Below are positions 1 through 64,000 of a stretch of DNA of 64,000 bases, piece after piece. Each line of letters begins with the position of its first letter. Position 1 is the stretch's first letter. The stretch lies in the NCBI GenBank assembly GCA_963666315.2, contig CAXXHG010000015.1, positions 32,001 through 96,000 of the forward strand, given 5' to 3'. The stretch comes from Candidatus Binatia bacterium. GTDB lineage: Bacteria > Desulfobacterota > Binatia > Bin18. Below the pieces are notes generated by a model. It saw only the letters and a program-made list of their open reading frames with translations, was not told the origin of the DNA and searched no databases. The translations under genes and the position numbers were made by a program.

Positions 1-1050
1 GCTCACTTTGCCGGTCACGCGATCGTCAAAGCGAACGCCCAGCGCTAACACCAGGTCCGCTTCGTTAATAGCAACGTTGGCGTACTTCGTGCCATGCATC
101 CCGAGCACATGCAAGGCGAGCATGTGATCCGGAGGGAAGGTGCCCAACCCCATTATTGTAGTAGTCACCGGGCAGCCCACCTTCTCGGCCAATTGCAGCA
201 GCAAGGGACCGGTGTCGGAACTGGTCACACCGCCGCCCGCATACAGGATAGGGCGGCGGGCATCCTGGATCAGCTGACAGCACACCTCCAGCTGGGAAGG
301 AGAGATGGGCCCAAGAGATGGCTCGGGCGGTGCGATCTCCGCCGGCATGCGCGGCGGCGCGTAGTTCCCCTCAGGGTCGCACGGGTAGTGCTGCTGAATA
401 TCCTTGGGGATGTCCAGCAGTACCGGGCCTGGTCGATTTCCAGCCGCTAGTGCGAAAGACTGCCGCACCAACGTCGGGATATTGGCCACACAGTCGACCA
501 GGAAGCTCTGTTTGGTGATGGGGGTCGTGATCCCCACAATATCCGCCTCCTGAAAGGCATTCTTGCCTAGCAAGTGGGAGGGCACATTTCCCGTAATCGC
601 GACGATCGGCACGGAATCGCTGTTGGCGTCAGCGATACCGGTCACGAGGTTGGTTGCGCCAGGGCCGGAGGTGGCCAAACACACGCCCACTTTTCCAGTG
701 GCCCGCGCGTATCCTTCGGCGGCATGGGCGGCGCCTTGTTCGTGCTCGACACGGATACAGCGGATCCCGTACTCCTGGAGTACGTCGAAGATCTCGAGGT
801 TCGCGCCACCCGGATAGCCAAACAGCACCTCGACGCCTTCGAGGGTGAGGCATTTGGCCAGAATCTGCGCCCCGCGCAAAGCATGTGGGCGGTCTTCAAT
901 CTGAATCTCTGATAGGGGCGTACCGAGAATAACGGGTGCATCGTCATACGTGACGTGTTCCCCACTACTAGAGCTACCAGGGATAGCTTGCTGGGCCACG
1001 CTGGTCTCGCCTGTGTGGAGCTGTTGTTCAGAGGTAATCCGGTCTCTCAT
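1..1050 (-). CDS. ilvB: Acetolactate synthase large subunit, 5' part (runs off window start)
   Basis: Hand translation from ATG 1050 gives LFGYPGGANL, EHEQGAAHAAEGYARATGKVGVCLATSGPGATNLVTGIADA, RPGPVLLDIPKD, GMHG and GVRFDDRVTG. Absent from the ORF track because its stop lies outside the window. Confidence 0.95.
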   Translation of the reverse strand, partial: MRDRITSEQQLHTGETSVAQQAIPGSSSSGEHVTYDDAPVILGTPLSEIQIEDRPHALRGAQILAKCLTLEGVEVLFGYPGGANLEIFDVLQEYGIRCIRVEHEQGAAHAAEGYARATGKVGVCLATSGPGATNLVTGIADANSDSVPIVAITGNVPSHLLGKNAFQEADIVGITTPITKQSFLVDCVANIPTLVRQSFALAAGNRPGPVLLDIPKDIQQHYPCDPEGNYAPPRMPAEIAPPEPSLGPISPSQLEVCCQLIQDARRPILYAGGGVTSSDTGPLLLQLAEKVGCPVTTTIMGLGTFPPDHMLALHVLGMHGTKYANVAINEADLVLALGVRFDDRVTGKVS

Positions 1051-1090
1051 GACAATACCCGCCCCAAGAAGATACTCATATTTTATCCCG

Positions 1091-1180
1091 TTACGCACCA
1101 CTGGTCGAGAGCGGAGCACAAGAGAAAAGACGTAGCACCAAAACATTTCGGATATTTTGGATATTTGAGGTTAGATACAT
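1091..1180 (-). promoter_or_regulatory. Candidate ilvB leader peptide MYLTSNIQNIRNVLVLRLFSCAPLSTSGA
   Basis: 29-codon ORF ending 40 nt before ilvB, with an I..I..VLVL.L codon cluster. TATAAT (1193-1188) lies 7 nt upstream of its ATG. Confidence 0.45.
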
Positions 1181-1320
1181 AACTACGATTATAGCGTATT
1201 CCTCGCTCGTACTCTCACACGAGATTGGCAGGCTCGTTGACATACGCCGAGTGCGCTCTAACTCTCTGTCACGATGTCTAGTACGAGCAGTCGAGAATAA
1301 ATCGAGTCTGACCAGTCTGA

Positions 1321-1530
1321 CCCTGAGGGATCGCCACGAATCCTGACAGAAAGCCAAACGAAATTAACGAGATAGACCAAGGAACACACGCTGGGCCGCT
1401 GCATGCTGTGTCACCATCTGATCAAAGAAGTCCCCAAAGCCGCGATCAGAGGAGACGACACTATGCAGGCAGAGCACGTAGTCCATGATTTACTGACCAC
1501 AACTTGTAGCACGATGCACCAGACCCCATG
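1321..1530 (+). mobile_element. IS4-family (IS10-group-like) left-end remnant
   Basis: CTGAGGGATCGCCACGAA (1323-1340) resembles IS10-group terminal repeats. It is followed by GAGGAG and ATG 1463 encoding MQAEHVVHDLLTTTCSTMHQT, like an IS4 transposase N-terminus, then similarity stops. Confidence 0.5.
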
Positions 1531-1703
1531 GTTTAGTTGGCCCCGCGCAGGTCGGCTTCGTACAGGTTGGGGCTCCAGGCGTTCGCGCCGGAAAACTTAC
1601 GGTAAGAGAGACAGCCGAAATACTGACGAAATAGGACATAGAGCAAACTCTTCTTTTTCGCATACCAACCTGATAGAGCGGTAAGCACAAAGTAAGATCG
1701 GTT

Positions 1704-2159
1704 ATGGCCATCTCTGTTCTTTGTACAGGCGGCTGCGCCTGTGGCGCGATTCGGTATGAGATTCCGGCGGAACCGCTGGCCTCGATGTTGTGTCATTGCC
1801 GGGACTGTCAACACGAAAGTGGTAGGACGTTTACCTCCGCTATGGCGGTGCCGGCCTCCGCCTTTAACATCACACAAGGGAATCCCAAATCTCTTGCCGT
1901 GACGGCCGCTAGCGGCGGAACGCGTCGGCGGTTTCTCTGGCCTGAGTGTGGCTCCCCATTATTTTCGCGCGTCACAACCGCACCGGATATCGTGACGATC
2001 ACTGTCGGCAGCTTAGATGACCCCAGCGGGTTTCCGCCCCAAATGGCGTTATGGGTCTCTCGTGCGCATGCCTGGACGCACCGAGCCCCCGCTCTTCCCA
2101 CGTGGGACACGCAGCCTTCGGTGGAGGAAGTGCTCAAGATGTCCTCCGACAAGGGCTAA
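1704..2159 (+). CDS. GFA (CENP-V) family protein
   Basis: GGCACGAIRY, CHCRDCQ and PECGSPLF motifs. The first Cys of the last CxxC is replaced (FLWPEC). Confidence 0.9.
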   Translation: MAISVLCTGGCACGAIRYEIPAEPLASMLCHCRDCQHESGRTFTSAMAVPASAFNITQGNPKSLAVTAASGGTRRRFLWPECGSPLFSRVTTAPDIVTITVGSLDDPSGFPPQMALWVSRAHAWTHRAPALPTWDTQPSVEEVLKMSSDKG

Positions 2160-2719
2160 CGTCTCTCAGCTTTTCCCCGATCAAAACATCTTGTCCTTCG
2201 ACAAGTAAGAATCCAGCCCCTTGAGATATGCAGGTTGGGTATTTCCCAAGGCCACGCAAACGGTTTCTTCGGAAAAATGGCCGAAAACCCCTCTGCAATA
2301 TGGTATCGAAAGTTGCGTTTTTTAGGGGAGTTACAACGCTCAAAATCGGCTGCCCAAAAACTAATATTCTCGGTCACACCCTTACCGTGCAGTTAAATGG
2401 CGTCAGACTCGACTAAAAGATCCGTTTCCGAGGGTACCCCTTGCAGCCGTCGGGGGAGCAGTGCTGCCGTGGCCTTCTTATACTGAGTACAGCCTAACAC
2501 CCTACCCTTATTCGTCGCCTCCCGGATCCCGACCAGACTTTCTTGTTCGAGTGGCTCCGTAATCAACAAGTCGGCCTTCCCATTTTTGACCGTATCAAGC
2601 TGAAGGTTGCGTGGGATTGGACCTGCATCAAGAAATACTCCCCGGCAGCCTCAATCCTGGCTTGCTCTACAATGCCGGCGTGCCTATCCTAAGCATCCAG
2701 AGCATGGAGATATAGAATA

Positions 2720-3111
2720 ATGAATGAATATTTTCTCGCAACAAGTCTCTGATCGTGCTAGCCCTCATCGAAGGCTTCAACGGCGCAAACTTCGCCTTCC
2801 GGGCAAAACATACCTTCCGCACGTTCAAGTTCTCGTATGACGATGGACAGGGAATTGCGATCCAGGAGTTCGGCGTATATAGCCTCGGTCTTGCCATTGC
2901 CTATTTGTTGGCTGCCTGGGAGCCGGCATGGCGCGGCGGGATGGTGCTCGCCGGCATCGCGATCAATGTGTTTGCAGGCGGGACGCACTTCCTGCGTGCG
3001 CGTGGGATCTATTTCGGTGACGCGCGACCGATGCTGAGCCGCCGCTCCGAAGGGACCCAGGGCCTGGTGCATGCGCTTGTGGTGGGTGCACTTATTGTCA
3101 TCTTGCCCTGA
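2720..3111 (+). pseudogene. Small membrane protein, probable frameshift near 2748
   Basis: GGAGA RBS then ATG 2720 (MNEYFLATSL*). The hydrophobic ORF continues in another frame after an apparent CT duplication. Confidence 0.5.
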
Positions 3112-3202
3112 GTGCGCAAAAAGAGATTGCTTCGTCGCCCACAGCTCCTCGCACTGACACATCCTCCCTGCAAGCAGTCGAGCGAGCAGCAGGCCTATTC
3201 GC

Positions 3203-4534
3203 CTATTCCATTTGACTGCTTAAATAATCCAGTGCCACACCCGTCATCGCGCGTACGCCCACAATGAGCGCATCCTCATTGACATAGAAATGCGGCGAAT
3301 GATTCGCAGCGGCTTCCCCGGCCTCCACGCCCTCTTTATTCACGCCCAAAAGAAAATAGAAGCCTGGAATCTTTTCTTGGAAAAAGGCGAAATCCTCGGC
3401 CCCCATTCTCGGCCGTGTTTCCTCAACACGCTGCTCACCTGCAGCCCAGCGTAAAGTCGGTAGCATTTGAGATGTGAGGCCGGGATCGTTATATGTGACG
3501 GGCGCAAAATTCCGAACGCTCAGAGTCGCCGTGGCTCCGGCCGCTGCCGCAATCTGCTGCGCAGTCTGCCGCATGCGGTGAATAACGTCCTCGCGCATCT
3601 GGCTGTCTAAGGTGCGTATGGTGCCTATCATCTCAACCTCGTCAGGAATGATGTTCCAGCGTATGCCCGCGTTGATCCGGCCGATAGAAATGACAGTCGG
3701 CGCTTTAGTGATATCCAGTTGTCGGCTCGGAATTATCTGAATGGCCGTCATAATCTGAGCGGCAACAATGATCGGGTCGACGCCTGCCCAGGGCTGCGAC
3801 CCATGTGTTTGGCGCCCGTGCACGGTGATCACAAAGCGGTCGGCAGCGGCGAGCGCGCCCTCGGCTCGATAATACAAATTGCCTGCCGGGGCGGGCCACA
3901 CTTGTAAGCCAAAGATCGCCTGGGGTGCGTGCGGTTCACCCAAAACGCCTTCCTGCAGCATGAGCTTCGCCCCACCCTCTTCTCCTTCGGGAGGACCCTC
4001 TTCCGAAGGTTGAAAGACGAATTTAATCGTTCCAGGGATATCGTCTTTCCTGCCTGCCAGCACTTCTGCCGTCCCCATGAGGATAGCCGTGTGGGCGTCG
4101 TGACCGCAGGCGTGCATCACACCGACATCCTGACCGTTATAGGTCGCCCGGACTGTAGAGGCGAAGGCCACCTCGACCATCTCAGTCACAGGCAGGGCGT
4201 CCATATCTGCCCGTAAGGCAACAACACCACCCGGCTTGCCGCCTTGCAGTATGCCAACAACACCGGTGTGGGCGACTTTTTTTTGGACCTCCAAACCTAA
4301 GCTCTCCAGATGTTCGGCGACCAGCTTGGCGGTGCGACACTCTCGGTTAGACAGTTCGGGGTGCTGGTGTATGTCCCGCCGCCACGTAATAACCTTGGCA
4401 GCAATGGCCTCGAACGCTGGGTCGAGTTGTGATTTCAGATCTTGAGCATGCCCAGATGGTGCCAGACTTATGCAGACGGCAACCACGAGAGTCCTAATAT
4501 GGAAGGCAACCCAGACAGACCCATAATGTCTCAT
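3203..4534 (-). CDS. M20D family amidohydrolase with signal-peptide-like N-terminus
   Basis: HQHPELS, LRADMDALP, MHACGHD, FQPSEE, GAEDF and NHSP motifs. Start position uncertain. Confidence 0.92.
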   Translation of the reverse strand: MRHYGSVWVAFHIRTLVVAVCISLAPSGHAQDLKSQLDPAFEAIAAKVITWRRDIHQHPELSNRECRTAKLVAEHLESLGLEVQKKVAHTGVVGILQGGKPGGVVALRADMDALPVTEMVEVAFASTVRATYNGQDVGVMHACGHDAHTAILMGTAEVLAGRKDDIPGTIKFVFQPSEEGPPEGEEGGAKLMLQEGVLGEPHAPQAIFGLQVWPAPAGNLYYRAEGALAAADRFVITVHGRQTHGSQPWAGVDPIIVAAQIMTAIQIIPSRQLDITKAPTVISIGRINAGIRWNIIPDEVEMIGTIRTLDSQMREDVIHRMRQTAQQIAAAAGATATLSVRNFAPVTYNDPGLTSQMLPTLRWAAGEQRVEETRPRMGAEDFAFFQEKIPGFYFLLGVNKEGVEAGEAAANHSPHFYVNEDALIVGVRAMTGVALDYLSSQME

Positions 4535-4703
4535 AAATGTCACATGCCGGCTCTTCGTCAATACGCGGATTATCCTTGGGGTTGACAGAAGAAACAAGGG
4601 CCACAGCGGTCCCACAGAGCCTACTTTTCGCCTCAGCCTAGCTCTCTACCGCGATGTATAGTATGAGCAGCCATACGCACTGACTCCTGGAGGACCGGAA
4701 CGT

Positions 4704-4925
4704 ATGGATTTACCTATTTCTGCAGCCATGGCCGAAGCGCTGACTGCCGCTGCACGTTCGTTGCAACAGATGTCGGGCGCACTCCATCTGCTGCACTATA
4801 TGCGTTCGGCTTCTGCCTTGGCAGACGACCAGGTGGAAGATGGGCTGTGGCAGTGTGTCCAGGAGCTGACCCAAGAGCTGGACCAGCACCGCACGATACT
4901 ACAAACAACGGCGGAGGAGGCCTGA
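4704..4925 (+). CDS. Hypothetical 73-aa protein
   Basis: GGAGG RBS upstream; stop overlaps the next ATG (TGATG). Confidence 0.55.
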   Translation: MDLPISAAMAEALTAAARSLQQMSGALHLLHYMRSASALADDQVEDGLWQCVQELTQELDQHRTILQTTAEEA

Positions 4926-5147
4926 TGACGTGGACCGTCACAATTGACAATGGATCAACGTTCACTGACGGCTATCTTTTTGCCGATGGCAAAGCCACCA
5001 CGGTAAAAGTACTGACCACACCGTATGACCTCATGCGCTGCTTTACCGATGTGTTCTGTTCTTTAGCCAAAGAGGCCGGCTTGAAAGACGAAGCCGATCT
5101 GCTGCGTCGAGTGGAAGAAGTTCCCTATTCCACAACGGCCGGGACCA
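4925..5147 (+). pseudogene. Hydantoinase/oxoprolinase-family N-terminal fragment
   Basis: IDNGSTFTD, KVLTTPYDL and YSTTAGT motifs, then an abrupt end. Confidence 0.8.
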
Positions 5148-5403
5148 GACAGCCAGAAAGCACGCTTCCGAAAGTAGGAGGCTCGCCTTCGACTTTATGC
5201 CAGATCTCATCGCCCGCTTTGTTAACATTGGTGACTGTCCAGTGTTGACCCGCAGCTTCGAGCACGCCTCGATTGGACGGCTGCCCGCCCCCACCCGGAT
5301 AAAAGGCGGTTCGGTCTAAAGCAACTTGATTATCTTCAGCTGCGGTGACTGTAGCTTGGAATTTCCGTAAATAGGCTTCGGTTTGGAATAGCCATACACT
5401 CAT
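5145..5403 (-). pseudogene. AlaX alanyl-tRNA editing protein N-terminal fragment
   Basis: VALDRTAFYPGGGGQPS motif; truncated before the DWxRR/HxxxH region. Confidence 0.85.
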
Positions 5404-5445
5404 GATCTTCCCTTATAAAAATCTCCATACTTTAGGCTTCGGAGG

Positions 5446-5510
5446 ATGTTGGGTTACGCTACGCTAAGCCAACCTACGGGCTTCATCCTTCGACTGGCTC
5501 AGGACGAGCG
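5446..5510. repeat. Two adjacent REP-like palindromes
   Basis: On the minus strand, GTAGGTTGGCTTAGCGTAGCGTAACCCAAC (GTAG type) and GTCCTGAGCCAGTCGAAGGATG. Confidence 0.7.
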
Positions 5511-5544
5511 ATACACTGTCTTTCGCAGAGAGAATTTGTAACGG

Positions 5545-5576
5545 AAAACCCACGGTTACTCATCTCCGCAGGTTTC
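5545..5576 (-). terminator. Probable intrinsic terminator of tmRNA
   Basis: AAACCTGCGG-loop-CCGTGGGTTTT hairpin on the minus strand. Confidence 0.6.
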
Positions 5577-5591
5577 AGAAAAGAAAGGGTA

Positions 5592-5945
5592 TGGAGGCGG
5601 CGGGAATCGAACCCGCGTCCGAGAGTAGTCTACTCAAGGCATCTACAATGCGTAGCTCGTACTTTAATCTTATCCTCAGGTCTCCTACGAGCAGGATGCC
5701 GTCAGACCAGCCAAAGAGATGTTTCGGACCTGCACCCCTCGGCGCAATGCAGCCCCTAGCCCGATTTGTGTCGCCTTAGTCGGCCCTACGGGCACGGACC
5801 GGTAAGACGCTAGCGGCGATTAGGCAGCTAGAGCGTATTCAAAATCATCTGCAGTTAAATTTGCAGTCTGTCCGTTTTACGGGCGGGACAGGACCCCGGC
5901 ATGCAGCCTTGGCTTTCTAGCCCACGTCGAAGCCAGATCGCCCCC
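5592..5945 (-). ncRNA. ssrA: tmRNA, tag peptide (A)ADDFEYALAA
   Basis: 5' end GGGGGCGATCTGGCTTCGAC; 3' end GCGGGTTCGATTCCCGCCGCCTCCA; tag ORF 5852-5820; adjacent to smpB; CCA not encoded. Confidence 0.97.
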
Positions 5946-5996
5946 TTTCAGAGTCTGTCAGTATAGCAGGCACAGACATTGAGGAGAACATCCCCC

Positions 5997-6467
5997 CTAG
6001 CCGGCCCTCCTGTGCATGGCCCGTTCGACTTCGCGCTTCATCTCACGTTCACGGATGGCAGCGCGCTTATCATACGTGCGCTTGCCTTTGGCCAAAGCCA
6101 ACTCGACTTTGGCCCGACCTTGCTTAAAATACAAGCGGAGCGGGACCAGGGTCAATCCGCGCTCTTTTGTTTTTCCCATCAGTCGCATGATTTCCTTTTT
6201 ATGTAGCAGGAGTTTGCGCGTCCGAGTGGGGTCTTGGTTCACATAATGGGCCGGTTCGTAGTTGCTGATGTGGGCGTTCAGGAGAAAGGCCTCACCTTTG
6301 TTGATACGGCCATAACTATCTTTGAGATGCGCTCGGCCGTCGCGTAGAGATTTCACCTCTTGGCCACTCAGCACGATGCCGGCTTCAAGCGTCTCGGTAA
6401 TGATATAATCGTGCCGCGCCTTACGATTGATACATATGTTTTTTTCGCCGCTTTCTTGTTTGGCCAT
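5997..6467 (-). CDS. smpB: SsrA-binding protein
   Basis: NRKARHDY, EAGIVLSGQEVKSLR, RKLLLHKKEI and YDKR motifs. Confidence 0.98.
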   Translation of the reverse strand: MAKQESGEKNICINRKARHDYIITETLEAGIVLSGQEVKSLRDGRAHLKDSYGRINKGEAFLLNAHISNYEPAHYVNQDPTRTRKLLLHKKEIMRLMGKTKERGLTLVPLRLYFKQGRAKVELALAKGKRTYDKRAAIREREMKREVERAMHRRAG

Positions 6468-6530
6468 ACTGAACTCTCAGTTCTATTTCTGCGCATTCCA
6501 AGACTGCTCACCATAGAGCACAGCTGAGGG

Positions 6531-7400
6531 CTATTGTAGTACGCGATTGTCAATAAGGCGCACGTCGCCGATCCAGACCGCAATGGCCAGCAGCGTGGGG
6601 CCGGACACCTGTTCAACCTCTTCTAGGGTATCCGGATGACACAAAGACGCGTACTCGACACGCACGGCAGCGTTCTGGGTTAACGCGTCTTGGACTGCTT
6701 GCAGGATGCTCGCCGCAGTCCTTTGCTGACTGGCAACACAGGCTTGAGCCGTATTGAGCGCACGCGAGACACACAGGCTGGCTTCTCTCTCAGCCGGGCT
6801 GAGGCGTGCGTTGCGTGAACTCATGGCTAGCCCATCGGCTTCCCGGATGATGGGCATGACCACAATGTCAATATCAAAATTGAGATCTTGAACCATGCGT
6901 TTGATGACCGCGCACTGCTGCAAATCTTTCTCACCAAACAGAGCGCTATGCGGTTTGACCATATTGAACAATTTGGCCACAACCGTGGCCACCCCACGGA
7001 AATGGCCGGGTCGAAATGCTCCACACAACGGCTGGCTAACTTTCTCCACTTCAACCCCGGTCTGATAGTCTTGGGGATATACTTCTGACGCCGGCGGCAG
7101 GAATAATACATCCGTCTCCAGTTCTTCGAGCAGGCGTTCATCCTGTGTAACGTCACGCGGGTATGTATCAAAATCGGACGACTGGTTGAACTGCATGGGA
7201 TTGACGAAAATCGACACCACCACAACGTCTCCACTCTGTTGGGCTACGCGCACCAGGCTGAGATGGCCCTCATGCAGAAATCCCATAGTGGGGACAAAGG
7301 CGATCGTTTTTCCGGCCAGACGCTGCTCTTCTGACCAGCGTTGCATGTCTTTAACCGTTTGGATGATCTTCACCGACCGGGCTCTCCAATTGTAGGACAT
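6531..7400 (-). CDS. panC: Pantoate--beta-alanine ligase
   Basis: PTMGFLHEGH, RPGHFRGV, GLAMSSRN and RLIDN motifs. Confidence 0.98.
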   Translation of the reverse strand: MSYNWRARSVKIIQTVKDMQRWSEEQRLAGKTIAFVPTMGFLHEGHLSLVRVAQQSGDVVVVSIFVNPMQFNQSSDFDTYPRDVTQDERLLEELETDVLFLPPASEVYPQDYQTGVEVEKVSQPLCGAFRPGHFRGVATVVAKLFNMVKPHSALFGEKDLQQCAVIKRMVQDLNFDIDIVVMPIIREADGLAMSSRNARLSPAEREASLCVSRALNTAQACVASQQRTAASILQAVQDALTQNAAVRVEYASLCHPDTLEEVEQVSGPTLLAIAVWIGDVRLIDNRVLQ

Positions 7401-8224
7401 CAGTGAAACGAGTGTTCATCCTGCGGGAATGCCTCATCCCGTACGTCGCTGATATAGGCGCTCACCGCATCTGAAATCGTTTGCTCCAAATTGGCATAGC
7501 GTTTGACAAACTTGGGGGAAAAATTCCCGGAAAAGCCGAGCAGGTCATGAATAACCAAGATCTGTCCGTCGCAGTGCGGACCGGCACCAATGCCAATAGT
7601 CGGGATAGCCAACATCTCAGTCACTTCACCAGCCAAATCCATAGGGACGCCTTCCAGGACTACGGCAAACGCCCCGGCATCAGCCACGGCTTGGGCGTCT
7701 TCGATCAAACGATTGCGCGCGCCCGGCTGCCGACCGGCTTTCTTGCCCTGGACTTTATAGCCGCCCATACGGTGGACAGACTGTGGGGTGAGCCCAATAT
7801 GGCCCATGACCGGAATGTCAACGTTCACAACGGCCTTGATGACTCGTGCGATATTCACCCCGCCTTCCAGCTTGACCGCTTCGGCGCCCCCTTCTTTGAG
7901 CAAACGCCCCGCGTTGGCAATCGCGTCACAAATCCCGACCTGGTAGGATAGGAAAGGCATATCCCCCACAACCAGCGCCCGTGGCCGGGCCCGCGTGACC
8001 AGACCGATATGGTAGACCATATCATCCATGCTGACCGGCAAGGTCGTATCAGCGCCTTGAACGACCGTTCCTAAGGAATCGCCGACCAGAATAAAATCAA
8101 TACCGCAGTTGTCCAGTATGCGAGCGAAGGGGTAATCGTACGCTGTCAGCGCAGTGATCTTTTGGCCTGATGCCTTTAAGCGCTGGAGCTCAGGGACGGA
8201 GATTTTCGCCGAGCAGTGTTGCAT
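7400..8224 (-). CDS. panB: 3-methyl-2-oxobutanoate hydroxymethyltransferase
   Basis: LTAYD, LVGDSLG, VKLEGG, GHIGLTPQ and IGIGAG motifs. Confidence 0.98.
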   Translation of the reverse strand: MQHCSAKISVPELQRLKASGQKITALTAYDYPFARILDNCGIDFILVGDSLGTVVQGADTTLPVSMDDMVYHIGLVTRARPRALVVGDMPFLSYQVGICDAIANAGRLLKEGGAEAVKLEGGVNIARVIKAVVNVDIPVMGHIGLTPQSVHRMGGYKVQGKKAGRQPGARNRLIEDAQAVADAGAFAVVLEGVPMDLAGEVTEMLAIPTIGIGAGPHCDGQILVIHDLLGFSGNFSPKFVKRYANLEQTISDAVSAYISDVRDEAFPQDEHSFH

Positions 8225-8370
8225 ATCGGGCCTCCTTCATCATGCGTGTTCTTACGTGTTCTGGTGAACCGCTGTCGGAGGGCACCGGAAGAGAGCGCCG
8301 AAAGCAACACAATGGCTGACAAGTCAACCGTGCAACCTCGGACATTCTCGTACTGCAAGATTTTTTTACC

Positions 8371-8415
8371 ATCCGTCTCGGTCCGCGTTAGTTGGATCCA
8401 AGCGGTCTGCCGTTT
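8371..8415 (-). ncRNA. pan-motif-like leader RNA upstream of panB
   Basis: Minus strand AGACCGCTTGGATCC...CGGACCGAGACGG bulged hairpin in the 5' region of panBC; resembles the pan motif as recalled. Confidence 0.65.
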
Positions 8416-8621
8416 CTACCGTCCTGCTCGCTTTGCCCGCTTAGCCCGGTTGGGTCGACTGGTTCGTCGCCCACGAGCCTTCGTCTCGCAGCGCGTCTTC
8501 TATCCCGAGCAGGAAAGTAGTATGGCCGTGCTGATAGCATATTTTTCCGAGGTTTGTCTAGAGGGATTTTCTTTTCCTGGGGAGGGCTTCTTGCTAGTGT
8601 ATCGGGATGGATATGTGTGAC

Positions 8622-9689
8622 ATGGACATGCCTGACGCTATTGGTCAATTGCTGATGGTCGGCATCCCGCAGCCGGCACTCGACTCCGAGACACGAGAGA
8701 CACTCCACGACCTGAAGCCAGGCGGCGTCATTCTCTTTGCTCGCAACTACACCGATCCTGAGACTCTCCAGGCACTATGTGCCGATCTGCACGGCCTGCA
8801 GCCTGATAACCCAGTATGCATTGCGCTCGATCATGAGGGCGGGCGGGTACACCGGCTGGCTCCCCCATTTACCCATTTTCCACCCGCGTTGCGACTGGGT
8901 GAGACGGGCTCTAGCCAGCTGGCCTATGAGGTTGGCCACGCGCTGGGACATGAATTGCGCAGTGTTGGCATTGACCTCGACTTGGCCCCAGTCCTGGATG
9001 TGTTTACGAATCCACTCAACACCGTCATTGGTGATCGGGCGTTTGGCTCTGATCCACAGCGGGTTGCCCGACTCGGTTGTGCCCTCGCGCGCGGGCTACG
9101 CCAAGCAGGTGTTATTCCATGCGGCAAACATTTTCCCGGCCACGGCGCAACCCTGGTGGATTCGCACGAGGGCCTACCCCGAGATGAACGAGAACAGGAG
9201 AGTATTGAGAAGGTCGACCTGGTGCCTTTTCAGGCCGCTATAGCCGAACAGATCGAGCTGATCATGACGGCTCACGTTGTGTTTCCCGCCTACGATCCGG
9301 AACAGCCGGCCTCCTTGTCATCCCTAGTCATGCACAACCTCCTGCGCCAAGACTTGGGCTTCCAGGGTCTTATCGTCTCAGATGACTTAGAGATGGGGGC
9401 CATCATTCGACACTCTTCGGTTGGGGACGCCGCAGTAAAAGCCCTGGGAGCGGGAGCGGACTTGGTCCTCATTTGTCACAGCCTGGAACGCGCCTGCGGC
9501 GCACGTGAGGCGTGTCAGCGCGCACTCCGCCTAGGCACGTTATCGGCATCACGCTTACAGGAATCTCGACAGCGTCTGCTCCAACTCAAGCAGCGCTTCG
9601 TCGCCCGATCAGGGGCAGAGATCCGACCGATCGGTGCGCCAGAACATCAGGCCCTGGCCGCAGAGATCTTGCGCCAGGCCAACGGTTGA
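8622..9689 (+). CDS. nagZ: Beta-N-acetylhexosaminidase (GH3)
   Basis: DHEGGRV, KHFPGHG, DSH and SDDLEM motifs. Confidence 0.95.
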   Translation: MDMPDAIGQLLMVGIPQPALDSETRETLHDLKPGGVILFARNYTDPETLQALCADLHGLQPDNPVCIALDHEGGRVHRLAPPFTHFPPALRLGETGSSQLAYEVGHALGHELRSVGIDLDLAPVLDVFTNPLNTVIGDRAFGSDPQRVARLGCALARGLRQAGVIPCGKHFPGHGATLVDSHEGLPRDEREQESIEKVDLVPFQAAIAEQIELIMTAHVVFPAYDPEQPASLSSLVMHNLLRQDLGFQGLIVSDDLEMGAIIRHSSVGDAAVKALGAGADLVLICHSLERACGAREACQRALRLGTLSASRLQESRQRLLQLKQRFVARSGAEIRPIGAPEHQALAAEILRQANG

Positions 9690-9692
9690 GGG

Positions 9693-10772
9693 CTATTTCT
9701 TGGGCACGCTGCGGCGTGTCCCAACACATTGTGCCAGCGACTTCGAGAACGGCGCACGGGCAATACCTTTTTCCGTAATGATCGCGCTGACAAGCGTATG
9801 CGGGGTGACATCAAAGGCAGGATGGGCGACAGTAATCCCGTCCGGCGCAATCTTTTGGCGCAAGATGTGGGTGACTTCTGCGGCAGATCGTTCTTCGATC
9901 GGAATCTTTTTGCCAGAGGAACAGGCCAGATCGATCGACGTCGTTGGTGCAGCCACATAGAATGGGACTTTATGTCGCCTGGCCAGGACCGCCGACGTAT
10001 ACGTGCCGATCTTATTGGCCACATCACCGTTGGCCGCGGTACGATCCGTCCCCACGATTACACAATCAATCGCCCCTTTTTGCATGAAATAGCCGACCAT
10101 ATTATCGGTAATCAAGGTCGCCGGTATCCCTTCACGCACAAGTTCCCAGGCGGTTAAGCGCGCGCCCTGGAGATACGGCCGCGTCTCCGGGACGAAGACA
10201 GAAATATTCTTGCCCTGCTCCCATGCTGCTCGAATAATCCCGAGAGCCGTCCCATAGCCGGCCGTCGCAAGGGCGCCCGCATTACAGTGGGTCAGTACGC
10301 TTGCGCCTTGAGGGATGAGTTTTGCGCCGTGTCGGCCCATACGTCGATTAGCTGCCACATCTTCAGCACAAATTTTGAGCGCTTCTTGCTCTAAACGCGC
10401 CGTCAGCACCTCACCCCCTTGAGAGCAGATGCTCGCATAACATGTCCGCATGCGTTCAATCGCCCAAAAAAGATTGACTGCCGTCGGCCGGGTGGCGGCA
10501 AAGACCTGGCAGACACGTTCAAACTCTGTAGGATTTGCTATGCGCTTGAGCTGGCGCGCAGCGAGCGCAATCCCCATAGCCGCGGCAACCCCGATAGCCG
10601 GTGCACCCCGAATCACCATAGTGGTAATGGCCCGCGCCACCCCTCGGTAGTCTCGGTAGGTCCGATACACCTCCCGGGTGGGCAGTTTACGTTGGTCTAG
10701 CATAACCACCGCGCCATCCTGCCAGTCGATGGTAAAGAACGCCTCGCTGCTCATGCTGCTCATGCTGCTCAT
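9693..10772 (-). CDS. mtnA: S-methyl-5-thioribose-1-phosphate isomerase
   Basis: RGAPAIG, RPTAVNL, THCNAGALAT, ETRPYLQG and ANKIGT motifs; GAGGAG before ATG 10772. Confidence 0.97.
   Translation of the reverse strand: MSSMSSMSSEAFFTIDWQDGAVVMLDQRKLPTREVYRTYRDYRGVARAITTMVIRGAPAIGVAAAMGIALAARQLKRIANPTEFERVCQVFAATRPTAVNLFWAIERMRTCYASICSQGGEVLTARLEQEALKICAEDVAANRRMGRHGAKLIPQGASVLTHCNAGALATAGYGTALGIIRAAWEQGKNISVFVPETRPYLQGARLTAWELVREGIPATLITDNMVGYFMQKGAIDCVIVGTDRTAANGDVANKIGTYTSAVLARRHKVPFYVAAPTTSIDLACSSGKKIPIEERSAAEVTHILRQKIAPDGITVAHPAFDVTPHTLVSAIITEKGIARAPFSKSLAQCVGTRRSVPKK
10746..10772. repeat. (GCTGCTCAT)x3 tandem repeat encoding MSSMSSMSS
   Basis: Read directly from the sequence. Confidence 0.9.
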
Positions 10773-10805
10773 GCTCCTCTCATTCCTAGCGACCACACCG
10801 ATGCT

Positions 10806-11390
10806 TTAGGCTCCAGCCTCAGAGTCAACAAAACGCACTCCGTCTCCAGGCGTCCAGACAGCGACTATCTTTTCGTCACTAGACCTTATGAGGGTCACTT
10901 TTTCTAAACCGGACTCCGCATCAAAAAGCTCGAGTTCTTCGCTATTCTTCTGCCAGGTGGACACAATAAGTTCGATGACCGTAGTGCGCTGGTCTGGAGG
11001 GAGGTCGGCCCACTTTGCAGACACAGAAACCGAAACGATACGCCCGTGCTGACTGGCTTGCATACCGTAATAGATATCCGCCCAACGACTTTCCGCGAGC
11101 TGCGTATCCGTCCGATATACACACATCCAGAAGGCCGGACTGACATCGGGAGAGAGATCAGCCGGCGGCTGGGGTTCTTCCTGAGGAGCTTGCTCCTCAA
11201 ACTGCGACGGCTCAGACTTGTTTGTTTCTTCAGGCGAACGAAAATAAATAAAGAGGCCAATCAGGACCAGGACCAGCATCGACGGCGCCTTGCGCAGTCC
11301 CGCCCCAATACTCACCAGAAGTGTAAAGAAGAAATCTGTCAACGTAGCGATAACGCCTGCCGGAGGCGGAGATGAAGACGGTTTAGGCAT
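10806..11390 (-). CDS. Hypothetical membrane-anchored protein
   Basis: 194-aa ORF with N-terminal hydrophobic segments, 34 nt upstream of mtnA. Confidence 0.75.
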   Translation of the reverse strand: MPKPSSSPPPAGVIATLTDFFFTLLVSIGAGLRKAPSMLVLVLIGLFIYFRSPEETNKSEPSQFEEQAPQEEPQPPADLSPDVSPAFWMCVYRTDTQLAESRWADIYYGMQASQHGRIVSVSVSAKWADLPPDQRTTVIELIVSTWQKNSEELELFDAESGLEKVTLIRSSDEKIVAVWTPGDGVRFVDSEAGA

Positions 11391-11436
11391 GTGATGATAT
11401 GTAGCATAGGCCGCTGGAACAGCTGAAGCCCGTTCG

Positions 11437-11481
11437 GCTCATAGCCATCCCGCTCGTAGCCGTCCGGCTCATAGCCGTCCT
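11437..11481. repeat. Imperfect 15-bp tandem repeat x3
   Basis: GCTCATAGCCATCCC / GCTCGTAGCCGTCCG / GCTCATAGCCGTCCT. Confidence 0.85.
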
Positions 11482-11577
11482 TCGCATCCTCTGTTAAGAA
11501 ATCGCCTTGCCTGCCGATCGCTTTCATAAGTTTTCGGCCCGTGCCGACAGCCATACCTCTGGCAAGGAGGGCAAATC

Positions 11578-13404
11578 ATGGGTGAGCGCGCGTTTAGTAT
11601 CCCGTTCTTTCGTTCCAATCATGCCGATAGTGAAGCTCCACGGTCAGAAACAGGTCCTGCGGTCGATTGGGCAGACTGGCTCGCGCAACTCAAGGCTCTG
11701 CTCCCGGAGGCAGGAGAGTGGCGACAAGCAAACGCTTTTATCGATGCAGTCCAACGCATCGCTCGCCAGAAACATCATCAGATAGAGTATCAGCACAAAC
11801 TCCAGCAAGCCCTGAGCGAGGTCGCAACCCAGTGCGCCGAGAGTTTGCTCTTTTTTGGTATTGCGGCCATGAAAAAATGGGATAGTAAAGCCTGTCCCAT
11901 GAGTGATGCGCAACAGGCGATAGCCCAATGCGAAGCGCTGCGTTCTCTCCTGACACAGTATCAAGAAAAACGACAAATACCCCAGGCGAAAACGCTCACC
12001 AAAGACCTGCCACGCCGGAAAGCACTGCTCGAACTTGAAGGACAGATTACTCAGGTCTATGGACAGTTAAGCCAAATCTTTGACGCGGCCCCTACCTCCC
12101 AACCCTCAGCTGCGGATAAGGAAGACAAGCCGATCGACACCGCAGTCCCGTCTTCGGCAAAAGATCTCGCCTCGCCTCCCCTTTCTTCGTCCATAGCGCT
12201 TTCAGCGGCGCAGTCAGCAACCGCACCGGCTGAGCCCACGTCAATGCCTGTATACACGTCCAAGACATCCCCGGAGACACACCATGTCTTGGATGGGGCA
12301 ATACAAGAAGCTCCGCCTCTCCCGCGTCAGTCCGCTCTAACAGAAGAACGTAAAGAGACCTCTGCAGGGAAGACAGTCGGCAAAACTGTCCCAGTCCTGA
12401 CTGTCCCCGTCCTAAAAGGGCAGGACGATGACGACAGTTTACACCCGCCGCTCGACGGAGCAGCACGACAATATAATCCCCTAACGTACGCCCAAGAGCA
12501 CAGCCTGGCTGCCATACGCTCCGGGGTTGGTTTTGTGTTTGCTTCTGAAGCCTTGGGACTCTCACACATCATAGAAGCATATAAACGTGTTCTGCCCACC
12601 GATATGCCGAACGGGAAGAAGGTCCCCCGAACGGAGATCCCGGCTGAGGTTACAACTGCTGAGCAGCTGCAGCGCTGGTTCGGACAGTATTGTCAGGAAC
12701 ATAGCTCTGACGAACGCCTCATGACCTATCGGATTCTGGGCCAGTGCTCCAAAGAGCAGCTCCGAGATCAGGTCCAGACCGCGCTCGATCAAATCAAACA
12801 GACCAAAAAAATCAAAGTTCAACTCAGCGTGCTCTTCTTCTTCGATCGCCGAGCCACATGGACCTGGCTTTCCTTACCACCAGATGAACGGACCATGCTC
12901 GAGGGTCAGTTGAAAGCCCTGATTTTTCCTCGACGCTGGAACGCGGTCGGAATCCGTCACCGTCTTGCCATGCATGGCAATGCCCAGCATGGCAAACTCG
13001 ATACTGAGGAAACGTGTGAGGCCATCCTTCGAGCAACCGGGGGCTGGCCCTATCTCCTCGACGTGCTCTTTTATCGGTGCGGTACCCAGCAAGACCCAGG
13101 TCCAACGGCAGAGACCATAGAAAAGGAATTCCAGGAAAAGAATACGAAATTAGGCCAACAGTTTCGACACTGTCTTGGTCTGGGGGGAAGCGACAGTGCC
13201 CAACGCGTGCTCGAATTTATTCGGGATCAACAGCCTGTGGCCCTCAAGCACGTGACGCCAAAAGCACTTGGCGGCGAACCTCTCTTAAGTTCGTCCGAGT
13301 GCTGGACCGCGATCGAATATCTGCAGCGCACCGGCTGTGTCGATCTACACAAAGGCGAATTCTACGCCGAACCGATTGCGGGGGAGATCTTATCTCGGAA
13401 CTAA
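11578..13404 (+). CDS. Hypothetical 608-aa protein (helical N-domain, low-complexity linker, STAND-like C-terminal helical region)
   Basis: AAGGAGG RBS, long ORF and an ILRATGGWPYLL motif. Confidence 0.8.
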   Translation: MGERAFSIPFFRSNHADSEAPRSETGPAVDWADWLAQLKALLPEAGEWRQANAFIDAVQRIARQKHHQIEYQHKLQQALSEVATQCAESLLFFGIAAMKKWDSKACPMSDAQQAIAQCEALRSLLTQYQEKRQIPQAKTLTKDLPRRKALLELEGQITQVYGQLSQIFDAAPTSQPSAADKEDKPIDTAVPSSAKDLASPPLSSSIALSAAQSATAPAEPTSMPVYTSKTSPETHHVLDGAIQEAPPLPRQSALTEERKETSAGKTVGKTVPVLTVPVLKGQDDDDSLHPPLDGAARQYNPLTYAQEHSLAAIRSGVGFVFASEALGLSHIIEAYKRVLPTDMPNGKKVPRTEIPAEVTTAEQLQRWFGQYCQEHSSDERLMTYRILGQCSKEQLRDQVQTALDQIKQTKKIKVQLSVLFFFDRRATWTWLSLPPDERTMLEGQLKALIFPRRWNAVGIRHRLAMHGNAQHGKLDTEETCEAILRATGGWPYLLDVLFYRCGTQQDPGPTAETIEKEFQEKNTKLGQQFRHCLGLGGSDSAQRVLEFIRDQQPVALKHVTPKALGGEPLLSSSECWTAIEYLQRTGCVDLHKGEFYAEPIAGEILSRN

Positions 13405-13575
13405 GTTGTTGCTCGATGTACCCCACCCTTAAGCTGAGCAGCCTCTTTCCCATTAATATAGAGCGGCCAGGCCCCCCCCCGAGGCCCTGCCCCTTTTCCA
13501 TTGACCTCTGCCAACCAACAGACTATTTTAGCAAGCAGGCTGCCGTCAGGCCGTCATATAGATAGGAGGAGCATT

Positions 13576-14112
13576 ATGCAGCGACTACACCCAGGTGATC
13601 ATTTCCCGAGCCTGACCGCGACGACCGTTGACGATGGGACGGTCAGCCTGCCGAACGATCTCTCAACCCCATACGGAATTCTCATTGTCTATCGGGCTCA
13701 CTGGTGACCGTTCTGCGATCAGCAGTTAGCTGAATATCAGGACAAGCTGGAGCAGGCCACGACACAGGGGATCAGTCTGTACGGACTGTCAACCGACCCG
13801 CTGGAGAAAGCCCAAGAGACCGTGCATAAATTAAGCCTCACGTTTCCGATGCTGTACGGGGTAGACGGACCGGCCACCGCCGACGCCCTCGGGTGCTGGT
13901 ATGAGGAAAAACGCAATATCATTCAACCTGCGGCATTTATCATCGACCCGCAGCGGCGCGTCATGAATATTACCTATAGCTCCGGTCCTATTGGGCGCCT
14001 GCGCGCGCAGGACGCTTTAGGCGTAATCGGCTTCTATTCAAAGAAAAATATTTCGAGTACCACAGCCAACCGCGAACGAGGCTGGACGGCGAACGTGACA
14101 GGCGATCAATAA
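13576..14112 (+). CDS. Peroxiredoxin-like (AhpC/TSA) selenoprotein with UxxC motif
   Basis: GGAGGA RBS; YRAHW-TGA(13705-13707)-PFC continues in frame into ORF 13822-14112; hairpin TCAGC-AGTTA-GCTGA just downstream of the TGA. Confidence 0.9.
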
Positions 14113-14179
14113 CCAAGACCATCCGAGACACGGAATGCGGCCTGCCCCAAGAGCCGCATTCCTCCGTCTGAAAAGCAGG

Positions 14180-15340
14180 CTATCCCCACAGACGTTGCGA
14201 CGCGATTTGGGCCCCTTCAGCACAGGCCTGCAGCTTGGCCCAGACCACACCCTCGGGAACCATCTCCCAGCCGGCAAAGGTACCAAATCCGCAGTCAGAG
14301 CCGGCAATCACCCGACTGCGCTCACCTACGACTTCGACCACTTGGCAAATACGGTCGGCGACGATTTCTGGGTGTTCAATGTAATTTGTCGTGGAGTCTA
14401 TGACGCCTGGAATCAAGAGCATGCTCTCCGGCAAGGGGTAGCGCCGCAAGGCTTTATACTCATGTTGGTGGCGCGGATTAGCCAGTTCTATTGCCAGCGC
14501 GCCAACCTGAGCCTGATACAGAATCGGCAGAATATCCACCAGCGGTACGTCGTGATTGTGCGGGCCGTCATAGTTGCCCCAGCAAATATGCAGTCGAATA
14601 CGATCAGCCGGGATATTTTCCGTTGCAATATTGATGGCCTCGATATGCGTTTCAATCGTTTTCTGAAATTCTGCGATGGAGAGGTCCTGGAACAGAAACG
14701 TGCGTTCCATGGCAAGATCCGGGGCATCGAGTTGCAGCAGCAAGCCCTGGGCGTGAATATACTCGTACTCTTTTTTCATTTGCTCAGCGATCGCCATAAC
14801 ATAGCGTTCGTGCGAGTCGTAATGGGCATTCAGCATCGTGGTCGCAATGATGCCCGGCGAGGCCGCTGTCATAAATCGCTCGATGAACGTATCAGACTGC
14901 TGATCCGTACAGCGTAGAAACAACGCGCACTCCTGCTGAACACCCGACAAATCTTCATACTCTACCGCGGCGATGGCCTGTGGCGCGTTGAACACCTTGG
15001 CTCGCATCATATTGCGGCGTTCGAGCATAGCCATAAAATCAGGAAATTCGGCCATATCTTGCGGAGTCGGCCGCTTGCTCTCCCCACCAAAACCACGCAT
15101 GCGTTGGGGGACATAGGTTTGAAAGCCTACCCGCGGCTGCTCTCCATCGTTGCCAACGTCGACTCCGGCTTCAAGCTGTTTACTGACAACATGCTGGACC
15201 GCAGATTCCGCCTGGCGTTCCAGTTCGGCTTCATCTATCACGCGTCCTTGCTCCTGCTCAATCAACAGATCCGTCAGCGTCGGATTTCTTGGCAGGCTCC
15301 CGACATGGGTAGTGAGAATCCGCTCAGTGCTGTGTTGCAT
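14180..15340 (-). CDS. Cobalamin-independent methionine synthase II / epoxyalkane-CoM transferase-like Zn enzyme
   Basis: TTHVGSLPR, DGEQ, HICWGNY and DCGFGT motifs. Confidence 0.92.
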   Translation of the reverse strand: MQHSTERILTTHVGSLPRNPTLTDLLIEQEQGRVIDEAELERQAESAVQHVVSKQLEAGVDVGNDGEQPRVGFQTYVPQRMRGFGGESKRPTPQDMAEFPDFMAMLERRNMMRAKVFNAPQAIAAVEYEDLSGVQQECALFLRCTDQQSDTFIERFMTAASPGIIATTMLNAHYDSHERYVMAIAEQMKKEYEYIHAQGLLLQLDAPDLAMERTFLFQDLSIAEFQKTIETHIEAINIATENIPADRIRLHICWGNYDGPHNHDVPLVDILPILYQAQVGALAIELANPRHQHEYKALRRYPLPESMLLIPGVIDSTTNYIEHPEIVADRICQVVEVVGERSRVIAGSDCGFGTFAGWEMVPEGVVWAKLQACAEGAQIASQRLWG

Positions 15341-15385
15341 CGGAGGTCCTCCTGTGTGTAGCGACGGTTCGCGAACGGTCAACCC

Positions 15386-16300
15386 TTAGGTACGTTGGTG
15401 ATACAGCGGATGGCCACGGAAGGAGGTTCTCACGCGACTGAAATGGTCGCCTTCCAAATTGGCGAAGAAGAGGTCCTGCATGTCCGGTCCACCAAAAGCG
15501 CAGTTGGTGGGAAACGAGAGTTTGGTGCCGTCCGGGTCGTCAATCAGCGTGGACCAGTTTCCGCTCGGATCGACCCGAATAATTGTATTCCTCGGCTCTA
15601 TCTTGCCATTCTCCGGCACGCCCGGCAACGTGATATAGAGATTGCGGTCCACATCAAAAGCCATTCCGTCGGGCAGTGCAGGAAACCCCTGGGCATAGAT
15701 TTCGGGCTTGCCAAACGTACCGTCTTTTTTGATCTGAATACGGACACAAGCGTTACGTGAGCTCTCCAAGACATAGACGGCGTCTTCGTTTGGATCGATG
15801 GCCGTTCCATTGGCGAAATAGATCCCAGTGGCGACAATATCAGTGCGACCATCCGGCCGTATGCGAACCACCGCACCATTGGGCTCTGGGTGGGTAAATT
15901 CTTCGAACACCTTGCGGCCCGGCTGGGAGCTGGAGTTGGACACATACAGGTTGCCCTCTGCATCGTAACTCGCGAAATTGGGAATCGAAATCGGAAAGTC
16001 TCCCACCCGGTCGGCGAGCATGGACACCTTCCCGTCTGGCGAGAGACGCATGACCGCTTTATGTCTCAGATCGCAGTAAACGAAATTGCCCTCTCGGTCC
16101 AGGGTCACTCCATTCGGGATGGCCCGGTCCGGCAATTGAGCAACTTCATGCACCACGCCGTCTGGACTCACTTTGTAAACGATGCCGTTTCGACCCCCGC
16201 CCCAGGCATTTCCTTCTGTATCGATGACAATACCTTCGGCCCTTGAAACCCCACGCCCGAAGATCTCGACTGTATCTGTTGTTATAGCTGGCATGTCCAT
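15386..16300 (-). CDS. SMP-30/gluconolactonase family protein
   Basis: AEG, PNG, ANG, PDG and PTNCAFGG beta-propeller motifs. Confidence 0.9.
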   Translation of the reverse strand: MDMPAITTDTVEIFGRGVSRAEGIVIDTEGNAWGGGRNGIVYKVSPDGVVHEVAQLPDRAIPNGVTLDREGNFVYCDLRHKAVMRLSPDGKVSMLADRVGDFPISIPNFASYDAEGNLYVSNSSSQPGRKVFEEFTHPEPNGAVVRIRPDGRTDIVATGIYFANGTAIDPNEDAVYVLESSRNACVRIQIKKDGTFGKPEIYAQGFPALPDGMAFDVDRNLYITLPGVPENGKIEPRNTIIRVDPSGNWSTLIDDPDGTKLSFPTNCAFGGPDMQDLFFANLEGDHFSRVRTSFRGHPLYHQRT

Positions 16301-16352
16301 CCCTCCGTGTTACGGTCTCCCTTTCTGTCTCATGAACGATGCTCAACGATCC

Positions 16353-17579
16353 TCAACGATTCTCGGCATGGAGCACACCTTTGTCTCGGAGTGCGGCAAT
16401 TTGCTCGTCTGTGTAACTCAGCTGCTCTCTCAGCACGTCGGCGCTGTGTTGGCCTAAAAGTGGAGCTTGGATATCCAGCAACTGTGGGAATTCAGAGTAT
16501 TTGAGCGGAAAGCCCGGAATCGTCACTTCGCCCAGCACGGGGTCGGGCACGGTTCGGACCATGTCGCGGGCTTTGAAATACGGATGTTGCAAGATATCGG
16601 TAATGGACATAACCGCGGCGGACGGTACACGCTGGTCTTCAAAGACCTGCAGGACGGCCGCATCGCTGGGCTGAGTCTGCATCCATTCTTCGATGAGAGC
16701 AATGAGTTCCTGCTGGTTTTTGGCCCGGTCCGCATTCGTTGCAAAACGAGGATCTGCGATCAGGTCGGGCTTATCCATGGCTTTGCACATATTGGCCCAT
16801 TGGCGGTCCAAGACGAGTATCACAATCCAGCCTTGCGGTCCCTTAAACACGCCGCACGGACAGACCAACGCATGATGAGAACCCATCCGTATTGGGACGA
16901 ACTCTCCATCACTCATAGCGTGTCCTTGCACGTTGAGCTCATGCATATGGAACATGGCGTCGACCATCGACAGATCAATATACTGCCCCACGCCAGTCTT
17001 CTCCCGGTGGTACAGGGCATAGCGCAGCGCAGCAAACGCATGCACGCCACTACTCACATCGGCGATGCCTAGTCCAACAAACTGGGGGGGGCCATCCGGG
17101 CTGCCGGTCATATGCATGATGCCGGAAAACGCCTGGGCGATAAAATCGTAGCCCACTTTATGTGAGAGCGGACCCGTGCGGCCAAAGGCGGATATCGAGG
17201 CCATAAGAATCTTGCGGTTTAATTTCTTGAGTGAGGCGTAGTCGAGGCCACGCTTTTCCATGACCCCTGGTCCGAAGTTTTCCACAACAATATCGACCGT
17301 GGGAATAAGGGCGTGCAAGATTTCAAGAGACTCGGGTTTATCAAAATCCAGGCACAAACTTCTTTTGCCACGATTTTGCTGGACAAAATATGCGCTGCGG
17401 TCATTCTTAATAAACGGCAACAAACGGGACGGGTCTCCCATCGGGGCTTGCTCGACTTTAATGATGTTGGCACCCATTTCGGCCATGAGTCGTGTGACTG
17501 TTGGACCGGCCAGATATTGAGTGAAGTCCAAAACCTTCACCCCTGACAAGATATGGGGATGTCCGTTCGTCCCTTGCAT
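16353..17579 (-). CDS. Family III CoA-transferase (CaiB/BaiF)
   Basis: LDFTQYLAGP, NRGKRS, VENFGPG, GYD and APLLGQH motifs. Confidence 0.95.
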   Translation of the reverse strand: MQGTNGHPHILSGVKVLDFTQYLAGPTVTRLMAEMGANIIKVEQAPMGDPSRLLPFIKNDRSAYFVQQNRGKRSLCLDFDKPESLEILHALIPTVDIVVENFGPGVMEKRGLDYASLKKLNRKILMASISAFGRTGPLSHKVGYDFIAQAFSGIMHMTGSPDGPPQFVGLGIADVSSGVHAFAALRYALYHREKTGVGQYIDLSMVDAMFHMHELNVQGHAMSDGEFVPIRMGSHHALVCPCGVFKGPQGWIVILVLDRQWANMCKAMDKPDLIADPRFATNADRAKNQQELIALIEEWMQTQPSDAAVLQVFEDQRVPSAAVMSITDILQHPYFKARDMVRTVPDPVLGEVTIPGFPLKYSEFPQLLDIQAPLLGQHSADVLREQLSYTDEQIAALRDKGVLHAENR

Positions 17580-17763
17580 AGTGCACCTCCACAAAGTCGT
17601 TACAATACGATGGGTGGTGTACCATGAGCCCCTGGAAAAAGCGAGGCTAAAGCGGAGCCTTTGTCGCTCCCATGGATATCCGGCAGCACTATTTTTTAGG
17701 CAGGAGAATAACCGTCGGGCCGTTCAGATTCGGCGGGAAACGCAGGCCTAAGGGCCGAAAGGG

Positions 17764-18804
17764 TTAGGACGCGCCCTTGGCTGAAGGGACTGGAGCGGCA
17801 TACTGCCAGGTCAAAGAGAAGAGCGTATCCCCTCCAGGCAGCGGCGTTAATTCAGACTCGGGAAGAATATCGGCAGGGACATCGGGATGCCGACTGCGCG
17901 CCTCACCAATGGCCTGCGGAATGAGATCCTGCGGCTGTGCCGTAGTGTCCCCATTGGGCGTATCAGTCAGCTCGGAAGCGCGCAGTTTTACCGTCACCGT
18001 CACCCTCATGGAACCCGAACTGCGGGATGGAGGTGGGGGCGTTGAACTCGCGCCTTCTTCTCCCTGACCTGGGTGTTCTGCGTGTTCTGCTTGCCCACTA
18101 GGAGCATCAACACTACCCGGCTCCATCTCCAGTGAGCTAACGTCCGACTCCGGCAGCGGCACTTCGTTCGTCCGAGAGACAGGCTCGTCCGGATAAGCAG
18201 GTTCGTTCAGAGCTTCTTCGGGCGTTTCCCGAACCGGATCTGCGGGCATCGTCTCTCGGTCCTGACTCTCTTGCCTGCCCCGGCCCCGGCCCCGCAGACC
18301 ACGCCGTCGCCCACCTCGCTCGTCCCGGGCGGCAGGCTCATCCTGAGCTACTTCAGGCGTTTCCCGAACCGGATCGGCCGGAACTTCCTCTCGGTCCTGA
18401 CTCTCCTGCTGGCCCCGGCCCCGTGTACCGCGCCGTCTCCCTCCTCGCCCGTCCTCATCAGATTGTCGCGCCTCCTCGCGTTTGGGCTGGAGCCGCTGTT
18501 TGCCCGGCACTATCCCGAGCACAAGAAACTGGCAGGCGTCAGTCGATATATAGTCCAGGGCATCTCCAGCAAAATCCATCGCCTTATCTTCAGTGTAGGC
18601 GTCTACGTCAAAGTCTGCGAACACCATATAGTGGAGCCGCCCACCCGATGAGGAAGGAGTACTCGACCCCTCGCTCAGCTCATGTTCATAGTAGCGGACA
18701 CGTTGGTGAGACAGCGAATCGAGAAGAGTAGCGACCGCCTCTTGGATCTCGTCTGGAGAAGAACCGCTGGCTTCAAATACTGCTAAGACGTGAAAATCAG
18801 GCAT
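17764..18804 (-). CDS. Hypothetical protein with RGG-rich/acidic internal tandem repeat
   Basis: 346-aa ORF with a 135-nt-period duplication (about 18196-18455) encoding RGGRRRG.RGRG..QESQDRE..PADPVRETPE. Confidence 0.8.
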   Translation of the reverse strand: MPDFHVLAVFEASGSSPDEIQEAVATLLDSLSHQRVRYYEHELSEGSSTPSSSGGRLHYMVFADFDVDAYTEDKAMDFAGDALDYISTDACQFLVLGIVPGKQRLQPKREEARQSDEDGRGGRRRGTRGRGQQESQDREEVPADPVRETPEVAQDEPAARDERGGRRRGLRGRGRGRQESQDRETMPADPVRETPEEALNEPAYPDEPVSRTNEVPLPESDVSSLEMEPGSVDAPSGQAEHAEHPGQGEEGASSTPPPPSRSSGSMRVTVTVKLRASELTDTPNGDTTAQPQDLIPQAIGEARSRHPDVPADILPESELTPLPGGDTLFSLTWQYAAPVPSAKGAS

Positions 18805-18898
18805 ATGTCACAGGTTTTTATATAGTGCGGTGGGCTTATCCGCAAGAGCCGAGAGGCGTTGGAAGAATCCGAGTGACGTAAAAAGAGAGAAATTCACC

Positions 18899-18927
18899 TG
18901 GACCTTTTCGTCATTTAGGCATAATAT
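18899..18927 (+). promoter_or_regulatory. Putative sigma70 promoter for the intergenic RNA
   Basis: TGGACC-N17-TAATAT with an A-rich upstream tract. Confidence 0.5.
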
Positions 18928-18933
18928 AAAAAA

Positions 18934-19252
18934 AGTTTTCGGTCGGGTGGACACAACCCTGAGCGTTTCGGCTCCTGTAATGTCACAGGACCGAGCGGAC
19001 CGAGCCTCGGGCCGCTAACGGCGATCGGTTCCTGGCTGAGCGGATTCTGGACCCGCGGTGGGTACGCCGAGAAAGGAGGTGATCTAGTGGCGATATCAAA
19101 TATGGTGATTTGTGAGGTGGTGGCCTCCTAGGCCGACGTACCCAAAATACAGGGTGGTCGCTTGGGAGGACCAGGCACCGCCGAAACCCCGACAGCCCGT
19201 GCTCATCATACACGGGACGTCCGCATAAGGACGTAGCACTGTCGGGGTTTTC
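18934..19252 (+). ncRNA. Unassigned structured RNA containing a 14-codon ORF (19087-19131)
   Basis: Multiple nested helices seen by eye, AAAGGAGGTGATC at 19072-19084, and a terminal stem with T-tail. Confidence 0.6.
19183..19252. terminator. Branched, probably bidirectional terminator
   Basis: GAAACCCCGACAG pairs with CTGTCGGGGTTTT and encloses two small hairpins; lies just past the holA stop. Confidence 0.7.
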
Positions 19253-19270
19253 ATTGTGTGCCGGTCCCTG

Positions 19271-20299
19271 CTAGGCGGCTCTTCGACATACCTCCAGGAT
19301 AAAGGCGTCGAACAATACCTGCGGCGGCGTACGACTGGATTTCAGGGCAATATCGAGGCGGGACGCTTGGTGCAGGACATGCCGGAGATCCGTATACGAA
19401 AACGAGCGGCTTTGTCCGACCAAGGCGCGCACCCGCGCGCCGCGGAGTCCAACTGCCCGTTCGATTTCACTGTCCGGAGCCCTGCGGTCACGTAGGTCTT
19501 TGATCTGCCATAGCCGTCGAAAATGACTCACCAAAGCGTGCAGGACGGGCAACGCGCGTTTTTCATCGCTCAATACCTGGCGTAACAAACCGAACGCGCG
19601 TTTCCCATTGCGCTGGCCAAGAGCATCGGCCAGATCAAACGCGGAGTGCTGGTGGAGATCCCCCGCGCATAGCCTGACCGCCTCGACACCTATTTCAGTT
19701 TCTGGGAAAACAAATGCTACAAGTTTGTCTATCTCGGTTGATAAGGCAAGCAGATCCGTACCGACGTGGTCGGCCAAATCGGAGGCTGCGGCTTCATTCA
19801 GACGTCCCCCCCGCTCGCGCGCAAAGCGCTGTGCCCAGCCAGGGATCTGGTTCACAAATGGAGGCCGGAATTCAGCAACAAAGCCATGTTTTGCACACAC
19901 AGAAAAGAATTTAAGGCTGAGATTTGCCCGTCCCTGCATACACACCACCAACGGCTGACTAGCATCTCGCAGCTCGGCTTCGGTAGCAAGCCGCTCGCGA
20001 TCGGCGGCTGTAAGCTGCCCCGCCCTTTTCAGGACGACGAGACTGTGTTTCGCAAAAAGCGACGGACTGCCCCACGCCTCCAGAAGGTGATCAAGCGTAT
20101 CGTCTCCAGCATAGAAGGTGTGGACAGCAACATCCTGTCCCGCTTGCCCCAAAGTTTTGTAAACACAGCCAACGGCCCGTTCGATGAAATAGGATGCATC
20201 TCCGTAAAAGAGGTACAGTGAGTACAGAGGGGCTTGCGCCAGGTGGGTAAAGATCTCATCAGGTCGGCGAAACGTCGTCCCTGTTCGCTTGGTCGCCAT
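19271..20299 (-). CDS. holA: DNA polymerase III subunit delta
   Basis: LYLFYGD, SPSLFA, EIDKL, FDLADAL and LDIALKS motifs; 342 aa. Confidence 0.92.
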   Translation of the reverse strand: MATKRTGTTFRRPDEIFTHLAQAPLYSLYLFYGDASYFIERAVGCVYKTLGQAGQDVAVHTFYAGDDTLDHLLEAWGSPSLFAKHSLVVLKRAGQLTAADRERLATEAELRDASQPLVVCMQGRANLSLKFFSVCAKHGFVAEFRPPFVNQIPGWAQRFARERGGRLNEAAASDLADHVGTDLLALSTEIDKLVAFVFPETEIGVEAVRLCAGDLHQHSAFDLADALGQRNGKRAFGLLRQVLSDEKRALPVLHALVSHFRRLWQIKDLRDRRAPDSEIERAVGLRGARVRALVGQSRSFSYTDLRHVLHQASRLDIALKSSRTPPQVLFDAFILEVCRRAA

Positions 20300-20419
20300 G
20301 GGCGTAGTCAGTAAGAAAAGGGCACTCTGTCTAACCGCGTATGTCTGCGCCTCATCGAAAAAAGGCAGACGTCCCCTCTGTGCGGCGCGCCTACGGAAGG
20401 CGGCTCACGCCTCACGAGT

Positions 20420-21307
20420 CTAGGATCTGATACTGACCTCGAGCTGGCGCGAGATCGGCTCAGTTGAAACAATGTGTCGCTGGAGTTCCATCTCTTTCTC
20501 GTCAAATCCGAAGGCCAAACCCAAGAGCTGGGGCAGATGAATAATGGGCATGCCAATCTGTGTATTTGCTTTCTTTTCGGCGTTCGGCTGGTTCGCGTCA
20601 AGATTGAGATGACACAGCGGACAGGGCGTGACCATACAATCGGCGCCCTTGTTCTTGGCGTCGCCAGTATGATCGCTTACCATCCGCATGGAATTGTCTT
20701 CGTTCACGGTCAGAATGGGAAACCCACAGCATTTGGACTTGCCGCTTGAATCTACGGGCTCAGCACCAATGAGTTCGATCAGATCCTCCAAATACGTTTT
20801 TCGGCCCAACAACCCTTTGGGGGCCATGATTGAGGTCGGACGGCGAATATAGCAGCCATAGAATGGGGCGACCTTGAGGCCGGTCAGTTTGCGCTTAATA
20901 TGGGGTTTCAGATTCTCCATTCCATAGTCTTCCATCAGCACCCACAAGAAATGCTTCACCTCCACCGTGCCTTTGTATTCGAGGCCCTCCTCCGCCAGAT
21001 ATTCTTTATTAATCTTCTCACGATACTCAGGCTCGTTTTTGAAGCGATGATTCGCCTGGGTAAAGATGCCCTGACAGGTACTGCAGATCGTCATGAGCGA
21101 GGAGAGGCCCATGGCCTCCACTTTAGCCAGCGTCCGCGCGTTAATGGGGTCAGACAGATCGCGGCTTAACACCCCCGCTCCAGTACAGCCCACATCGACA
21201 ACTTCCTGGATTTCGATTCCCAGTTTCTCCGTCACCTTGACAGAAGAGGAATACAGCTCGGGACACGCTCCACGCGACACACAGCCTGGATAAAATGCGT
21301 ACTTCAT
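20420..21307 (-). CDS. HdrB/SdhE-like CCG-domain subunit
   Basis: YAFYPGC, CSTC, FYGC, CCG, TPCPLC and HLPQLLGLA motifs. Confidence 0.93.
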   Translation of the reverse strand: MKYAFYPGCVSRGACPELYSSSVKVTEKLGIEIQEVVDVGCTGAGVLSRDLSDPINARTLAKVEAMGLSSLMTICSTCQGIFTQANHRFKNEPEYREKINKEYLAEEGLEYKGTVEVKHFLWVLMEDYGMENLKPHIKRKLTGLKVAPFYGCYIRRPTSIMAPKGLLGRKTYLEDLIELIGAEPVDSSGKSKCCGFPILTVNEDNSMRMVSDHTGDAKNKGADCMVTPCPLCHLNLDANQPNAEKKANTQIGMPIIHLPQLLGLAFGFDEKEMELQRHIVSTEPISRQLEVSIRS

Positions 21308-22278
21308 ACTTCTCTCCTCTGTGCTTTTTCTATGATTCGTCGAATGGCTTGGGTTCCCGGCCGCTTGGGGTGTAAATAGGGCAGCGGCGCTTTGCCCTTG
21401 GGGAGTGCTCTGAGGACGGTGGGTAAGAGCTTTGCGAGTCCGGCAATATTGGTCAGGCCTTCACTCTCAATCGCCAGTCGGCCTTCATCCAGCCAGCCGC
21501 TACGCTTGACCGAATTCACGAAGCTGTCGTAGTGCCGCTGGACTTTGGGATTTTTGGTTCCCGAGCGTATCCCGCGCCGAATCGCCTCGTCACGCACCTC
21601 AAACAGCCGGGTCGTGGGTTCGAGACCGAGCGGGCAATGCCCATTGGCCTCGAAGCAGTGCGTACAGTCCCACACGCCGCCCGGCTCGCTGACAAGCGTT
21701 AAACGCTCGTTGTGTTCGTGTTCCCCGTCACGTGGATCAAAGACCGCTCGGTACGCTTTTGTGAGGGCAGCCGGCCCAACAAATTTCTTGTCGATCTTAA
21801 TCACTACGCAGCCCTCGTCACATAGGCCGCACATGACGCAACTCATCGCTTTGCGGACTTCCAACAGCTTCTCCTCAGCGACTATGTACTCGCCGTCCGG
21901 CTCTGGTTCGCGTGGAGTAATCCAAGGCTTCACCGACTTAATTTTCTGCCACAGGAAGGTCTCCATGTCGTATACTAAATCTTTCAACACCGGGATGTTA
22001 CGGATCGGTTCGACCTTCACAACTCCGTCCTTGACTGTTTTGGCGATTTGTAACGTGCAGCCGAGTTTACCTTTTTTGTTTATACGCAGCGCGCAATCGC
22101 CGCACGATCCCCGGTCACACGACGCGCGAAATGCCAGGCTGGGGTCCAGCTCGTCACGAATATGCCGGAGCCCGTCCATCACCGTAGCAGAGTCCGGTAG
22201 ATCAACCGTATACGTCGCAAAGTCCGGCTTCCGTCCATTTTCAGGGTCGAAACGGTACACTTTAAATGTTGTTTCCAT
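21304..22278 (-). CDS. sdhB: Succinate dehydrogenase/fumarate reductase-type iron-sulfur subunit
   Basis: CDRGSCGDC, CVMCGLCDEGC and CTHCFEANGHCP cluster motifs. Confidence 0.9.
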   Translation of the reverse strand: METTFKVYRFDPENGRKPDFATYTVDLPDSATVMDGLRHIRDELDPSLAFRASCDRGSCGDCALRINKKGKLGCTLQIAKTVKDGVVKVEPIRNIPVLKDLVYDMETFLWQKIKSVKPWITPREPEPDGEYIVAEEKLLEVRKAMSCVMCGLCDEGCVVIKIDKKFVGPAALTKAYRAVFDPRDGEHEHNERLTLVSEPGGVWDCTHCFEANGHCPLGLEPTTRLFEVRDEAIRRGIRSGTKNPKVQRHYDSFVNSVKRSGWLDEGRLAIESEGLTNIAGLAKLLPTVLRALPKGKAPLPYLHPKRPGTQAIRRIIEKAQRREV

Positions 22279-22345
22279 CGGTCACCCTTCCATTCTGTGA
22301 TATTCCATTCTGGAACATCTCGCGGTCACGCCGACTGGCCGGTGT

Positions 22346-23968
22346 TTACCACGCACTGGTGTTTACCGGACAGGTCGCCAGGTCCGGTCCATCCGGCCCT
22401 GAGGTTACGAGTGAGTGCTGTTGCCACTCGGTATCGCTTCTTGTTGGAAAATCACTCCGCTGGTGGACGCCGCGGCTTTCCCTGCGCGCTTGGGCCGCCA
22501 CAACAACGGCTTGGGCAACATCGAGCAGCGAGCCCAACTCGTACCAAGTGAGCAATTCATGATTATACATCTTGCCATGATGTCGGAGTCCTACCTGCGT
22601 GTAACGGGTTTTGAGATCGGCTACACACTCGGCTGCGTCTTGTAATCCCGTCTCATCCCGCACGAGTCCGACCTTGTCTGCCATTTTGGCGGCCAGCTCA
22701 CGATAGATCTTGACGACGGTATCCTCACCGGACGGACGGGAAAAAACCACCGCCAGCTCCCGTTCGGTGTAATCCAGAACCGTATCAGCAATGCCACCGG
22801 CCGGAGCCGCTTGCACATAGGCAGCCGCTGCTGTTCCAGCCCGCCGTCCAAAGACAACCCCAGCGGTCAGCGCATTACCGGCCAGGGCATTCGCGCCATG
22901 CACCCCAGGCGAGGCACACTCACCCGCAGCAAAGACACCCGGGACTGCCGTTGCTCCACGCAGGTCGGTCTGGACTCCGCCTAATACACGATGCATACGC
23001 GGCTGGACAGGTAACGGCTCCTTGTCCAGGCTGATACCGGCGAGTTCGTTGGCCACCCTGGCTAAATAAAAAAATCGAGCACTGATCCGTTCTTTGCCGA
23101 GTGCACGAAAATCCAGGACCGTCCTAGCGCCGGAAGCGGCAAGCGAGCGGCATAACTCGTCTCGGGGCGGCAGGCCATTCATTGACACGACGGGCTGACC
23201 TGCCTCATCACATAAGACCGCCCCGTCTCCCAACGCCCCCTCAGAGGCAAAGGTCGCCCGGTCACGAAAGCCAAAAGGATGATATTGGACCATCTCCATA
23301 TCCATGAGGCTCAGCCCAGCCCTATAGGCCAGGCTCATCCCGTCGCCGCAGCACGACTGAGAAGCCGTACTGGAGTCATACAGGCGACCGGCACCGCCGG
23401 TCGCAAGCACAATCGCACGGGCGCTAAACCCCTCTAATTTTCCCGTTCCGAGTTCCAGTGCCAGCACGCCGCGGCAGACCCCGTCCTCTACAACCAGCGA
23501 GGTCGCGAGCCACTCCTCATGAGCCGGCACATCTTCTCGTATGAATTGCTCATACAGCGTATTGAGGACCGTATGTCCGGTAAGATCGGACGCAAATGCC
23601 GCTCGGGGGACCCCATTTCCCCCAAAGATGCGCCGATCGAGTTTGCCCTCCGCATCCCGGTTAAACGGTACCCCGATATGATCTAAATGAATCACGTCCT
23701 GTGGCGCTTCACGACACATCCACTCGACGGCGGCAGGATCGCACAGTCCTCCCCCGGCCTGCAGTGTATCCTGGGCGTGCTGTTGCCACGAGTCGTCCGG
23801 ACCGAACGCGGCATTCATCCCACCCGGCGACGTGGCGGAGTGGCTGCGCAGGGGGTGGGTCTTACTCAAGAGAGCGACCTGTGCTCCTGCCCTCTTGGCG
23901 GCAAGAGCCGCACCAAGCCCGGCTACTCCACCACCAACAATGAGGACATCGTATTCTGGCATAGGCAT
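22346..23968 (-). CDS. SdhA/FrdA-family flavoprotein with a divergent active site
   Basis: GGGVAG, RSHS, LATGG, QYHP, AAGEC and RRESRGVH motifs; HGANAL in place of HGANRL. Confidence 0.9.
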   Translation of the reverse strand: MPMPEYDVLIVGGGVAGLGAALAAKRAGAQVALLSKTHPLRSHSATSPGGMNAAFGPDDSWQQHAQDTLQAGGGLCDPAAVEWMCREAPQDVIHLDHIGVPFNRDAEGKLDRRIFGGNGVPRAAFASDLTGHTVLNTLYEQFIREDVPAHEEWLATSLVVEDGVCRGVLALELGTGKLEGFSARAIVLATGGAGRLYDSSTASQSCCGDGMSLAYRAGLSLMDMEMVQYHPFGFRDRATFASEGALGDGAVLCDEAGQPVVSMNGLPPRDELCRSLAASGARTVLDFRALGKERISARFFYLARVANELAGISLDKEPLPVQPRMHRVLGGVQTDLRGATAVPGVFAAGECASPGVHGANALAGNALTAGVVFGRRAGTAAAAYVQAAPAGGIADTVLDYTERELAVVFSRPSGEDTVVKIYRELAAKMADKVGLVRDETGLQDAAECVADLKTRYTQVGLRHHGKMYNHELLTWYELGSLLDVAQAVVVAAQARRESRGVHQRSDFPTRSDTEWQQHSLVTSGPDGPDLATCPVNTSAW

Positions 23969-24095
23969 TCCCTCACGCGGGACACTATACTGAAAGAGAG
24001 CCAGCGGAGCAAACCTGACTAAACGCTCGTGTCAGGCTTACTACATCATAGTGTGTCCCGTATGTGAACTTTCTACTCGTTTAGATTCAGCCACG

Positions 24096-24125
24096 AAAAA
24101 GGGCACCCGTATGAGGTGCCCTTTC
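24096..24125. terminator. Intrinsic terminator after the amidohydrolase gene
   Basis: AAAAAGGGCACC-loop-GGTGCCCTTT. Confidence 0.8.
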
Positions 24126-24133
24126 AGTGCGCG

Positions 24134-25855
24134 TTAGTCGCGTCCGTGGCGCAGCAAATGGCCTGGAGTCGCCCCCGTACAACTACCGTCCTCAAAGGTG
24201 ACTTCACCGTTGACCATGATCCAGCGATAGCCTTCAGCGTATTGCACCCGACGCCATTCACCAGCCGGGAAGTCATGAACGATCTTGGGTTTCTCTGGCG
24301 TGATTTTCAGATTTTCGAGGTCATACACAACGATATCAGCCGGTGCGCCTTCTTTGAGCAGGCCCCGATTCTGGAAGCCAGCACATCGGGCGGGTAAGGC
24401 ACTGAGACGATAGTGTGCTTCTTCTAAGCTCATGAAACCCGCATCGCGGACCATCCAGGTAATCAGGTCGGTGGGATAGGCGCCTATGGTGATGAACTTA
24501 GTGTGCGCGCCACCATCAGATACACCGGGCAGGCTGTACTCCGATGACATCAGCTCAGCGGCATGGTCCTCTCGAACGTTGCGAGCCGGCGTCTGGAACT
24601 CCGTCTTCAGATCATCTGCAATGGCGATATCCAACATCATCTCCATAGGATGCCGGTTCTCCATCTGAGCGCATTCTTCAACCGTCTTGCCCGTGTATTT
24701 TTCGAGTGCGGCATTTGCTACCGACTCAATCCTAAAGTCTTTGATCGAACCCGTCACAATCGGCGTGTGGCCGGAGTCGAATTCGGCGCATAGCGCCTGG
24801 CGCAGAGCAGGATTCTTAAACTTCTCCAGCCGCTCGGCCGGTGTGCCCATGGTGACCTCGCGCCAGACATCACTGCCGTCGAACAGATTCCATTCTTCGA
24901 AAGTGAAGAAGAAGCCTTGCCGCATGGTCGCCGTCTGGTTGTAAATTTTACGGCCCTTCTTATTGGTCTCTTCGATCCAACGCACGATGCGACGGTGCAG
25001 GCTCGGACGGTCGTCCCGAACGGCCGTGGCGTTGAAGAGTATGGGGCGCCCAGAGACTTCGGCCAATTTGTCGTAGAAGGCCATATCGGCCTTGAAATCT
25101 TCACTTGCTTGGGTCAATTGGATGAAGCCTTCTCCGCGTTTAGCCAAGACCTCGCCAAACGCCAACATATCTTCATCCGCCATCGTATCCGTCACCATGG
25201 GTGTGCCATCATAATCCCGTTGTACGGAAACAATGCCATTCCCAAGACGTTGGGCGGAGTAGCCACAGCCACCGGCATCCAGAGACTCTTCCAGGATACG
25301 ACACATTTCCGCCCGCTCGGCAGGCGTGGCCGGACGGCTCTTCGCATTTTCAAGGCCCATGACCCAAATCATGATCGGCGCAACGGGCACAAAGCTCAGC
25401 ATATTGAGCCCTTTGGGATGCTTCTCAAGAAAGTCTAACCATTCGGGAAAGGTCTCCCACTCCCACTTAATGCCGGCCTTCATCGACTCATACGGAATCG
25501 CCTCAACCCGCGACATGGTCAGCATGGCACGATCGCGGCTTTCAGGCGTAACCGGAGCAAAGCCAAATCCGCAGTTACCAATCACAACCGAGGTCACCCC
25601 ATGCCAGCCGGACAAGGTGCAATACGGATCCCAATTTAACTGGGCGTCGTAGTGGGTGTGAAGATCAATAAACCCTGGGGCAACGACGAGCCCGTTTGCA
25701 TCCAGCGTTTTCGTCGCATCGCTAGGCTTGAGTTGCCCATCACGGTCGATTTGCGCGATTTTTCCATCCTTGAGACCTACGTCCCCCACGAAGCGCGGGG
25801 TGCGTGTACCGTCAACAACTGTTCCACCCTTAATCAGGGTATCGAATTGAAGCAT
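24134..25855 (-). CDS. N-acyl-D-amino-acid deacylase-like amidohydrolase
   Basis: APGFIDLHTHYD, GNCG, SDGGAH and ADIVVYD motifs. Confidence 0.93.
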   Translation of the reverse strand: MLQFDTLIKGGTVVDGTRTPRFVGDVGLKDGKIAQIDRDGQLKPSDATKTLDANGLVVAPGFIDLHTHYDAQLNWDPYCTLSGWHGVTSVVIGNCGFGFAPVTPESRDRAMLTMSRVEAIPYESMKAGIKWEWETFPEWLDFLEKHPKGLNMLSFVPVAPIMIWVMGLENAKSRPATPAERAEMCRILEESLDAGGCGYSAQRLGNGIVSVQRDYDGTPMVTDTMADEDMLAFGEVLAKRGEGFIQLTQASEDFKADMAFYDKLAEVSGRPILFNATAVRDDRPSLHRRIVRWIEETNKKGRKIYNQTATMRQGFFFTFEEWNLFDGSDVWREVTMGTPAERLEKFKNPALRQALCAEFDSGHTPIVTGSIKDFRIESVANAALEKYTGKTVEECAQMENRHPMEMMLDIAIADDLKTEFQTPARNVREDHAAELMSSEYSLPGVSDGGAHTKFITIGAYPTDLITWMVRDAGFMSLEEAHYRLSALPARCAGFQNRGLLKEGAPADIVVYDLENLKITPEKPKIVHDFPAGEWRRVQYAEGYRWIMVNGEVTFEDGSCTGATPGHLLRHGRD

Positions 25856-25955
25856 GCCTTACCCTCCTTAAAGAATTGCAAAGATTGAACATTCGTTCAT
25901 TTAAGGACGAAGATTAACAACTAAAGTGAAAAGTGCCATACCGACCAAGGCGGTG

Positions 25956-26576
25956 TCAAGCCAAAACCCTGTGCGAATTTCTGCCCGAGCACTGGCTCAA
26001 CTGTGTCTCCGTTATAATATAGTCTAATAGCGCATCTTGCGTGTCGCTCGGCACCTGAGGAACAAGCTGAAAATCATAGGCTAGCCCGATACGAATCGCC
26101 CCGGCTAAAATCCCACCAAACGCGCGATCATAATATCCTCGTCCTCGGCCCAGACGATGGCCGAAGCGATCAAATCCAACACCTGGGGTCAGGACGATAT
26201 CCCGCTCGCCTACTCGCTCTAGTAAAGCGTTACCTGGCGGAATACCAATATCAAAAGTCCCTGGTGTGAGTTGGTCCTCAGCGTAGCGCCGCACAAACTC
26301 TAAGTCACGCTTATCCTGGGGGATTCGGGGGTAATAGACTACTTTTCCTTGATCTCTAGCTACCTGCCAAATACCGTCGGTTTCAATTTCGTTTTCATGC
26401 GGACTATATAAGACGACCGTCCGGGCTGACTGGAAAAAGTCGTGCGCACAGACCCCGCGACACACACGCTGACTCTTTTCGGCAACTTCGCTCGGCGCCA
26501 CATCGCACCGGCGCTGTAGAAGTAGCCTACGCAGGCGCTTTTTTTCCGTTTGCAATGTGGTTAATGCAGCAGGCAT
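25956..26576 (-). CDS. 5-formyltetrahydrofolate cyclo-ligase
   Basis: PGVGFDRFGHRLGRGRGYYDR motif. Confidence 0.95.
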   Translation of the reverse strand: MPAALTTLQTEKKRLRRLLLQRRCDVAPSEVAEKSQRVCRGVCAHDFFQSARTVVLYSPHENEIETDGIWQVARDQGKVVYYPRIPQDKRDLEFVRRYAEDQLTPGTFDIGIPPGNALLERVGERDIVLTPGVGFDRFGHRLGRGRGYYDRAFGGILAGAIRIGLAYDFQLVPQVPSDTQDALLDYIITETQLSQCSGRNSHRVLA

Positions 26577-26607
26577 TCCTGAGGAAAGTGGACTTTTGGA
26601 CGCCCTC

Positions 26608-27048
26608 TTAACCTCGTTCCGGGAGGGTAAACGTGGCTACACCCGTTATGATCTTTTCGCCCTTTTGATTTTCCTGCCAGATCTGACAATCGACCCGAGG
26701 CTCGCCGTTGTCATTATAGGTCCGTGTGACGACTCCGCCGCAGGTGAGCATATCGTCCGGAAAAACATTGGCGGCAAACCGCAGCTTAGTCTTCCGGATG
26801 TCCCAGGGACGATGCAGCCAATCTGTCAGAAAACGGTATAAAAAAGATTCGTTCAGGGGCCCTTGCTGTACTACGTCAGGCAGCCCGCGTTCGCGGGCGT
26901 AGACCCGATCAAGATGCAACGGATTTGTGTCGCGCAAGATAATAGCCACCGGAATATAGGCCAGACGATCCATAGGCCCGTACTGCGCCTGGGGTAGCGG
27001 CATACCCTCGTCCACGTCTTCAAAATACATTTTTGGGCGGGTGTCCAT
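26608..27048 (-). CDS. MaoC-like hotdog dehydratase
   Basis: DTNPLHLD...A...GLPDVVQQG motif. Confidence 0.9.
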   Translation of the reverse strand: MDTRPKMYFEDVDEGMPLPQAQYGPMDRLAYIPVAIILRDTNPLHLDRVYARERGLPDVVQQGPLNESFLYRFLTDWLHRPWDIRKTKLRFAANVFPDDMLTCGGVVTRTYNDNGEPRVDCQIWQENQKGEKIITGVATFTLPERG

Positions 27049-27059
27049 ACAGTCTGACC

Positions 27060-27563
27060 TTATTTAAAGAGGATATAGGATTGAGTTCCACGAAAGGCGA
27101 CAGTCTCAGCCTCATCCGTTGCAGTAACAGACACTTGGATCACGTCAAATGTCCGTTTTCCTTGCTTTTCATACACGTCTACGATCTCAGCACGGATGGT
27201 AAGCGTTTCCCCCACATACAACGGCCGCAGATATTCCAATTCCTGTTCACCGAACATCGCGGTCCCAGTCCGGTAGTTGAAAAAGAAATCCTTTTCCCAG
27301 TCAAACGACCGGAGTAGCACATTAACCGCTACAAACGGAGCAAACGACGGCGGAATGACACGCCGTTCATAGCCGGCGGCCCGGGAATCTTCGTGGCTTA
27401 GGAACGCGGGGTGTTCTTCACCGACAACGGGTAGATAATCTCGAATGTCGTCCTCCCGTATCGTGTAGACAACGGGCGAGAGGGCGCGACCGATCAAGGT
27501 GGTGCGGTCAGGGTGGGTTGGTACTTCTTTTAGTTCTTCTTTTGGTGTTTCCTGGTGATTCAT
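27060..27563 (-). CDS. MaoC-family dehydratase partner subunit (HadA-like hotdog)
   Basis: PPSF and GEQELEYLRPLYVGE motifs; paired with MaoC. Confidence 0.85.
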   Translation of the reverse strand: MNHQETPKEELKEVPTHPDRTTLIGRALSPVVYTIREDDIRDYLPVVGEEHPAFLSHEDSRAAGYERRVIPPSFAPFVAVNVLLRSFDWEKDFFFNYRTGTAMFGEQELEYLRPLYVGETLTIRAEIVDVYEKQGKRTFDVIQVSVTATDEAETVAFRGTQSYILFK

Positions 27564-27606
27564 AACTCATTCAATATAGAGGCCTTGGTATAACGACCCA
27601 GTAGAA

Positions 27607-28005
27607 TTATTTCCCGAATACCGAGGTCACCAGCTCAGTATCCAGATATTAGGTGACTTCCTGCACTTTGCCATTCGCCAGCCGGAAGACTTGGGCGTAG
27701 GTATTATTATAGGCTCGTCCGGATTTTGTGGCCGATTCGCCCCGGCCTTGCATGACCACGAAATCTCCCTCACCGATCAGGTTATCGACATGCATGACGA
27801 GTCCCCCCTCAAGCTGTGCTCCGAGCAGGACGAGGACTTTCTCAATAAACTCCTGTTTCCCGTTAAACACGCCGGAAAACTTGGTCGAGCCAATCAACGT
27901 AAAGCGTACGTCATCCGCCAGCGTACCCAAAAACGCTTCGGCATTTCCCTTAGACAGCTCGGCAAACATAGTACGGATAATTTCTTTGTTTTCTGCGGCA
28001 CCCAT
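27607..28005 (-). pseudogene. SnoaL/NTF2-like protein with a premature stop
   Basis: YNNTY...EVT*YLDTELVTSVFGK*; TAA at 27651-27649 replaces the expected Glu codon. Confidence 0.85.
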
Positions 28006-28099
28006 TTCGTTCCTCCATCATAGCGTTTGGGATTAGTGCGGACTGTAGTTCGAATAGCGCAGCAAAGTCAAGACGAATGTGAGCCCCGGAGAGGCCATT

Positions 28100-29380
28100 T
28101 TACCGGCCAGGAAACCGCTCACGCAGCCAGTCAACAATCACCTTCATCGTCTCGTCCCGGCCACCACGATTGGGATTTGCCTGCAGAGGAAAGCCAAAAT
28201 GATCGGCGTCAACATTCGCGATTTGTTTATCTTCGGCAGGCGATTGCTGGTAGACGGCTTCGGACTCCTGGGGATAAATCGCATGGTCTCCGGTGTGGTT
28301 CAGCACCAGAGTCGGGACAGTAATGTTGGCTAGATTCTCGAGTACGGCAGCCTTTGAGGATGGCCCCGACCACGTACTCAGCCACGCTCGCGGTGTCTGA
28401 TATTTGGCAAAACCAGCTTCAAGATAATTAAACAGGTCCGGGCGCGGGGACCACAGCGAGCCATAATCCCGAGACGAGGGATGAATCGAAGGGTCGGTAT
28501 AGGTCAAATTTGCCTCTGTGCGGTGGATCTCCATATAGCGGCCGACAAGAGCACGACGACTAATGAAGGCCTTTCGTTCAGGAGAGAGGGTGTCAAATTC
28601 CTGCTGGCGAACCAATTCCTGAAAATAGTGCTGCTCGTCAACATAGCGCTGGGCAATCGCATCAATGCGCACCACACGGGCGAGTTGGGCGGCCCGGTAG
28701 CGCGCAACAAACTCCTCATTATAGTTGCTGGGTTCCGGCGGTTCCCGAAAACCATTCGCCGGGTTATACATATCCAGGCTAGGATCACACGAGAGTGGAT
28801 CATCCTCAACGGTGACAGACGGGTCCAGGGCGCCCTCCAAGAACTTGCCCTCTCCGAGATGGGCTGCCAGAAAAACCATACCGTCCCCGGGCGGCAGCTG
28901 GAAACGATTCAAATCGTATGGGTCTCCAGCCGGCGTTACTGTCAGGCGTTCGGGCGGCGCGGTGACGGCTTGGGCCTGATAAAAGGAATAGAGTGAACCG
29001 CCGCCACTGTTGCCGATAAACACTACCTGCTGAAAGCCGCGTTCTTCTTTGAGATAGCGCATGCTAGCGGCAATATCGGTCAATAACATTTCGTGAATAC
29101 AGGCAATATCGTTGCTCGGCCAGCGACTTTCCTGACCAAAGGCGGCATAGCCGCCCTCCACTAGATACGGAATGGCATAATGACGACTCATATCCGCCCG
29201 CGGATGCATAAGGCAGACGACCGTCTTCTCTCCACCGCGCGTATACAGCACCCCTTTTGACTCGCCGCGGTCTTCGGCTGTGAACGGAATAACCTCACAG
29301 TTGGTATTTGCTGGTGCGGTTTCAAACGAGATCAAACTCAACCCGAGTGCCGAGTAGCGAGGAATTCGTGCCATGGCCAT
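28100..29380 (-). CDS. Alpha/beta hydrolase
   Basis: GNSGG nucleophile elbow, C-terminal GD and ADH. Confidence 0.85.
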   Translation of the reverse strand: MAMARIPRYSALGLSLISFETAPANTNCEVIPFTAEDRGESKGVLYTRGGEKTVVCLMHPRADMSRHYAIPYLVEGGYAAFGQESRWPSNDIACIHEMLLTDIAASMRYLKEERGFQQVVFIGNSGGGSLYSFYQAQAVTAPPERLTVTPAGDPYDLNRFQLPPGDGMVFLAAHLGEGKFLEGALDPSVTVEDDPLSCDPSLDMYNPANGFREPPEPSNYNEEFVARYRAAQLARVVRIDAIAQRYVDEQHYFQELVRQQEFDTLSPERKAFISRRALVGRYMEIHRTEANLTYTDPSIHPSSRDYGSLWSPRPDLFNYLEAGFAKYQTPRAWLSTWSGPSSKAAVLENLANITVPTLVLNHTGDHAIYPQESEAVYQQSPAEDKQIANVDADHFGFPLQANPNRGGRDETMKVIVDWLRERFPGR

Positions 29381-29541
29381 ACTACCGCCTCCTTAATCTG
29401 GCGCTGACAGAGACAACGCGAAAGAGATTGTCAAAATGTAAACATGCGGTCTGTGCTATCTTCGCTCTTGCACCATATTGCACCTGGTACATTTTCGCAG
29501 CAGTATAGGGGACGCAATGGGTTGAAGGAAGCGAGGGTATT

Positions 29542-30375
29542 ATGACTTCAGCGGCACGCGAACGTTTCACGACTCTGGTGCTTGGGCCCGAGGGAGAGCT
29601 GAATCTTGCTGAAGCAGCACTCCTGATTGCTAAGGAAGAGCAGCCGGAACTCGACGTTACTCATTATCTGAACCGGCTGGACACACTGGCCGGCGAGGTC
29701 CGGGCGAAACTTTCGGCAGCCCCGGCCTCGGCAGACATCATCAAAAATCTCAATACGAGATTGTTTCGTGAAGAGGGCCTCAGAGGCGATGCAAACGAAT
29801 ATTATGATCCGCGCAACAGCTTCCTGAATGAAGTATTAGACCGCAAGATCGGTATCCCCATCACCCTGTCGGTCATCTATATAGAAGTGGGCCGGCGTCT
29901 GGGTCTCTCCCTCGTCGGGGTCGGTTTTCCAGGGCATTTTCTGGTCAAACACTTGGATGTGGATGGGGAACAAATCCTGGACCCATTCGTGGGTGGCGCC
30001 ACCCTTAGCGAAGAACAGCTCGCAGCACAGCTCAAAAGCATGTATGGCAACAATACCCCGTTTCTGGCCCAAATTCCTCAGCTGCTCACTCCAGCCACAA
30101 AAAAGGAAATTCTCATTCGGATGTTGCGCAACCTGAAAGGCGTGTATCTCCAAAAGGCAGACTTTACACGTGCCTTAAGCGTCATTGATCGGATCCTCTT
30201 GATTGCTCCGGACCTGGCTGTAGAGGTGCGCGACCGAGGAGCCATCCACCAACGGCTAGGACACCTGCATGGGGCGATCCACGACTTCAAAAAATACCTT
30301 GAGCTAGAGCCAAAATCCGAGGATGCAGCTGGGATTCGAGCCCTGATTCAGCGCTCGATCGCACAACTCAACTAG
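29542..30375 (+). CDS. SirB1-family transglutaminase-like/TPR protein
   Basis: YYDPRNSFL, GIPITL, FPGHFL and RMLRNLK motifs. Confidence 0.92.
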   Translation: MTSAARERFTTLVLGPEGELNLAEAALLIAKEEQPELDVTHYLNRLDTLAGEVRAKLSAAPASADIIKNLNTRLFREEGLRGDANEYYDPRNSFLNEVLDRKIGIPITLSVIYIEVGRRLGLSLVGVGFPGHFLVKHLDVDGEQILDPFVGGATLSEEQLAAQLKSMYGNNTPFLAQIPQLLTPATKKEILIRMLRNLKGVYLQKADFTRALSVIDRILLIAPDLAVEVRDRGAIHQRLGHLHGAIHDFKKYLELEPKSEDAAGIRALIQRSIAQLN

Positions 30376-30443
30376 TACGTGGTTCACACTGGGTACGCGC
30401 TTCGCACTCGGTGCGCCGCTCGCGTCATTAGAATGAGCTGACG

Positions 30444-30869
30444 ATGGTCCAGATTATCCGGGTCTCGGCCGGCATCCTGACCCGGCCCTCTCAACTCCTC
30501 ATCTGCCAACGCTGGGCGGATGACTTGCATGCGCTCAAGTGGGAATTTCCGGGCGGCAAGCTGAACAACGGCGAAAATGATGCCGCCTGTCTGCGCCGGG
30601 AGCTACAGGAAGAGCTGGGGATTCAGGCCTCAATCGGTACCGAACTCTACCACACCTCTCACACCTACCCTACTGGTCGCAGTGTGGCACTGACTTTTTT
30701 CCACGTCCCCACGTTCCAAGGTCAGCTCGTCAACCACGTTTTTGAGACGCTCTTATGGGTTAAGCTACCGCAGCTTCGGCAATACGATTTTCTTGAAGGC
30801 AACGCGGAGCTTGTGACCCTCTTGGCTCAGGGCCGTTGGAATTCTCTATTCTTCACGCAATACAGCTAG
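30444..30869 (+). CDS. NUDIX hydrolase, MutT/NudG-like
   Basis: WEFPGGK...CLRRELQEELG Nudix box. Confidence 0.9.
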   Translation: MVQIIRVSAGILTRPSQLLICQRWADDLHALKWEFPGGKLNNGENDAACLRRELQEELGIQASIGTELYHTSHTYPTGRSVALTFFHVPTFQGQLVNHVFETLLWVKLPQLRQYDFLEGNAELVTLLAQGRWNSLFFTQYS

Positions 30870-31072
30870 GCGATGTTGCCGCCCTGCTGTCCATGTATCC
30901 CCGCTGCCCTTTTTCGGCACAGCCCTACAACGTATTGGTTTAATTAAATTTTCGTCTCATTCCGCCATTTAGGAAATCGAGAGATCTACCGATAGGTTCA
31001 AGCGATGCAGCCCTCACACATATTACGTACTTCTACGGAACCCTCGACTCAGTCCGCCGGCACCCTCCCAAC

Positions 31073-34910
<3,838 letters not shown>

Positions 34911-35002
34911 CAAGTCGGGAACGATCGAAACCGGCTCTACACAGCCTAGCGGGCTGCTCCGCGTGCCCGGGATCAGGGGCCAGAGATCGGGGGATTGCTG
35001 CC

Positions 35003-36049
35003 TCACACCTTGAACCGAAAATGCACCACGTCACCATCCTGTATGACGTACGCCTTGCCTTCGAGGCGCATTTTCCCGGCATCCCGACAACCCGACTCAC
35101 CTCCGCGTTGGATATACTCGTCGTAGGCGATGACTTCGGCTCGAATAAAGCCGCGTTCGATATCTGAGTGGATTTTCCCCGCGGCTTGTACCGCAGTCGT
35201 CCCGCACTCTATCGTCCATGCTCGAGCTTCCATAGGACCGGCGGTGAAAAAGCTCATGAGGTTTAACATGCGGTAGGCGTACTGGATAAAACGATCTCGC
35301 CCGGACTCTTCTACACCCAGGTCGGCGAGGAACAGGCCCCGCTCTTCTTCTTCAAGTTCCGCAATTTCCATCTCCACCTTGCCACAGATAGGCACCACAG
35401 TGAGTGCCTGCTCTTCGATATAGGCGGCCACCTCCTCAGGCAGGGGCGTTGGCATCTCGCCCTCTTCTCGGTTGTAGACAATAAGCAAAGGCTTCTGGCT
35501 AAGAAAGGCAAAGCCGGACAGCAGCATTTCTTCTTCCGGATAAAATGACTCTCCACGGAGCGGTTTCTCGTCTTCCAGGATAGCCTGGCATTTCTCCAAC
35601 AACGCCTGCTCCCGTTCTTTACCCTTTTCCTTGCGCACCCGTTCCAGGCGTTTCTCAATCACGCCCATGTCAGCCAGAATCAATTCGGCCTGAAACCCGC
35701 GCAGGTCGCGCAGCGGTTCAGCTCGTGTAGCGGCCATGGGATCGTCAAAGGCAGCCACCACTTGAGTGAGCGCTTCGACCTCGCGCATTTGGGTCAGCGA
35801 ACGCGTATCCAACGCTGCTTTTCGTTCTTCAGACGGCGGGAAATCCAAAAATGTGACTTCGGCATACTTTTTTCGATCGGGCTCAACGATTTTAGCTAAC
35901 GCATCAACGCGCGGGTCGGGGACTATCTGCACAGCAATGGCCGCCTCCCGTTTTGTCTCAAAGCTACCGACCTCTGCACTCATGCCTGTCAGCACATTGA
36001 AAATGGTTGTTTTTCCTGATCGTGCAAATCCGACTAAGCCTACTTTCAT
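35003..36049 (-). CDS. ychF: YchF-family ATPase (DUF933)
   Basis: GFARSGKTT, VPDPRVD, FFTAG, AGKIHSD, GFIRAEV and EGKAY motifs. Confidence 0.88.
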   Translation of the reverse strand: MKVGLVGFARSGKTTIFNVLTGMSAEVGSFETKREAAIAVQIVPDPRVDALAKIVEPDRKKYAEVTFLDFPPSEERKAALDTRSLTQMREVEALTQVVAAFDDPMAATRAEPLRDLRGFQAELILADMGVIEKRLERVRKEKGKEREQALLEKCQAILEDEKPLRGESFYPEEEMLLSGFAFLSQKPLLIVYNREEGEMPTPLPEEVAAYIEEQALTVVPICGKVEMEIAELEEEERGLFLADLGVEESGRDRFIQYAYRMLNLMSFFTAGPMEARAWTIECGTTAVQAAGKIHSDIERGFIRAEVIAYDEYIQRGGESGCRDAGKMRLEGKAYVIQDGDVVHFRFKV

Positions 36050-36141
36050 ACGCCGGAGTCTAGCAGGTTCACAGCAGGCGATCACCCAGCCCGCTCGCAG
36101 GCGCATGATTCCCTTTCCATGGGCATGCCTATCCTTATTTG

Positions 36142-36168
36142 TGTCAACCCTGCGCAAGCAGGTATCCA
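36142..36168. repeat. REP-like palindrome
   Basis: GTCAACCCTGCGCAAGCAGGTATCCAG. Confidence 0.5.
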
Positions 36169-36224
36169 GGCTTATCGGACAAGACCGAATTTTGTTAATA
36201 GCTCTCAGGACGAAAGGCGGGTCC

Positions 36225-37307
36225 CTAACGCCGGAATTCCTGAATGGAGGTGGCAGGAGTGCCGTCTTTGCGTAGAATCTGACGAGTCACTGAACGTGTC
36301 ATGGCTCCGAACGTTGGCATCCAACACGAATGCCGGCCGGGACCACCGACAACGATGACCATCAGCCGGTCGGGCTTACGGATGAGTGGAATGGCGTCCT
36401 CGTTGGAGAAAGCATCGTCTGGGGTGAATCCCATGCCGATCATGCCACCGGTCTCCCATTTGTCGCGCGGTACACGGGCGTGCTCAAAGACATAGGCGCG
36501 GATATCGTCTTTACTCATGCCGTCTCGGGCTAAGATCGCGGCATGCTCCGGTCCAAGCGCTAGAATAGGTTCGCCAAATGCATAGGCATTGTTTGAGCCC
36601 ATGCCGGCCATGGTAGTGGCGATAGTCGTCAGAATCCCTGGGGCCGCACTACTGATGTGATCATTAATATTATGCGGCCCCTCTGCACCACAGACGGTCA
36701 CCGTACTCGTCTCTGCGCCAAAGCCACGTTCGACATGTAGAGGGCCCCACGGGTTCTCTTCTTCGTTCTCAGCAATGCAATAGCTATACTTCGACGGCTG
36801 ACCTTGCGTAGAGCGGTCCAACACCCCCGGCGTCGCGCCTCCAATATTCAGTAACGCTAACCGGATAGCCCGGCCGATAGTTGCGTTGGGCCGCCAGCCT
36901 TGTCCAAAGGCGTTATAGCCCGCATTGACTCCGATCTCCGCAGCAATCGGACCATTCAGGATCAGCAGGGGAGCGCACGGATGGGTCGTACTCTGTACCC
37001 CGTACAAATTGAAGGATTCCTCGAGTAGCGCCTCGACCGCGGCAATGATCACCGGGAAGTATTCGGGTACACAGCCCGCCATGACTGCGTTAATTGCTAA
37101 TTTCTCGACTGTGGCGATACCGTATTTTGGCGGCATCGACCCCAGTTCGTCTTGGGGGTCACGGTCCGTCCATGCCAGTATTTTTTCGACTCGTTCTGAA
37201 GTTGGCGGAATGATTGGTAACCCGTCCGTCCAGCCTCGGTCGTAGAACCAGTCGTTGACGGCTTCGATGGAATCATCAAGGGGAATTTTTTCAGCAGCAA
37301 AATCCAT
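36225..37307 (-). CDS. Conserved protein typically partnered with UGSC-family proteins
   Basis: GWTDGLPIIPPT, AINAVMAGC, NATIGRA and AENEE.NPW motifs; directly downstream of the UGSC gene. Confidence 0.85.
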   Translation of the reverse strand: MDFAAEKIPLDDSIEAVNDWFYDRGWTDGLPIIPPTSERVEKILAWTDRDPQDELGSMPPKYGIATVEKLAINAVMAGCVPEYFPVIIAAVEALLEESFNLYGVQSTTHPCAPLLILNGPIAAEIGVNAGYNAFGQGWRPNATIGRAIRLALLNIGGATPGVLDRSTQGQPSKYSYCIAENEEENPWGPLHVERGFGAETSTVTVCGAEGPHNINDHISSAAPGILTTIATTMAGMGSNNAYAFGEPILALGPEHAAILARDGMSKDDIRAYVFEHARVPRDKWETGGMIGMGFTPDDAFSNEDAIPLIRKPDRLMVIVVGGPGRHSCWMPTFGAMTRSVTRQILRKDGTPATSIQEFRR

Positions 37308-37326
37308 AGTATTAATAGTATTATCT

Positions 37327-37398
37327 GTAGGGGCGAAGCATTCGCCGAACAGAAGAGCAAACTGCCAGAGGTGTTAGGCTCGAATGCTTCGCCCCTAT
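37327..37398. repeat. GTAG-type REP with a long spacer
   Basis: GTAGGGGCGAAGCATTCG...CGAATGCTTCGCCCCTAT. Confidence 0.85.
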
Positions 37399-37429
37399 CC
37401 GTTCTCGCATGACGCGACGGCGAAATGTG

Positions 37430-38029
37430 CTATGCCGACGCGCGCTTAATCCTTTTGTCAGCAGGTTTTAGAAACCGGCCACGGTACTCTTCGGCCAATT
37501 TTTCTGCCGGCTGGGTCAGAATAGCCAGGATCTCGTCAACAACGGCAGCCGCCTTTTCTTGCACCAGGTCTGGTTTATTCCCAGCTAAGGGATGTGGGAT
37601 CACGACAATCGGGACGCTGCCCATGCCCAGCGTACGAGACTCTGCCCGTCCCAGCGGGGCAAATTCATCACTACAAATGACGGCAGTCGGGATGCCTTGT
37701 TTTTCGAGTTCAATCGTGTCGTGGAGACCCCACGACGTGCACGACCCTCAATCGCCGATTGCAGCGACGACAACAGCGCAGGTTGAAAGACGCGCCATGA
37801 CCTCTTCGGGCGCAGCCAGCGCTGCGTTCTTTTCGCCCTTCAGCACGCTGAAACCCCCACACCGCTCATGCAGCAGGGACTCGACATGTTCGAGTAGCAG
37901 TCCCGCGTTTGCCTTGCGGTTGTTGAGGAAGCCGATGGTCTTGCCCTGAATATTTCCATCTCGTCGAGCAAGCGGCCGTTCGCTTGTACGGATTTCCGCT
38001 ATCGGACTGAGTACTTCAATCTGTGCCAT
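37430..38029 (-). CDS. UGSC-family selenoprotein
   Basis: AIGD-TGA(37750-37748)-GSCTSW joins two listed ORFs in frame; GGAGG RBS; hairpin GTCGTGG-GGTCT-CCACGAC after the TGA. Confidence 0.92.
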
Positions 38030-38148
38030 CGCAACCTCCCTCGCCTTCTTTGCTATATAATCGAACCCTCTTGCCTGCGCAATGGAACGCCGGCTAAAGA
38101 TTCGACGGGTAAGCCTGCACGCCGGTAAGCGGGTAAGGATGAATCGAT

Positions 38149-38754
38149 ATGGCAAATGTGAAAATCCCGCTCTATTACGACTACGCGTCCTCGCTCAGCT
38201 ATGTGGCAAAACGGGTGATGCAGCAACTCGACGGTCAGCTCGAAATCGATCTGGTATGGAAAGGTGTACAAATCGCTCGGCGTCACAAAGGCTGGAAGAA
38301 TGGTGAGATGATTGGTGATGAAGTCAAAGGTAAAATCGTTCGTATCTCACGGGATACGGGCGTTCCAGTTCGTATCCCGGCAAAATGGCTAGACTCATCC
38401 TATGCGCTGGAGGGCGCCGAGTTTGCCAAAGATCATAATCTCTTCCCTGAGTATCATGAGGCTGTTTTTGCTGCCGCGTTTGAGCAGAGTAAGGACATCG
38501 GAGAGCTGACGACACTGCTGGATATTGCCGAACAAGTCGGTTTATCTGGCGCTGCATTAGAATCATCCTTACAGTCCGGAAATATCGCCAAACGGGTAGA
38601 CGACACCGAGCAAGAAGCCGCGACATTCGGCGTAGTCGGCTATCCGACTTTCATGCTGGGCGAATTTCCGTTGATTGGCATCCAGCCGGCAGAGACCATG
38701 CGGCTGTTGATTCAGCGCTATGTAGAAAAAGCCAGAGAGCAGGTAGGACATTAA
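38149..38754 (+). CDS. DsbA/FrnE-like thioredoxin-fold protein lacking CxxC
   Basis: [10 protein letters not shown] at the CPxC position and a GVVGYPTF cis-Pro motif. Confidence 0.85.
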
Positions 38755-38955
38755 GAGAGGGCGACCTCCTTCTCTCTCTCAACGAGTGGAGCCATTATCA
38801 CAGCTGAGCCCGGCCGACTGCGTATTCGACCTTCAGTATCCTGAATTGATCCTCCTGATTCACCGAGGGGTTTGGTACCAGGGAATCCATCATCCAAGGA
38901 CGGCGACCGAGAGTGTGTTAGGATAAAGAAAGTCGCAATGAGAGAGGAGAGCAAC

Positions 38956-39329
38956 ATGTTTCGTAGCTTCTGCATTATTTTATTTATCTTCTCGTTTCTC
39001 GCAGCTTTCTGGGCCTCATCAGCCTTCGCCCTGACTCCCACCGAAGTACTCAAGCTCAAAGACGCCGGGTGAGCGAGGAAACGATACAGATGATGTTACA
39101 GAATGAAGCTGAGAGCCGTATTTCGTCAGATCTGGTCGAGCACGGCTATGCGACAGACCATATGGGCTCGTGGCAGCTAAGAGACGGGCGTACGATTCAT
39201 TCAACGGGGAAGCGGCGGCTGCCGCTCGATTATCCGACCGAGTATCCCACACCGCCGCCATACGCGCCTTACGCCGATCCGCATATTATTTTGTCACCCG
39301 GTGCCGGAGGGCACGGGCATCGGAGGTAG
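38956..39329 (+). pseudogene. Small secreted protein, frameshift near 39068
   Basis: Signal peptide plus LTPTEVLKLKDAG continues as VSEETIQMM in another frame; one G appears missing from a G-run. Confidence 0.7.
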
Positions 39330-39370
39330 GGGCGAGGTTCCCTCGCCCAGGCAGTATTCCTTCACCCCTA
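39326..39370. repeat. GTAG-type REP
   Basis: GTAGGGGCGAGGTTCCCTCGCCC...CCCCTA between convergent genes. Confidence 0.65.
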
Positions 39371-40141
39371 TTAAAACTGCACAGAGAAACCTTCGCGCTC
39401 ATTGTTCTCTTTATCGATCACAGAAGTCCGGGCCGAAGAGTAATTGCCAGCCGGATAATACAGAAAGCCCGATACGCTTTGCCCGGGCTCGATAGTGATA
39501 TCTTGCAGGCTGCTGCCCCCGCTGGGTGAGGACACCGGCCCCACACGGCCCCCGCCTTCCGGCACGAGAAAAATCTTACTCACCTCAATCGCATAGGGTC
39601 GCGGGGTATTATTTGTAATGGTAATGCGGACCGGCAGAACGCCACTCGACTGTATGTCTGAGCCAAGGACATTTTGTGATGCAAAGTTATCCAGCGGTAC
39701 AATGGAGAACTGCAGCGTCCCCGCTTCCGGATTCTTCGCTTCATAGGCTTCACGCTGCTTCAGCATGTGAAACGTCACCGGAAAGCTATTCACAAAATGG
39801 TGCGGGCGCTCACCCGCCCCAAGCAGCCCGGACAATGCGCCCGCATTCTGTGCATTAATGTTTGCTCCGCTCTCGCTACACGAGACCGTGACAATGCCAC
39901 CCATGGCCTTCTCTTTTGTTGCCTCAAACCGACCGGCGCGGCCGGGCGCGGCGAGCGTATACGAGGTAAGCGTATACCCCATTGTTTGTATGGACTTATT
40001 CACCAGGCGATTCGCCTCCTCACACGAGGCTGCGGTGAGTTTGGGTTTCTCTATAACAACCCGAGACGGAGTTTTTGAGGCGGCACACCCCAGGATAAAG
40101 AGCGGCAGGGTAAAATAGAGTATGTGAACGAGCATCTTCAT
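39371..40141 (-). CDS. Hypothetical lipoprotein
   Basis: Lipobox ILGC after a hydrophobic signal sequence. Confidence 0.8.
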   Translation of the reverse strand: MKMLVHILYFTLPLFILGCAASKTPSRVVIEKPKLTAASCEEANRLVNKSIQTMGYTLTSYTLAAPGRAGRFEATKEKAMGGIVTVSCSESGANINAQNAGALSGLLGAGERPHHFVNSFPVTFHMLKQREAYEAKNPEAGTLQFSIVPLDNFASQNVLGSDIQSSGVLPVRITITNNTPRPYAIEVSKIFLVPEGGGRVGPVSSPSGGSSLQDITIEPGQSVSGFLYYPAGNYSSARTSVIDKENNEREGFSVQF

Positions 40142-40339
40142 CGACCTTGCTCCTTACTGCGGCACGTAAAGTAGGCGCATAGTACCACACGCCATATTGT
40201 GGAGCGACTCCGGTAGCCCGCTTGCCTGAGTCCTGACCTACCCTTCCCGCGCTGGGGAAAAGCATATACACTCCGTGCCCGTCAGCGTGCAGTTATTGTA
40301 TTCACACGTGACATGAACGGGACATTGGAGGGCCTAGGC

Positions 40340-41128
40340 ATGGAATTCAAAGAGGTCGTTGGGCGCAGACGTTCTATTCGCTATTTCCTCCCCTGGAGGC
40401 CGGTCGAACGCGATAAAGTACAGACCATCCTCGAAGCCGCTCGCCTGGCGAGCCGAGCCGGGAATGCCGATTTTGCGCGTGCCATTGTTGTCCAACGGGA
40501 TGACCTGGCTCAGGCTGATCTCGAGTCCCTGACACTGCCAGTGAACGCCGGCATGATCCAAATGGCCCCTATTCACATCTATTGGTGGGGTGATCTGCAG
40601 GCCTTTGCGCATGACATGCCGCCTCGGGCTAAAGAGCAGGTTGATATCGGCGTGCTCAATATTAGTCATGGCTGGACGCACAAATTCATTAATGAGGTCG
40701 CCTATCCCCAAGTCGTCCAGGCGTTTAGTTCAGACGACGTGCTGTGCGCAAAGGTCACCGGCTGCGAGTCTGGCATCGCGATCTCACAAGCCCTCCTCGC
40801 CGCCGTGGACGAAGGACTCGGTACGATGCTGTGCACCTACCCTGAAGAACCTGCGCGTCAGGTCTTTGGTGTTCCGGATCACTGGACAGCGCTGTGGGTC
40901 CAATTTGTTGGCTATCCGGCCGAGAGCTGGGAGGCGGGCGGCCAACGGCCACGACCGCCGCTGGGAGAACTCTTCCACGAAGGACACTATGGCAAACCGT
41001 TCCGTGGCACGGAAGAAGCAGCCGCACGGCTGCGCGCTGAGAAAATGATACAAGATCCGGCGCCGCTGCCTTGGCGCAAGGAGGAAGTGCGCGCAGTCAG
41101 CCGTATGCTGGGCTTGCCAGAAGAATAA
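40340..41128 (+). CDS. Nitroreductase-family protein (copy 1)
   Basis: RRRSIR, LEAARLAS, LAAVDEGLG and VGYP motifs. Confidence 0.92.
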   Translation: MEFKEVVGRRRSIRYFLPWRPVERDKVQTILEAARLASRAGNADFARAIVVQRDDLAQADLESLTLPVNAGMIQMAPIHIYWWGDLQAFAHDMPPRAKEQVDIGVLNISHGWTHKFINEVAYPQVVQAFSSDDVLCAKVTGCESGIAISQALLAAVDEGLGTMLCTYPEEPARQVFGVPDHWTALWVQFVGYPAESWEAGGQRPRPPLGELFHEGHYGKPFRGTEEAAARLRAEKMIQDPAPLPWRKEEVRAVSRMLGLPEE

Positions 41129-41160
41129 TGCAGTATTGAAACTAGAGGAGCAGCCTATCC

Positions 41161-41505
41161 ATGCCAGCAGATATAGAAAACACACAAACAGTCCAAACCT
41201 GGCTGGCTGGCCTCGAAGACCAGTCCGGCGTCTCGCGCGAAGAAGGTTTACAGCGGCTGGCTGTCTTAACTGTGTTCTGTACCTTAGTGGAAAAAAAACC
41301 CGACCAAATCATTGACGAGTGTCTGCGTGAGGTCAATGGCGGGAAAAGGATCCGCGCCAAAGGCCGGCGTCTGTACGCTGCCAAAATCTCTGAGTTTGAG
41401 CAACAGGTCGAGGGCGGAGCTGGCGAGAAACGACAAAAAGGAAACTATATTCGGAGCTTTTTGATCCATAACGGGGTACTGCTGCAGACCAGTCCTTTGT
41501 TGTAA
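41161..41505 (+). CDS. Small hypothetical protein (copy 1), RSFxIHNG motif
   Basis: GAGGAG RBS; paralogous to 42443-42769. Confidence 0.85.
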   Translation: MPADIENTQTVQTWLAGLEDQSGVSREEGLQRLAVLTVFCTLVEKKPDQIIDECLREVNGGKRIRAKGRRLYAAKISEFEQQVEGGAGEKRQKGNYIRSFLIHNGVLLQTSPLL

Positions 41506-41534
41506 CCGGCACGCTAGCCGCCAAGGAGAACACA

Positions 41535-42367
41535 ATCGATTTTCTCGAAGTTGTTGGATCGCGACGCAGTATTCGGATTTTCAAGCCGTGGGAGCAGGTC
41601 GAGCGGGAAAAAATCCAGTGTATTCTAGAAGCCGTCCGTTTGACGAGCTGCCCAGGCAACCTCCAGCCCTAGCGGGCCATTGTTGTTGAGCGGGATAGGC
41701 TGTCAAAAGAGGACCGAGAGGCTCTGCTTGCTGCGGATAATTACCAAGGCGCGCACGTCAATGCTCCAGTCTGGATCTACTGGTTTGCCGATGTCGATGG
41801 CTCAACAGCAGACACGTTTCGGCAACGCGTCCACGAGCTGGTTGACCTCGGGGCACTGCCGACCTTCTACGGCTGGACGCACGAAGCCATTGATTCGGCT
41901 ATTGTCAAAGGCGAGACTGCACCCGAAGGCATGCCTGCCGTGCATACACTGATTCACAACCTACCCCGTGAAGCCGCAGAGGCGGTTGCCCGACAGGAGA
42001 CTGTGGGGGCATGTGCGGTCGCCCTACTCGCCGCCGTCAACGAAGGTCTCGGCACCTGCCTGCATATGGCGGCCTCGGCCGAAAGGATTCCTACGCTGCA
42101 CAAAGTCCTGAACGCGCCTGAAGGCTGGGTGCCGGTGTGGTGTCAATTCGTGGGCTATCCGGCGGAAGAAAAGGAAGCCGGTGGGCAGCGGCCGCGCTTG
42201 CCATTTGAGACGCTGTATTTTGATGGTGTTTACGGCAAACCGTATGCACGCGACGCAAAAATCGTTGAAGAGCTGAAACAAGAAAAGCTCATCCAAGAGC
42301 AAATGCCAAATTCGGTCGTTTTGAAGAACTCAACCATTTGGCCCGCATGTTGGGATTTCCGTTATAA
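41535..42367 (+). pseudogene. Nitroreductase-family protein (copy 2), inactivated
   Basis: AAGGAG RBS then ATC in place of ATG; GSRRSIR; TAG at 41670 in QP*RA; frameshift near 42310 before RFEELNHLARMLGFPL*. Confidence 0.88.
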
Positions 42368-42401
42368 AGAGATTGTTGCGGTAGGCTGAGTTCATCTCAG
42401 C

Positions 42402-42424
42402 GTAGGGGCGTCTAACGCCCCTAC
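42402..42424. repeat. GTAG-type REP
   Basis: GTAGGGGCGTCTAACGCCCCTAC perfect hairpin. Confidence 0.8.
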
Positions 42425-42442
42425 ACAGTGCTAACCACTATC

Positions 42443-42769
42443 ATGAACGGCCTCAAATCCTATGCGAGTGTCCAAAAGTGGATCACTAACGTGAACGGCT
42501 ATTACGACCTCAGCGACGAGGAATGGACAGGCCGCCTCCAGATGTTGGCTGACTTCTGTCAGTCAGAGGAGCAAGATCCGGACGCTATGATGACACACGC
42601 TCTGGCCGACAAGGGCGAAAAAATCGACTTCATCCGCCGCCTTAAGAAATTTGTCAAAAGCCAAACGACAAACCCACGCCTCGGTCACGATATGGAAAAT
42701 ATCGTGCGTTCCTTTTTTATCCATAATGGCGCGCGGGTGGTGACGCGTCCGTATCGCGATAGCGCGTAG
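42443..42769 (+). CDS. Small hypothetical protein (copy 2), RSFxIHNG motif
   Basis: Shares VQxW, RLxxLxxFC, PD and NxxRSFxIHNG with copy 1. Confidence 0.82.
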   Translation: MNGLKSYASVQKWITNVNGYYDLSDEEWTGRLQMLADFCQSEEQDPDAMMTHALADKGEKIDFIRRLKKFVKSQTTNPRLGHDMENIVRSFFIHNGARVVTRPYRDSA

Positions 42770-42809
42770 CGTAGTATCCCGATGACGCGTAGGGCAGTAC
42801 GAACGCCCT

Positions 42810-43406
42810 CTACCTCTCGTCCGTTTCAAGCGACTCCTTAAACTCCTTGAGGTCGTGCAGCGTCGCAATAATGTCACGCAAGGAGTAGTGCGCGTTGCGT
42901 GGGCTGGTGGATGGAATGGCAAACACATGCGCGCCGCCAAAGCGGTGGTCACGGTCGCCCAGCCCAGCGTCTTTACCGCAACAGATCCGATAGCCCGTTA
43001 GCCCCACAAAACACACAATCTGAGGTCTATAGTCCAGAATTTTTTCGCGTAGCACCTTTGCTCCGCGCCGGAATTCGGCCTGAGAGACTTCGTGTATCCC
43101 TCCAGTCGGACGCTTCACAATATCGGTCAGACCGATCCCCCAGGTCATGAGCCGCACGTCGTCTTCGGGTCCGACCGGGTCGGGGACCAGGCCGGAGGCG
43201 GATAAGGCTGCCCAAAAGCGGTTCACTTTGTTTGCAAAATAATGCCCGACTTCGGCGGAATAGCGGCCAGGATTAAGTCCCACAAACACAATATCTAGTT
43301 TCTGTTGCAGATAGTCGGGTAAGGTCTCGCCCTGCCAGTCGTCTTGGTCTTGTTTTACACGCAGAGATTTCGATTTTTGCGTTGGCGTTGCTGGGTGTGT
43401 TTTCAT
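42810..43406 (-). CDS. mug: Mismatch-specific uracil/thymine DNA glycosylase
   Basis: LPDYL, GLNPG, NRFW, GLTD and PSTSPRN motifs. Confidence 0.93.
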   Translation of the reverse strand: MKTHPATPTQKSKSLRVKQDQDDWQGETLPDYLQQKLDIVFVGLNPGRYSAEVGHYFANKVNRFWAALSASGLVPDPVGPEDDVRLMTWGIGLTDIVKRPTGGIHEVSQAEFRRGAKVLREKILDYRPQIVCFVGLTGYRICCGKDAGLGDRDHRFGGAHVFAIPSTSPRNAHYSLRDIIATLHDLKEFKESLETDER

Positions 43407-43485
43407 GCCGATTTCCAAGGCTGTTTGTAGATGATTGTGTGCGGACGGTTTGCAGGCTATCTGCAAACCGTTTGTTATGCCCTCG

Positions 43486-44523
43486 TCAGGCCGAGAGAGC
43501 ATTGTACTGGAGCGCCAGTGTCCGATTCGACCAGACGGATACCAAAGAGCCCAGCAGCAATCGATACACCCGAGCGCGGGGGATTTTGAGTCGTACGGAC
43601 GGGTCAAGCAGAGAGGGCGAACCGCGGAGCAAACGCAAGGTTGAGACACCGATGAGGAGCGGCCAGACACAGGCCAACCGCAGTTGCCATTCGCGTCTCG
43701 GAATAGCCTGGGTATAGGCCCAGCCATCCTGGTAATAGCTCAGCGTCAAATCCAATAATTCCTCCAGGAGGGGTCGCACCTGCTCGATAGTGGCGATGTG
43801 GAGAAGCTGGGTGGGCTCGACGCCTAACGCACTAAGATCGGTGTGAGGCAGATAACAGCGTCCCATTCTGAGGTCCTGGGCGACATCGCGCAGGATATTC
43901 GTCAGTTGGAGTCCTTTTCCGAACCGGACAGCGCGCGTACACATTTCCTCGGCATCCCAATGCCGGAGCGAGGGAATATGGTCCAGAGATACTTTGGTCC
44001 AAAACTCGCCCACGCATCCGGCCACAAAATAGGTGTATTGATCCAGATCATGTCGCGTTTCGAAAGCGCCAATCTGTCCAGCCTGTCCCTCTTCTCCACT
44101 CGGAAAAACAGTCAGATCCATCTGCATCCCCTGAGTCAAGGTCAAGACGAGCGTACGGATATTGCCCTGATCGTTGGAGTCCAGTGTGGCCAAAAAGGCA
44201 AAGCAGTCAGACATACACAGGAGCAGCTCACGCTCGGCTTGATTATCCTGGAGGTCGGCCAAGTCGGTCCGCAGGGATGAACTGACCGCGAAGTCCCGCT
44301 CAGTAAACGCGGCCCGATACTGCTGCAGACACTCCAGCCGACGTTCACGCAGCACGAGGCGTGTATCGGCAATCGTGTCGGCCGCACGACACAACAAATA
44401 GGCCAGACCAATCGGCCGGCGGAGCGCTTTTGGCAAAACGCGTAAGCTGAAGTAAAAGGACCGACTTACGCGCGGCAAGGTATGAAATAGGAGTTGCGCT
44501 TCGAGTGCGTGCGTATCCGCCAT
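43486..44523 (-). CDS. Squalene/phytoene synthase family protein (SQS-like)
   Basis: VSRSF, YLLCRAADTIAD, YFVAGCVG and LQLTNILRD motifs. Confidence 0.92.
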   Translation of the reverse strand: MADTHALEAQLLFHTLPRVSRSFYFSLRVLPKALRRPIGLAYLLCRAADTIADTRLVLRERRLECLQQYRAAFTERDFAVSSSLRTDLADLQDNQAERELLLCMSDCFAFLATLDSNDQGNIRTLVLTLTQGMQMDLTVFPSGEEGQAGQIGAFETRHDLDQYTYFVAGCVGEFWTKVSLDHIPSLRHWDAEEMCTRAVRFGKGLQLTNILRDVAQDLRMGRCYLPHTDLSALGVEPTQLLHIATIEQVRPLLEELLDLTLSYYQDGWAYTQAIPRREWQLRLACVWPLLIGVSTLRLLRGSPSLLDPSVRLKIPRARVYRLLLGSLVSVWSNRTLALQYNALSA

Positions 44524-44568
44524 GCGCGTCGAGACGTATACGCCCGTTGTCTGCGGGTCAAGCGCACT

Positions 44569-45111
44569 CTAACGGGTCAGGAATCCGGATGCCTGGAACT
44601 CTTCAAGAGCCAAGCGTCTCATCGAAAATCGATCTTTTTCCGCTCCGTCCATCTCGGCAAATGAATATGTACTCCCCAGCGGCTGAAAGATCGGGTCCCA
44701 CCCAAATCCACTCTTTGCGCGCGCCCGTTCCGGAACCACGCCGGCTACTGAGCCTGAAAAAATCTGCAGACCTGCAGAATCACAGTATCCGAGCAGCGTG
44801 GTCGCAGTGGCGGCTCGGTTGCTCTCGCCTTGGAGCATGTGGCACACCCCGTCGACACCAACACTGTTGAGGAACCACTTGATCAACGCGCCCGGAAGCC
44901 CGTTCCAAGCGGCAAAGGCTAAACCCGTATCTTCGACAAGGACGGGGCAACCTAGTGCCGCATAGGCCTGGCGGGCCTTGTGCTCGATGACGGGGAGAAG
45001 GTCGACAGCCTGAATCTCATCCAGATCGAGGGGTGTATGCGCCAGCGGATAGCCAAGAATGCGCTCAAACTCTTGGACTTTATTCACATTACCAGTAACA
45101 AACGTCAGCAC
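44569..45111 (-). CDS. rdgB: Non-canonical purine NTP pyrophosphatase (HAM1/RdgB)
   Basis: TGNVNK, VEDTGL, GLPG and FGWDPIF motifs. Confidence 0.9.
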   Translation of the reverse strand: MLTFVTGNVNKVQEFERILGYPLAHTPLDLDEIQAVDLLPVIEHKARQAYAALGCPVLVEDTGLAFAAWNGLPGALIKWFLNSVGVDGVCHMLQGESNRAATATTLLGYCDSAGLQIFSGSVAGVVPERARAKSGFGWDPIFQPLGSTYSFAEMDGAEKDRFSMRRLALEEFQASGFLTR

Positions 45112-45277
45112 CCAAGCACCTCAAAGCGTTGGCCGCTCACTGCAACGGACGGGCCACGCCGGTTCAACCTCGAGGTTGTCATCAAGTTCGTCATAGGTCG
45201 GCAACAAGTCGATCGGTCGATCGCTCGATAAAGGAGCCGCATCGGTTCTCGCGCCTCCGCATCAGTGCCCTCTGGGC

Positions 45278-45898
45278 TCAGTGCCCCTTTGTAGGCCGTG
45301 GCCGAAAAGCGTGGACACGATGACCCTTGCTCTGAAACGCCAGCAGTCGGGCAAACTCATCCTGAGCGATTAAGAAGACGCCCTGTTGCAGGGCGAAACG
45401 CTGCACCTGCACCGAAGATGGCTGCGGGCTCAGCACCATGGCCTGCTGACAATCATGTTGGTCCTTCGCCTCATGAGTGGCGGCCACACCCGCCAGCTCC
45501 ACCGCCTCACGTTCAACCCGACACCAGACTCGCTCGCGGCCTCTCGCCAGCAAGAGATAAGTGGCTGGATCATCCGGGACATTCGTGATTTGCGTCTCAT
45601 ACCCCTGAGCCTGGAGCACCATGATAGCTTGTCTCAGAAACTCCGCATCAGTCATGGCGTCGATTCCAGCCAGCGACGGGCGCTCCGGCCGACGACGTGT
45701 ATACGAGCTGTTAAGGAGCCACACTCCCATAGCACCGGCGAGCCACACAACGCCTTCAGAGCCGAAATACCTTTGCACCGTTGTTATGCCGAAAATAAGG
45801 AGCAGCACAACCGCCGTGCCCTTGAGCAAACCGGCGCGGGAACGTTTCGCGCGCCTGACCTTGCGCACTTCGACTGGCGCATGAGAAGGCTCTTGCAT
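45278..45898 (-). CDS. Membrane protein with a degenerate Mrr-like restriction-endonuclease domain
   Basis: Two TM segments then IDAMTDAEF...QGY; typical D/QxK catalytic residues not seen. Confidence 0.65.
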   Translation of the reverse strand: MQEPSHAPVEVRKVRRAKRSRAGLLKGTAVVLLLIFGITTVQRYFGSEGVVWLAGAMGVWLLNSSYTRRRPERPSLAGIDAMTDAEFLRQAIMVLQAQGYETQITNVPDDPATYLLLARGRERVWCRVEREAVELAGVAATHEAKDQHDCQQAMVLSPQPSSVQVQRFALQQGVFLIAQDEFARLLAFQSKGHRVHAFRPRPTKGH

Positions 45899-46126
45899 AG
45901 ATTTCTCCTACAGCACTCGGGGGCACACACTCCCCTGTCCTCCCCGTTTATCCGATAGCCCGCTGTCCTCGCAAGCACCGTAGGTCTGATCCCAGCGTAT
46001 CCGAAGGCTACGGGCAATGCCAACCTGGCCAACCTGTTCCCTCTCTTCCCGAGATACCCTCGCTTGAAGGCGAAATCAACGCGCCAGCCAACACGACAGT
46101 CATTGATACGGGGGAGTTACAGCAAG

Positions 46127-46990
46127 CTACTGTTTTGTTGTCAGCAGGACGCCGCCGATAACGAAAGCGGTCCCCACAATATGGACTCGGGTAATTTCCT
46201 CACCAAGAAAAACAGCCGAGCTGGCCATGACGATAATAGGAATCAAATTCATGAACACCGCAGCCCGGTGGGGACTCACCCGGCTCAGCGCTTGGTAATA
46301 CAGCAAATTGGTCATGGGCGATAAAATAGACAGAAAGCCCAGAGCGGCTAGGACTGACGGCGGGAAATCAAAGTCGGCGCTAAACGGGGATTCGAGCAGG
46401 CACAGCGGGACTAAGAGAAACGACCCGGCAATATACGAACTCGCCGTCGCTGCAGTAGGAGAGCGATGTGCCAAGGCGATACGACTATACACGGTGTACG
46501 TCGCCCAACTCAGTTGGCCGATCAAAATCAGCAAATCACCCCAGTTGAGAGCCATGTTTAATAAGATCTCTAGGGAACCCTCGCAAATAATGGAAACCAG
46601 TCCCACAAAGGAGACTAAGATGCCGACAACGTTGATGAGCGAGAGCTGCTCCTTCATGAACGCCCACGAAAAGACCGCAACCCAGATCGGAGTGGAGGCG
46701 GCTATGATACTCGCGTTCGAAGCCGTTGTTAAACGCAGGCCGAGATAGAAAAAAGTCCCGGCGCCAACGACGCCGGTCAATGTCATCACAACCGTACTCT
46801 CCGGGTCTTTGCGTAATTCCGCCCACCAATTGGGTTGGGATTTCCATCCCATGAGGGTGAGTAAGACCGCGCCCACAACCGTACGCAAGGCAATCAAGGT
46901 GAGCGGTCCGACCGCGCCGAGCATGAGCTTCCCAGCAGGGAAGTTCAGTGCCCACAGGCACACTACGGCTAAGAGTGAAAAATAGGCCAA
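46127..46990 (-). CDS. DMT/EamA transporter
   Basis: About ten hydrophobic segments; GDLLIL and FLGEEI motifs. Confidence 0.92.
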   Translation of the reverse strand: MAYFSLLAVVCLWALNFPAGKLMLGAVGPLTLIALRTVVGAVLLTLMGWKSQPNWWAELRKDPESTVVMTLTGVVGAGTFFYLGLRLTTASNASIIAASTPIWVAVFSWAFMKEQLSLINVVGILVSFVGLVSIICEGSLEILLNMALNWGDLLILIGQLSWATYTVYSRIALAHRSPTAATASSYIAGSFLLVPLCLLESPFSADFDFPPSVLAALGFLSILSPMTNLLYYQALSRVSPHRAAVFMNLIPIIVMASSAVFLGEEITRVHIVGTAFVIGGVLLTTKQ

Positions 46991-47050
46991 GCGGAAGATT
47001 TACTTTTAAAAGTGTCTCTCGTAAAGCCTGGTCCGCGTCCACATACCAGG

Positions 47051-48493
47051 TTAACCCTTAATCACAGCCATAGGTTTGAGTTTCAGCACTTTTTTACTAA
47101 TCCCTGCCCGCTCTACCACATCGACTACATTGGCAACATCTTTGTAAGCATACGGCATTCCTTCAGCAAACGTGCGCTTGCCTCGGTAGCGGGCGATAAC
47201 GCGTATTCGGCTGGCTCCTTGACCACATTGCGACCCCGAGCGACTTTTTTGGCCTGCATGCGACTCATCAGCCGACCCGCGCCATGACACGTTGAGCCAA
47301 AGGTTTCAGACATGACCTGATCTGTCCCGATCAGGAGAAAGGAATAACGGCTCATGTCTCCAGGAATAAGAACCGGCTGCCCACGCGACCATAACACGGC
47401 CGGAATAGCAGGATGCCCGGTCCAAAAGCACGTATTGCGCCTTTACGGTGGACCCAGACTTTGCGCCGAACACCATCGACCGTATGTGTTTCCAGTTTTG
47501 CAATATTATGACACACGTCATAGATCAATCGCAGACCAAGATCGTGTCGAGATATATCCAACGTCGTAAGAAACGCTTGTTCGGCTAAATGCATCATCAC
47601 CTGTCGATTGACCCAGGCGTAGTTTGCCGCGCAGGCCATGGCCGCCAGATAGTGTTGTCCTTCAGCCGAAGCGATGGGCGCACAGGCCAGCTGCCGGTCA
47701 GGGACGCTAATGTGGTACTTCTGCATGGCTTTGCCCATGACCTTGAGCGCGTCATCACACGTCTGATGTCCCAAGCCACGCGAGCCCGAGTGGATAATGA
47801 TGGTCACCTGCCCGACTGCCAAACCGAGCGCCTGAGCGACTTCCGGCAGGTATACTTCCTGCACCCGACCGACCTCAAGAAAGTGATTCCCAGACCCCGG
47901 CGTTCCAATCTGGCTGAGACCTCGACTCAGCGCTTCTTCGCTTAACGTCGCAGGACCCGCACCAGCCAAACAGCCCTGCTCTTCCGTGTGGTCGAGATCG
48001 CCGGCACAACCAAAACCACGCTCAACAGCCCAACGCGCACCTTGGAGGGTCAACTTTTTTTCATCGGCTCGGCTCAGCTTTGGTATCGCCCCTTTGGCAC
48101 CGACCCCACACGGAATAGTGGCAAAGAGCGTATCAGCCAGGGTATGTAGCTTGTTTTGAATCTCGGAGGCCTGGAGTTTCGTCCCGATTAATCGGCAGCC
48201 GCAATTGATGTCGAACCCAATTCAGCCAGGTGTAATCACACCCTCGTCTGCGTCCACTGCTGCCACCCACCGATGAGGAATCCATATGCCCAGTGAATAT
48301 CCGGTATGGCTAACGAATGCCCCACAATACCTGGCAGATGGGCCACATTGACAACTTGCTGCAGGGCGGCATCACGCTTAATATCGTCCATCAGATCGGA
48401 CGACACATATATCCGGCCGGGCACACGCATACCGCCCTGTTGGGGAATTTCCCACACATAGTCGTTCATACGACGAAGAGGAATATCGACCAT
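47051..48493 (-). pseudogene. rtcB: RtcB RNA ligase, multiply frameshifted
   Basis: PDIHW, DINCG, GSGNHFLE, HSGSRG, HRKGA, IPGDM, CHGAGR, AYKD and VIKG motifs distributed over different frames. Confidence 0.92.
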
Positions 48494-48537
48494 GTGCACC
48501 CTCACACCTTCCTTGAGGCTCTCGGGTCTGTTTGCCT

Positions 48538-49371
48538 CTACCAAACGAAAGATCCGAGCACAGCGACCAGACCCACTGGCCACAGATACCAGGCGAAGAG
48601 ATAGAAATGATCCTGTCTGACCGCGCGTATGATGAAGCCTATCGAGAAATAGCCTATGATCGCCGCCAGGACCATGCCGGCCACATACGGACCCATCGAC
48701 GGCCAGAATTCAGCGTAGAGCGCCCCGTCTCTGCCGGCCCAAAGCTTGTGTGTCTGCAGCACTGCCGCCCCGAGAATAGCCGGAATCGAGATGAGTAACG
48801 AGAAGCGTGTCACCAGTTCGCGCTCAAGGCCGAGCAGCAACCCGCCCGTGATCGTTGCCCCGGCGCGCGAAATGCCAGGCACAATGGCAACGCCTTGGAG
48901 GACACCGATGGCGAGAGCGTCCACGGATCTCATGCCGGCGATACTCCTGGCCACCACACGGGCGCGCGCCCACCACAGCAGGCACCCCGTGACCATAAGC
49001 ATGCCGCCAACGACACCCGGCCGGGTCACAATCGAGGTGAGGTGACGTTCTATGCCTAGACCAAGGATGAGCGTCGGGACTTGCGCCAAGACAATGAAGC
49101 CCACCGCCTGGCGCTCTCGTCCGGCAAACGTGCCGCCAGAGGCAGCCGACGGCCTCGTCAGCCCGTGCCACAGATCGGCAACGTCACTCCGGAAATAGGT
49201 CAACACCGCTCCTGCCGTCGCCACATGCAGCAGTATGTCGTACACGAGGTCGATGTCCGCCGAGCGGCCCAGCATATGTTGGGCTAAGATCAAGTGCCCG
49301 GACGAGGAAACCGGCAGGAATTCAGTGATACCCTGGAGCACGGCAAGAAGCAGCGCGTCGACGTAACTCAT
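48538..49371 (-). CDS. uppP: Undecaprenyl-diphosphate phosphatase
   Basis: [15 protein letters not shown] and PGISRAG motifs. Confidence 0.95.
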
Positions 49372-50059
49372 CAGCTAAGCGCGCAGTACAGCGTCCGGTC
49401 TCTGCTGTCCATACCAGCCGATTTTGACTGAAATTTTTATTTTGCCTTTTACGATTTGCGGCTGTATCACTCGTGACCCCACTCCCTTGCCTCTCATCGC
49501 CACCGCACCATACCTAAGTGAGACGCACTTGGCAGCTGGGCGCTGGGCCTCCGGCTTCCCCTGCTACTGTGGGCCTTACACGAGCGCTGGATCAGCCGAT
49601 ACGCCCGCCGTTCCGAGAAAACATACGCCAACCCCAGCTTAAAACAAGGTACAGATAAACGAGGCCACGGCTGAGCCTTGGGTCGGCACAATGAAACAGC
49701 TGCCCCACGTGCTGATACTGGCGATTAGAGTTTTGCTTCACGCCTTTACTCTTTCGTCGATTTGCCGATTGTGGAATCGTCCGTGACCGTTTAGATCTCG
49801 TTCTCAGCCAGGAGCTGGTCTAGGTCTGCCATGCCTATCTCCGAGGTACGAAGATGCGTGTTTCCCAACAACAAGAAGTCGGCAAGCAGTCTTTTATTAT
49901 CCATCCACGCTTGGCAGAATTCGCCGAAAAAAGATTAGCAACTCGTTGTGACTCTGAATCTCCTGCCACCCTCCTCAATGGCTCCACTCGAAAGGGAAAA
50001 TTTGACGCCTCTCAGCTCGACTTTGTCCCACGCTCCCAGAATCCAAACTGACGAACTTG

Positions 50060-51010
50060 TAGATACATCGGCTCGCAGTATAACTAGAGTTGGCCAAAAT
50101 GGAGGAAGCTGATGACTTGCGAATGGATGCGCGTTGAAGAAAGGGCCTATGACCTACAGAGAAATGCCGTTTCTGCTTCTGCCCTTGCTTTGGAACGTGA
50201 TATCCCGTCGATTTTATCCACCCGATACCATGCTTGAGCGAGCCCATGGTGACGGCATGACCATCGGAAACGATAGCGTTGAGGCCTTCGAGGAAATCCT
50301 GTGGCGTGCATTCTGGCCAGAGAAATACCCCAAAGACCGCATCGAACTTTGGGCGGCGGATGACTCGGATGTTAATGAAGAATTCGAGCTCTTCATGAGG
50401 AATCATCTACGTAAACTAATCGCATTGCGCTCTGGTGGGCGGCCGGGTGATAGCCGTTATGTATCGAAGAACAATACCAACGTATCGCGTATCCCGAAGA
50501 TAACACAGCTGTTCCCCGATGCAGTTATCCTGATTCCGTTCCGTACCCAGTGGATCACGTCGGCTCAATGCTGCGTCAACATCACAATTTTCACAAGATT
50601 CATACCGAGGACGCCTTCGCTAGGCGTTAGAGGATCTTGGTCACTTTGATTTCGGCGCAACCTTTCGCCCAATTAATTTCGATAACTGATTAGATCGAGA
50701 AGAGTTAATTTCGACCTACACCGCAGATTTCTGGATGAACTACTGGTGTGCAACGTTTAAGCATATCCGATCCAACCCGGTGGATAACCTTGTTTTTATC
50801 AGCTACGACAAATGCTGTGCTAAGCTGGTGGTTTCACTGCAACGCTTGGGTGACAGGATCGGCATTGAGCGAATGGAGGAGCTAACGACCAAGGCACACC
50901 GATTCCGTCCGCCGATTAGGTATGATGTTAATGAGCTCCGTGTCGATCGGCTTATCCTTGAGAAGGCTCTTACCTTGCATGATGAACTGGTAGCAATGGC
51001 AATTAACTAA
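50060..51010 (+). pseudogene. Sulfotransferase-family remnant
   Basis: TYREMPF, ERAHGDG, EAFEEILW and YVSKNN motifs; broken into fragments, with the N-terminal PAPS loop missing. Confidence 0.7.
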
Positions 51011-51016
51011 CCCGGG

Positions 51017-51280
51017 GTGCGGATTTCAGTCCGGTACTAATTCTACCAATCAGAGCGGGGGCAAGCCGTGTTGTGGTACAGGTACATGCCGAGCGAAAGA
51101 GCATAGGAGGCCATGTCTTGCAAACACCACAGGCGGCAGGCCCTCCAGAGCATTATGAGGGCGCTGTTCGTTGTAGAATTGGTGCCAGGTTTCCGCGATT
51201 TTCTGGGCGCCCTCCAAGGTCTTGCAGAGGTGTCAGTTCAAGCATTTCTCTCGGAAGCGCCCATTAAACCGATTCACACC
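51017..51280 (-). mobile_element. IS3-family transposase 3' remnant
   Basis: Minus strand ES/FNGRFREKCLN*HL...WHQFYNEQRPHNALEGLPP with stops and frameshifts. Confidence 0.8.
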
Positions 51281-51493
51281 AGGCGTTTTTCGTCAGCCTC
51301 CCTGGGAGGAAGGAGAGCCCACCTTATCGTAATCGTATGATTTTCCCAAATCGTCCTGCAATTTCTATTTTACTTGCCGATATATTCTCTACTAAAGAGG
51401 CAGATCTCGAGGAAACCTCGCAGTGGAGTCCTTAAGAAAGTCTCCAGGCTCGTTGGGAACAAGCCTGACAGCCGCAAAGGGATAGAGACAGCG

Positions 51494-53341
51494 ATGACAG
51501 ATATTTTAGGCATCTCGGCGTTTTACCATGATAGCGCGGCCTGCTTAGTGCGGGACGGCCACATTTTCGCCGCCGCGCAGGAAGAACGCTTTTCGCGCAA
51601 GAAGCACGACCCCCGGTTTCCCCGCCAAGCGATTGGCTACTGTCTGCAGGCCGGAAAGTGCTCCCTGGCCGATCTGCACTCGGTCGTCTTCTACGACAAG
51701 CCCTTCGTCAAATTTGAACGCCTGCTCGAAACCTATCTCGCCTTTGCCCCCACAGGACTTCGGTCCTTTGTGGCTGCTATGCCGGTCTGGCTCAAAGAAA
51801 AACTCTTCCTCAAAAGTCAATTACAGAAAGACCTTGTAGCCCTCGACGATGGCCTCGACCAAGCGTCTCTCCCTCCCCTTTTGTTTACCGAACATCATGA
51901 AGCCCATGCCGCCTCGGCCTTTTATCCCTCGCCCTACGACACCGCCGCGGTCCTGTGTCTGGACGGGGTGGGCGAATGGGCCACCACCTCGGCGTGGCGG
52001 GGACAGGCTGGCGCCCTGACACCCTTGTGGGACATTCCCTTCCCTCACTCGCTCGGCCTCCTGTATTCGGCCTTTACCTATTATACCGGCTTCAAGGTCA
52101 ATTCAGGCGAATACAAAGTCATGGGACTCGCCCCGTATGGCGATCCGAAGTACGTGCAGACCATTTACGACCATCTCATTGACCTCAAGCCGGATGGGAC
52201 CTTCCGGTTGAATATGGACTATTTCGATTACTGCACCGGCCTGACCATGACCAACGGGAATTTTGCTACACTCTTTGGCGGTCCCGCCCGCACGCCGGAA
52301 ACGGCCCTGACACAACGCGAGATGGATCTGGCCCGGTCTATTCAAGAAGTGACCGAAACGGTGATGTTGCGCCTGGCCCAGACGCTGCATCGGGAAACGG
52401 GCGAGCAGAACCTGTGCCTGGCGGGTGGAGTGGCATTAAACTGTGTGGGCAATGGCCGCATTCTGCGCGACGGCCCGTTTGCCAATCTCTGGATACAGCC
52501 GGCCGCCGGAGACGCGGGCGGAGCGATAGGCGCGGCTCTGACCGCGTGGCATCAGTATGCGGGGCATCCTCGGCAGGCGAATGGGCAGCACGATGCCATG
52601 CAGGGCAGTTTTTTAGGGCCCGCGTTCTCAAACGCGCAAATCGAAACCTTCCTCACCCACAGCGCGGCACCGTACGTGCGCTTGGACGATGATGCCCTCT
52701 ATGCGCGGGTCGCTCAGGAACTCGCCGCAGGCAAGGTCGTGGGCTGGCTGCAGGGACGCATGGAGTTCGGCCCGCGGGCACTCGGCGGGCGTAGTATACT
52801 GGGCGACCCGCGCAGTGCGCAGATGCAGTCGGTCATGAATCTCAAAATCAAGCAGCGGGAATCGTTTCGGCCCTTTGCTCCGTCGGTACTTCGCGAGCGG
52901 GTCGCGGACTATTTCAGGCTGGATACGGATAGTCCGTATATGTTGCTGGTCGCTCCGGTTCAGGACAACCGCCGGCTAGAAATAAGTGCGGAACAGGACG
53001 CGCTGTGGGGCATTGAGAAGCTCAACATCCCCCGTTCCGACATTCCAGCCGTCACGCACGTAGACTACTCCGCCCGGGTCCAAACGGTCCATGCAGACAC
53101 CAATCCCGGCTACTACCACTTACTGCAAGCCTTTGAAGCCCAAACGGGCTGCGGCGTCTTGGTCAATACCTCGTTTAACGTCCGTGGGGAACCGATTGTG
53201 TGCAGCCCGCAGGATGCGTATCGCTGTTTTATGCGCACCGAGATGGACCTCTTGGTGCTCGAAAATTGTGTGCTCGAAAAAGGGCAGCAAGCGCCGCTCA
53301 CCGACGATGGTGATTGGCGCACAGAGTTTGAGTTGGACTGA
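51494..53341 (+). CDS. Carbamoyltransferase (NodU/CmcH/SxtI family)
   Basis: HDSAA, EERFSR, HHEAH, GEYKVMGLAPYG, GPRALG and NTSFN motifs. Confidence 0.96.
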   Translation: MTDILGISAFYHDSAACLVRDGHIFAAAQEERFSRKKHDPRFPRQAIGYCLQAGKCSLADLHSVVFYDKPFVKFERLLETYLAFAPTGLRSFVAAMPVWLKEKLFLKSQLQKDLVALDDGLDQASLPPLLFTEHHEAHAASAFYPSPYDTAAVLCLDGVGEWATTSAWRGQAGALTPLWDIPFPHSLGLLYSAFTYYTGFKVNSGEYKVMGLAPYGDPKYVQTIYDHLIDLKPDGTFRLNMDYFDYCTGLTMTNGNFATLFGGPARTPETALTQREMDLARSIQEVTETVMLRLAQTLHRETGEQNLCLAGGVALNCVGNGRILRDGPFANLWIQPAAGDAGGAIGAALTAWHQYAGHPRQANGQHDAMQGSFLGPAFSNAQIETFLTHSAAPYVRLDDDALYARVAQELAAGKVVGWLQGRMEFGPRALGGRSILGDPRSAQMQSVMNLKIKQRESFRPFAPSVLRERVADYFRLDTDSPYMLLVAPVQDNRRLEISAEQDALWGIEKLNIPRSDIPAVTHVDYSARVQTVHADTNPGYYHLLQAFEAQTGCGVLVNTSFNVRGEPIVCSPQDAYRCFMRTEMDLLVLENCVLEKGQQAPLTDDGDWRTEFELD

Positions 53342-53351
53342 GGGAGACATA

Positions 53352-53750
53352 GTGGCGCATCCACCTGAGACAAAACTTATCCGCTCGTTTGGACTCATCG
53401 TCGGCGGCATTTTTCTACTGATTGGGCTATGGCCGCTCGCGGTGCGGGCCGAGGCTCCACGGCTCTGGGCCGTCGGCATTGCGGCGGGGCTCCTGCTGCC
53501 GGCGGTCCTATTCCCAAAGGTCCTCACCCCTATCTATCGCCTCTGGATGCGAGTCGGCGATGCACTCGGGTGGATCAATACCCGCATTATTCTGAGTCTG
53601 GTCTTCTACGGCTTGTTTACGCCGATCGGTGTGATTCGACGTGTATTACTCAAAAAAGACCCGCTCCAGCTCGCGTTTGAGCCGGAGGCTGCGACGTATC
53701 GCATCGTCCGGCAACCGCGCCCGCCCGCGCATTTAGAACGACAATTTTAA
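53352..53750 (+). CDS. SxtJ-family membrane protein
   Basis: RSFGL, WMRVGDALGWINTRIIL and FTPIG motifs; follows the carbamoyltransferase. Confidence 0.88.
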   Translation: MAHPPETKLIRSFGLIVGGIFLLIGLWPLAVRAEAPRLWAVGIAAGLLLPAVLFPKVLTPIYRLWMRVGDALGWINTRIILSLVFYGLFTPIGVIRRVLLKKDPLQLAFEPEAATYRIVRQPRPPAHLERQF

Positions 53751-54061
53751 CAATTTTGACAATTTGTAAAGACGAGGCTAAACAGGGCTAATCCCGCACG
53801 GCGAAACAGCTCGTGCGCAGATGGTCCCTCCACCTCGATACCAAGGTCTGCGGTGTGGTCGATCTCGCGAAACAAGGGCTCTGCCACATATGTATTTTAC
53901 ACAGCACAACCGCCGGGCGGAACTCCGATCCCCCAGCGTTAGAGTGTGTTTGAAAAAAGGAGAAAACGTGTCATTGTGAGGAGCGGGAGGCGACGAAACA
54001 ATCACGTGTCCAGCGAGTTTCCAAACACCCTCTCGACCAGGTGCCAAGGTTTTGTCTTGAT

Positions 54062-54721
54062 CTATGGCGTGGGCGTGCCGATTTCGTCCAGAATTGTCCG
54101 GACATCGGCAAGAGAGGCAAGGATCCAGTCTGCGCCAGAAAGATCAAGACCTCGCGTATATTGATGCGGAATGGCAACACACCGCATCCCGACGGCTTTC
54201 GCCGCTTGTATGCCGTTCGGCGCGTCTTCTAATACAAGGCATTGGTCAGGCCGAACATCGACAGCCCGCGCAGCCTGGAGAAAGACATCGGGTGCCGGTT
54301 TCCCGTGGGTGACGTCTTCCGCAGTAACCAGAGTCACAAATTGATGCGCCAAACGTATCTCATCTAGGACGGCCTGGACGTACACCCGCGTGCCGCTACT
54401 CGCGACCGCCGTCCGTACACCCCGGCGCTCCACATCGTCCAGGAGGACGGACAGTCCGGGCATCGGTTTTACCTGTCCGTTCAGGTGAGTGATCTGGTAG
54501 GATTCCTTTTCCCGACTCGGCTGTTCCGGAACGTCGCTCAGATTATACCGCTTGACAAACAAACGAGCGGTTTCAATAAGCCGCTGGCCTAAGATGCCGT
54601 CGAGAATCGACGGCTCAAGTATCGCCCCGCGCCTGGCCGTGACGGCCTGCCATGAGGCGAGCGAATGCGGCTCACTATCAACCAGTAAACCGTCGAGATC
54701 AGATAGGATAGCTTGGATCAT
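54062..54721 (-). CDS. HAD-family phosphatase
   Basis: DLDGLLVDSE, KPAPD and EDAPNG motifs. Confidence 0.93.
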   Translation of the reverse strand: MIQAILSDLDGLLVDSEPHSLASWQAVTARRGAILEPSILDGILGQRLIETARLFVKRYNLSDVPEQPSREKESYQITHLNGQVKPMPGLSVLLDDVERRGVRTAVASSGTRVYVQAVLDEIRLAHQFVTLVTAEDVTHGKPAPDVFLQAARAVDVRPDQCLVLEDAPNGIQAAKAVGMRCVAIPHQYTRGLDLSGADWILASLADVRTILDEIGTPTP

Positions 54722-54762
54722 AACGTAGTACCTCGAGAAAAAGCCCTATTCGCTAAGATCCA

Positions 54763-54814
54763 ACTCCCAGACAAGCGCCCCGGGCACTCCCAGACAAGCG
54801 CCCCGGGCACTCCC
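54763..54814. repeat. Exact 23-bp tandem duplication
   Basis: (ACTCCCAGACAAGCGCCCCGGGC)x2 plus ACTCCC. Confidence 0.95.
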
Positions 54815-54884
54815 TGCAGAGCAGCCCTAAAGGCCTCATCCGCGCCGATGACCGGGTAGCCCAAATTCGTTGGGTTCGTCTGGG

Positions 54885-55400
54885 TCATAGTCTCTTCTTC
54901 CCTTCCGTTTTACCGGTTGTGGACCCAGCCCGCTGGGGCCGGGTGCTGTTGGGCAGGGATTCTTCGTGGTAGGCAGCTAAGGAGAGAGTAGTCAGGGTAT
55001 TCTGCACTCCCGGCACGGTATAGACGCAGTCGATCAGGTCTTTCAAAACCCGCGGCGAGGTGACGCGGACCTTGAGCAGGAGACACCACTCTCCAGTCAT
55101 TCTGTAACACTCTTCAATCACCGCGCCCGGACAATTTATACGCAAAAGGGCCGTCGCGGTATCGTCAGACTTCTCACGACATGTTACCCAGACGAAGGCG
55201 GTAAGCGGTTGGCCGAGAGCGCTCCAATCGATCCGGGCGTGATACCCACGGATGACGCTGTGCGCTTCGAGTCGTTTGACTCGCTCATGGACCGCTGGAC
55301 GCGAGAGGGGCACGACGCGCGCCAATTCCTCATGCGTCATGCGACCATTCTGGGCAAGCAAGTGAACAAGCTGTTGGTCTATAGTATCCACAATCTGCAC
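54885..55400 (-). CDS. Lrp/AsnC transcriptional regulator
   Basis: LSRPAVHERVKRLE HTH and CYRMTGE motif. Confidence 0.93.
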   Translation of the reverse strand: MQIVDTIDQQLVHLLAQNGRMTHEELARVVPLSRPAVHERVKRLEAHSVIRGYHARIDWSALGQPLTAFVWVTCREKSDDTATALLRINCPGAVIEECYRMTGEWCLLLKVRVTSPRVLKDLIDCVYTVPGVQNTLTTLSLAAYHEESLPNSTRPQRAGSTTGKTEGKKRL

Positions 55401-55672
55401 CCCCTTCGGATTGTTATGAACGATAGGTCAGAAAGAATGGAATAAAACATTCTAAGAGTCGATACTTTCTATTAAATTCCTGCACTTCGAAGGCACTATA
55501 CCTAATTGAGACGGATTTTCGATAGAGAATGCCGACGAATCGTTAGTGGGAGACGGTGCGTGAGGCGACATCCCAACGCCAATGTCCCTCACGGCCGCCA
55601 AGGTCAGATCTTTCGTCGTGATTTCGGCCGCCACAGTAAACGCGGCGGCCTGTTTTGCTCTACGAGGTTGGC

Positions 55673-56194
55673 TTATTCGCTGTCGTATTGGATGAACGAA
55701 AAGACCTCGTACGGCACGAGGCGGGCGCGGCCGCCAAGAAAAGACAGCTCAATGAGGAATGCGGCTTCGATAATATTTGCTTGTAGTTTTTCGGCAAGCG
55801 TGACCGCGGCCTGCGCAGTGCCGCCAGTCGCTAAAAGATCGTCAATGAGTAAAACGCGGCTGTTGTGCGGAAAAGCGTCCTGGTGAATTTCTAACGTATC
55901 CGTACCATATTCCAGTGCATAGCTGGCTCCAAAGGTCGCAGCCGGTAGTTTACCCGACTTGCGCACAGGGGCGAATCCACAGCCCAGGGCATAGGCTAGG
56001 GCTGAACCAAAGATAAAGCCGCGCGACTCAATGCCAAGAACGATATCGATCCGGTCGCGGTAGCGTTCAGCAAGCTGGTCCACGAGGTCGCGCCACGCCG
56101 GCCCGTTAGCCAGCAACGGGGTAATATCGCGGAACAGTATGCCGGGTTTAGGGAAATCGGGCACTCCGCGGATAAGGGTTTTCAGATCAGACAT
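55673..56194 (-). CDS. apt: Adenine phosphoribosyltransferase
   Basis: PDFPKPGILFRD, ESRGF, LEYG and DDLLATGGT motifs. Confidence 0.98.
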   Translation of the reverse strand: MSDLKTLIRGVPDFPKPGILFRDITPLLANGPAWRDLVDQLAERYRDRIDIVLGIESRGFIFGSALAYALGCGFAPVRKSGKLPAATFGASYALEYGTDTLEIHQDAFPHNSRVLLIDDLLATGGTAQAAVTLAEKLQANIIEAAFLIELSFLGGRARLVPYEVFSFIQYDSE

Positions 56195-56203
56195 ACGCTC
56201 CTC

Positions 56204-56974
56204 CTACGGGTTTCGCGGGTTTCGTGGGTTTCGACTGTACTGTGTCGCATGCCGCACAGCTGGCAGATAATGTATCGGATTGCGCGCGGTTTTACCGCTG
56301 CGGACCTCGAAATGCAAACTGGGTCCATTCACCCGACCCGATTCTCCAACCTCGCCCACGATATCGCTCCGTTGCACCGTTTGGCCCTCTTTGACCAGAT
56401 TGCGGTGATGGTGCGCATAAACGGTCGTGAAACCGTTGGCGTGTTTCATAATCACCACCTTGCCATAACCGCGTAACTCACCACTAAAGATGACGCGCCC
56501 AAGTGCCGCTGCGCGTACGGCTGTCCCAAGCGGAGCCGAGATATCGATGCCATCATGAAAGCTCCCGTTTCGTGGACCGAATCGAGAGGTCAGGTTTCCT
56601 TCGAGCGGCCAACTAAAAAGTTTTCCAGCATCATCTGGAATCGGTGGCTGTACAGGCGGCGGCTTCGATTTCCAGCGTGGCGGCGGCCCGCGTAGCGGGG
56701 AAGGAAGTGTGGCCGTGGCCGTCGTTTCTACAGCTCCACGGTCCAGGGCCCCATGTGGCACACGGAGGCGCTGCCCAGACTGAATCTGGTTGGGATCACG
56801 AATATTATTGAGCGCTGCGAGTTCCTGATACGGAATGCGGTACGCATTCCCGATCTCAGACAGCGTCTCACCTGATCGAACGACGTGATACTTGTACTGG
56901 GTGCGGGAACAGGCAGACACAAAAACCAGCACCCAGAGGAAGACGCCGAGGACCACACCACCCCACAGCGACAC
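56204..56974 (-). CDS. LysM + M23 peptidase lipoprotein (NlpD-like)
   Basis: VSAC lipobox, LysM domain, HDGID, YAH and LHFEVR motifs. Confidence 0.92.
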   Translation of the reverse strand: MSLWGGVVLGVFLWVLVFVSACSRTQYKYHVVRSGETLSEIGNAYRIPYQELAALNNIRDPNQIQSGQRLRVPHGALDRGAVETTATATLPSPLRGPPPRWKSKPPPVQPPIPDDAGKLFSWPLEGNLTSRFGPRNGSFHDGIDISAPLGTAVRAAALGRVIFSGELRGYGKVVIMKHANGFTTVYAHHHRNLVKEGQTVQRSDIVGEVGESGRVNGPSLHFEVRSGKTARNPIHYLPAVRHATQYSRNPRNPRNP

Positions 56975-57098
56975 TGCTTCTTCCCCGTTTCTCCACTAAG
57001 GATCGCTCATAAGGGAGCGTCAACACTAAGAACCATTGTTAGACTCTCGCACGCCTTTGTCAACAAAAAGGGTACAAGAAAAGAGGAAAGTAGTGCTC

Positions 57099-58088
57099 TC
57101 AATCATATTGAGGAGACTTTGTATTGAATCGATCCAGCCCCAGCGTAGCCCCCAAGCCGATGCAGATGAGCATCAGCACAGAGCCTATCTGGCCAGGGCT
57201 CGGGGTAAAAAATCGGACCGGCCAGTCTTCGACTTCAATCTGTATGCGTGTTTCGGGTGTGACGATCTGTCCTTTGACCATATCCCCCACTTGAGGCTTG
57301 ATACCAGTCTGGAAAGGCCACAGGCCAACCACGGCACCCAGAATCAAGCCCATGAGAACGCCAAGGGTAGCGGTTCGATAGTGTTCCAGCAGCCAACGAA
57401 TGAGATTACTGACACCGACTACGCCGACTACGACCCCAATGCCGACCGGCACAACCACAGCAAGAGCTTCATTCAAGACAGGCCAGTTCAGCCCCGTTTC
57501 CTCGCCCGCTCCGATCAGCCCCATTTTCAGCTTCTCAATACCACTCAGGATGGGAACATATTGGCCGAGCAGAAGCAGGAGATAGCCGCCGGATACGCCT
57601 GGTAGGATCATCGCACTCGCGCCTACCAGACCGGCAATAAAGAGTAAGAACAGTGACCTCTCTTCTTGTCCGACTTGGGCGGTATGACCCAAGGCCACAA
57701 GCACCATCAGCGCAAAGGCCGCACCTGTTCCGACAAAGAAACTCTTGGACACGGGTTGGGCGAGCCGCCAGATCAACGGGACGCCCCCAAGTGTCAGCCC
57801 GATAAACAGGCTATACATGATCCAGCGCTGCTCGATAACCAGGGTCTTCGTCGGTCCGGCCAGCAGAAGAATCGCACTGGCTGCAGCTCCGACAACGGCA
57901 CTCAAAAAGAGGAGAGAAGACGCACGCCAGCGCAACCGGGTCACATCCGCTATTGCGGTAATGAATTCCGTGTAGATTCCGGTCACAAGCAGCATGGTCC
58001 CGCCGCTGACACCAGGCACGAGATTCGCAAGTCCCATGAGCACGCCGCCAGTCGCGACCTGGATAATACTGCTCGGTTTTTCTGTCAT
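57099..58088 (-). CDS. DUF368 family membrane protein
   Basis: ANLVPGVSGGT and AMILPGVSGG motifs. Confidence 0.92.
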   Translation of the reverse strand: MTEKPSSIIQVATGGVLMGLANLVPGVSGGTMLLVTGIYTEFITAIADVTRLRWRASSLLFLSAVVGAAASAILLLAGPTKTLVIEQRWIMYSLFIGLTLGGVPLIWRLAQPVSKSFFVGTGAAFALMVLVALGHTAQVGQEERSLFLLFIAGLVGASAMILPGVSGGYLLLLLGQYVPILSGIEKLKMGLIGAGEETGLNWPVLNEALAVVVPVGIGVVVGVVGVSNLIRWLLEHYRTATLGVLMGLILGAVVGLWPFQTGIKPQVGDMVKGQIVTPETRIQIEVEDWPVRFFTPSPGQIGSVLMLICIGLGATLGLDRFNTKSPQYD

Positions 58089-58133
58089 ACGAGAACGAAC
58101 GAGGAGCATGCCCTTTCGTTATGAGGCGTCCGC

Positions 58134-59783
58134 TTAGGCCCCGGTTTGGCGGGCAGCGAGCGGCTGAACCTTGGCTGAAGAACGACGTCTGGTACGCCTT
58201 TTATCCTTTTGGAGTTTATATTCCATGCTATCGACTAGCGCCTGCCAGCTGGCTTCTATGACATTCGGCGAAACACCCACAGTGCTCCAGCGGTCGGTCT
58301 CGTCACCAGACTCAATGAGTACCCGAACCGTTGCGCTCGTTCCCTCGCCGCCCCCCAACACGCGGACCTTGTAGTCGTGTAATTCAACGGATTCAAGCTG
58401 AGGATAAAATTTGGTGAGCGCTTTACGTAAGGCACGGTCCAGCGCGTTGACCGGACCATTGCCCTGGGCGGCGGTATGTTCCACCTGCCCATCCGGCCCC
58501 TCGACCATGATCGTGGCCTCGGACAACGGCGGTTCATCCTCTTTGCGCTTTTCATCAATCACCCGAAACCCAATCAGGCGGAAATGGCGGACTTTGCCGT
58601 TGAGCGCCCGGCGCATCAGAAGTTCGAATGACGCTTCTGCTCCCTCGTATTGAAAGCCGGCGTTTTCGAGCTGTTTGACCTCATCCAGAATTTTCTTGAC
58701 CGCTGGATCCGTACTCTTCACATCAAGTCCAAATTGTTTCGCCTTGTAGACGACATTACTTCGCCCGGACAAGTCGGAGACCAACACGCGCTGCGTATTG
58801 CCTATCAATTCAGGGTCAATGTGCTCGTAGGTCTCTCTATTCTTTTGTACCGCAGCCACATGCAGTCCGCCTTTGTGGGCAAAAGCGCTGACGCCCACAT
58901 AGGCTTGACGTTTATCAGGCTCAATATTCGCCAGTTCGTAGACCAGCCGCGAAAGATGGGCCAGCTGTTTGAGCTGACTCGGGCTCACACACCGGTAGCC
59001 GAGTTTGAGCTGCAAATTAGGGATTACCGAACACAGGTTGGCGTTCCCGCAGCGCTCACCAAAGCCGTTAATCGTGCCCTGCACATGGACCGCCCCGCTC
59101 TGGACGCCGGCCAAAGAGTTCGCTACCGCCAGTTCACTATCGTTATGGCAATGAATCCCAAACTGAACCTCACCGGCCTGGAGAGCGACGTGGGCTTGGA
59201 CAGCAGCCTGCATGCCGTGTGTAATATCGGCGGGCATGCTCCCGCCGCGCGTATCACACAATACCAGGACGTCGGCCCCGGCTTGCGCCGCTACGGTTAA
59301 GCATTCAAGGGCATAACTCGGGTCGGCTTTATAGCCGTCGAAAAAATGCTCAGCATCAAAAATGACTTCATCCACCCGACTTTTGAGATAGGCAATCGAA
59401 TCGCCGATCACTTCCAGGTTCGCCTTTTTTGAGATTCGCAGGTCATCCCGCACGTGCAGGTCCCACGTTTTTCCGACAATGGTCACGACCGGGGTGTCGG
59501 CTTGGAGCAGGAGGCGAATATTGAAATCATCTGCAGCGGTAACCTTAGCCCGGCGGGTTGAACCAAAGGCAGCAATCCGAGCACGTTTGAGCGGCACCTT
59601 TTTAATGGCTCTGAAAAATTCTTCGTCCCGGGGGTTAGAACCTGGCCAACCCCCTTCGATATACTGAATCCCAAACTCGTCCAACTGTTCCGCCACCCGC
59701 AGCTTATCTTCGAGTGTCAATGATACATCTTCAGACTGGCAACCGTCTCTCAGCGTCGTGTCGTATAGGGCAATCTTTTTCAT
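58134..59783 (-). CDS. cimA: Citramalate synthase
   Basis: [29 protein letters not shown] and FAHKGG motifs. Confidence 0.95.
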
Positions 59784-61018
59784 AACCGTCGCGCTCGATC
59801 TTCCAACCGGGTTGAAGGGATAAACGCGTCGTGCAGCACCCGTACGGCAAGCTCTGCATACTTGGTGTCAATAATGATCGAGATTTTAATCTCTGAGGTA
59901 GAAATCATCTGAATATTAATACCTTCCTTCGCCAACACTTCGAACATGTGTGCGGCGACCCCGGCGTGGCTACGCATACCCAGCCCGACAATAGAGACTT
60001 TGGCTACTTCGGTATCAAACACCACATCTCCTGCGCCGATCTCCGGGGCGGCGGATCTCACGTGCTGCAGGGCTTTGAGCACATCCCCTTTGGGCACCGT
60101 GAAGGTCATATCCGTCTTGTCGTCAGCGCTCGCGTTCTGGATAATCATATCAACAACAACGTTGTCGCGTGCAATGGGCGTAAACAGCTTAGCCGCTAGG
60201 CCCGGCCGGTCAGGCACGCGTTGCAGGGTAATTTTAGCCTGATCTAAATCAGACGTGACACCCGAGACGATCACCTCTTCCATGCTTTGATCCTCCTGTA
60301 CCAGCCAGGTTCCTTCGTCCGTGGAAAAACTCGACCGGACGTGTACCGGTACCTGATAGCGTTTGGCAAATTCAACCGAGCGGATCTGTAGAACGTTGGC
60401 CCCAAGACTGGCCAGCTCCAGCATCTCGTCGTATGAGATACGCGCAAGCTTGTGGGCATGCGGGCAAATGCGCGGGTCGGCGCTATACACTCCGTCCACA
60501 TCCGTATAGATCTCGCATACATCCGCTTGTGTGGCGGCTGCAATCGCAACGGCGGTCGTATCGGATCCACCCCGCCCCAAAGTGGTAATATTGCCGCACG
60601 CATCAATACCCTGAAAACCGGCTACCACGACGATAACGCCGTCTTTAAGATCGTTCAGCAGCCGTGGTGTCTGTACGTTTTCAATCCGCGCCCGGCCGTA
60701 GGCGTCATCGGTTTCAATCCGGATCTGATGGCCGAGCAGAGAACAAGCAGGATAGCCCAGCTCTTTCAGCGCCATGGCAAGCAGGGCAATGGCGACCTGT
60801 TCACCGCTTGAGACCAGGACGTCACTCTCACGCGCATCCGGCTGCGGGCTGATCTGTCGGGACAGGTCAAGCAGCCGATTGGTCTCACCACTCATCGCCG
60901 AGAGCACGACGGCAACCTGATGGCCCGCGTCTCGCGCAGCCGCGACCCGTTTGGCAACTTCCTGGATCCGCTCAATCGAGCCGACCGAGGTGCCACCGTA
61001 TTTTTGGACAATCAACAT
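59780..61018 (-). CDS. lysC: Aspartate kinase
   Basis: [17 protein letters not shown] and TDVDG motifs; ACT domains. Confidence 0.97.
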
Positions 61019-61059
61019 AGGTTCTATTTGGATTGTATGTGGGCTGTCTCTGCTATTTT

Positions 61060-61536
61060 CTACTCCCGAGTAGGCAGGTGGACAACGAGACGTTCATACT
61101 GTTCCCCGTTCGGCGTCAGGGTCAACATACGATGATCTTTTTCACCGTATTCGAACCCGACCAGAAGGTATTGGTCAATCACATCACCCAGATCACCCGT
61201 AAGAAACTGAAACCACTCGATGACGGCAACGCCCCGCCCGAAGAGATATTCCTCAAACCCCAGCTCTTCCAGCGCAACGCCTTCCAGACGGTAGAGATCA
61301 ATATGGTAGAGGGGAATCCTTCCCCTATAGTGCTCGGTGACAAGAGTAAAGGTCGGACTCACAACCTCCTCGGCTGCGATCCCAAGCCCGGTCGCAATTC
61401 CTTTGACCAAGCAGGTCTTCCCAGCTCCTAAATCTCCACACAAGCCAATGACCATACCGGCCGTCACACACCGGCCGATCTGCTGCCCCAGGCGCAGGGT
61501 CTCTTCAGGTGAGGATGTCTGAATAATCCGCTGCAT
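61060..61536 (-). CDS. tsaE: tRNA t6A biosynthesis ATPase
   Basis: [19 protein letters not shown] and IEW motifs. Confidence 0.96.
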
Positions 61537-63115
61537 GCGGGTCGATCTGTCCTGCCTGACGCACGGCACGCAGTGTGCCTGGAAGGCCTTCAATAACATC
61601 GCGGGCAAGCATCCCGACCTCACCCTGCTCCGCAGCCACAGCGTCTGCGGCCGCTCCATGCAGAAATACACCCAGACAGCATGCCTCTTCGGGTGAATAG
61701 CCTTGGGCAAGAAGACCACCGATGAGACCGGCTAACGCATCCCCCATCCCGCCGCTGGCCATACCGGGATTTCCGGTCGGATTCAGCCACGTCCGCCCGT
61801 CCGGGGCCGCAATAACGGTGCGGGCGCCCTTGAGGATGAGATAGCAGCCATGCTGGACGGCAAAACCCCTCGCGATATCGAGCCGATGAGCCTGAATGTC
61901 CGTTGTCTGTGTTTTGGTCAGACGTGACATTTCACCCGGATGAGGGGTGAGGATAAGTGGCACTTTTGTCGTTTTCAGCATGGACATATCCGCGGCAATG
62001 CAATTGAGACCGTCCGCATCAACCAGGATGGGGACGGTGCTGTTTTTGAGCAGCCAACGCGTCATCCGTTTGGTCTGTGCAGACACGCCGATACCCGGCC
62101 CAAATGCTACGGCGCTTTTCCCTTGCAGCGCTTGGCGCAACGCTTCTTCATTCAGCTTGAGGCTGCCATCTGCAGTCTCAGGCAACGGCGTAGTCATGGC
62201 TTCAAGCAGCACGGAAGAGAAAATCGGTATCAGTCCTTTTGGACCGGCAAGGGTAACGAGACCGGTACCCGTACGCAGCGCTGAAGATGCACACAGGAGG
62301 GCCGCACCACTTTTTCCACGTGCGCCGGCCAAGACAAGCAAATGGCCATAATGACCTTTATGCGCTTCGGGCCGGCGGTCTCGGATGCGAGTCCCCATCT
62401 CCCGGCGCGTCAGCAAAGCCGTTTGTGGGGAGACGGCCAGGACATCTGTGATTGCTTGAGCAGCAATGCCGATATCAACCAGCGCTAAGTGCCCGACAGC
62501 TGTCGTTCCAGGATAGAAAACCTGTCCAAACTTCGGGTAGCCAAATGTCACCGTCAAAGCCGCCTGAACCGTAGCGCCCAAGACCTGCCCGCTATCGGCA
62601 TTGAGTCCGGATGGGATGTCAACCGCAGCAATGCGCACCCCGCGTGCATTCATGAGTTCAATGAGCGCAGCATACAATCCTTTGCCTTGGACCGGACCGT
62701 TTAACCCCGTTCCGAGCAGGGCGTCAATAATGGCATCACACTGTGTCAGGCGTTTTCGAACCACCTCGAGCTGATCGGAAGAAGTGACTTCAGTCACCCT
62801 CCCCCGCAAGCGCAGGAAAGCGCGCAGATTCCGCCGCGCATCGCCGCGAACGTCATCTTTTTTTGCAGCCAGTACGACCTCACACGCTAGCCCCTGCTTT
62901 TTAAGCAAACGGGCCATGACGAAGCCGTCGCCTCCGTTATTGCCCTTGCCCGCTACGACAAGCACGCGTTTGGGCACGGCGCTTCCAAAAAACTCGACAA
63001 AAGCCTGCGCTGCTCCGGTCCCGGCCCGCTCCATAAGGATGTATCCGGGAGTACCGTATTTCTCTATCGTGAGCCGATCAAGCTCACGCATCTGGGCTGC
63101 ACTAACGAGATACAT
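61505..63115 (-). CDS. nnr: Bifunctional NAD(P)H-hydrate epimerase/dehydratase
   Basis: GKGNNGGDG, DIPSG, TPHPGE and GGMGDAL motifs. Confidence 0.96.
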   Translation of the reverse strand: MYLVSAAQMRELDRLTIEKYGTPGYILMERAGTGAAQAFVEFFGSAVPKRVLVVAGKGNNGGDGFVMARLLKKQGLACEVVLAAKKDDVRGDARRNLRAFLRLRGRVTEVTSSDQLEVVRKRLTQCDAIIDALLGTGLNGPVQGKGLYAALIELMNARGVRIAAVDIPSGLNADSGQVLGATVQAALTVTFGYPKFGQVFYPGTTAVGHLALVDIGIAAQAITDVLAVSPQTALLTRREMGTRIRDRRPEAHKGHYGHLLVLAGARGKSGAALLCASSALRTGTGLVTLAGPKGLIPIFSSVLLEAMTTPLPETADGSLKLNEEALRQALQGKSAVAFGPGIGVSAQTKRMTRWLLKNSTVPILVDADGLNCIAADMSMLKTTKVPLILTPHPGEMSRLTKTQTTDIQAHRLDIARGFAVQHGCYLILKGARTVIAAPDGRTWLNPTGNPGMASGGMGDALAGLIGGLLAQGYSPEEACCLGVFLHGAAADAVAAEQGEVGMLARDVIEGLPGTLRAVRQAGQIDPHAADYSDILT

Positions 63116-63121
63116 ACTCCC

Positions 63122-64000
63122 TTAGACGGACTCATTTGCACCAAGATGATTGCGAACAGCAGCGGCCACTTCCTCTCCGTAGGAGCGCACGACGTTTTCG
63201 TCTTCGCCCTCAACCATCACGCGCAGCAGCGGCTCTGTGCCAGAGTAGCGTACCAACAGACGGCCGTTGTCACCCAGCGCGTCTGTGACATGCCGCATGA
63301 CTTTCGCCACAGGTTCGATAGTCTGCAGATCCTGTCTCTCGCGGACGCGCACGTTAATTAAAACCTGGGGATAACGGCGCATCACTTGTCTCAGCTCGGA
63401 GAGCGGCTGTTGTTTTTCAATGAGAATCGCCAGGAGCGACAAAAAGGTCACAATCCCATCCCCAGTCGTATTCACATCCAAGAAAATAAGATGACCAGAT
63501 TGTTCACCGCCGAGCGTATACCCCCCACGCAGCATTTCTTCGACAACATAGCGGTCGCCGACCGGGGTGCGCACCAACTGTCCGCCCATTTGCCGTAGCG
63601 CAACCTCCAGACCGAGATTACTCATAACGGTGGCCACTACCGTCTTGTGCGGCAAGGCCTCACTGTTGAGACGTTCTCTAGCGGTAATGGCCAAGAGTAC
63701 ATCACCATCCATGATCTCCCCGGTCTCATCAACAAGAATCGCCCGATCGGCATCCCCGTCTAGGGTAATACCGATGTGCGCGCCCTGCTCCCGCACCAAC
63801 TGTTGCACCCGCTGCGGGTGTAAGGCCCCACACTCGTGGTTAATGTTTTCTCCATCCGGGGCAATCCCAATGGCAGTGACATCGGCCCCAAGCTCTTGCA
63901 GCACTTCCGGCGCGACTTTATACGCGGCTCCATTTGCACAGTCGATGACGACCTTGATCCCGTCGAGAGTGAGGTGACGAGGGAACGCGTTCTTGACAAA
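63122..64000 (-). CDS. glmM: Phosphoglucosamine mutase, 3' part
   Basis: DGDADR, VGDRYV, GGEQSGH and RYSGTE motifs; start lies beyond the window end. Confidence 0.96.
   Translation of the reverse strand, partial: FVKNAFPRHLTLDGIKVVIDCANGAAYKVAPEVLQELGADVTAIGIAPDGENINHECGALHPQRVQQLVREQGAHIGITLDGDADRAILVDETGEIMDGDVLLAITARERLNSEALPHKTVVATVMSNLGLEVALRQMGGQLVRTPVGDRYVVEEMLRGGYTLGGEQSGHLIFLDVNTTGDGIVTFLSLLAILIEKQQPLSELRQVMRRYPQVLINVRVRERQDLQTIEPVAKVMRHVTDALGDNGRLLVRYSGTEPLLRVMVEGEDENVVRSYGEEVAAAVRNHLGANESV

What the first reader, a model, noticed from the sequence alone, without database searches (positions are those of the whole stretch)
18899..19252. Unassigned ~320-nt structured RNA that sequesters a perfect Shine-Dalgarno and a 14-codon ORF
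Seen: a promoter-like TGGACC-N17-TAATAT. A 5' multibranch domain follows (TCGGTC/GACCGA enclosing GGGT/ACCC and TCCTGT/ACAGGA). A central rod pairs CCTGG/CCAGG, AGCG/CGCT and TGGGTACG 19059-66 with CGTACCCA 19137-44. A 3' junction (13-bp stem 19183-95/19239-51) encloses CCCGTG/CACGGG and ACGTCC/GGACGT. Inside the rod, AAAGGAGGTGATC (19072-84) complements the canonical 16S 3' end and sits only 2 nt before GTG of a 14-codon ORF, (M)AISNMVICEVVAS*. The end of that ORF (GCCTCCT) can pair back onto the SD. By eye it does not match SRP, RNase P, tmRNA or E. coli-type 6S signatures. Inference: a standalone regulatory RNA or cryptic micro-ORF mRNA, for example a 30S-binding decoy, a gated peptide message or a divergent 6S-like RNA.
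Basis: partly seen in the sequence, partly recalled or inferred. Interest (0 to 1): 0.75.

Follow-up and report, generated by a model that had tools for sequence, protein, structure and literature searches.

The report
Ribosome-matching small RNA with micro-ORF
This is a real, conserved gene for a roughly 320-base RNA that matches the whole free end of the ribosome's 16S RNA and carries a conserved 14-codon reading frame; it is a distant relative of a known but uncharacterised RNA family.

Summary
Window 18899-19257 (+) is a stand-alone RNA gene lying between two minus-strand genes. It occurs once per genome in 23 of 24 other genomes of the genus. Of 86 predicted base pairs, 25 show compensatory changes, against 6.9±1.9 in shuffles.

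It is not quite unassigned. It aligns end to end with Rfam Ms_IGR-5 (RF02471) at 35.2 bits, below the 45-bit cut-off.

Bases 19070-19084 are a perfect 15-nt complement of this genome's own 16S 3' tail.

The micro-ORF is real. In 140 of 140 related sequences the frame has an in-frame start and no internal stop. The stop lies exactly five codons after GAG in 139 of 140, and TAG, TGA and TAA interchange there. Conservation tracks nucleotides rather than amino acids.

The last ORF codons form a covarying long-range helix with an anti-SD-like CACC motif beside the terminator, so translation must open that helix.

The 5' domain and 3' junction are supported.

Function is unknown. My best reading is a ribosome-capturing, translation-gated RNA: a new variant of a known kind.

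The parts
18899..18927 (+). Promoter-like -35 TGGACC, 17-nt spacer, -10 TAATAT, preceded by an A-rich stretch
   Evidence: Read. The position and the CTRGACC ... GTAnnnT motifs are conserved across the genus in the alignment. The consensus scanner did not flag it. The start of transcription at about 18934-18936 is inferred, not mapped.
18939..19036 (+). 5' multibranch domain. It is present in this class and in four MAGs of other labelled phyla, and absent from the Actinobacterial and Acidobacterial forms.
   Evidence: Helices 18939-44/18998-19003, 18945-48/18956-59, 18973-78/18985-90, 18964-68/18993-97 and 19004-16/19024-36 show compensatory changes. In Actinobacteria and Acidobacteria the promoter sits directly upstream of the SD leader.
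19023..19033 (+). GAUCGGUUCCU, a segment that resembles the 16S tail and pairs with the SD in the window's minimum-energy fold
   Evidence: MFE. In the consensus structure it instead pairs locally (helix 6). It is therefore an alternative partner and is not proven.
19047..19051 (+). CUGGA, pairing with UCUAG 19083-19087 (the end of the SD extension plus the first base of the start codon)
   Evidence: Helix 7: 98.6% of cells paired, changes on one side only.
19070..19084 (+). Extended Shine-Dalgarno AGAAAGGAGGTGATC, a perfect 15-nt complement of the single-stranded 3' tail of this genome's 16S rRNA
   Evidence: 16S 3' ends were read, with the genes confirmed. The 14-mer GAAAGGAGGTGATC occurs in the genome only here and antisense to the two 16S genes. 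Across 139 related sequences, positions not fixed by my search pattern stay pairable with the tail and stop being so at the helix-45 boundary.
19087..19131 (+). Micro-ORF: GTG start, 14 sense codons, TAG stop
   Evidence: the frame is conserved in 140 of 140 sequences and the stop position in 139 of 140. Start and stop codons interchange. Length ranges from 11 to 20 codons. The other two frames qualify in 16 of 140 and 0 of 140.
19114..19122 (+). Second SD-like motif GAGGUGGUG inside the ORF. GGUGGUG 19116-19122 is the 5' strand of the long-range helix.
   Evidence: It pairs with CACCGCC 19176-19182 (helix 10: 99.1% paired, 1 compensatory pair). The same helix in 40 Actinobacterial Ms_IGR-5 sequences has 5 of 10 pairs compensatory.
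19124..19168 (+). Stop-codon region CCUCCUAGGC paired with GCUUGGGAGG, enclosing the hairpin 19135-43/19152-59
   Evidence: Helices 11 and 12: 98.1% and 92.6% paired, with 2 and 3 compensatory pairs.
19176..19182 (+). Anti-SD-like CACCGCC, the 3' strand of the long-range helix, lying just 5' of the terminator
   Evidence: The homologous CAG-N-CACC motif in Actinobacteria and Acidobacteria was read.
19183..19252 (+). Terminator domain: outer stem 19183-95/19239-51, inner hairpins 19196-19201/19211-16 and 19217-22/19229-34, then a U run
   Evidence: Helices 13-16. The U tract is conserved on the + side only, as read in the alignment.
19064..19257 (+). Stretch that aligns to the whole Rfam Ms_IGR-5 model (positions 1-184)
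   Evidence: 35.2 bits, gathering score 45.

Best explanation
Window 18899-19257 (+) is a gene for a stand-alone RNA of about 320 nt, with its own promoter and an intrinsic terminator. It is a distant, 5'-extended relative of the Ms_IGR-5 RNAs of Actinobacteria.

Its conserved core is a ribosome-capture and translation module:
1. A 15-nt sequence pairs with the entire single-stranded 3' tail of 16S rRNA.
2. A start codon lies 7 nt after GGAGG.
3. A 14-codon ORF follows. What is constrained is its length in frame, its exact stop position and its nucleotide sequence, not its amino acids.
4. The last codons of the ORF (GAGGUGGUG, itself SD-like) form a long-range helix with an anti-SD-like CACCGCC beside the terminator. 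The stop region pairs with a further GGGAGG.

A ribosome that binds and reads the ORF must melt these helices. The RNA therefore most likely acts as a translation-gated switch, or ribosome-engaging RNA, whose shape reports or buffers ribosome activity. The peptide is probably a by-product.

Shown: gene-like conservation, covarying structure, ORF conservation, complementarity to the genome's own 16S, and RNA-library contigs covering the stretch.

Inferred: that it is translated in this organism, that translation remodels the RNA, and what the output is.
For: Conservation:
- One copy per genome in 23 of 24 other genomes of the genus and in 9 of 16 genomes of other families of the order or class.
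- Synteny with holA holds only within the closest relatives.
- No conserved neighbour across 112 loci; the largest neighbour cluster covers 11 of 112.

Structure:
- 96.2% of cells paired; 25 of 86 pairs compensatory, with 0 of 500 shuffles reaching that count.
- Many G-U pairs, and a U tract on the + side only, fix the strand.

Family link:
- RF02471 aligns over its full length at 35.2 bits, E 2.2e-6.
- Loci found with my motif score 175.8 and 85.2 bits as true Ms_IGR-5.

ORF:
- 140 of 140 sequences have an in-frame start and no internal stop.
- The stop lies at a fixed position in 139 of 140 (TAG 120, TGA 11, TAA 9).
- Starts are ATG 52, TTG 48 and GTG 40.
- The other two frames qualify in 16 and 0 of 140.

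RNA-level constraint: the codon before GAG is CGT, AGT, TGT or GGT (68, 34, 21 and 17), that is R, S, C or G.

16S pairing:
- The 15-nt match is to the genome's own 16S.
- Unforced flanking positions are G in 138 of 139 opposite C, and purine in 139 of 139 opposite each of two U.
- The same 16S tail is found in a Mycobacterium, an Acidobacteriaceae and a Rhodobacteraceae genome.

Long-range ORF/anti-SD helix: supported in the class and in Actinobacteria, where 5 of 10 pairs are compensatory.

Expression hints:
- Short contigs (221-417 nt, 95-99% alike) in 4 marine metatranscriptome runs from 4 studies cover 18952-19346, with nothing laid on 18600-18951.
- A passage in PMC4974804 reports ribosome footprints on MS_IGR-5 homologues in two mycobacteria.
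- Passages in PMC8079986 and PMC8780764 report the RNA as an expressed sRNA unit in two Streptomyces species.
Against: - No strand-specific or end-mapped RNA data exist for this organism. Contigs show neither strand nor level, and RNA libraries can contain DNA.
- Translation here is inferred.
- The Rfam score is below the family cut-off.
- In the window's own class the long-range helix is nearly invariant: 4 of 8 pairs never vary and only 1 is compensatory. Its strongest support therefore comes from Actinobacteria.
- The SD core is predicted to be mostly paired in the free RNA (P(unpaired) 0.20), which could limit ribosome access.
- A sequence profile of the class core scores the Acidobacterial forms no better than the best chance holder of the motif: medians of 8-10 bits against 8.8 bits. 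For those lineages, common descent rests on architecture alone.
- A functional peptide is not excluded.
- No output of the proposed switch (target, partner or phenotype) is known for any member.
Confidence: 0.55

Rival explanations
1. It is simply the mRNA of a functional 14-residue micro-protein. The extreme SD only ensures high expression and the RNA structure only confers stability.
For: The frame, start and stop are conserved in 140 of 140 and 139 of 140 sequences. The C-terminus is always E-V-x-x-x. Many versions contain a single Cys. A passage in PMC4974804 reports ribosome footprints on relatives.
Against: - The N-terminal part varies freely in sequence and in length (11-20 codons).
- The residue before E is R, S, C or G, while the codon's last two bases are fixed.
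- GAG GTG G was fixed by my search pattern, but it is also invariant in the BLAST-found class members and upper-case in the Rfam consensus. That points to nucleotide-level constraint.
- The last five codons are one strand of a covarying helix.
- There are no partner or processing genes nearby.
Confidence: 0.12
2. It is a trans-acting base-pairing sRNA whose conserved loops or anti-SD-like segments bind target mRNAs. Ribosome binding and the ORF are secondary, for example protecting the RNA from decay.
For: It is stand-alone, has no conserved neighbour, ends in a terminator, and has conserved unpaired segments and CACC or CCUCC motifs that could pair with SD regions. The Ms_IGR-5 and CC2171 entries are filed as sRNAs in Rfam.
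Against: No target is known for any member: the searches found none. The anti-SD-like segments have covarying partners within the RNA itself. This reading does not explain the exact stop position or the complementarity reaching the very end of the 16S tail.
Confidence: 0.15
3. It is a cis element of a neighbouring gene. Candidates are the 3' UTR or terminator of holA, the 5' leader of the minus-strand gene 17764-18804, a leader-peptide attenuator, or an antisense regulator of holA through read-through.
For: It fills the whole 466-nt gap between two minus-strand genes. The minus strand also folds better than shuffles (z -3.27). One RNA-library contig runs 94 nt past the terminator into the end of holA. 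The holA synteny is kept in the genus.
Against: The SD, ORF, Rfam match and U tract are all on the + strand. Numerous G-U pairs would be A-C mismatches on the other strand. Relatives in other lineages have unrelated neighbours. No co-oriented gene follows the terminator.
Confidence: 0.03

Closest known systems
Rfam RF02471, Ms_IGR-5 (Actinobacteria sRNA, function unknown)
   Same: Full-length alignment to the model. Both have a leader ACAC/ACGC-N-GRAAGGAGGUGRUC, a start codon a few bases later, a 12-14 codon ORF ending E-V-x-x-x-stop, a GUGAGGUGG block, a long-range helix from the ORF's end to a CACC motif beside the terminator, and a stand-alone gene with no conserved neighbours.
   Different: - It scores 35.2 bits against the 45-bit cut-off.
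- It carries an extra 5' domain of about 135 nt (18939-19069), whereas Actinobacterial RNAs begin about 12 nt before the SD.
- The ORF tail is EVVAS with CCUCC, rather than EVAAR.
- The middle domain differs.
- The host is apparently not an Actinobacterium. No Actinobacterial-type copy appeared in an even draw of 401 genomes of its phylum, against 6 of 121 in Actinomycetota.
- The micro-ORF and the ORF/anti-SD helix are not part of the Rfam structure line.
Rfam RF01867, CC2171 (Caulobacter and alphaproteobacterial sRNA, function unknown)
   Same: It has the same GAAAGGAGGUGRUCC block after a CAACAA leader, a start codon 7 nt after GGAGG, a short ORF, and a long-range helix between an ORF segment and the stretch just before the terminator. 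It is also stand-alone. A bioRxiv preprint (10.1101/2022.01.24.477521, passages read) reports it expressed in Methylorubrum.
   Different: - The window scores only 12.9 bits against a 75-bit cut-off.
- In the 10 loci whose ORF I read, the ORF is 17-30 codons, begins M-S and lacks GAGGUGG and the fixed E-V-x-x-x-stop.
- The class-core profile matches only the SD block, at 10.2 bits or less.
- Whether the relationship is homology or convergence on the 16S tail cannot be told.
6S RNA and mycobacterial Ms1 (RNAs that hold RNA polymerase; recalled, apart from the abstract of PMC4191392 seen in the listing)
   Same: The likeness is functional only. It is a structured, stand-alone, probably abundant RNA that presents an ideal docking site for a core machine and carries a short template that the machine can read.
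   Different: There is no Rfam match to any 6S model at E up to 10. The docking site is for the ribosome, not for RNA polymerase. No binding data exist.
Leader-peptide attenuators and dual-function sRNAs such as SgrS/SgrT or RNAIII/hld (recalled)
   Same: A short translated ORF sits inside a structured RNA, so the position of the ribosome decides which helices can form.
   Different: No co-oriented downstream gene exists and there is no run of regulatory codons. Unlike the dual-function sRNAs, the peptide here is not conserved as a protein.

Membership tests
Rfam RF02471 Ms_IGR-5 | Covariance-model score at or above the curated gathering score (45 bits) | tested here: not met
   35.2 bits, E 2.2e-6, model positions 1-184 of 184. 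Positive controls: L083 at 175.8 bits and L034 at 85.2 bits.
Rfam RF02471 Ms_IGR-5 | Conserved blocks ACAC-N-GRAAGGAGGUGRUC and GUGAGGUGG in the same order and spacing | tested here: met
   See the alignment. The window has ACGCCGAGAAAGGAGGUGAUC and UGUGAGGUGG.
Rfam RF02471 Ms_IGR-5 | Micro-ORF from just after the SD to a stop five codons after GAG. This is a feature of the members that I found here; it is not part of the Rfam entry. | tested here: met
   Window 19087-19131. Present in 140 of 140 and 139 of 140 sequences.
Rfam RF02471 Ms_IGR-5 | Long-range helix between GGUGG... at the ORF's end and ...CACC next to the terminator | tested here: met
   Window 19116-22/19176-82. Actinobacteria: 10 pairs, 5 of them compensatory.
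Rfam RF02471 Ms_IGR-5 | Transcript begins about 12 nt before the SD, with the promoter directly upstream and a length of about 185-210 nt | tested here: not met
   The window has a conserved promoter at 18899-18927 and a structured 5' domain of about 135 nt. In Actinobacteria and Acidobacteria the promoter abuts the leader.
Rfam RF02471 Ms_IGR-5 | Actinobacterial host, as in the family description | tested here: inconclusive
   The taxon is not named. In an even draw of the window's phylum the motif occurs in 7 of 401 genomes, 5 of them in its own class, and none is of the Actinobacterial type. In Actinomycetota it occurs in 6 of 121.
Rfam RF01867 CC2171 | Covariance-model score at or above 75 bits | tested here: not met
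   12.9 bits, E 0.94-2.5.
Rfam RF01867 CC2171 | ORF beginning M-S of 17-30 codons, and the helix CAUUGUC/GACAAUG | tested here: not met
   Read in the 10 alphaproteobacterial loci that showed such an ORF. The window has neither.
6S RNA, SRP RNA, RNase P RNA, tmRNA | Match to the Rfam models | tested here: not met
   No match in 18750-19350 at E up to 10. The only gathering-level hit in the window is a tmRNA at 5589-5945 on the minus strand.
Leader-peptide transcription attenuator | A regulated gene downstream in the same orientation | tested here: not met
   The next gene is a convergent holA. There is no conserved neighbour in 112 loci.

The most novel reading that the evidence does not exclude
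This RNA and its relatives (Ms_IGR-5, possibly CC2171) may be the ribosome's counterpart of 6S RNA. On this reading they are abundant RNAs that dock 30S or 70S ribosomes by pairing with the entire free 3' tail of 16S rRNA. That pairing would also leave no single-stranded 3' end for exonucleases. The ribosome would free itself by making a short template-directed product, the micro-peptide, which is analogous to the pRNA of 6S. Melting of the SD-like/anti-SD-like helix would act as the release or reset switch.
Probability: 0.15. Interest if true: 0.9.

Novelty: new variant of a known kind. Interest (0 to 1): 0.68.

Why it matters
Ms_IGR-5 and CC2171 have sat in Rfam for years as 'sRNAs' with no known function. 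None of the papers found in my searches describes a reading frame or a link to 16S rRNA.

This window shows that the same design occurs outside Actinobacteria. Its conserved features are:
- complementarity to the whole 16S tail, ending exactly at the helix-45 boundary;
- a frame-conserved but sequence-free micro-ORF with a fixed stop;
- a covarying helix that a translating ribosome must open.

That turns a vague 'sRNA' into a testable idea: an RNA built to engage ribosomes. It can be studied in tractable laboratory species such as Mycolicibacterium smegmatis, Streptomyces coelicolor and Caulobacter.

If the RNA holds or senses ribosomes, it would be a new layer of global translation control. 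If not, it is still a clean case of a mis-filed micro-ORF RNA.

Tried and rejected
- **Known RNA families.** The Rfam gathering scan of the whole window found only a tmRNA elsewhere. The permissive scans gave nothing else below E 0.9.
- **Consensus scanner.** It found no promoter and did not flag this terminator, so it is uninformative here.
- **Neighbour analysis.** The first script timed out. The smaller rerun found no conserved neighbour.
- **Naming the mycobacterial locus.** Longest-ORF calling of its flanking genes in high-GC DNA gave nonsense, so I dropped it.
- **Naive helix-partner search.** I looked for the partner of GGUGGNNN anywhere in the 250 nt downstream. The background was too high: shuffles reach 8 of 8 pairs in 47% of trials. 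I rejected this as a test and kept only single examples at the homologous position (L059, L141, L118, L030).
- **Upstream 346-aa protein.** No Pfam family and no usable Atlas hit.
- **Viruses.** The motif has 2 matches in IMG/VR. Both sit in what looks like coding sequence, without leader, start or stop layout, so I read them as chance.
- **Near-match in the genome.** A one-mismatch copy at G000:C43 has no start codon at the right distance and looks like chance.
- **Sequence profile of the class core.** It gave clear hits in four MAGs labelled Thermodesulfobacteriota, Myxococcota, Planctomycetota and Rokuibacteriota (32.7-98.6 bits) and modest hits in Actinobacteria (median 15.6). For the Acidobacterial forms it did no better than the best chance holder of the motif.
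- **RNA runs.** Parts of the stretch without contig cover (18600-18951) prove nothing.
- **Literature.**
  - The searches found no functional study and no mention of the ORF.
  - The original Ms_IGR paper (PMC3527728) is not held.
  - The ribosome-footprint claim of PMC4974804 rests on a supplementary dataset that I could not see.
  - Micro-proteome papers on mycobacteria (listing only) may list this ORF in supplements that are closed.
- **Taxon.** The taxon of the window was not established.
Full report
**What is there.** The finding lies in the 466-nt gap between two minus-strand ORFs: 17764-18804 (346 aa, no Pfam family) and 19271-20299 (DNA polymerase III delta, holA; PF21694, E 6e-21). 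The + strand folds at -150.5 kcal/mol, against -125.2±5.9 for 100 shuffles (z -4.3). The minus strand gives z -3.3. The Rfam gathering scan of the window finds only a tmRNA at 5589-5945 on the minus strand.

**Conservation.** A BLAST-type search of 41 related genomes finds one match each in 33, G000 included. That is 23 of 24 other genomes of the genus and 9 of 16 genomes of other families of the order or class. In the distant ones only the middle of the query matches, the SD plus micro-ORF. The alignment shows conserved promoter-like motifs (CTRGACC, 17 nt, GTAnnnT), the SD block, the ORF and a terminator with a U tract on the + side only. The holA synteny holds only in the closest relatives: tblastn hits in 21 loci other than the window's own, none in L026-L146.

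**Structure.** RNAalifold on 29 class members predicts 86 pairs.
- 96.2% of cells pair.
- 25 pairs carry changes on both sides, against 6.9±1.9 in 500 shuffles (0 of 500 reach 25) and 8-13 when the partners are slid.
- The sequences are related, so these numbers overstate independence.

- Its 5' multibranch helices, the ACGTCC/GGACGT hairpin and the terminator stem are supported.
- CCTGG/CCAGG and AGCG/CGCT never covary, and they overlap better-supported local pairings.
- The 8-bp TGGGTACG/CGTACCCA helix is peculiar to this genome. Two of its pairs are broken in 23 and 24 of 29 sequences.
- The poor result for CCCGTG/CACGGG came from my off-by-one indexing.
- The many G-U pairs would be A-C mismatches on the other strand, which fixes the + strand.

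Several segments have two possible partners.
- The 5' CGGUC can pair with GACCG locally, or with GAUY inside the ORF.
- CCUCC at the stop can pair with the SD or with a downstream GGGAGG.
- In the window's minimum-energy fold, the SD pairs with GAUCGGUUCCU (19023-33), a look-alike of the 16S tail.

The RNA is thus a patchwork of SD-like and anti-SD-like segments.

**Relation to known families.** A permissive Rfam scan aligns 19064-19257 to the whole Ms_IGR-5 model (RF02471) at 35.2 bits, E 2.2e-6, below the 45-bit cut-off. I then scanned one genome per GTDB species for the exact motif AGGAGGTGRTC, a gap of 15-45 nt, then GTGAGGTGG.
- I judged four of them to be chance (L044, L075, L114, L131).
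- By record title, the remaining 112 are mostly Actinomycetota and Acidobacteriota.
- Single MAGs are labelled Thermodesulfobacteriota, Myxococcota, Planctomycetota, Rokuibacteriota and Heliobacteriaceae.
- A Mycobacterium locus and a Streptomyces locus among them score 175.8 and 85.2 bits as true Ms_IGR-5.
- The three Acidobacterial, the Rokuibacteriota, the Planctomycetota and the Myxococcota loci tested give nothing at E 0.01 or better.

A sequence profile of the class core gives:
- 32.7-98.6 bits for the four MAGs of other labelled phyla, which also carry the 5' domain;
- a median of 15.6 bits for Actinobacteria;
- only 8-10 bits for Acidobacteria, no better than the best chance holder (8.8 bits).

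Common descent with the Acidobacterial forms therefore rests on architecture alone. Exact-motif counts are lower bounds. The motif occurs in 7 of 401 genomes in an even draw of the window's own phylum, 5 of them in its class. In an even draw of Actinomycetota it occurs in 6 of 121, one of which is flagged unpublished.

**The micro-ORF.** I analysed 140 sequences: 111 pattern loci plus 29 class members. I dropped L023 (SD variant), L058 (at a locus edge) and the four chance loci.
- The frame defined by GAG GTG has a start codon 7-16 nt after AGGAGG and no stop before GAG in 140 of 140 sequences.
- The other two frames manage 16 and 0 of 140.
- The stop lies exactly five codons after GAG in 139 of 140, and it is TAG 120, TGA 11 or TAA 9 times.
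- Starts are ATG 52, TTG 48 and GTG 40.
- Lengths are 11-20 codons.

Neither starts nor stops were part of my search pattern. Interchange of the three stop codons and the three start codons at fixed places, together with indels in threes, argues that the frame is read.

The peptide itself is not conserved. The N-terminal part varies freely. The residue before E is R, S, C or G, because only the first base of that codon varies. The constraint is on the act of translation and on the RNA sequence.

**Complementarity to 16S.** The assembly holds two 16S genes, both ending ...GGCUGGAUCACCUCCUUUCU. Window 19070-19084 is the perfect 15-nt complement of the whole stretch after helix 45. The helix-45 boundary is from recall of the E. 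coli structure. The 14-mer occurs nowhere else in the genome except antisense to those rRNA genes.

Across 139 sequences I looked at the positions my pattern did not fix:
- G in 138 opposite the tail's C;
- purine in 139 opposite each of two U;
- 88-92% pairable at three further positions;
- about 45% pairable and falling at the next three positions, which lie inside helix 45.

The same tail is present in a Mycobacterium, an Acidobacteriaceae and a Rhodobacteraceae genome. Whether the mature 16S keeps the last two bases was not determined. The invariant G suggests it keeps at least the C.

**The translation-sensitive helix.** In the class, GGUGGUG (19116-22, inside the last five codons) pairs with CACCGCC (19176-82), just before the terminator. 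That helix is 99.1% paired but nearly invariant. RNAalifold on 40 Actinobacterial sequences independently finds the same helix, GGUGGCUGYC with GRCAGYCACC. It has 5 of 10 pairs compensatory. The whole structure beats all 500 shuffles and the slid controls, with 12 compensatory pairs against 2-6. A ribosome at the stop codon would cover the 5' strand, so reading the ORF must free the anti-SD-like strand.

**Expression.**
- Four marine metatranscriptome runs from four studies contain short contigs, 95-99% alike, over 18952-19346, 19016-19223, 18986-19223 and 18952-19187.
- Two of them start at 18952, one directly after adaptor sequence.
- Nothing was laid on 18600-18951.
- Contigs give neither strand nor level, so this is a hint only.
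- For relatives, passages in three papers report Ms_IGR-5 as an expressed sRNA unit in two Streptomyces species (PMC8079986, PMC8780764) and as ribosome-protected in two mycobacteria (PMC4974804). The data behind the last claim are in a supplement that I could not see.

**A second look-alike family.** The consensus of Rfam CC2171 begins cAAcaAucGAAAGGAGGUGAUCCAGUG. In 61 alphaproteobacterial genomes the model hits 10 at E 0.001 or better, 2 of them above the cut-off. Ten of the 11 matched loci show CAACAA-NN-GAAAGGAGGTGRTCC, a start 7 nt after GGAGG, and an ORF of 17-30 codons beginning M-S. The window scores only 12.9 bits. I cannot tell whether the likeness is homology or convergence on the 16S tail. 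CC2171 has no known function (bioRxiv 10.1101/2022.01.24.477521, passages read).

**Mechanism.**
- Shown: a conserved stand-alone gene, a covarying fold, a frame-conserved ORF with a fixed stop, full complementarity to the 16S tail, and an ORF-embedded strand of a long-range helix.
- Inferred: ribosomes dock on the extended SD and read the ORF, this opens the SD-like/anti-SD-like helices, and the RNA thereby senses, buffers or holds ribosomes.
- The output is unknown.
- The free-RNA ensemble predicts the SD core to be mostly paired (0.20 unpaired in the window; medians 0.22 in the class and 0.42 in Actinobacteria). Access may therefore be gated.

**Rivals.** The alternatives are a functional micro-protein, an ordinary base-pairing sRNA, and a cis element of holA or of the upstream gene. 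Each is weighed in its own section. Chance is excluded by the conservation.

**Verdict.** This is a real feature and a new, 5'-extended variant of the Ms_IGR-5 kind in another phylum. Its features (the micro-ORF, the full 16S-tail complement and the translation-sensitive helix) do not appear in the papers my searches found.

Noticed in passing
window 5589-5945 (-): A full-length tmRNA gene (RF00023, 167.9 bits), about 13 kb from the finding.
   Followed up: no
G000:C26 (L156) and G000:C29 (L157): The assembly holds two 16S rRNA genes whose sequences differ in the last 100 nt before the shared tail. One is followed by two tRNAs. The other is followed by two tRNAs and a 23S gene. This may reflect divergent operons or a second organism in the bin.
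   Followed up: partly
L164-L173 (alphaproteobacterial genomes G432-G486): The Rfam CC2171 sRNA family carries the same GAAAGGAGGTGRTCC block, a start codon 7 nt after GGAGG, and an unannotated ORF of 17-30 codons beginning M-S. That ORF is often rich in His and Cys.
   Followed up: partly
window 18952: Contigs from two metatranscriptome runs (X1, X6) both begin exactly here, inside the loop of the first 5' hairpin. In X1 the contig begins directly after adaptor sequence. This could mark a processing site or the true 5' end, 17 nt downstream of the start predicted from the promoter.
   Followed up: no
window 19202-19210: The loop of the first inner hairpin of the terminator domain reads CUCAUCAUA here and UUCAUCACC in most of the genus. 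It is complementary to the GGUGAU that occurs twice in the RNA, in the SD extension and in the ORF, so it is a possible loop-strand contact.
   Followed up: no
window 19252-19346: One RNA-library contig (X1) continues 94 nt beyond the terminator into the 3' end of the convergent holA gene. This could be read-through antisense or the overlapping holA message; contigs cannot tell which.
   Followed up: no
window 17764-18804 (-): The divergent upstream gene (346 aa) has no Pfam family and no Atlas hit. Only about the first 118 residues are conserved across most of the genus.
   Followed up: partly
L033-L120 (Actinobacterial loci), about 40-60 nt upstream of the SD block: The Actinobacterial copies have an A-rich stretch (GAAAATCCG) just before a TTGCCG/TTGTCG -35 element. 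It resembles an UP element and hints at strong expression.
   Followed up: no
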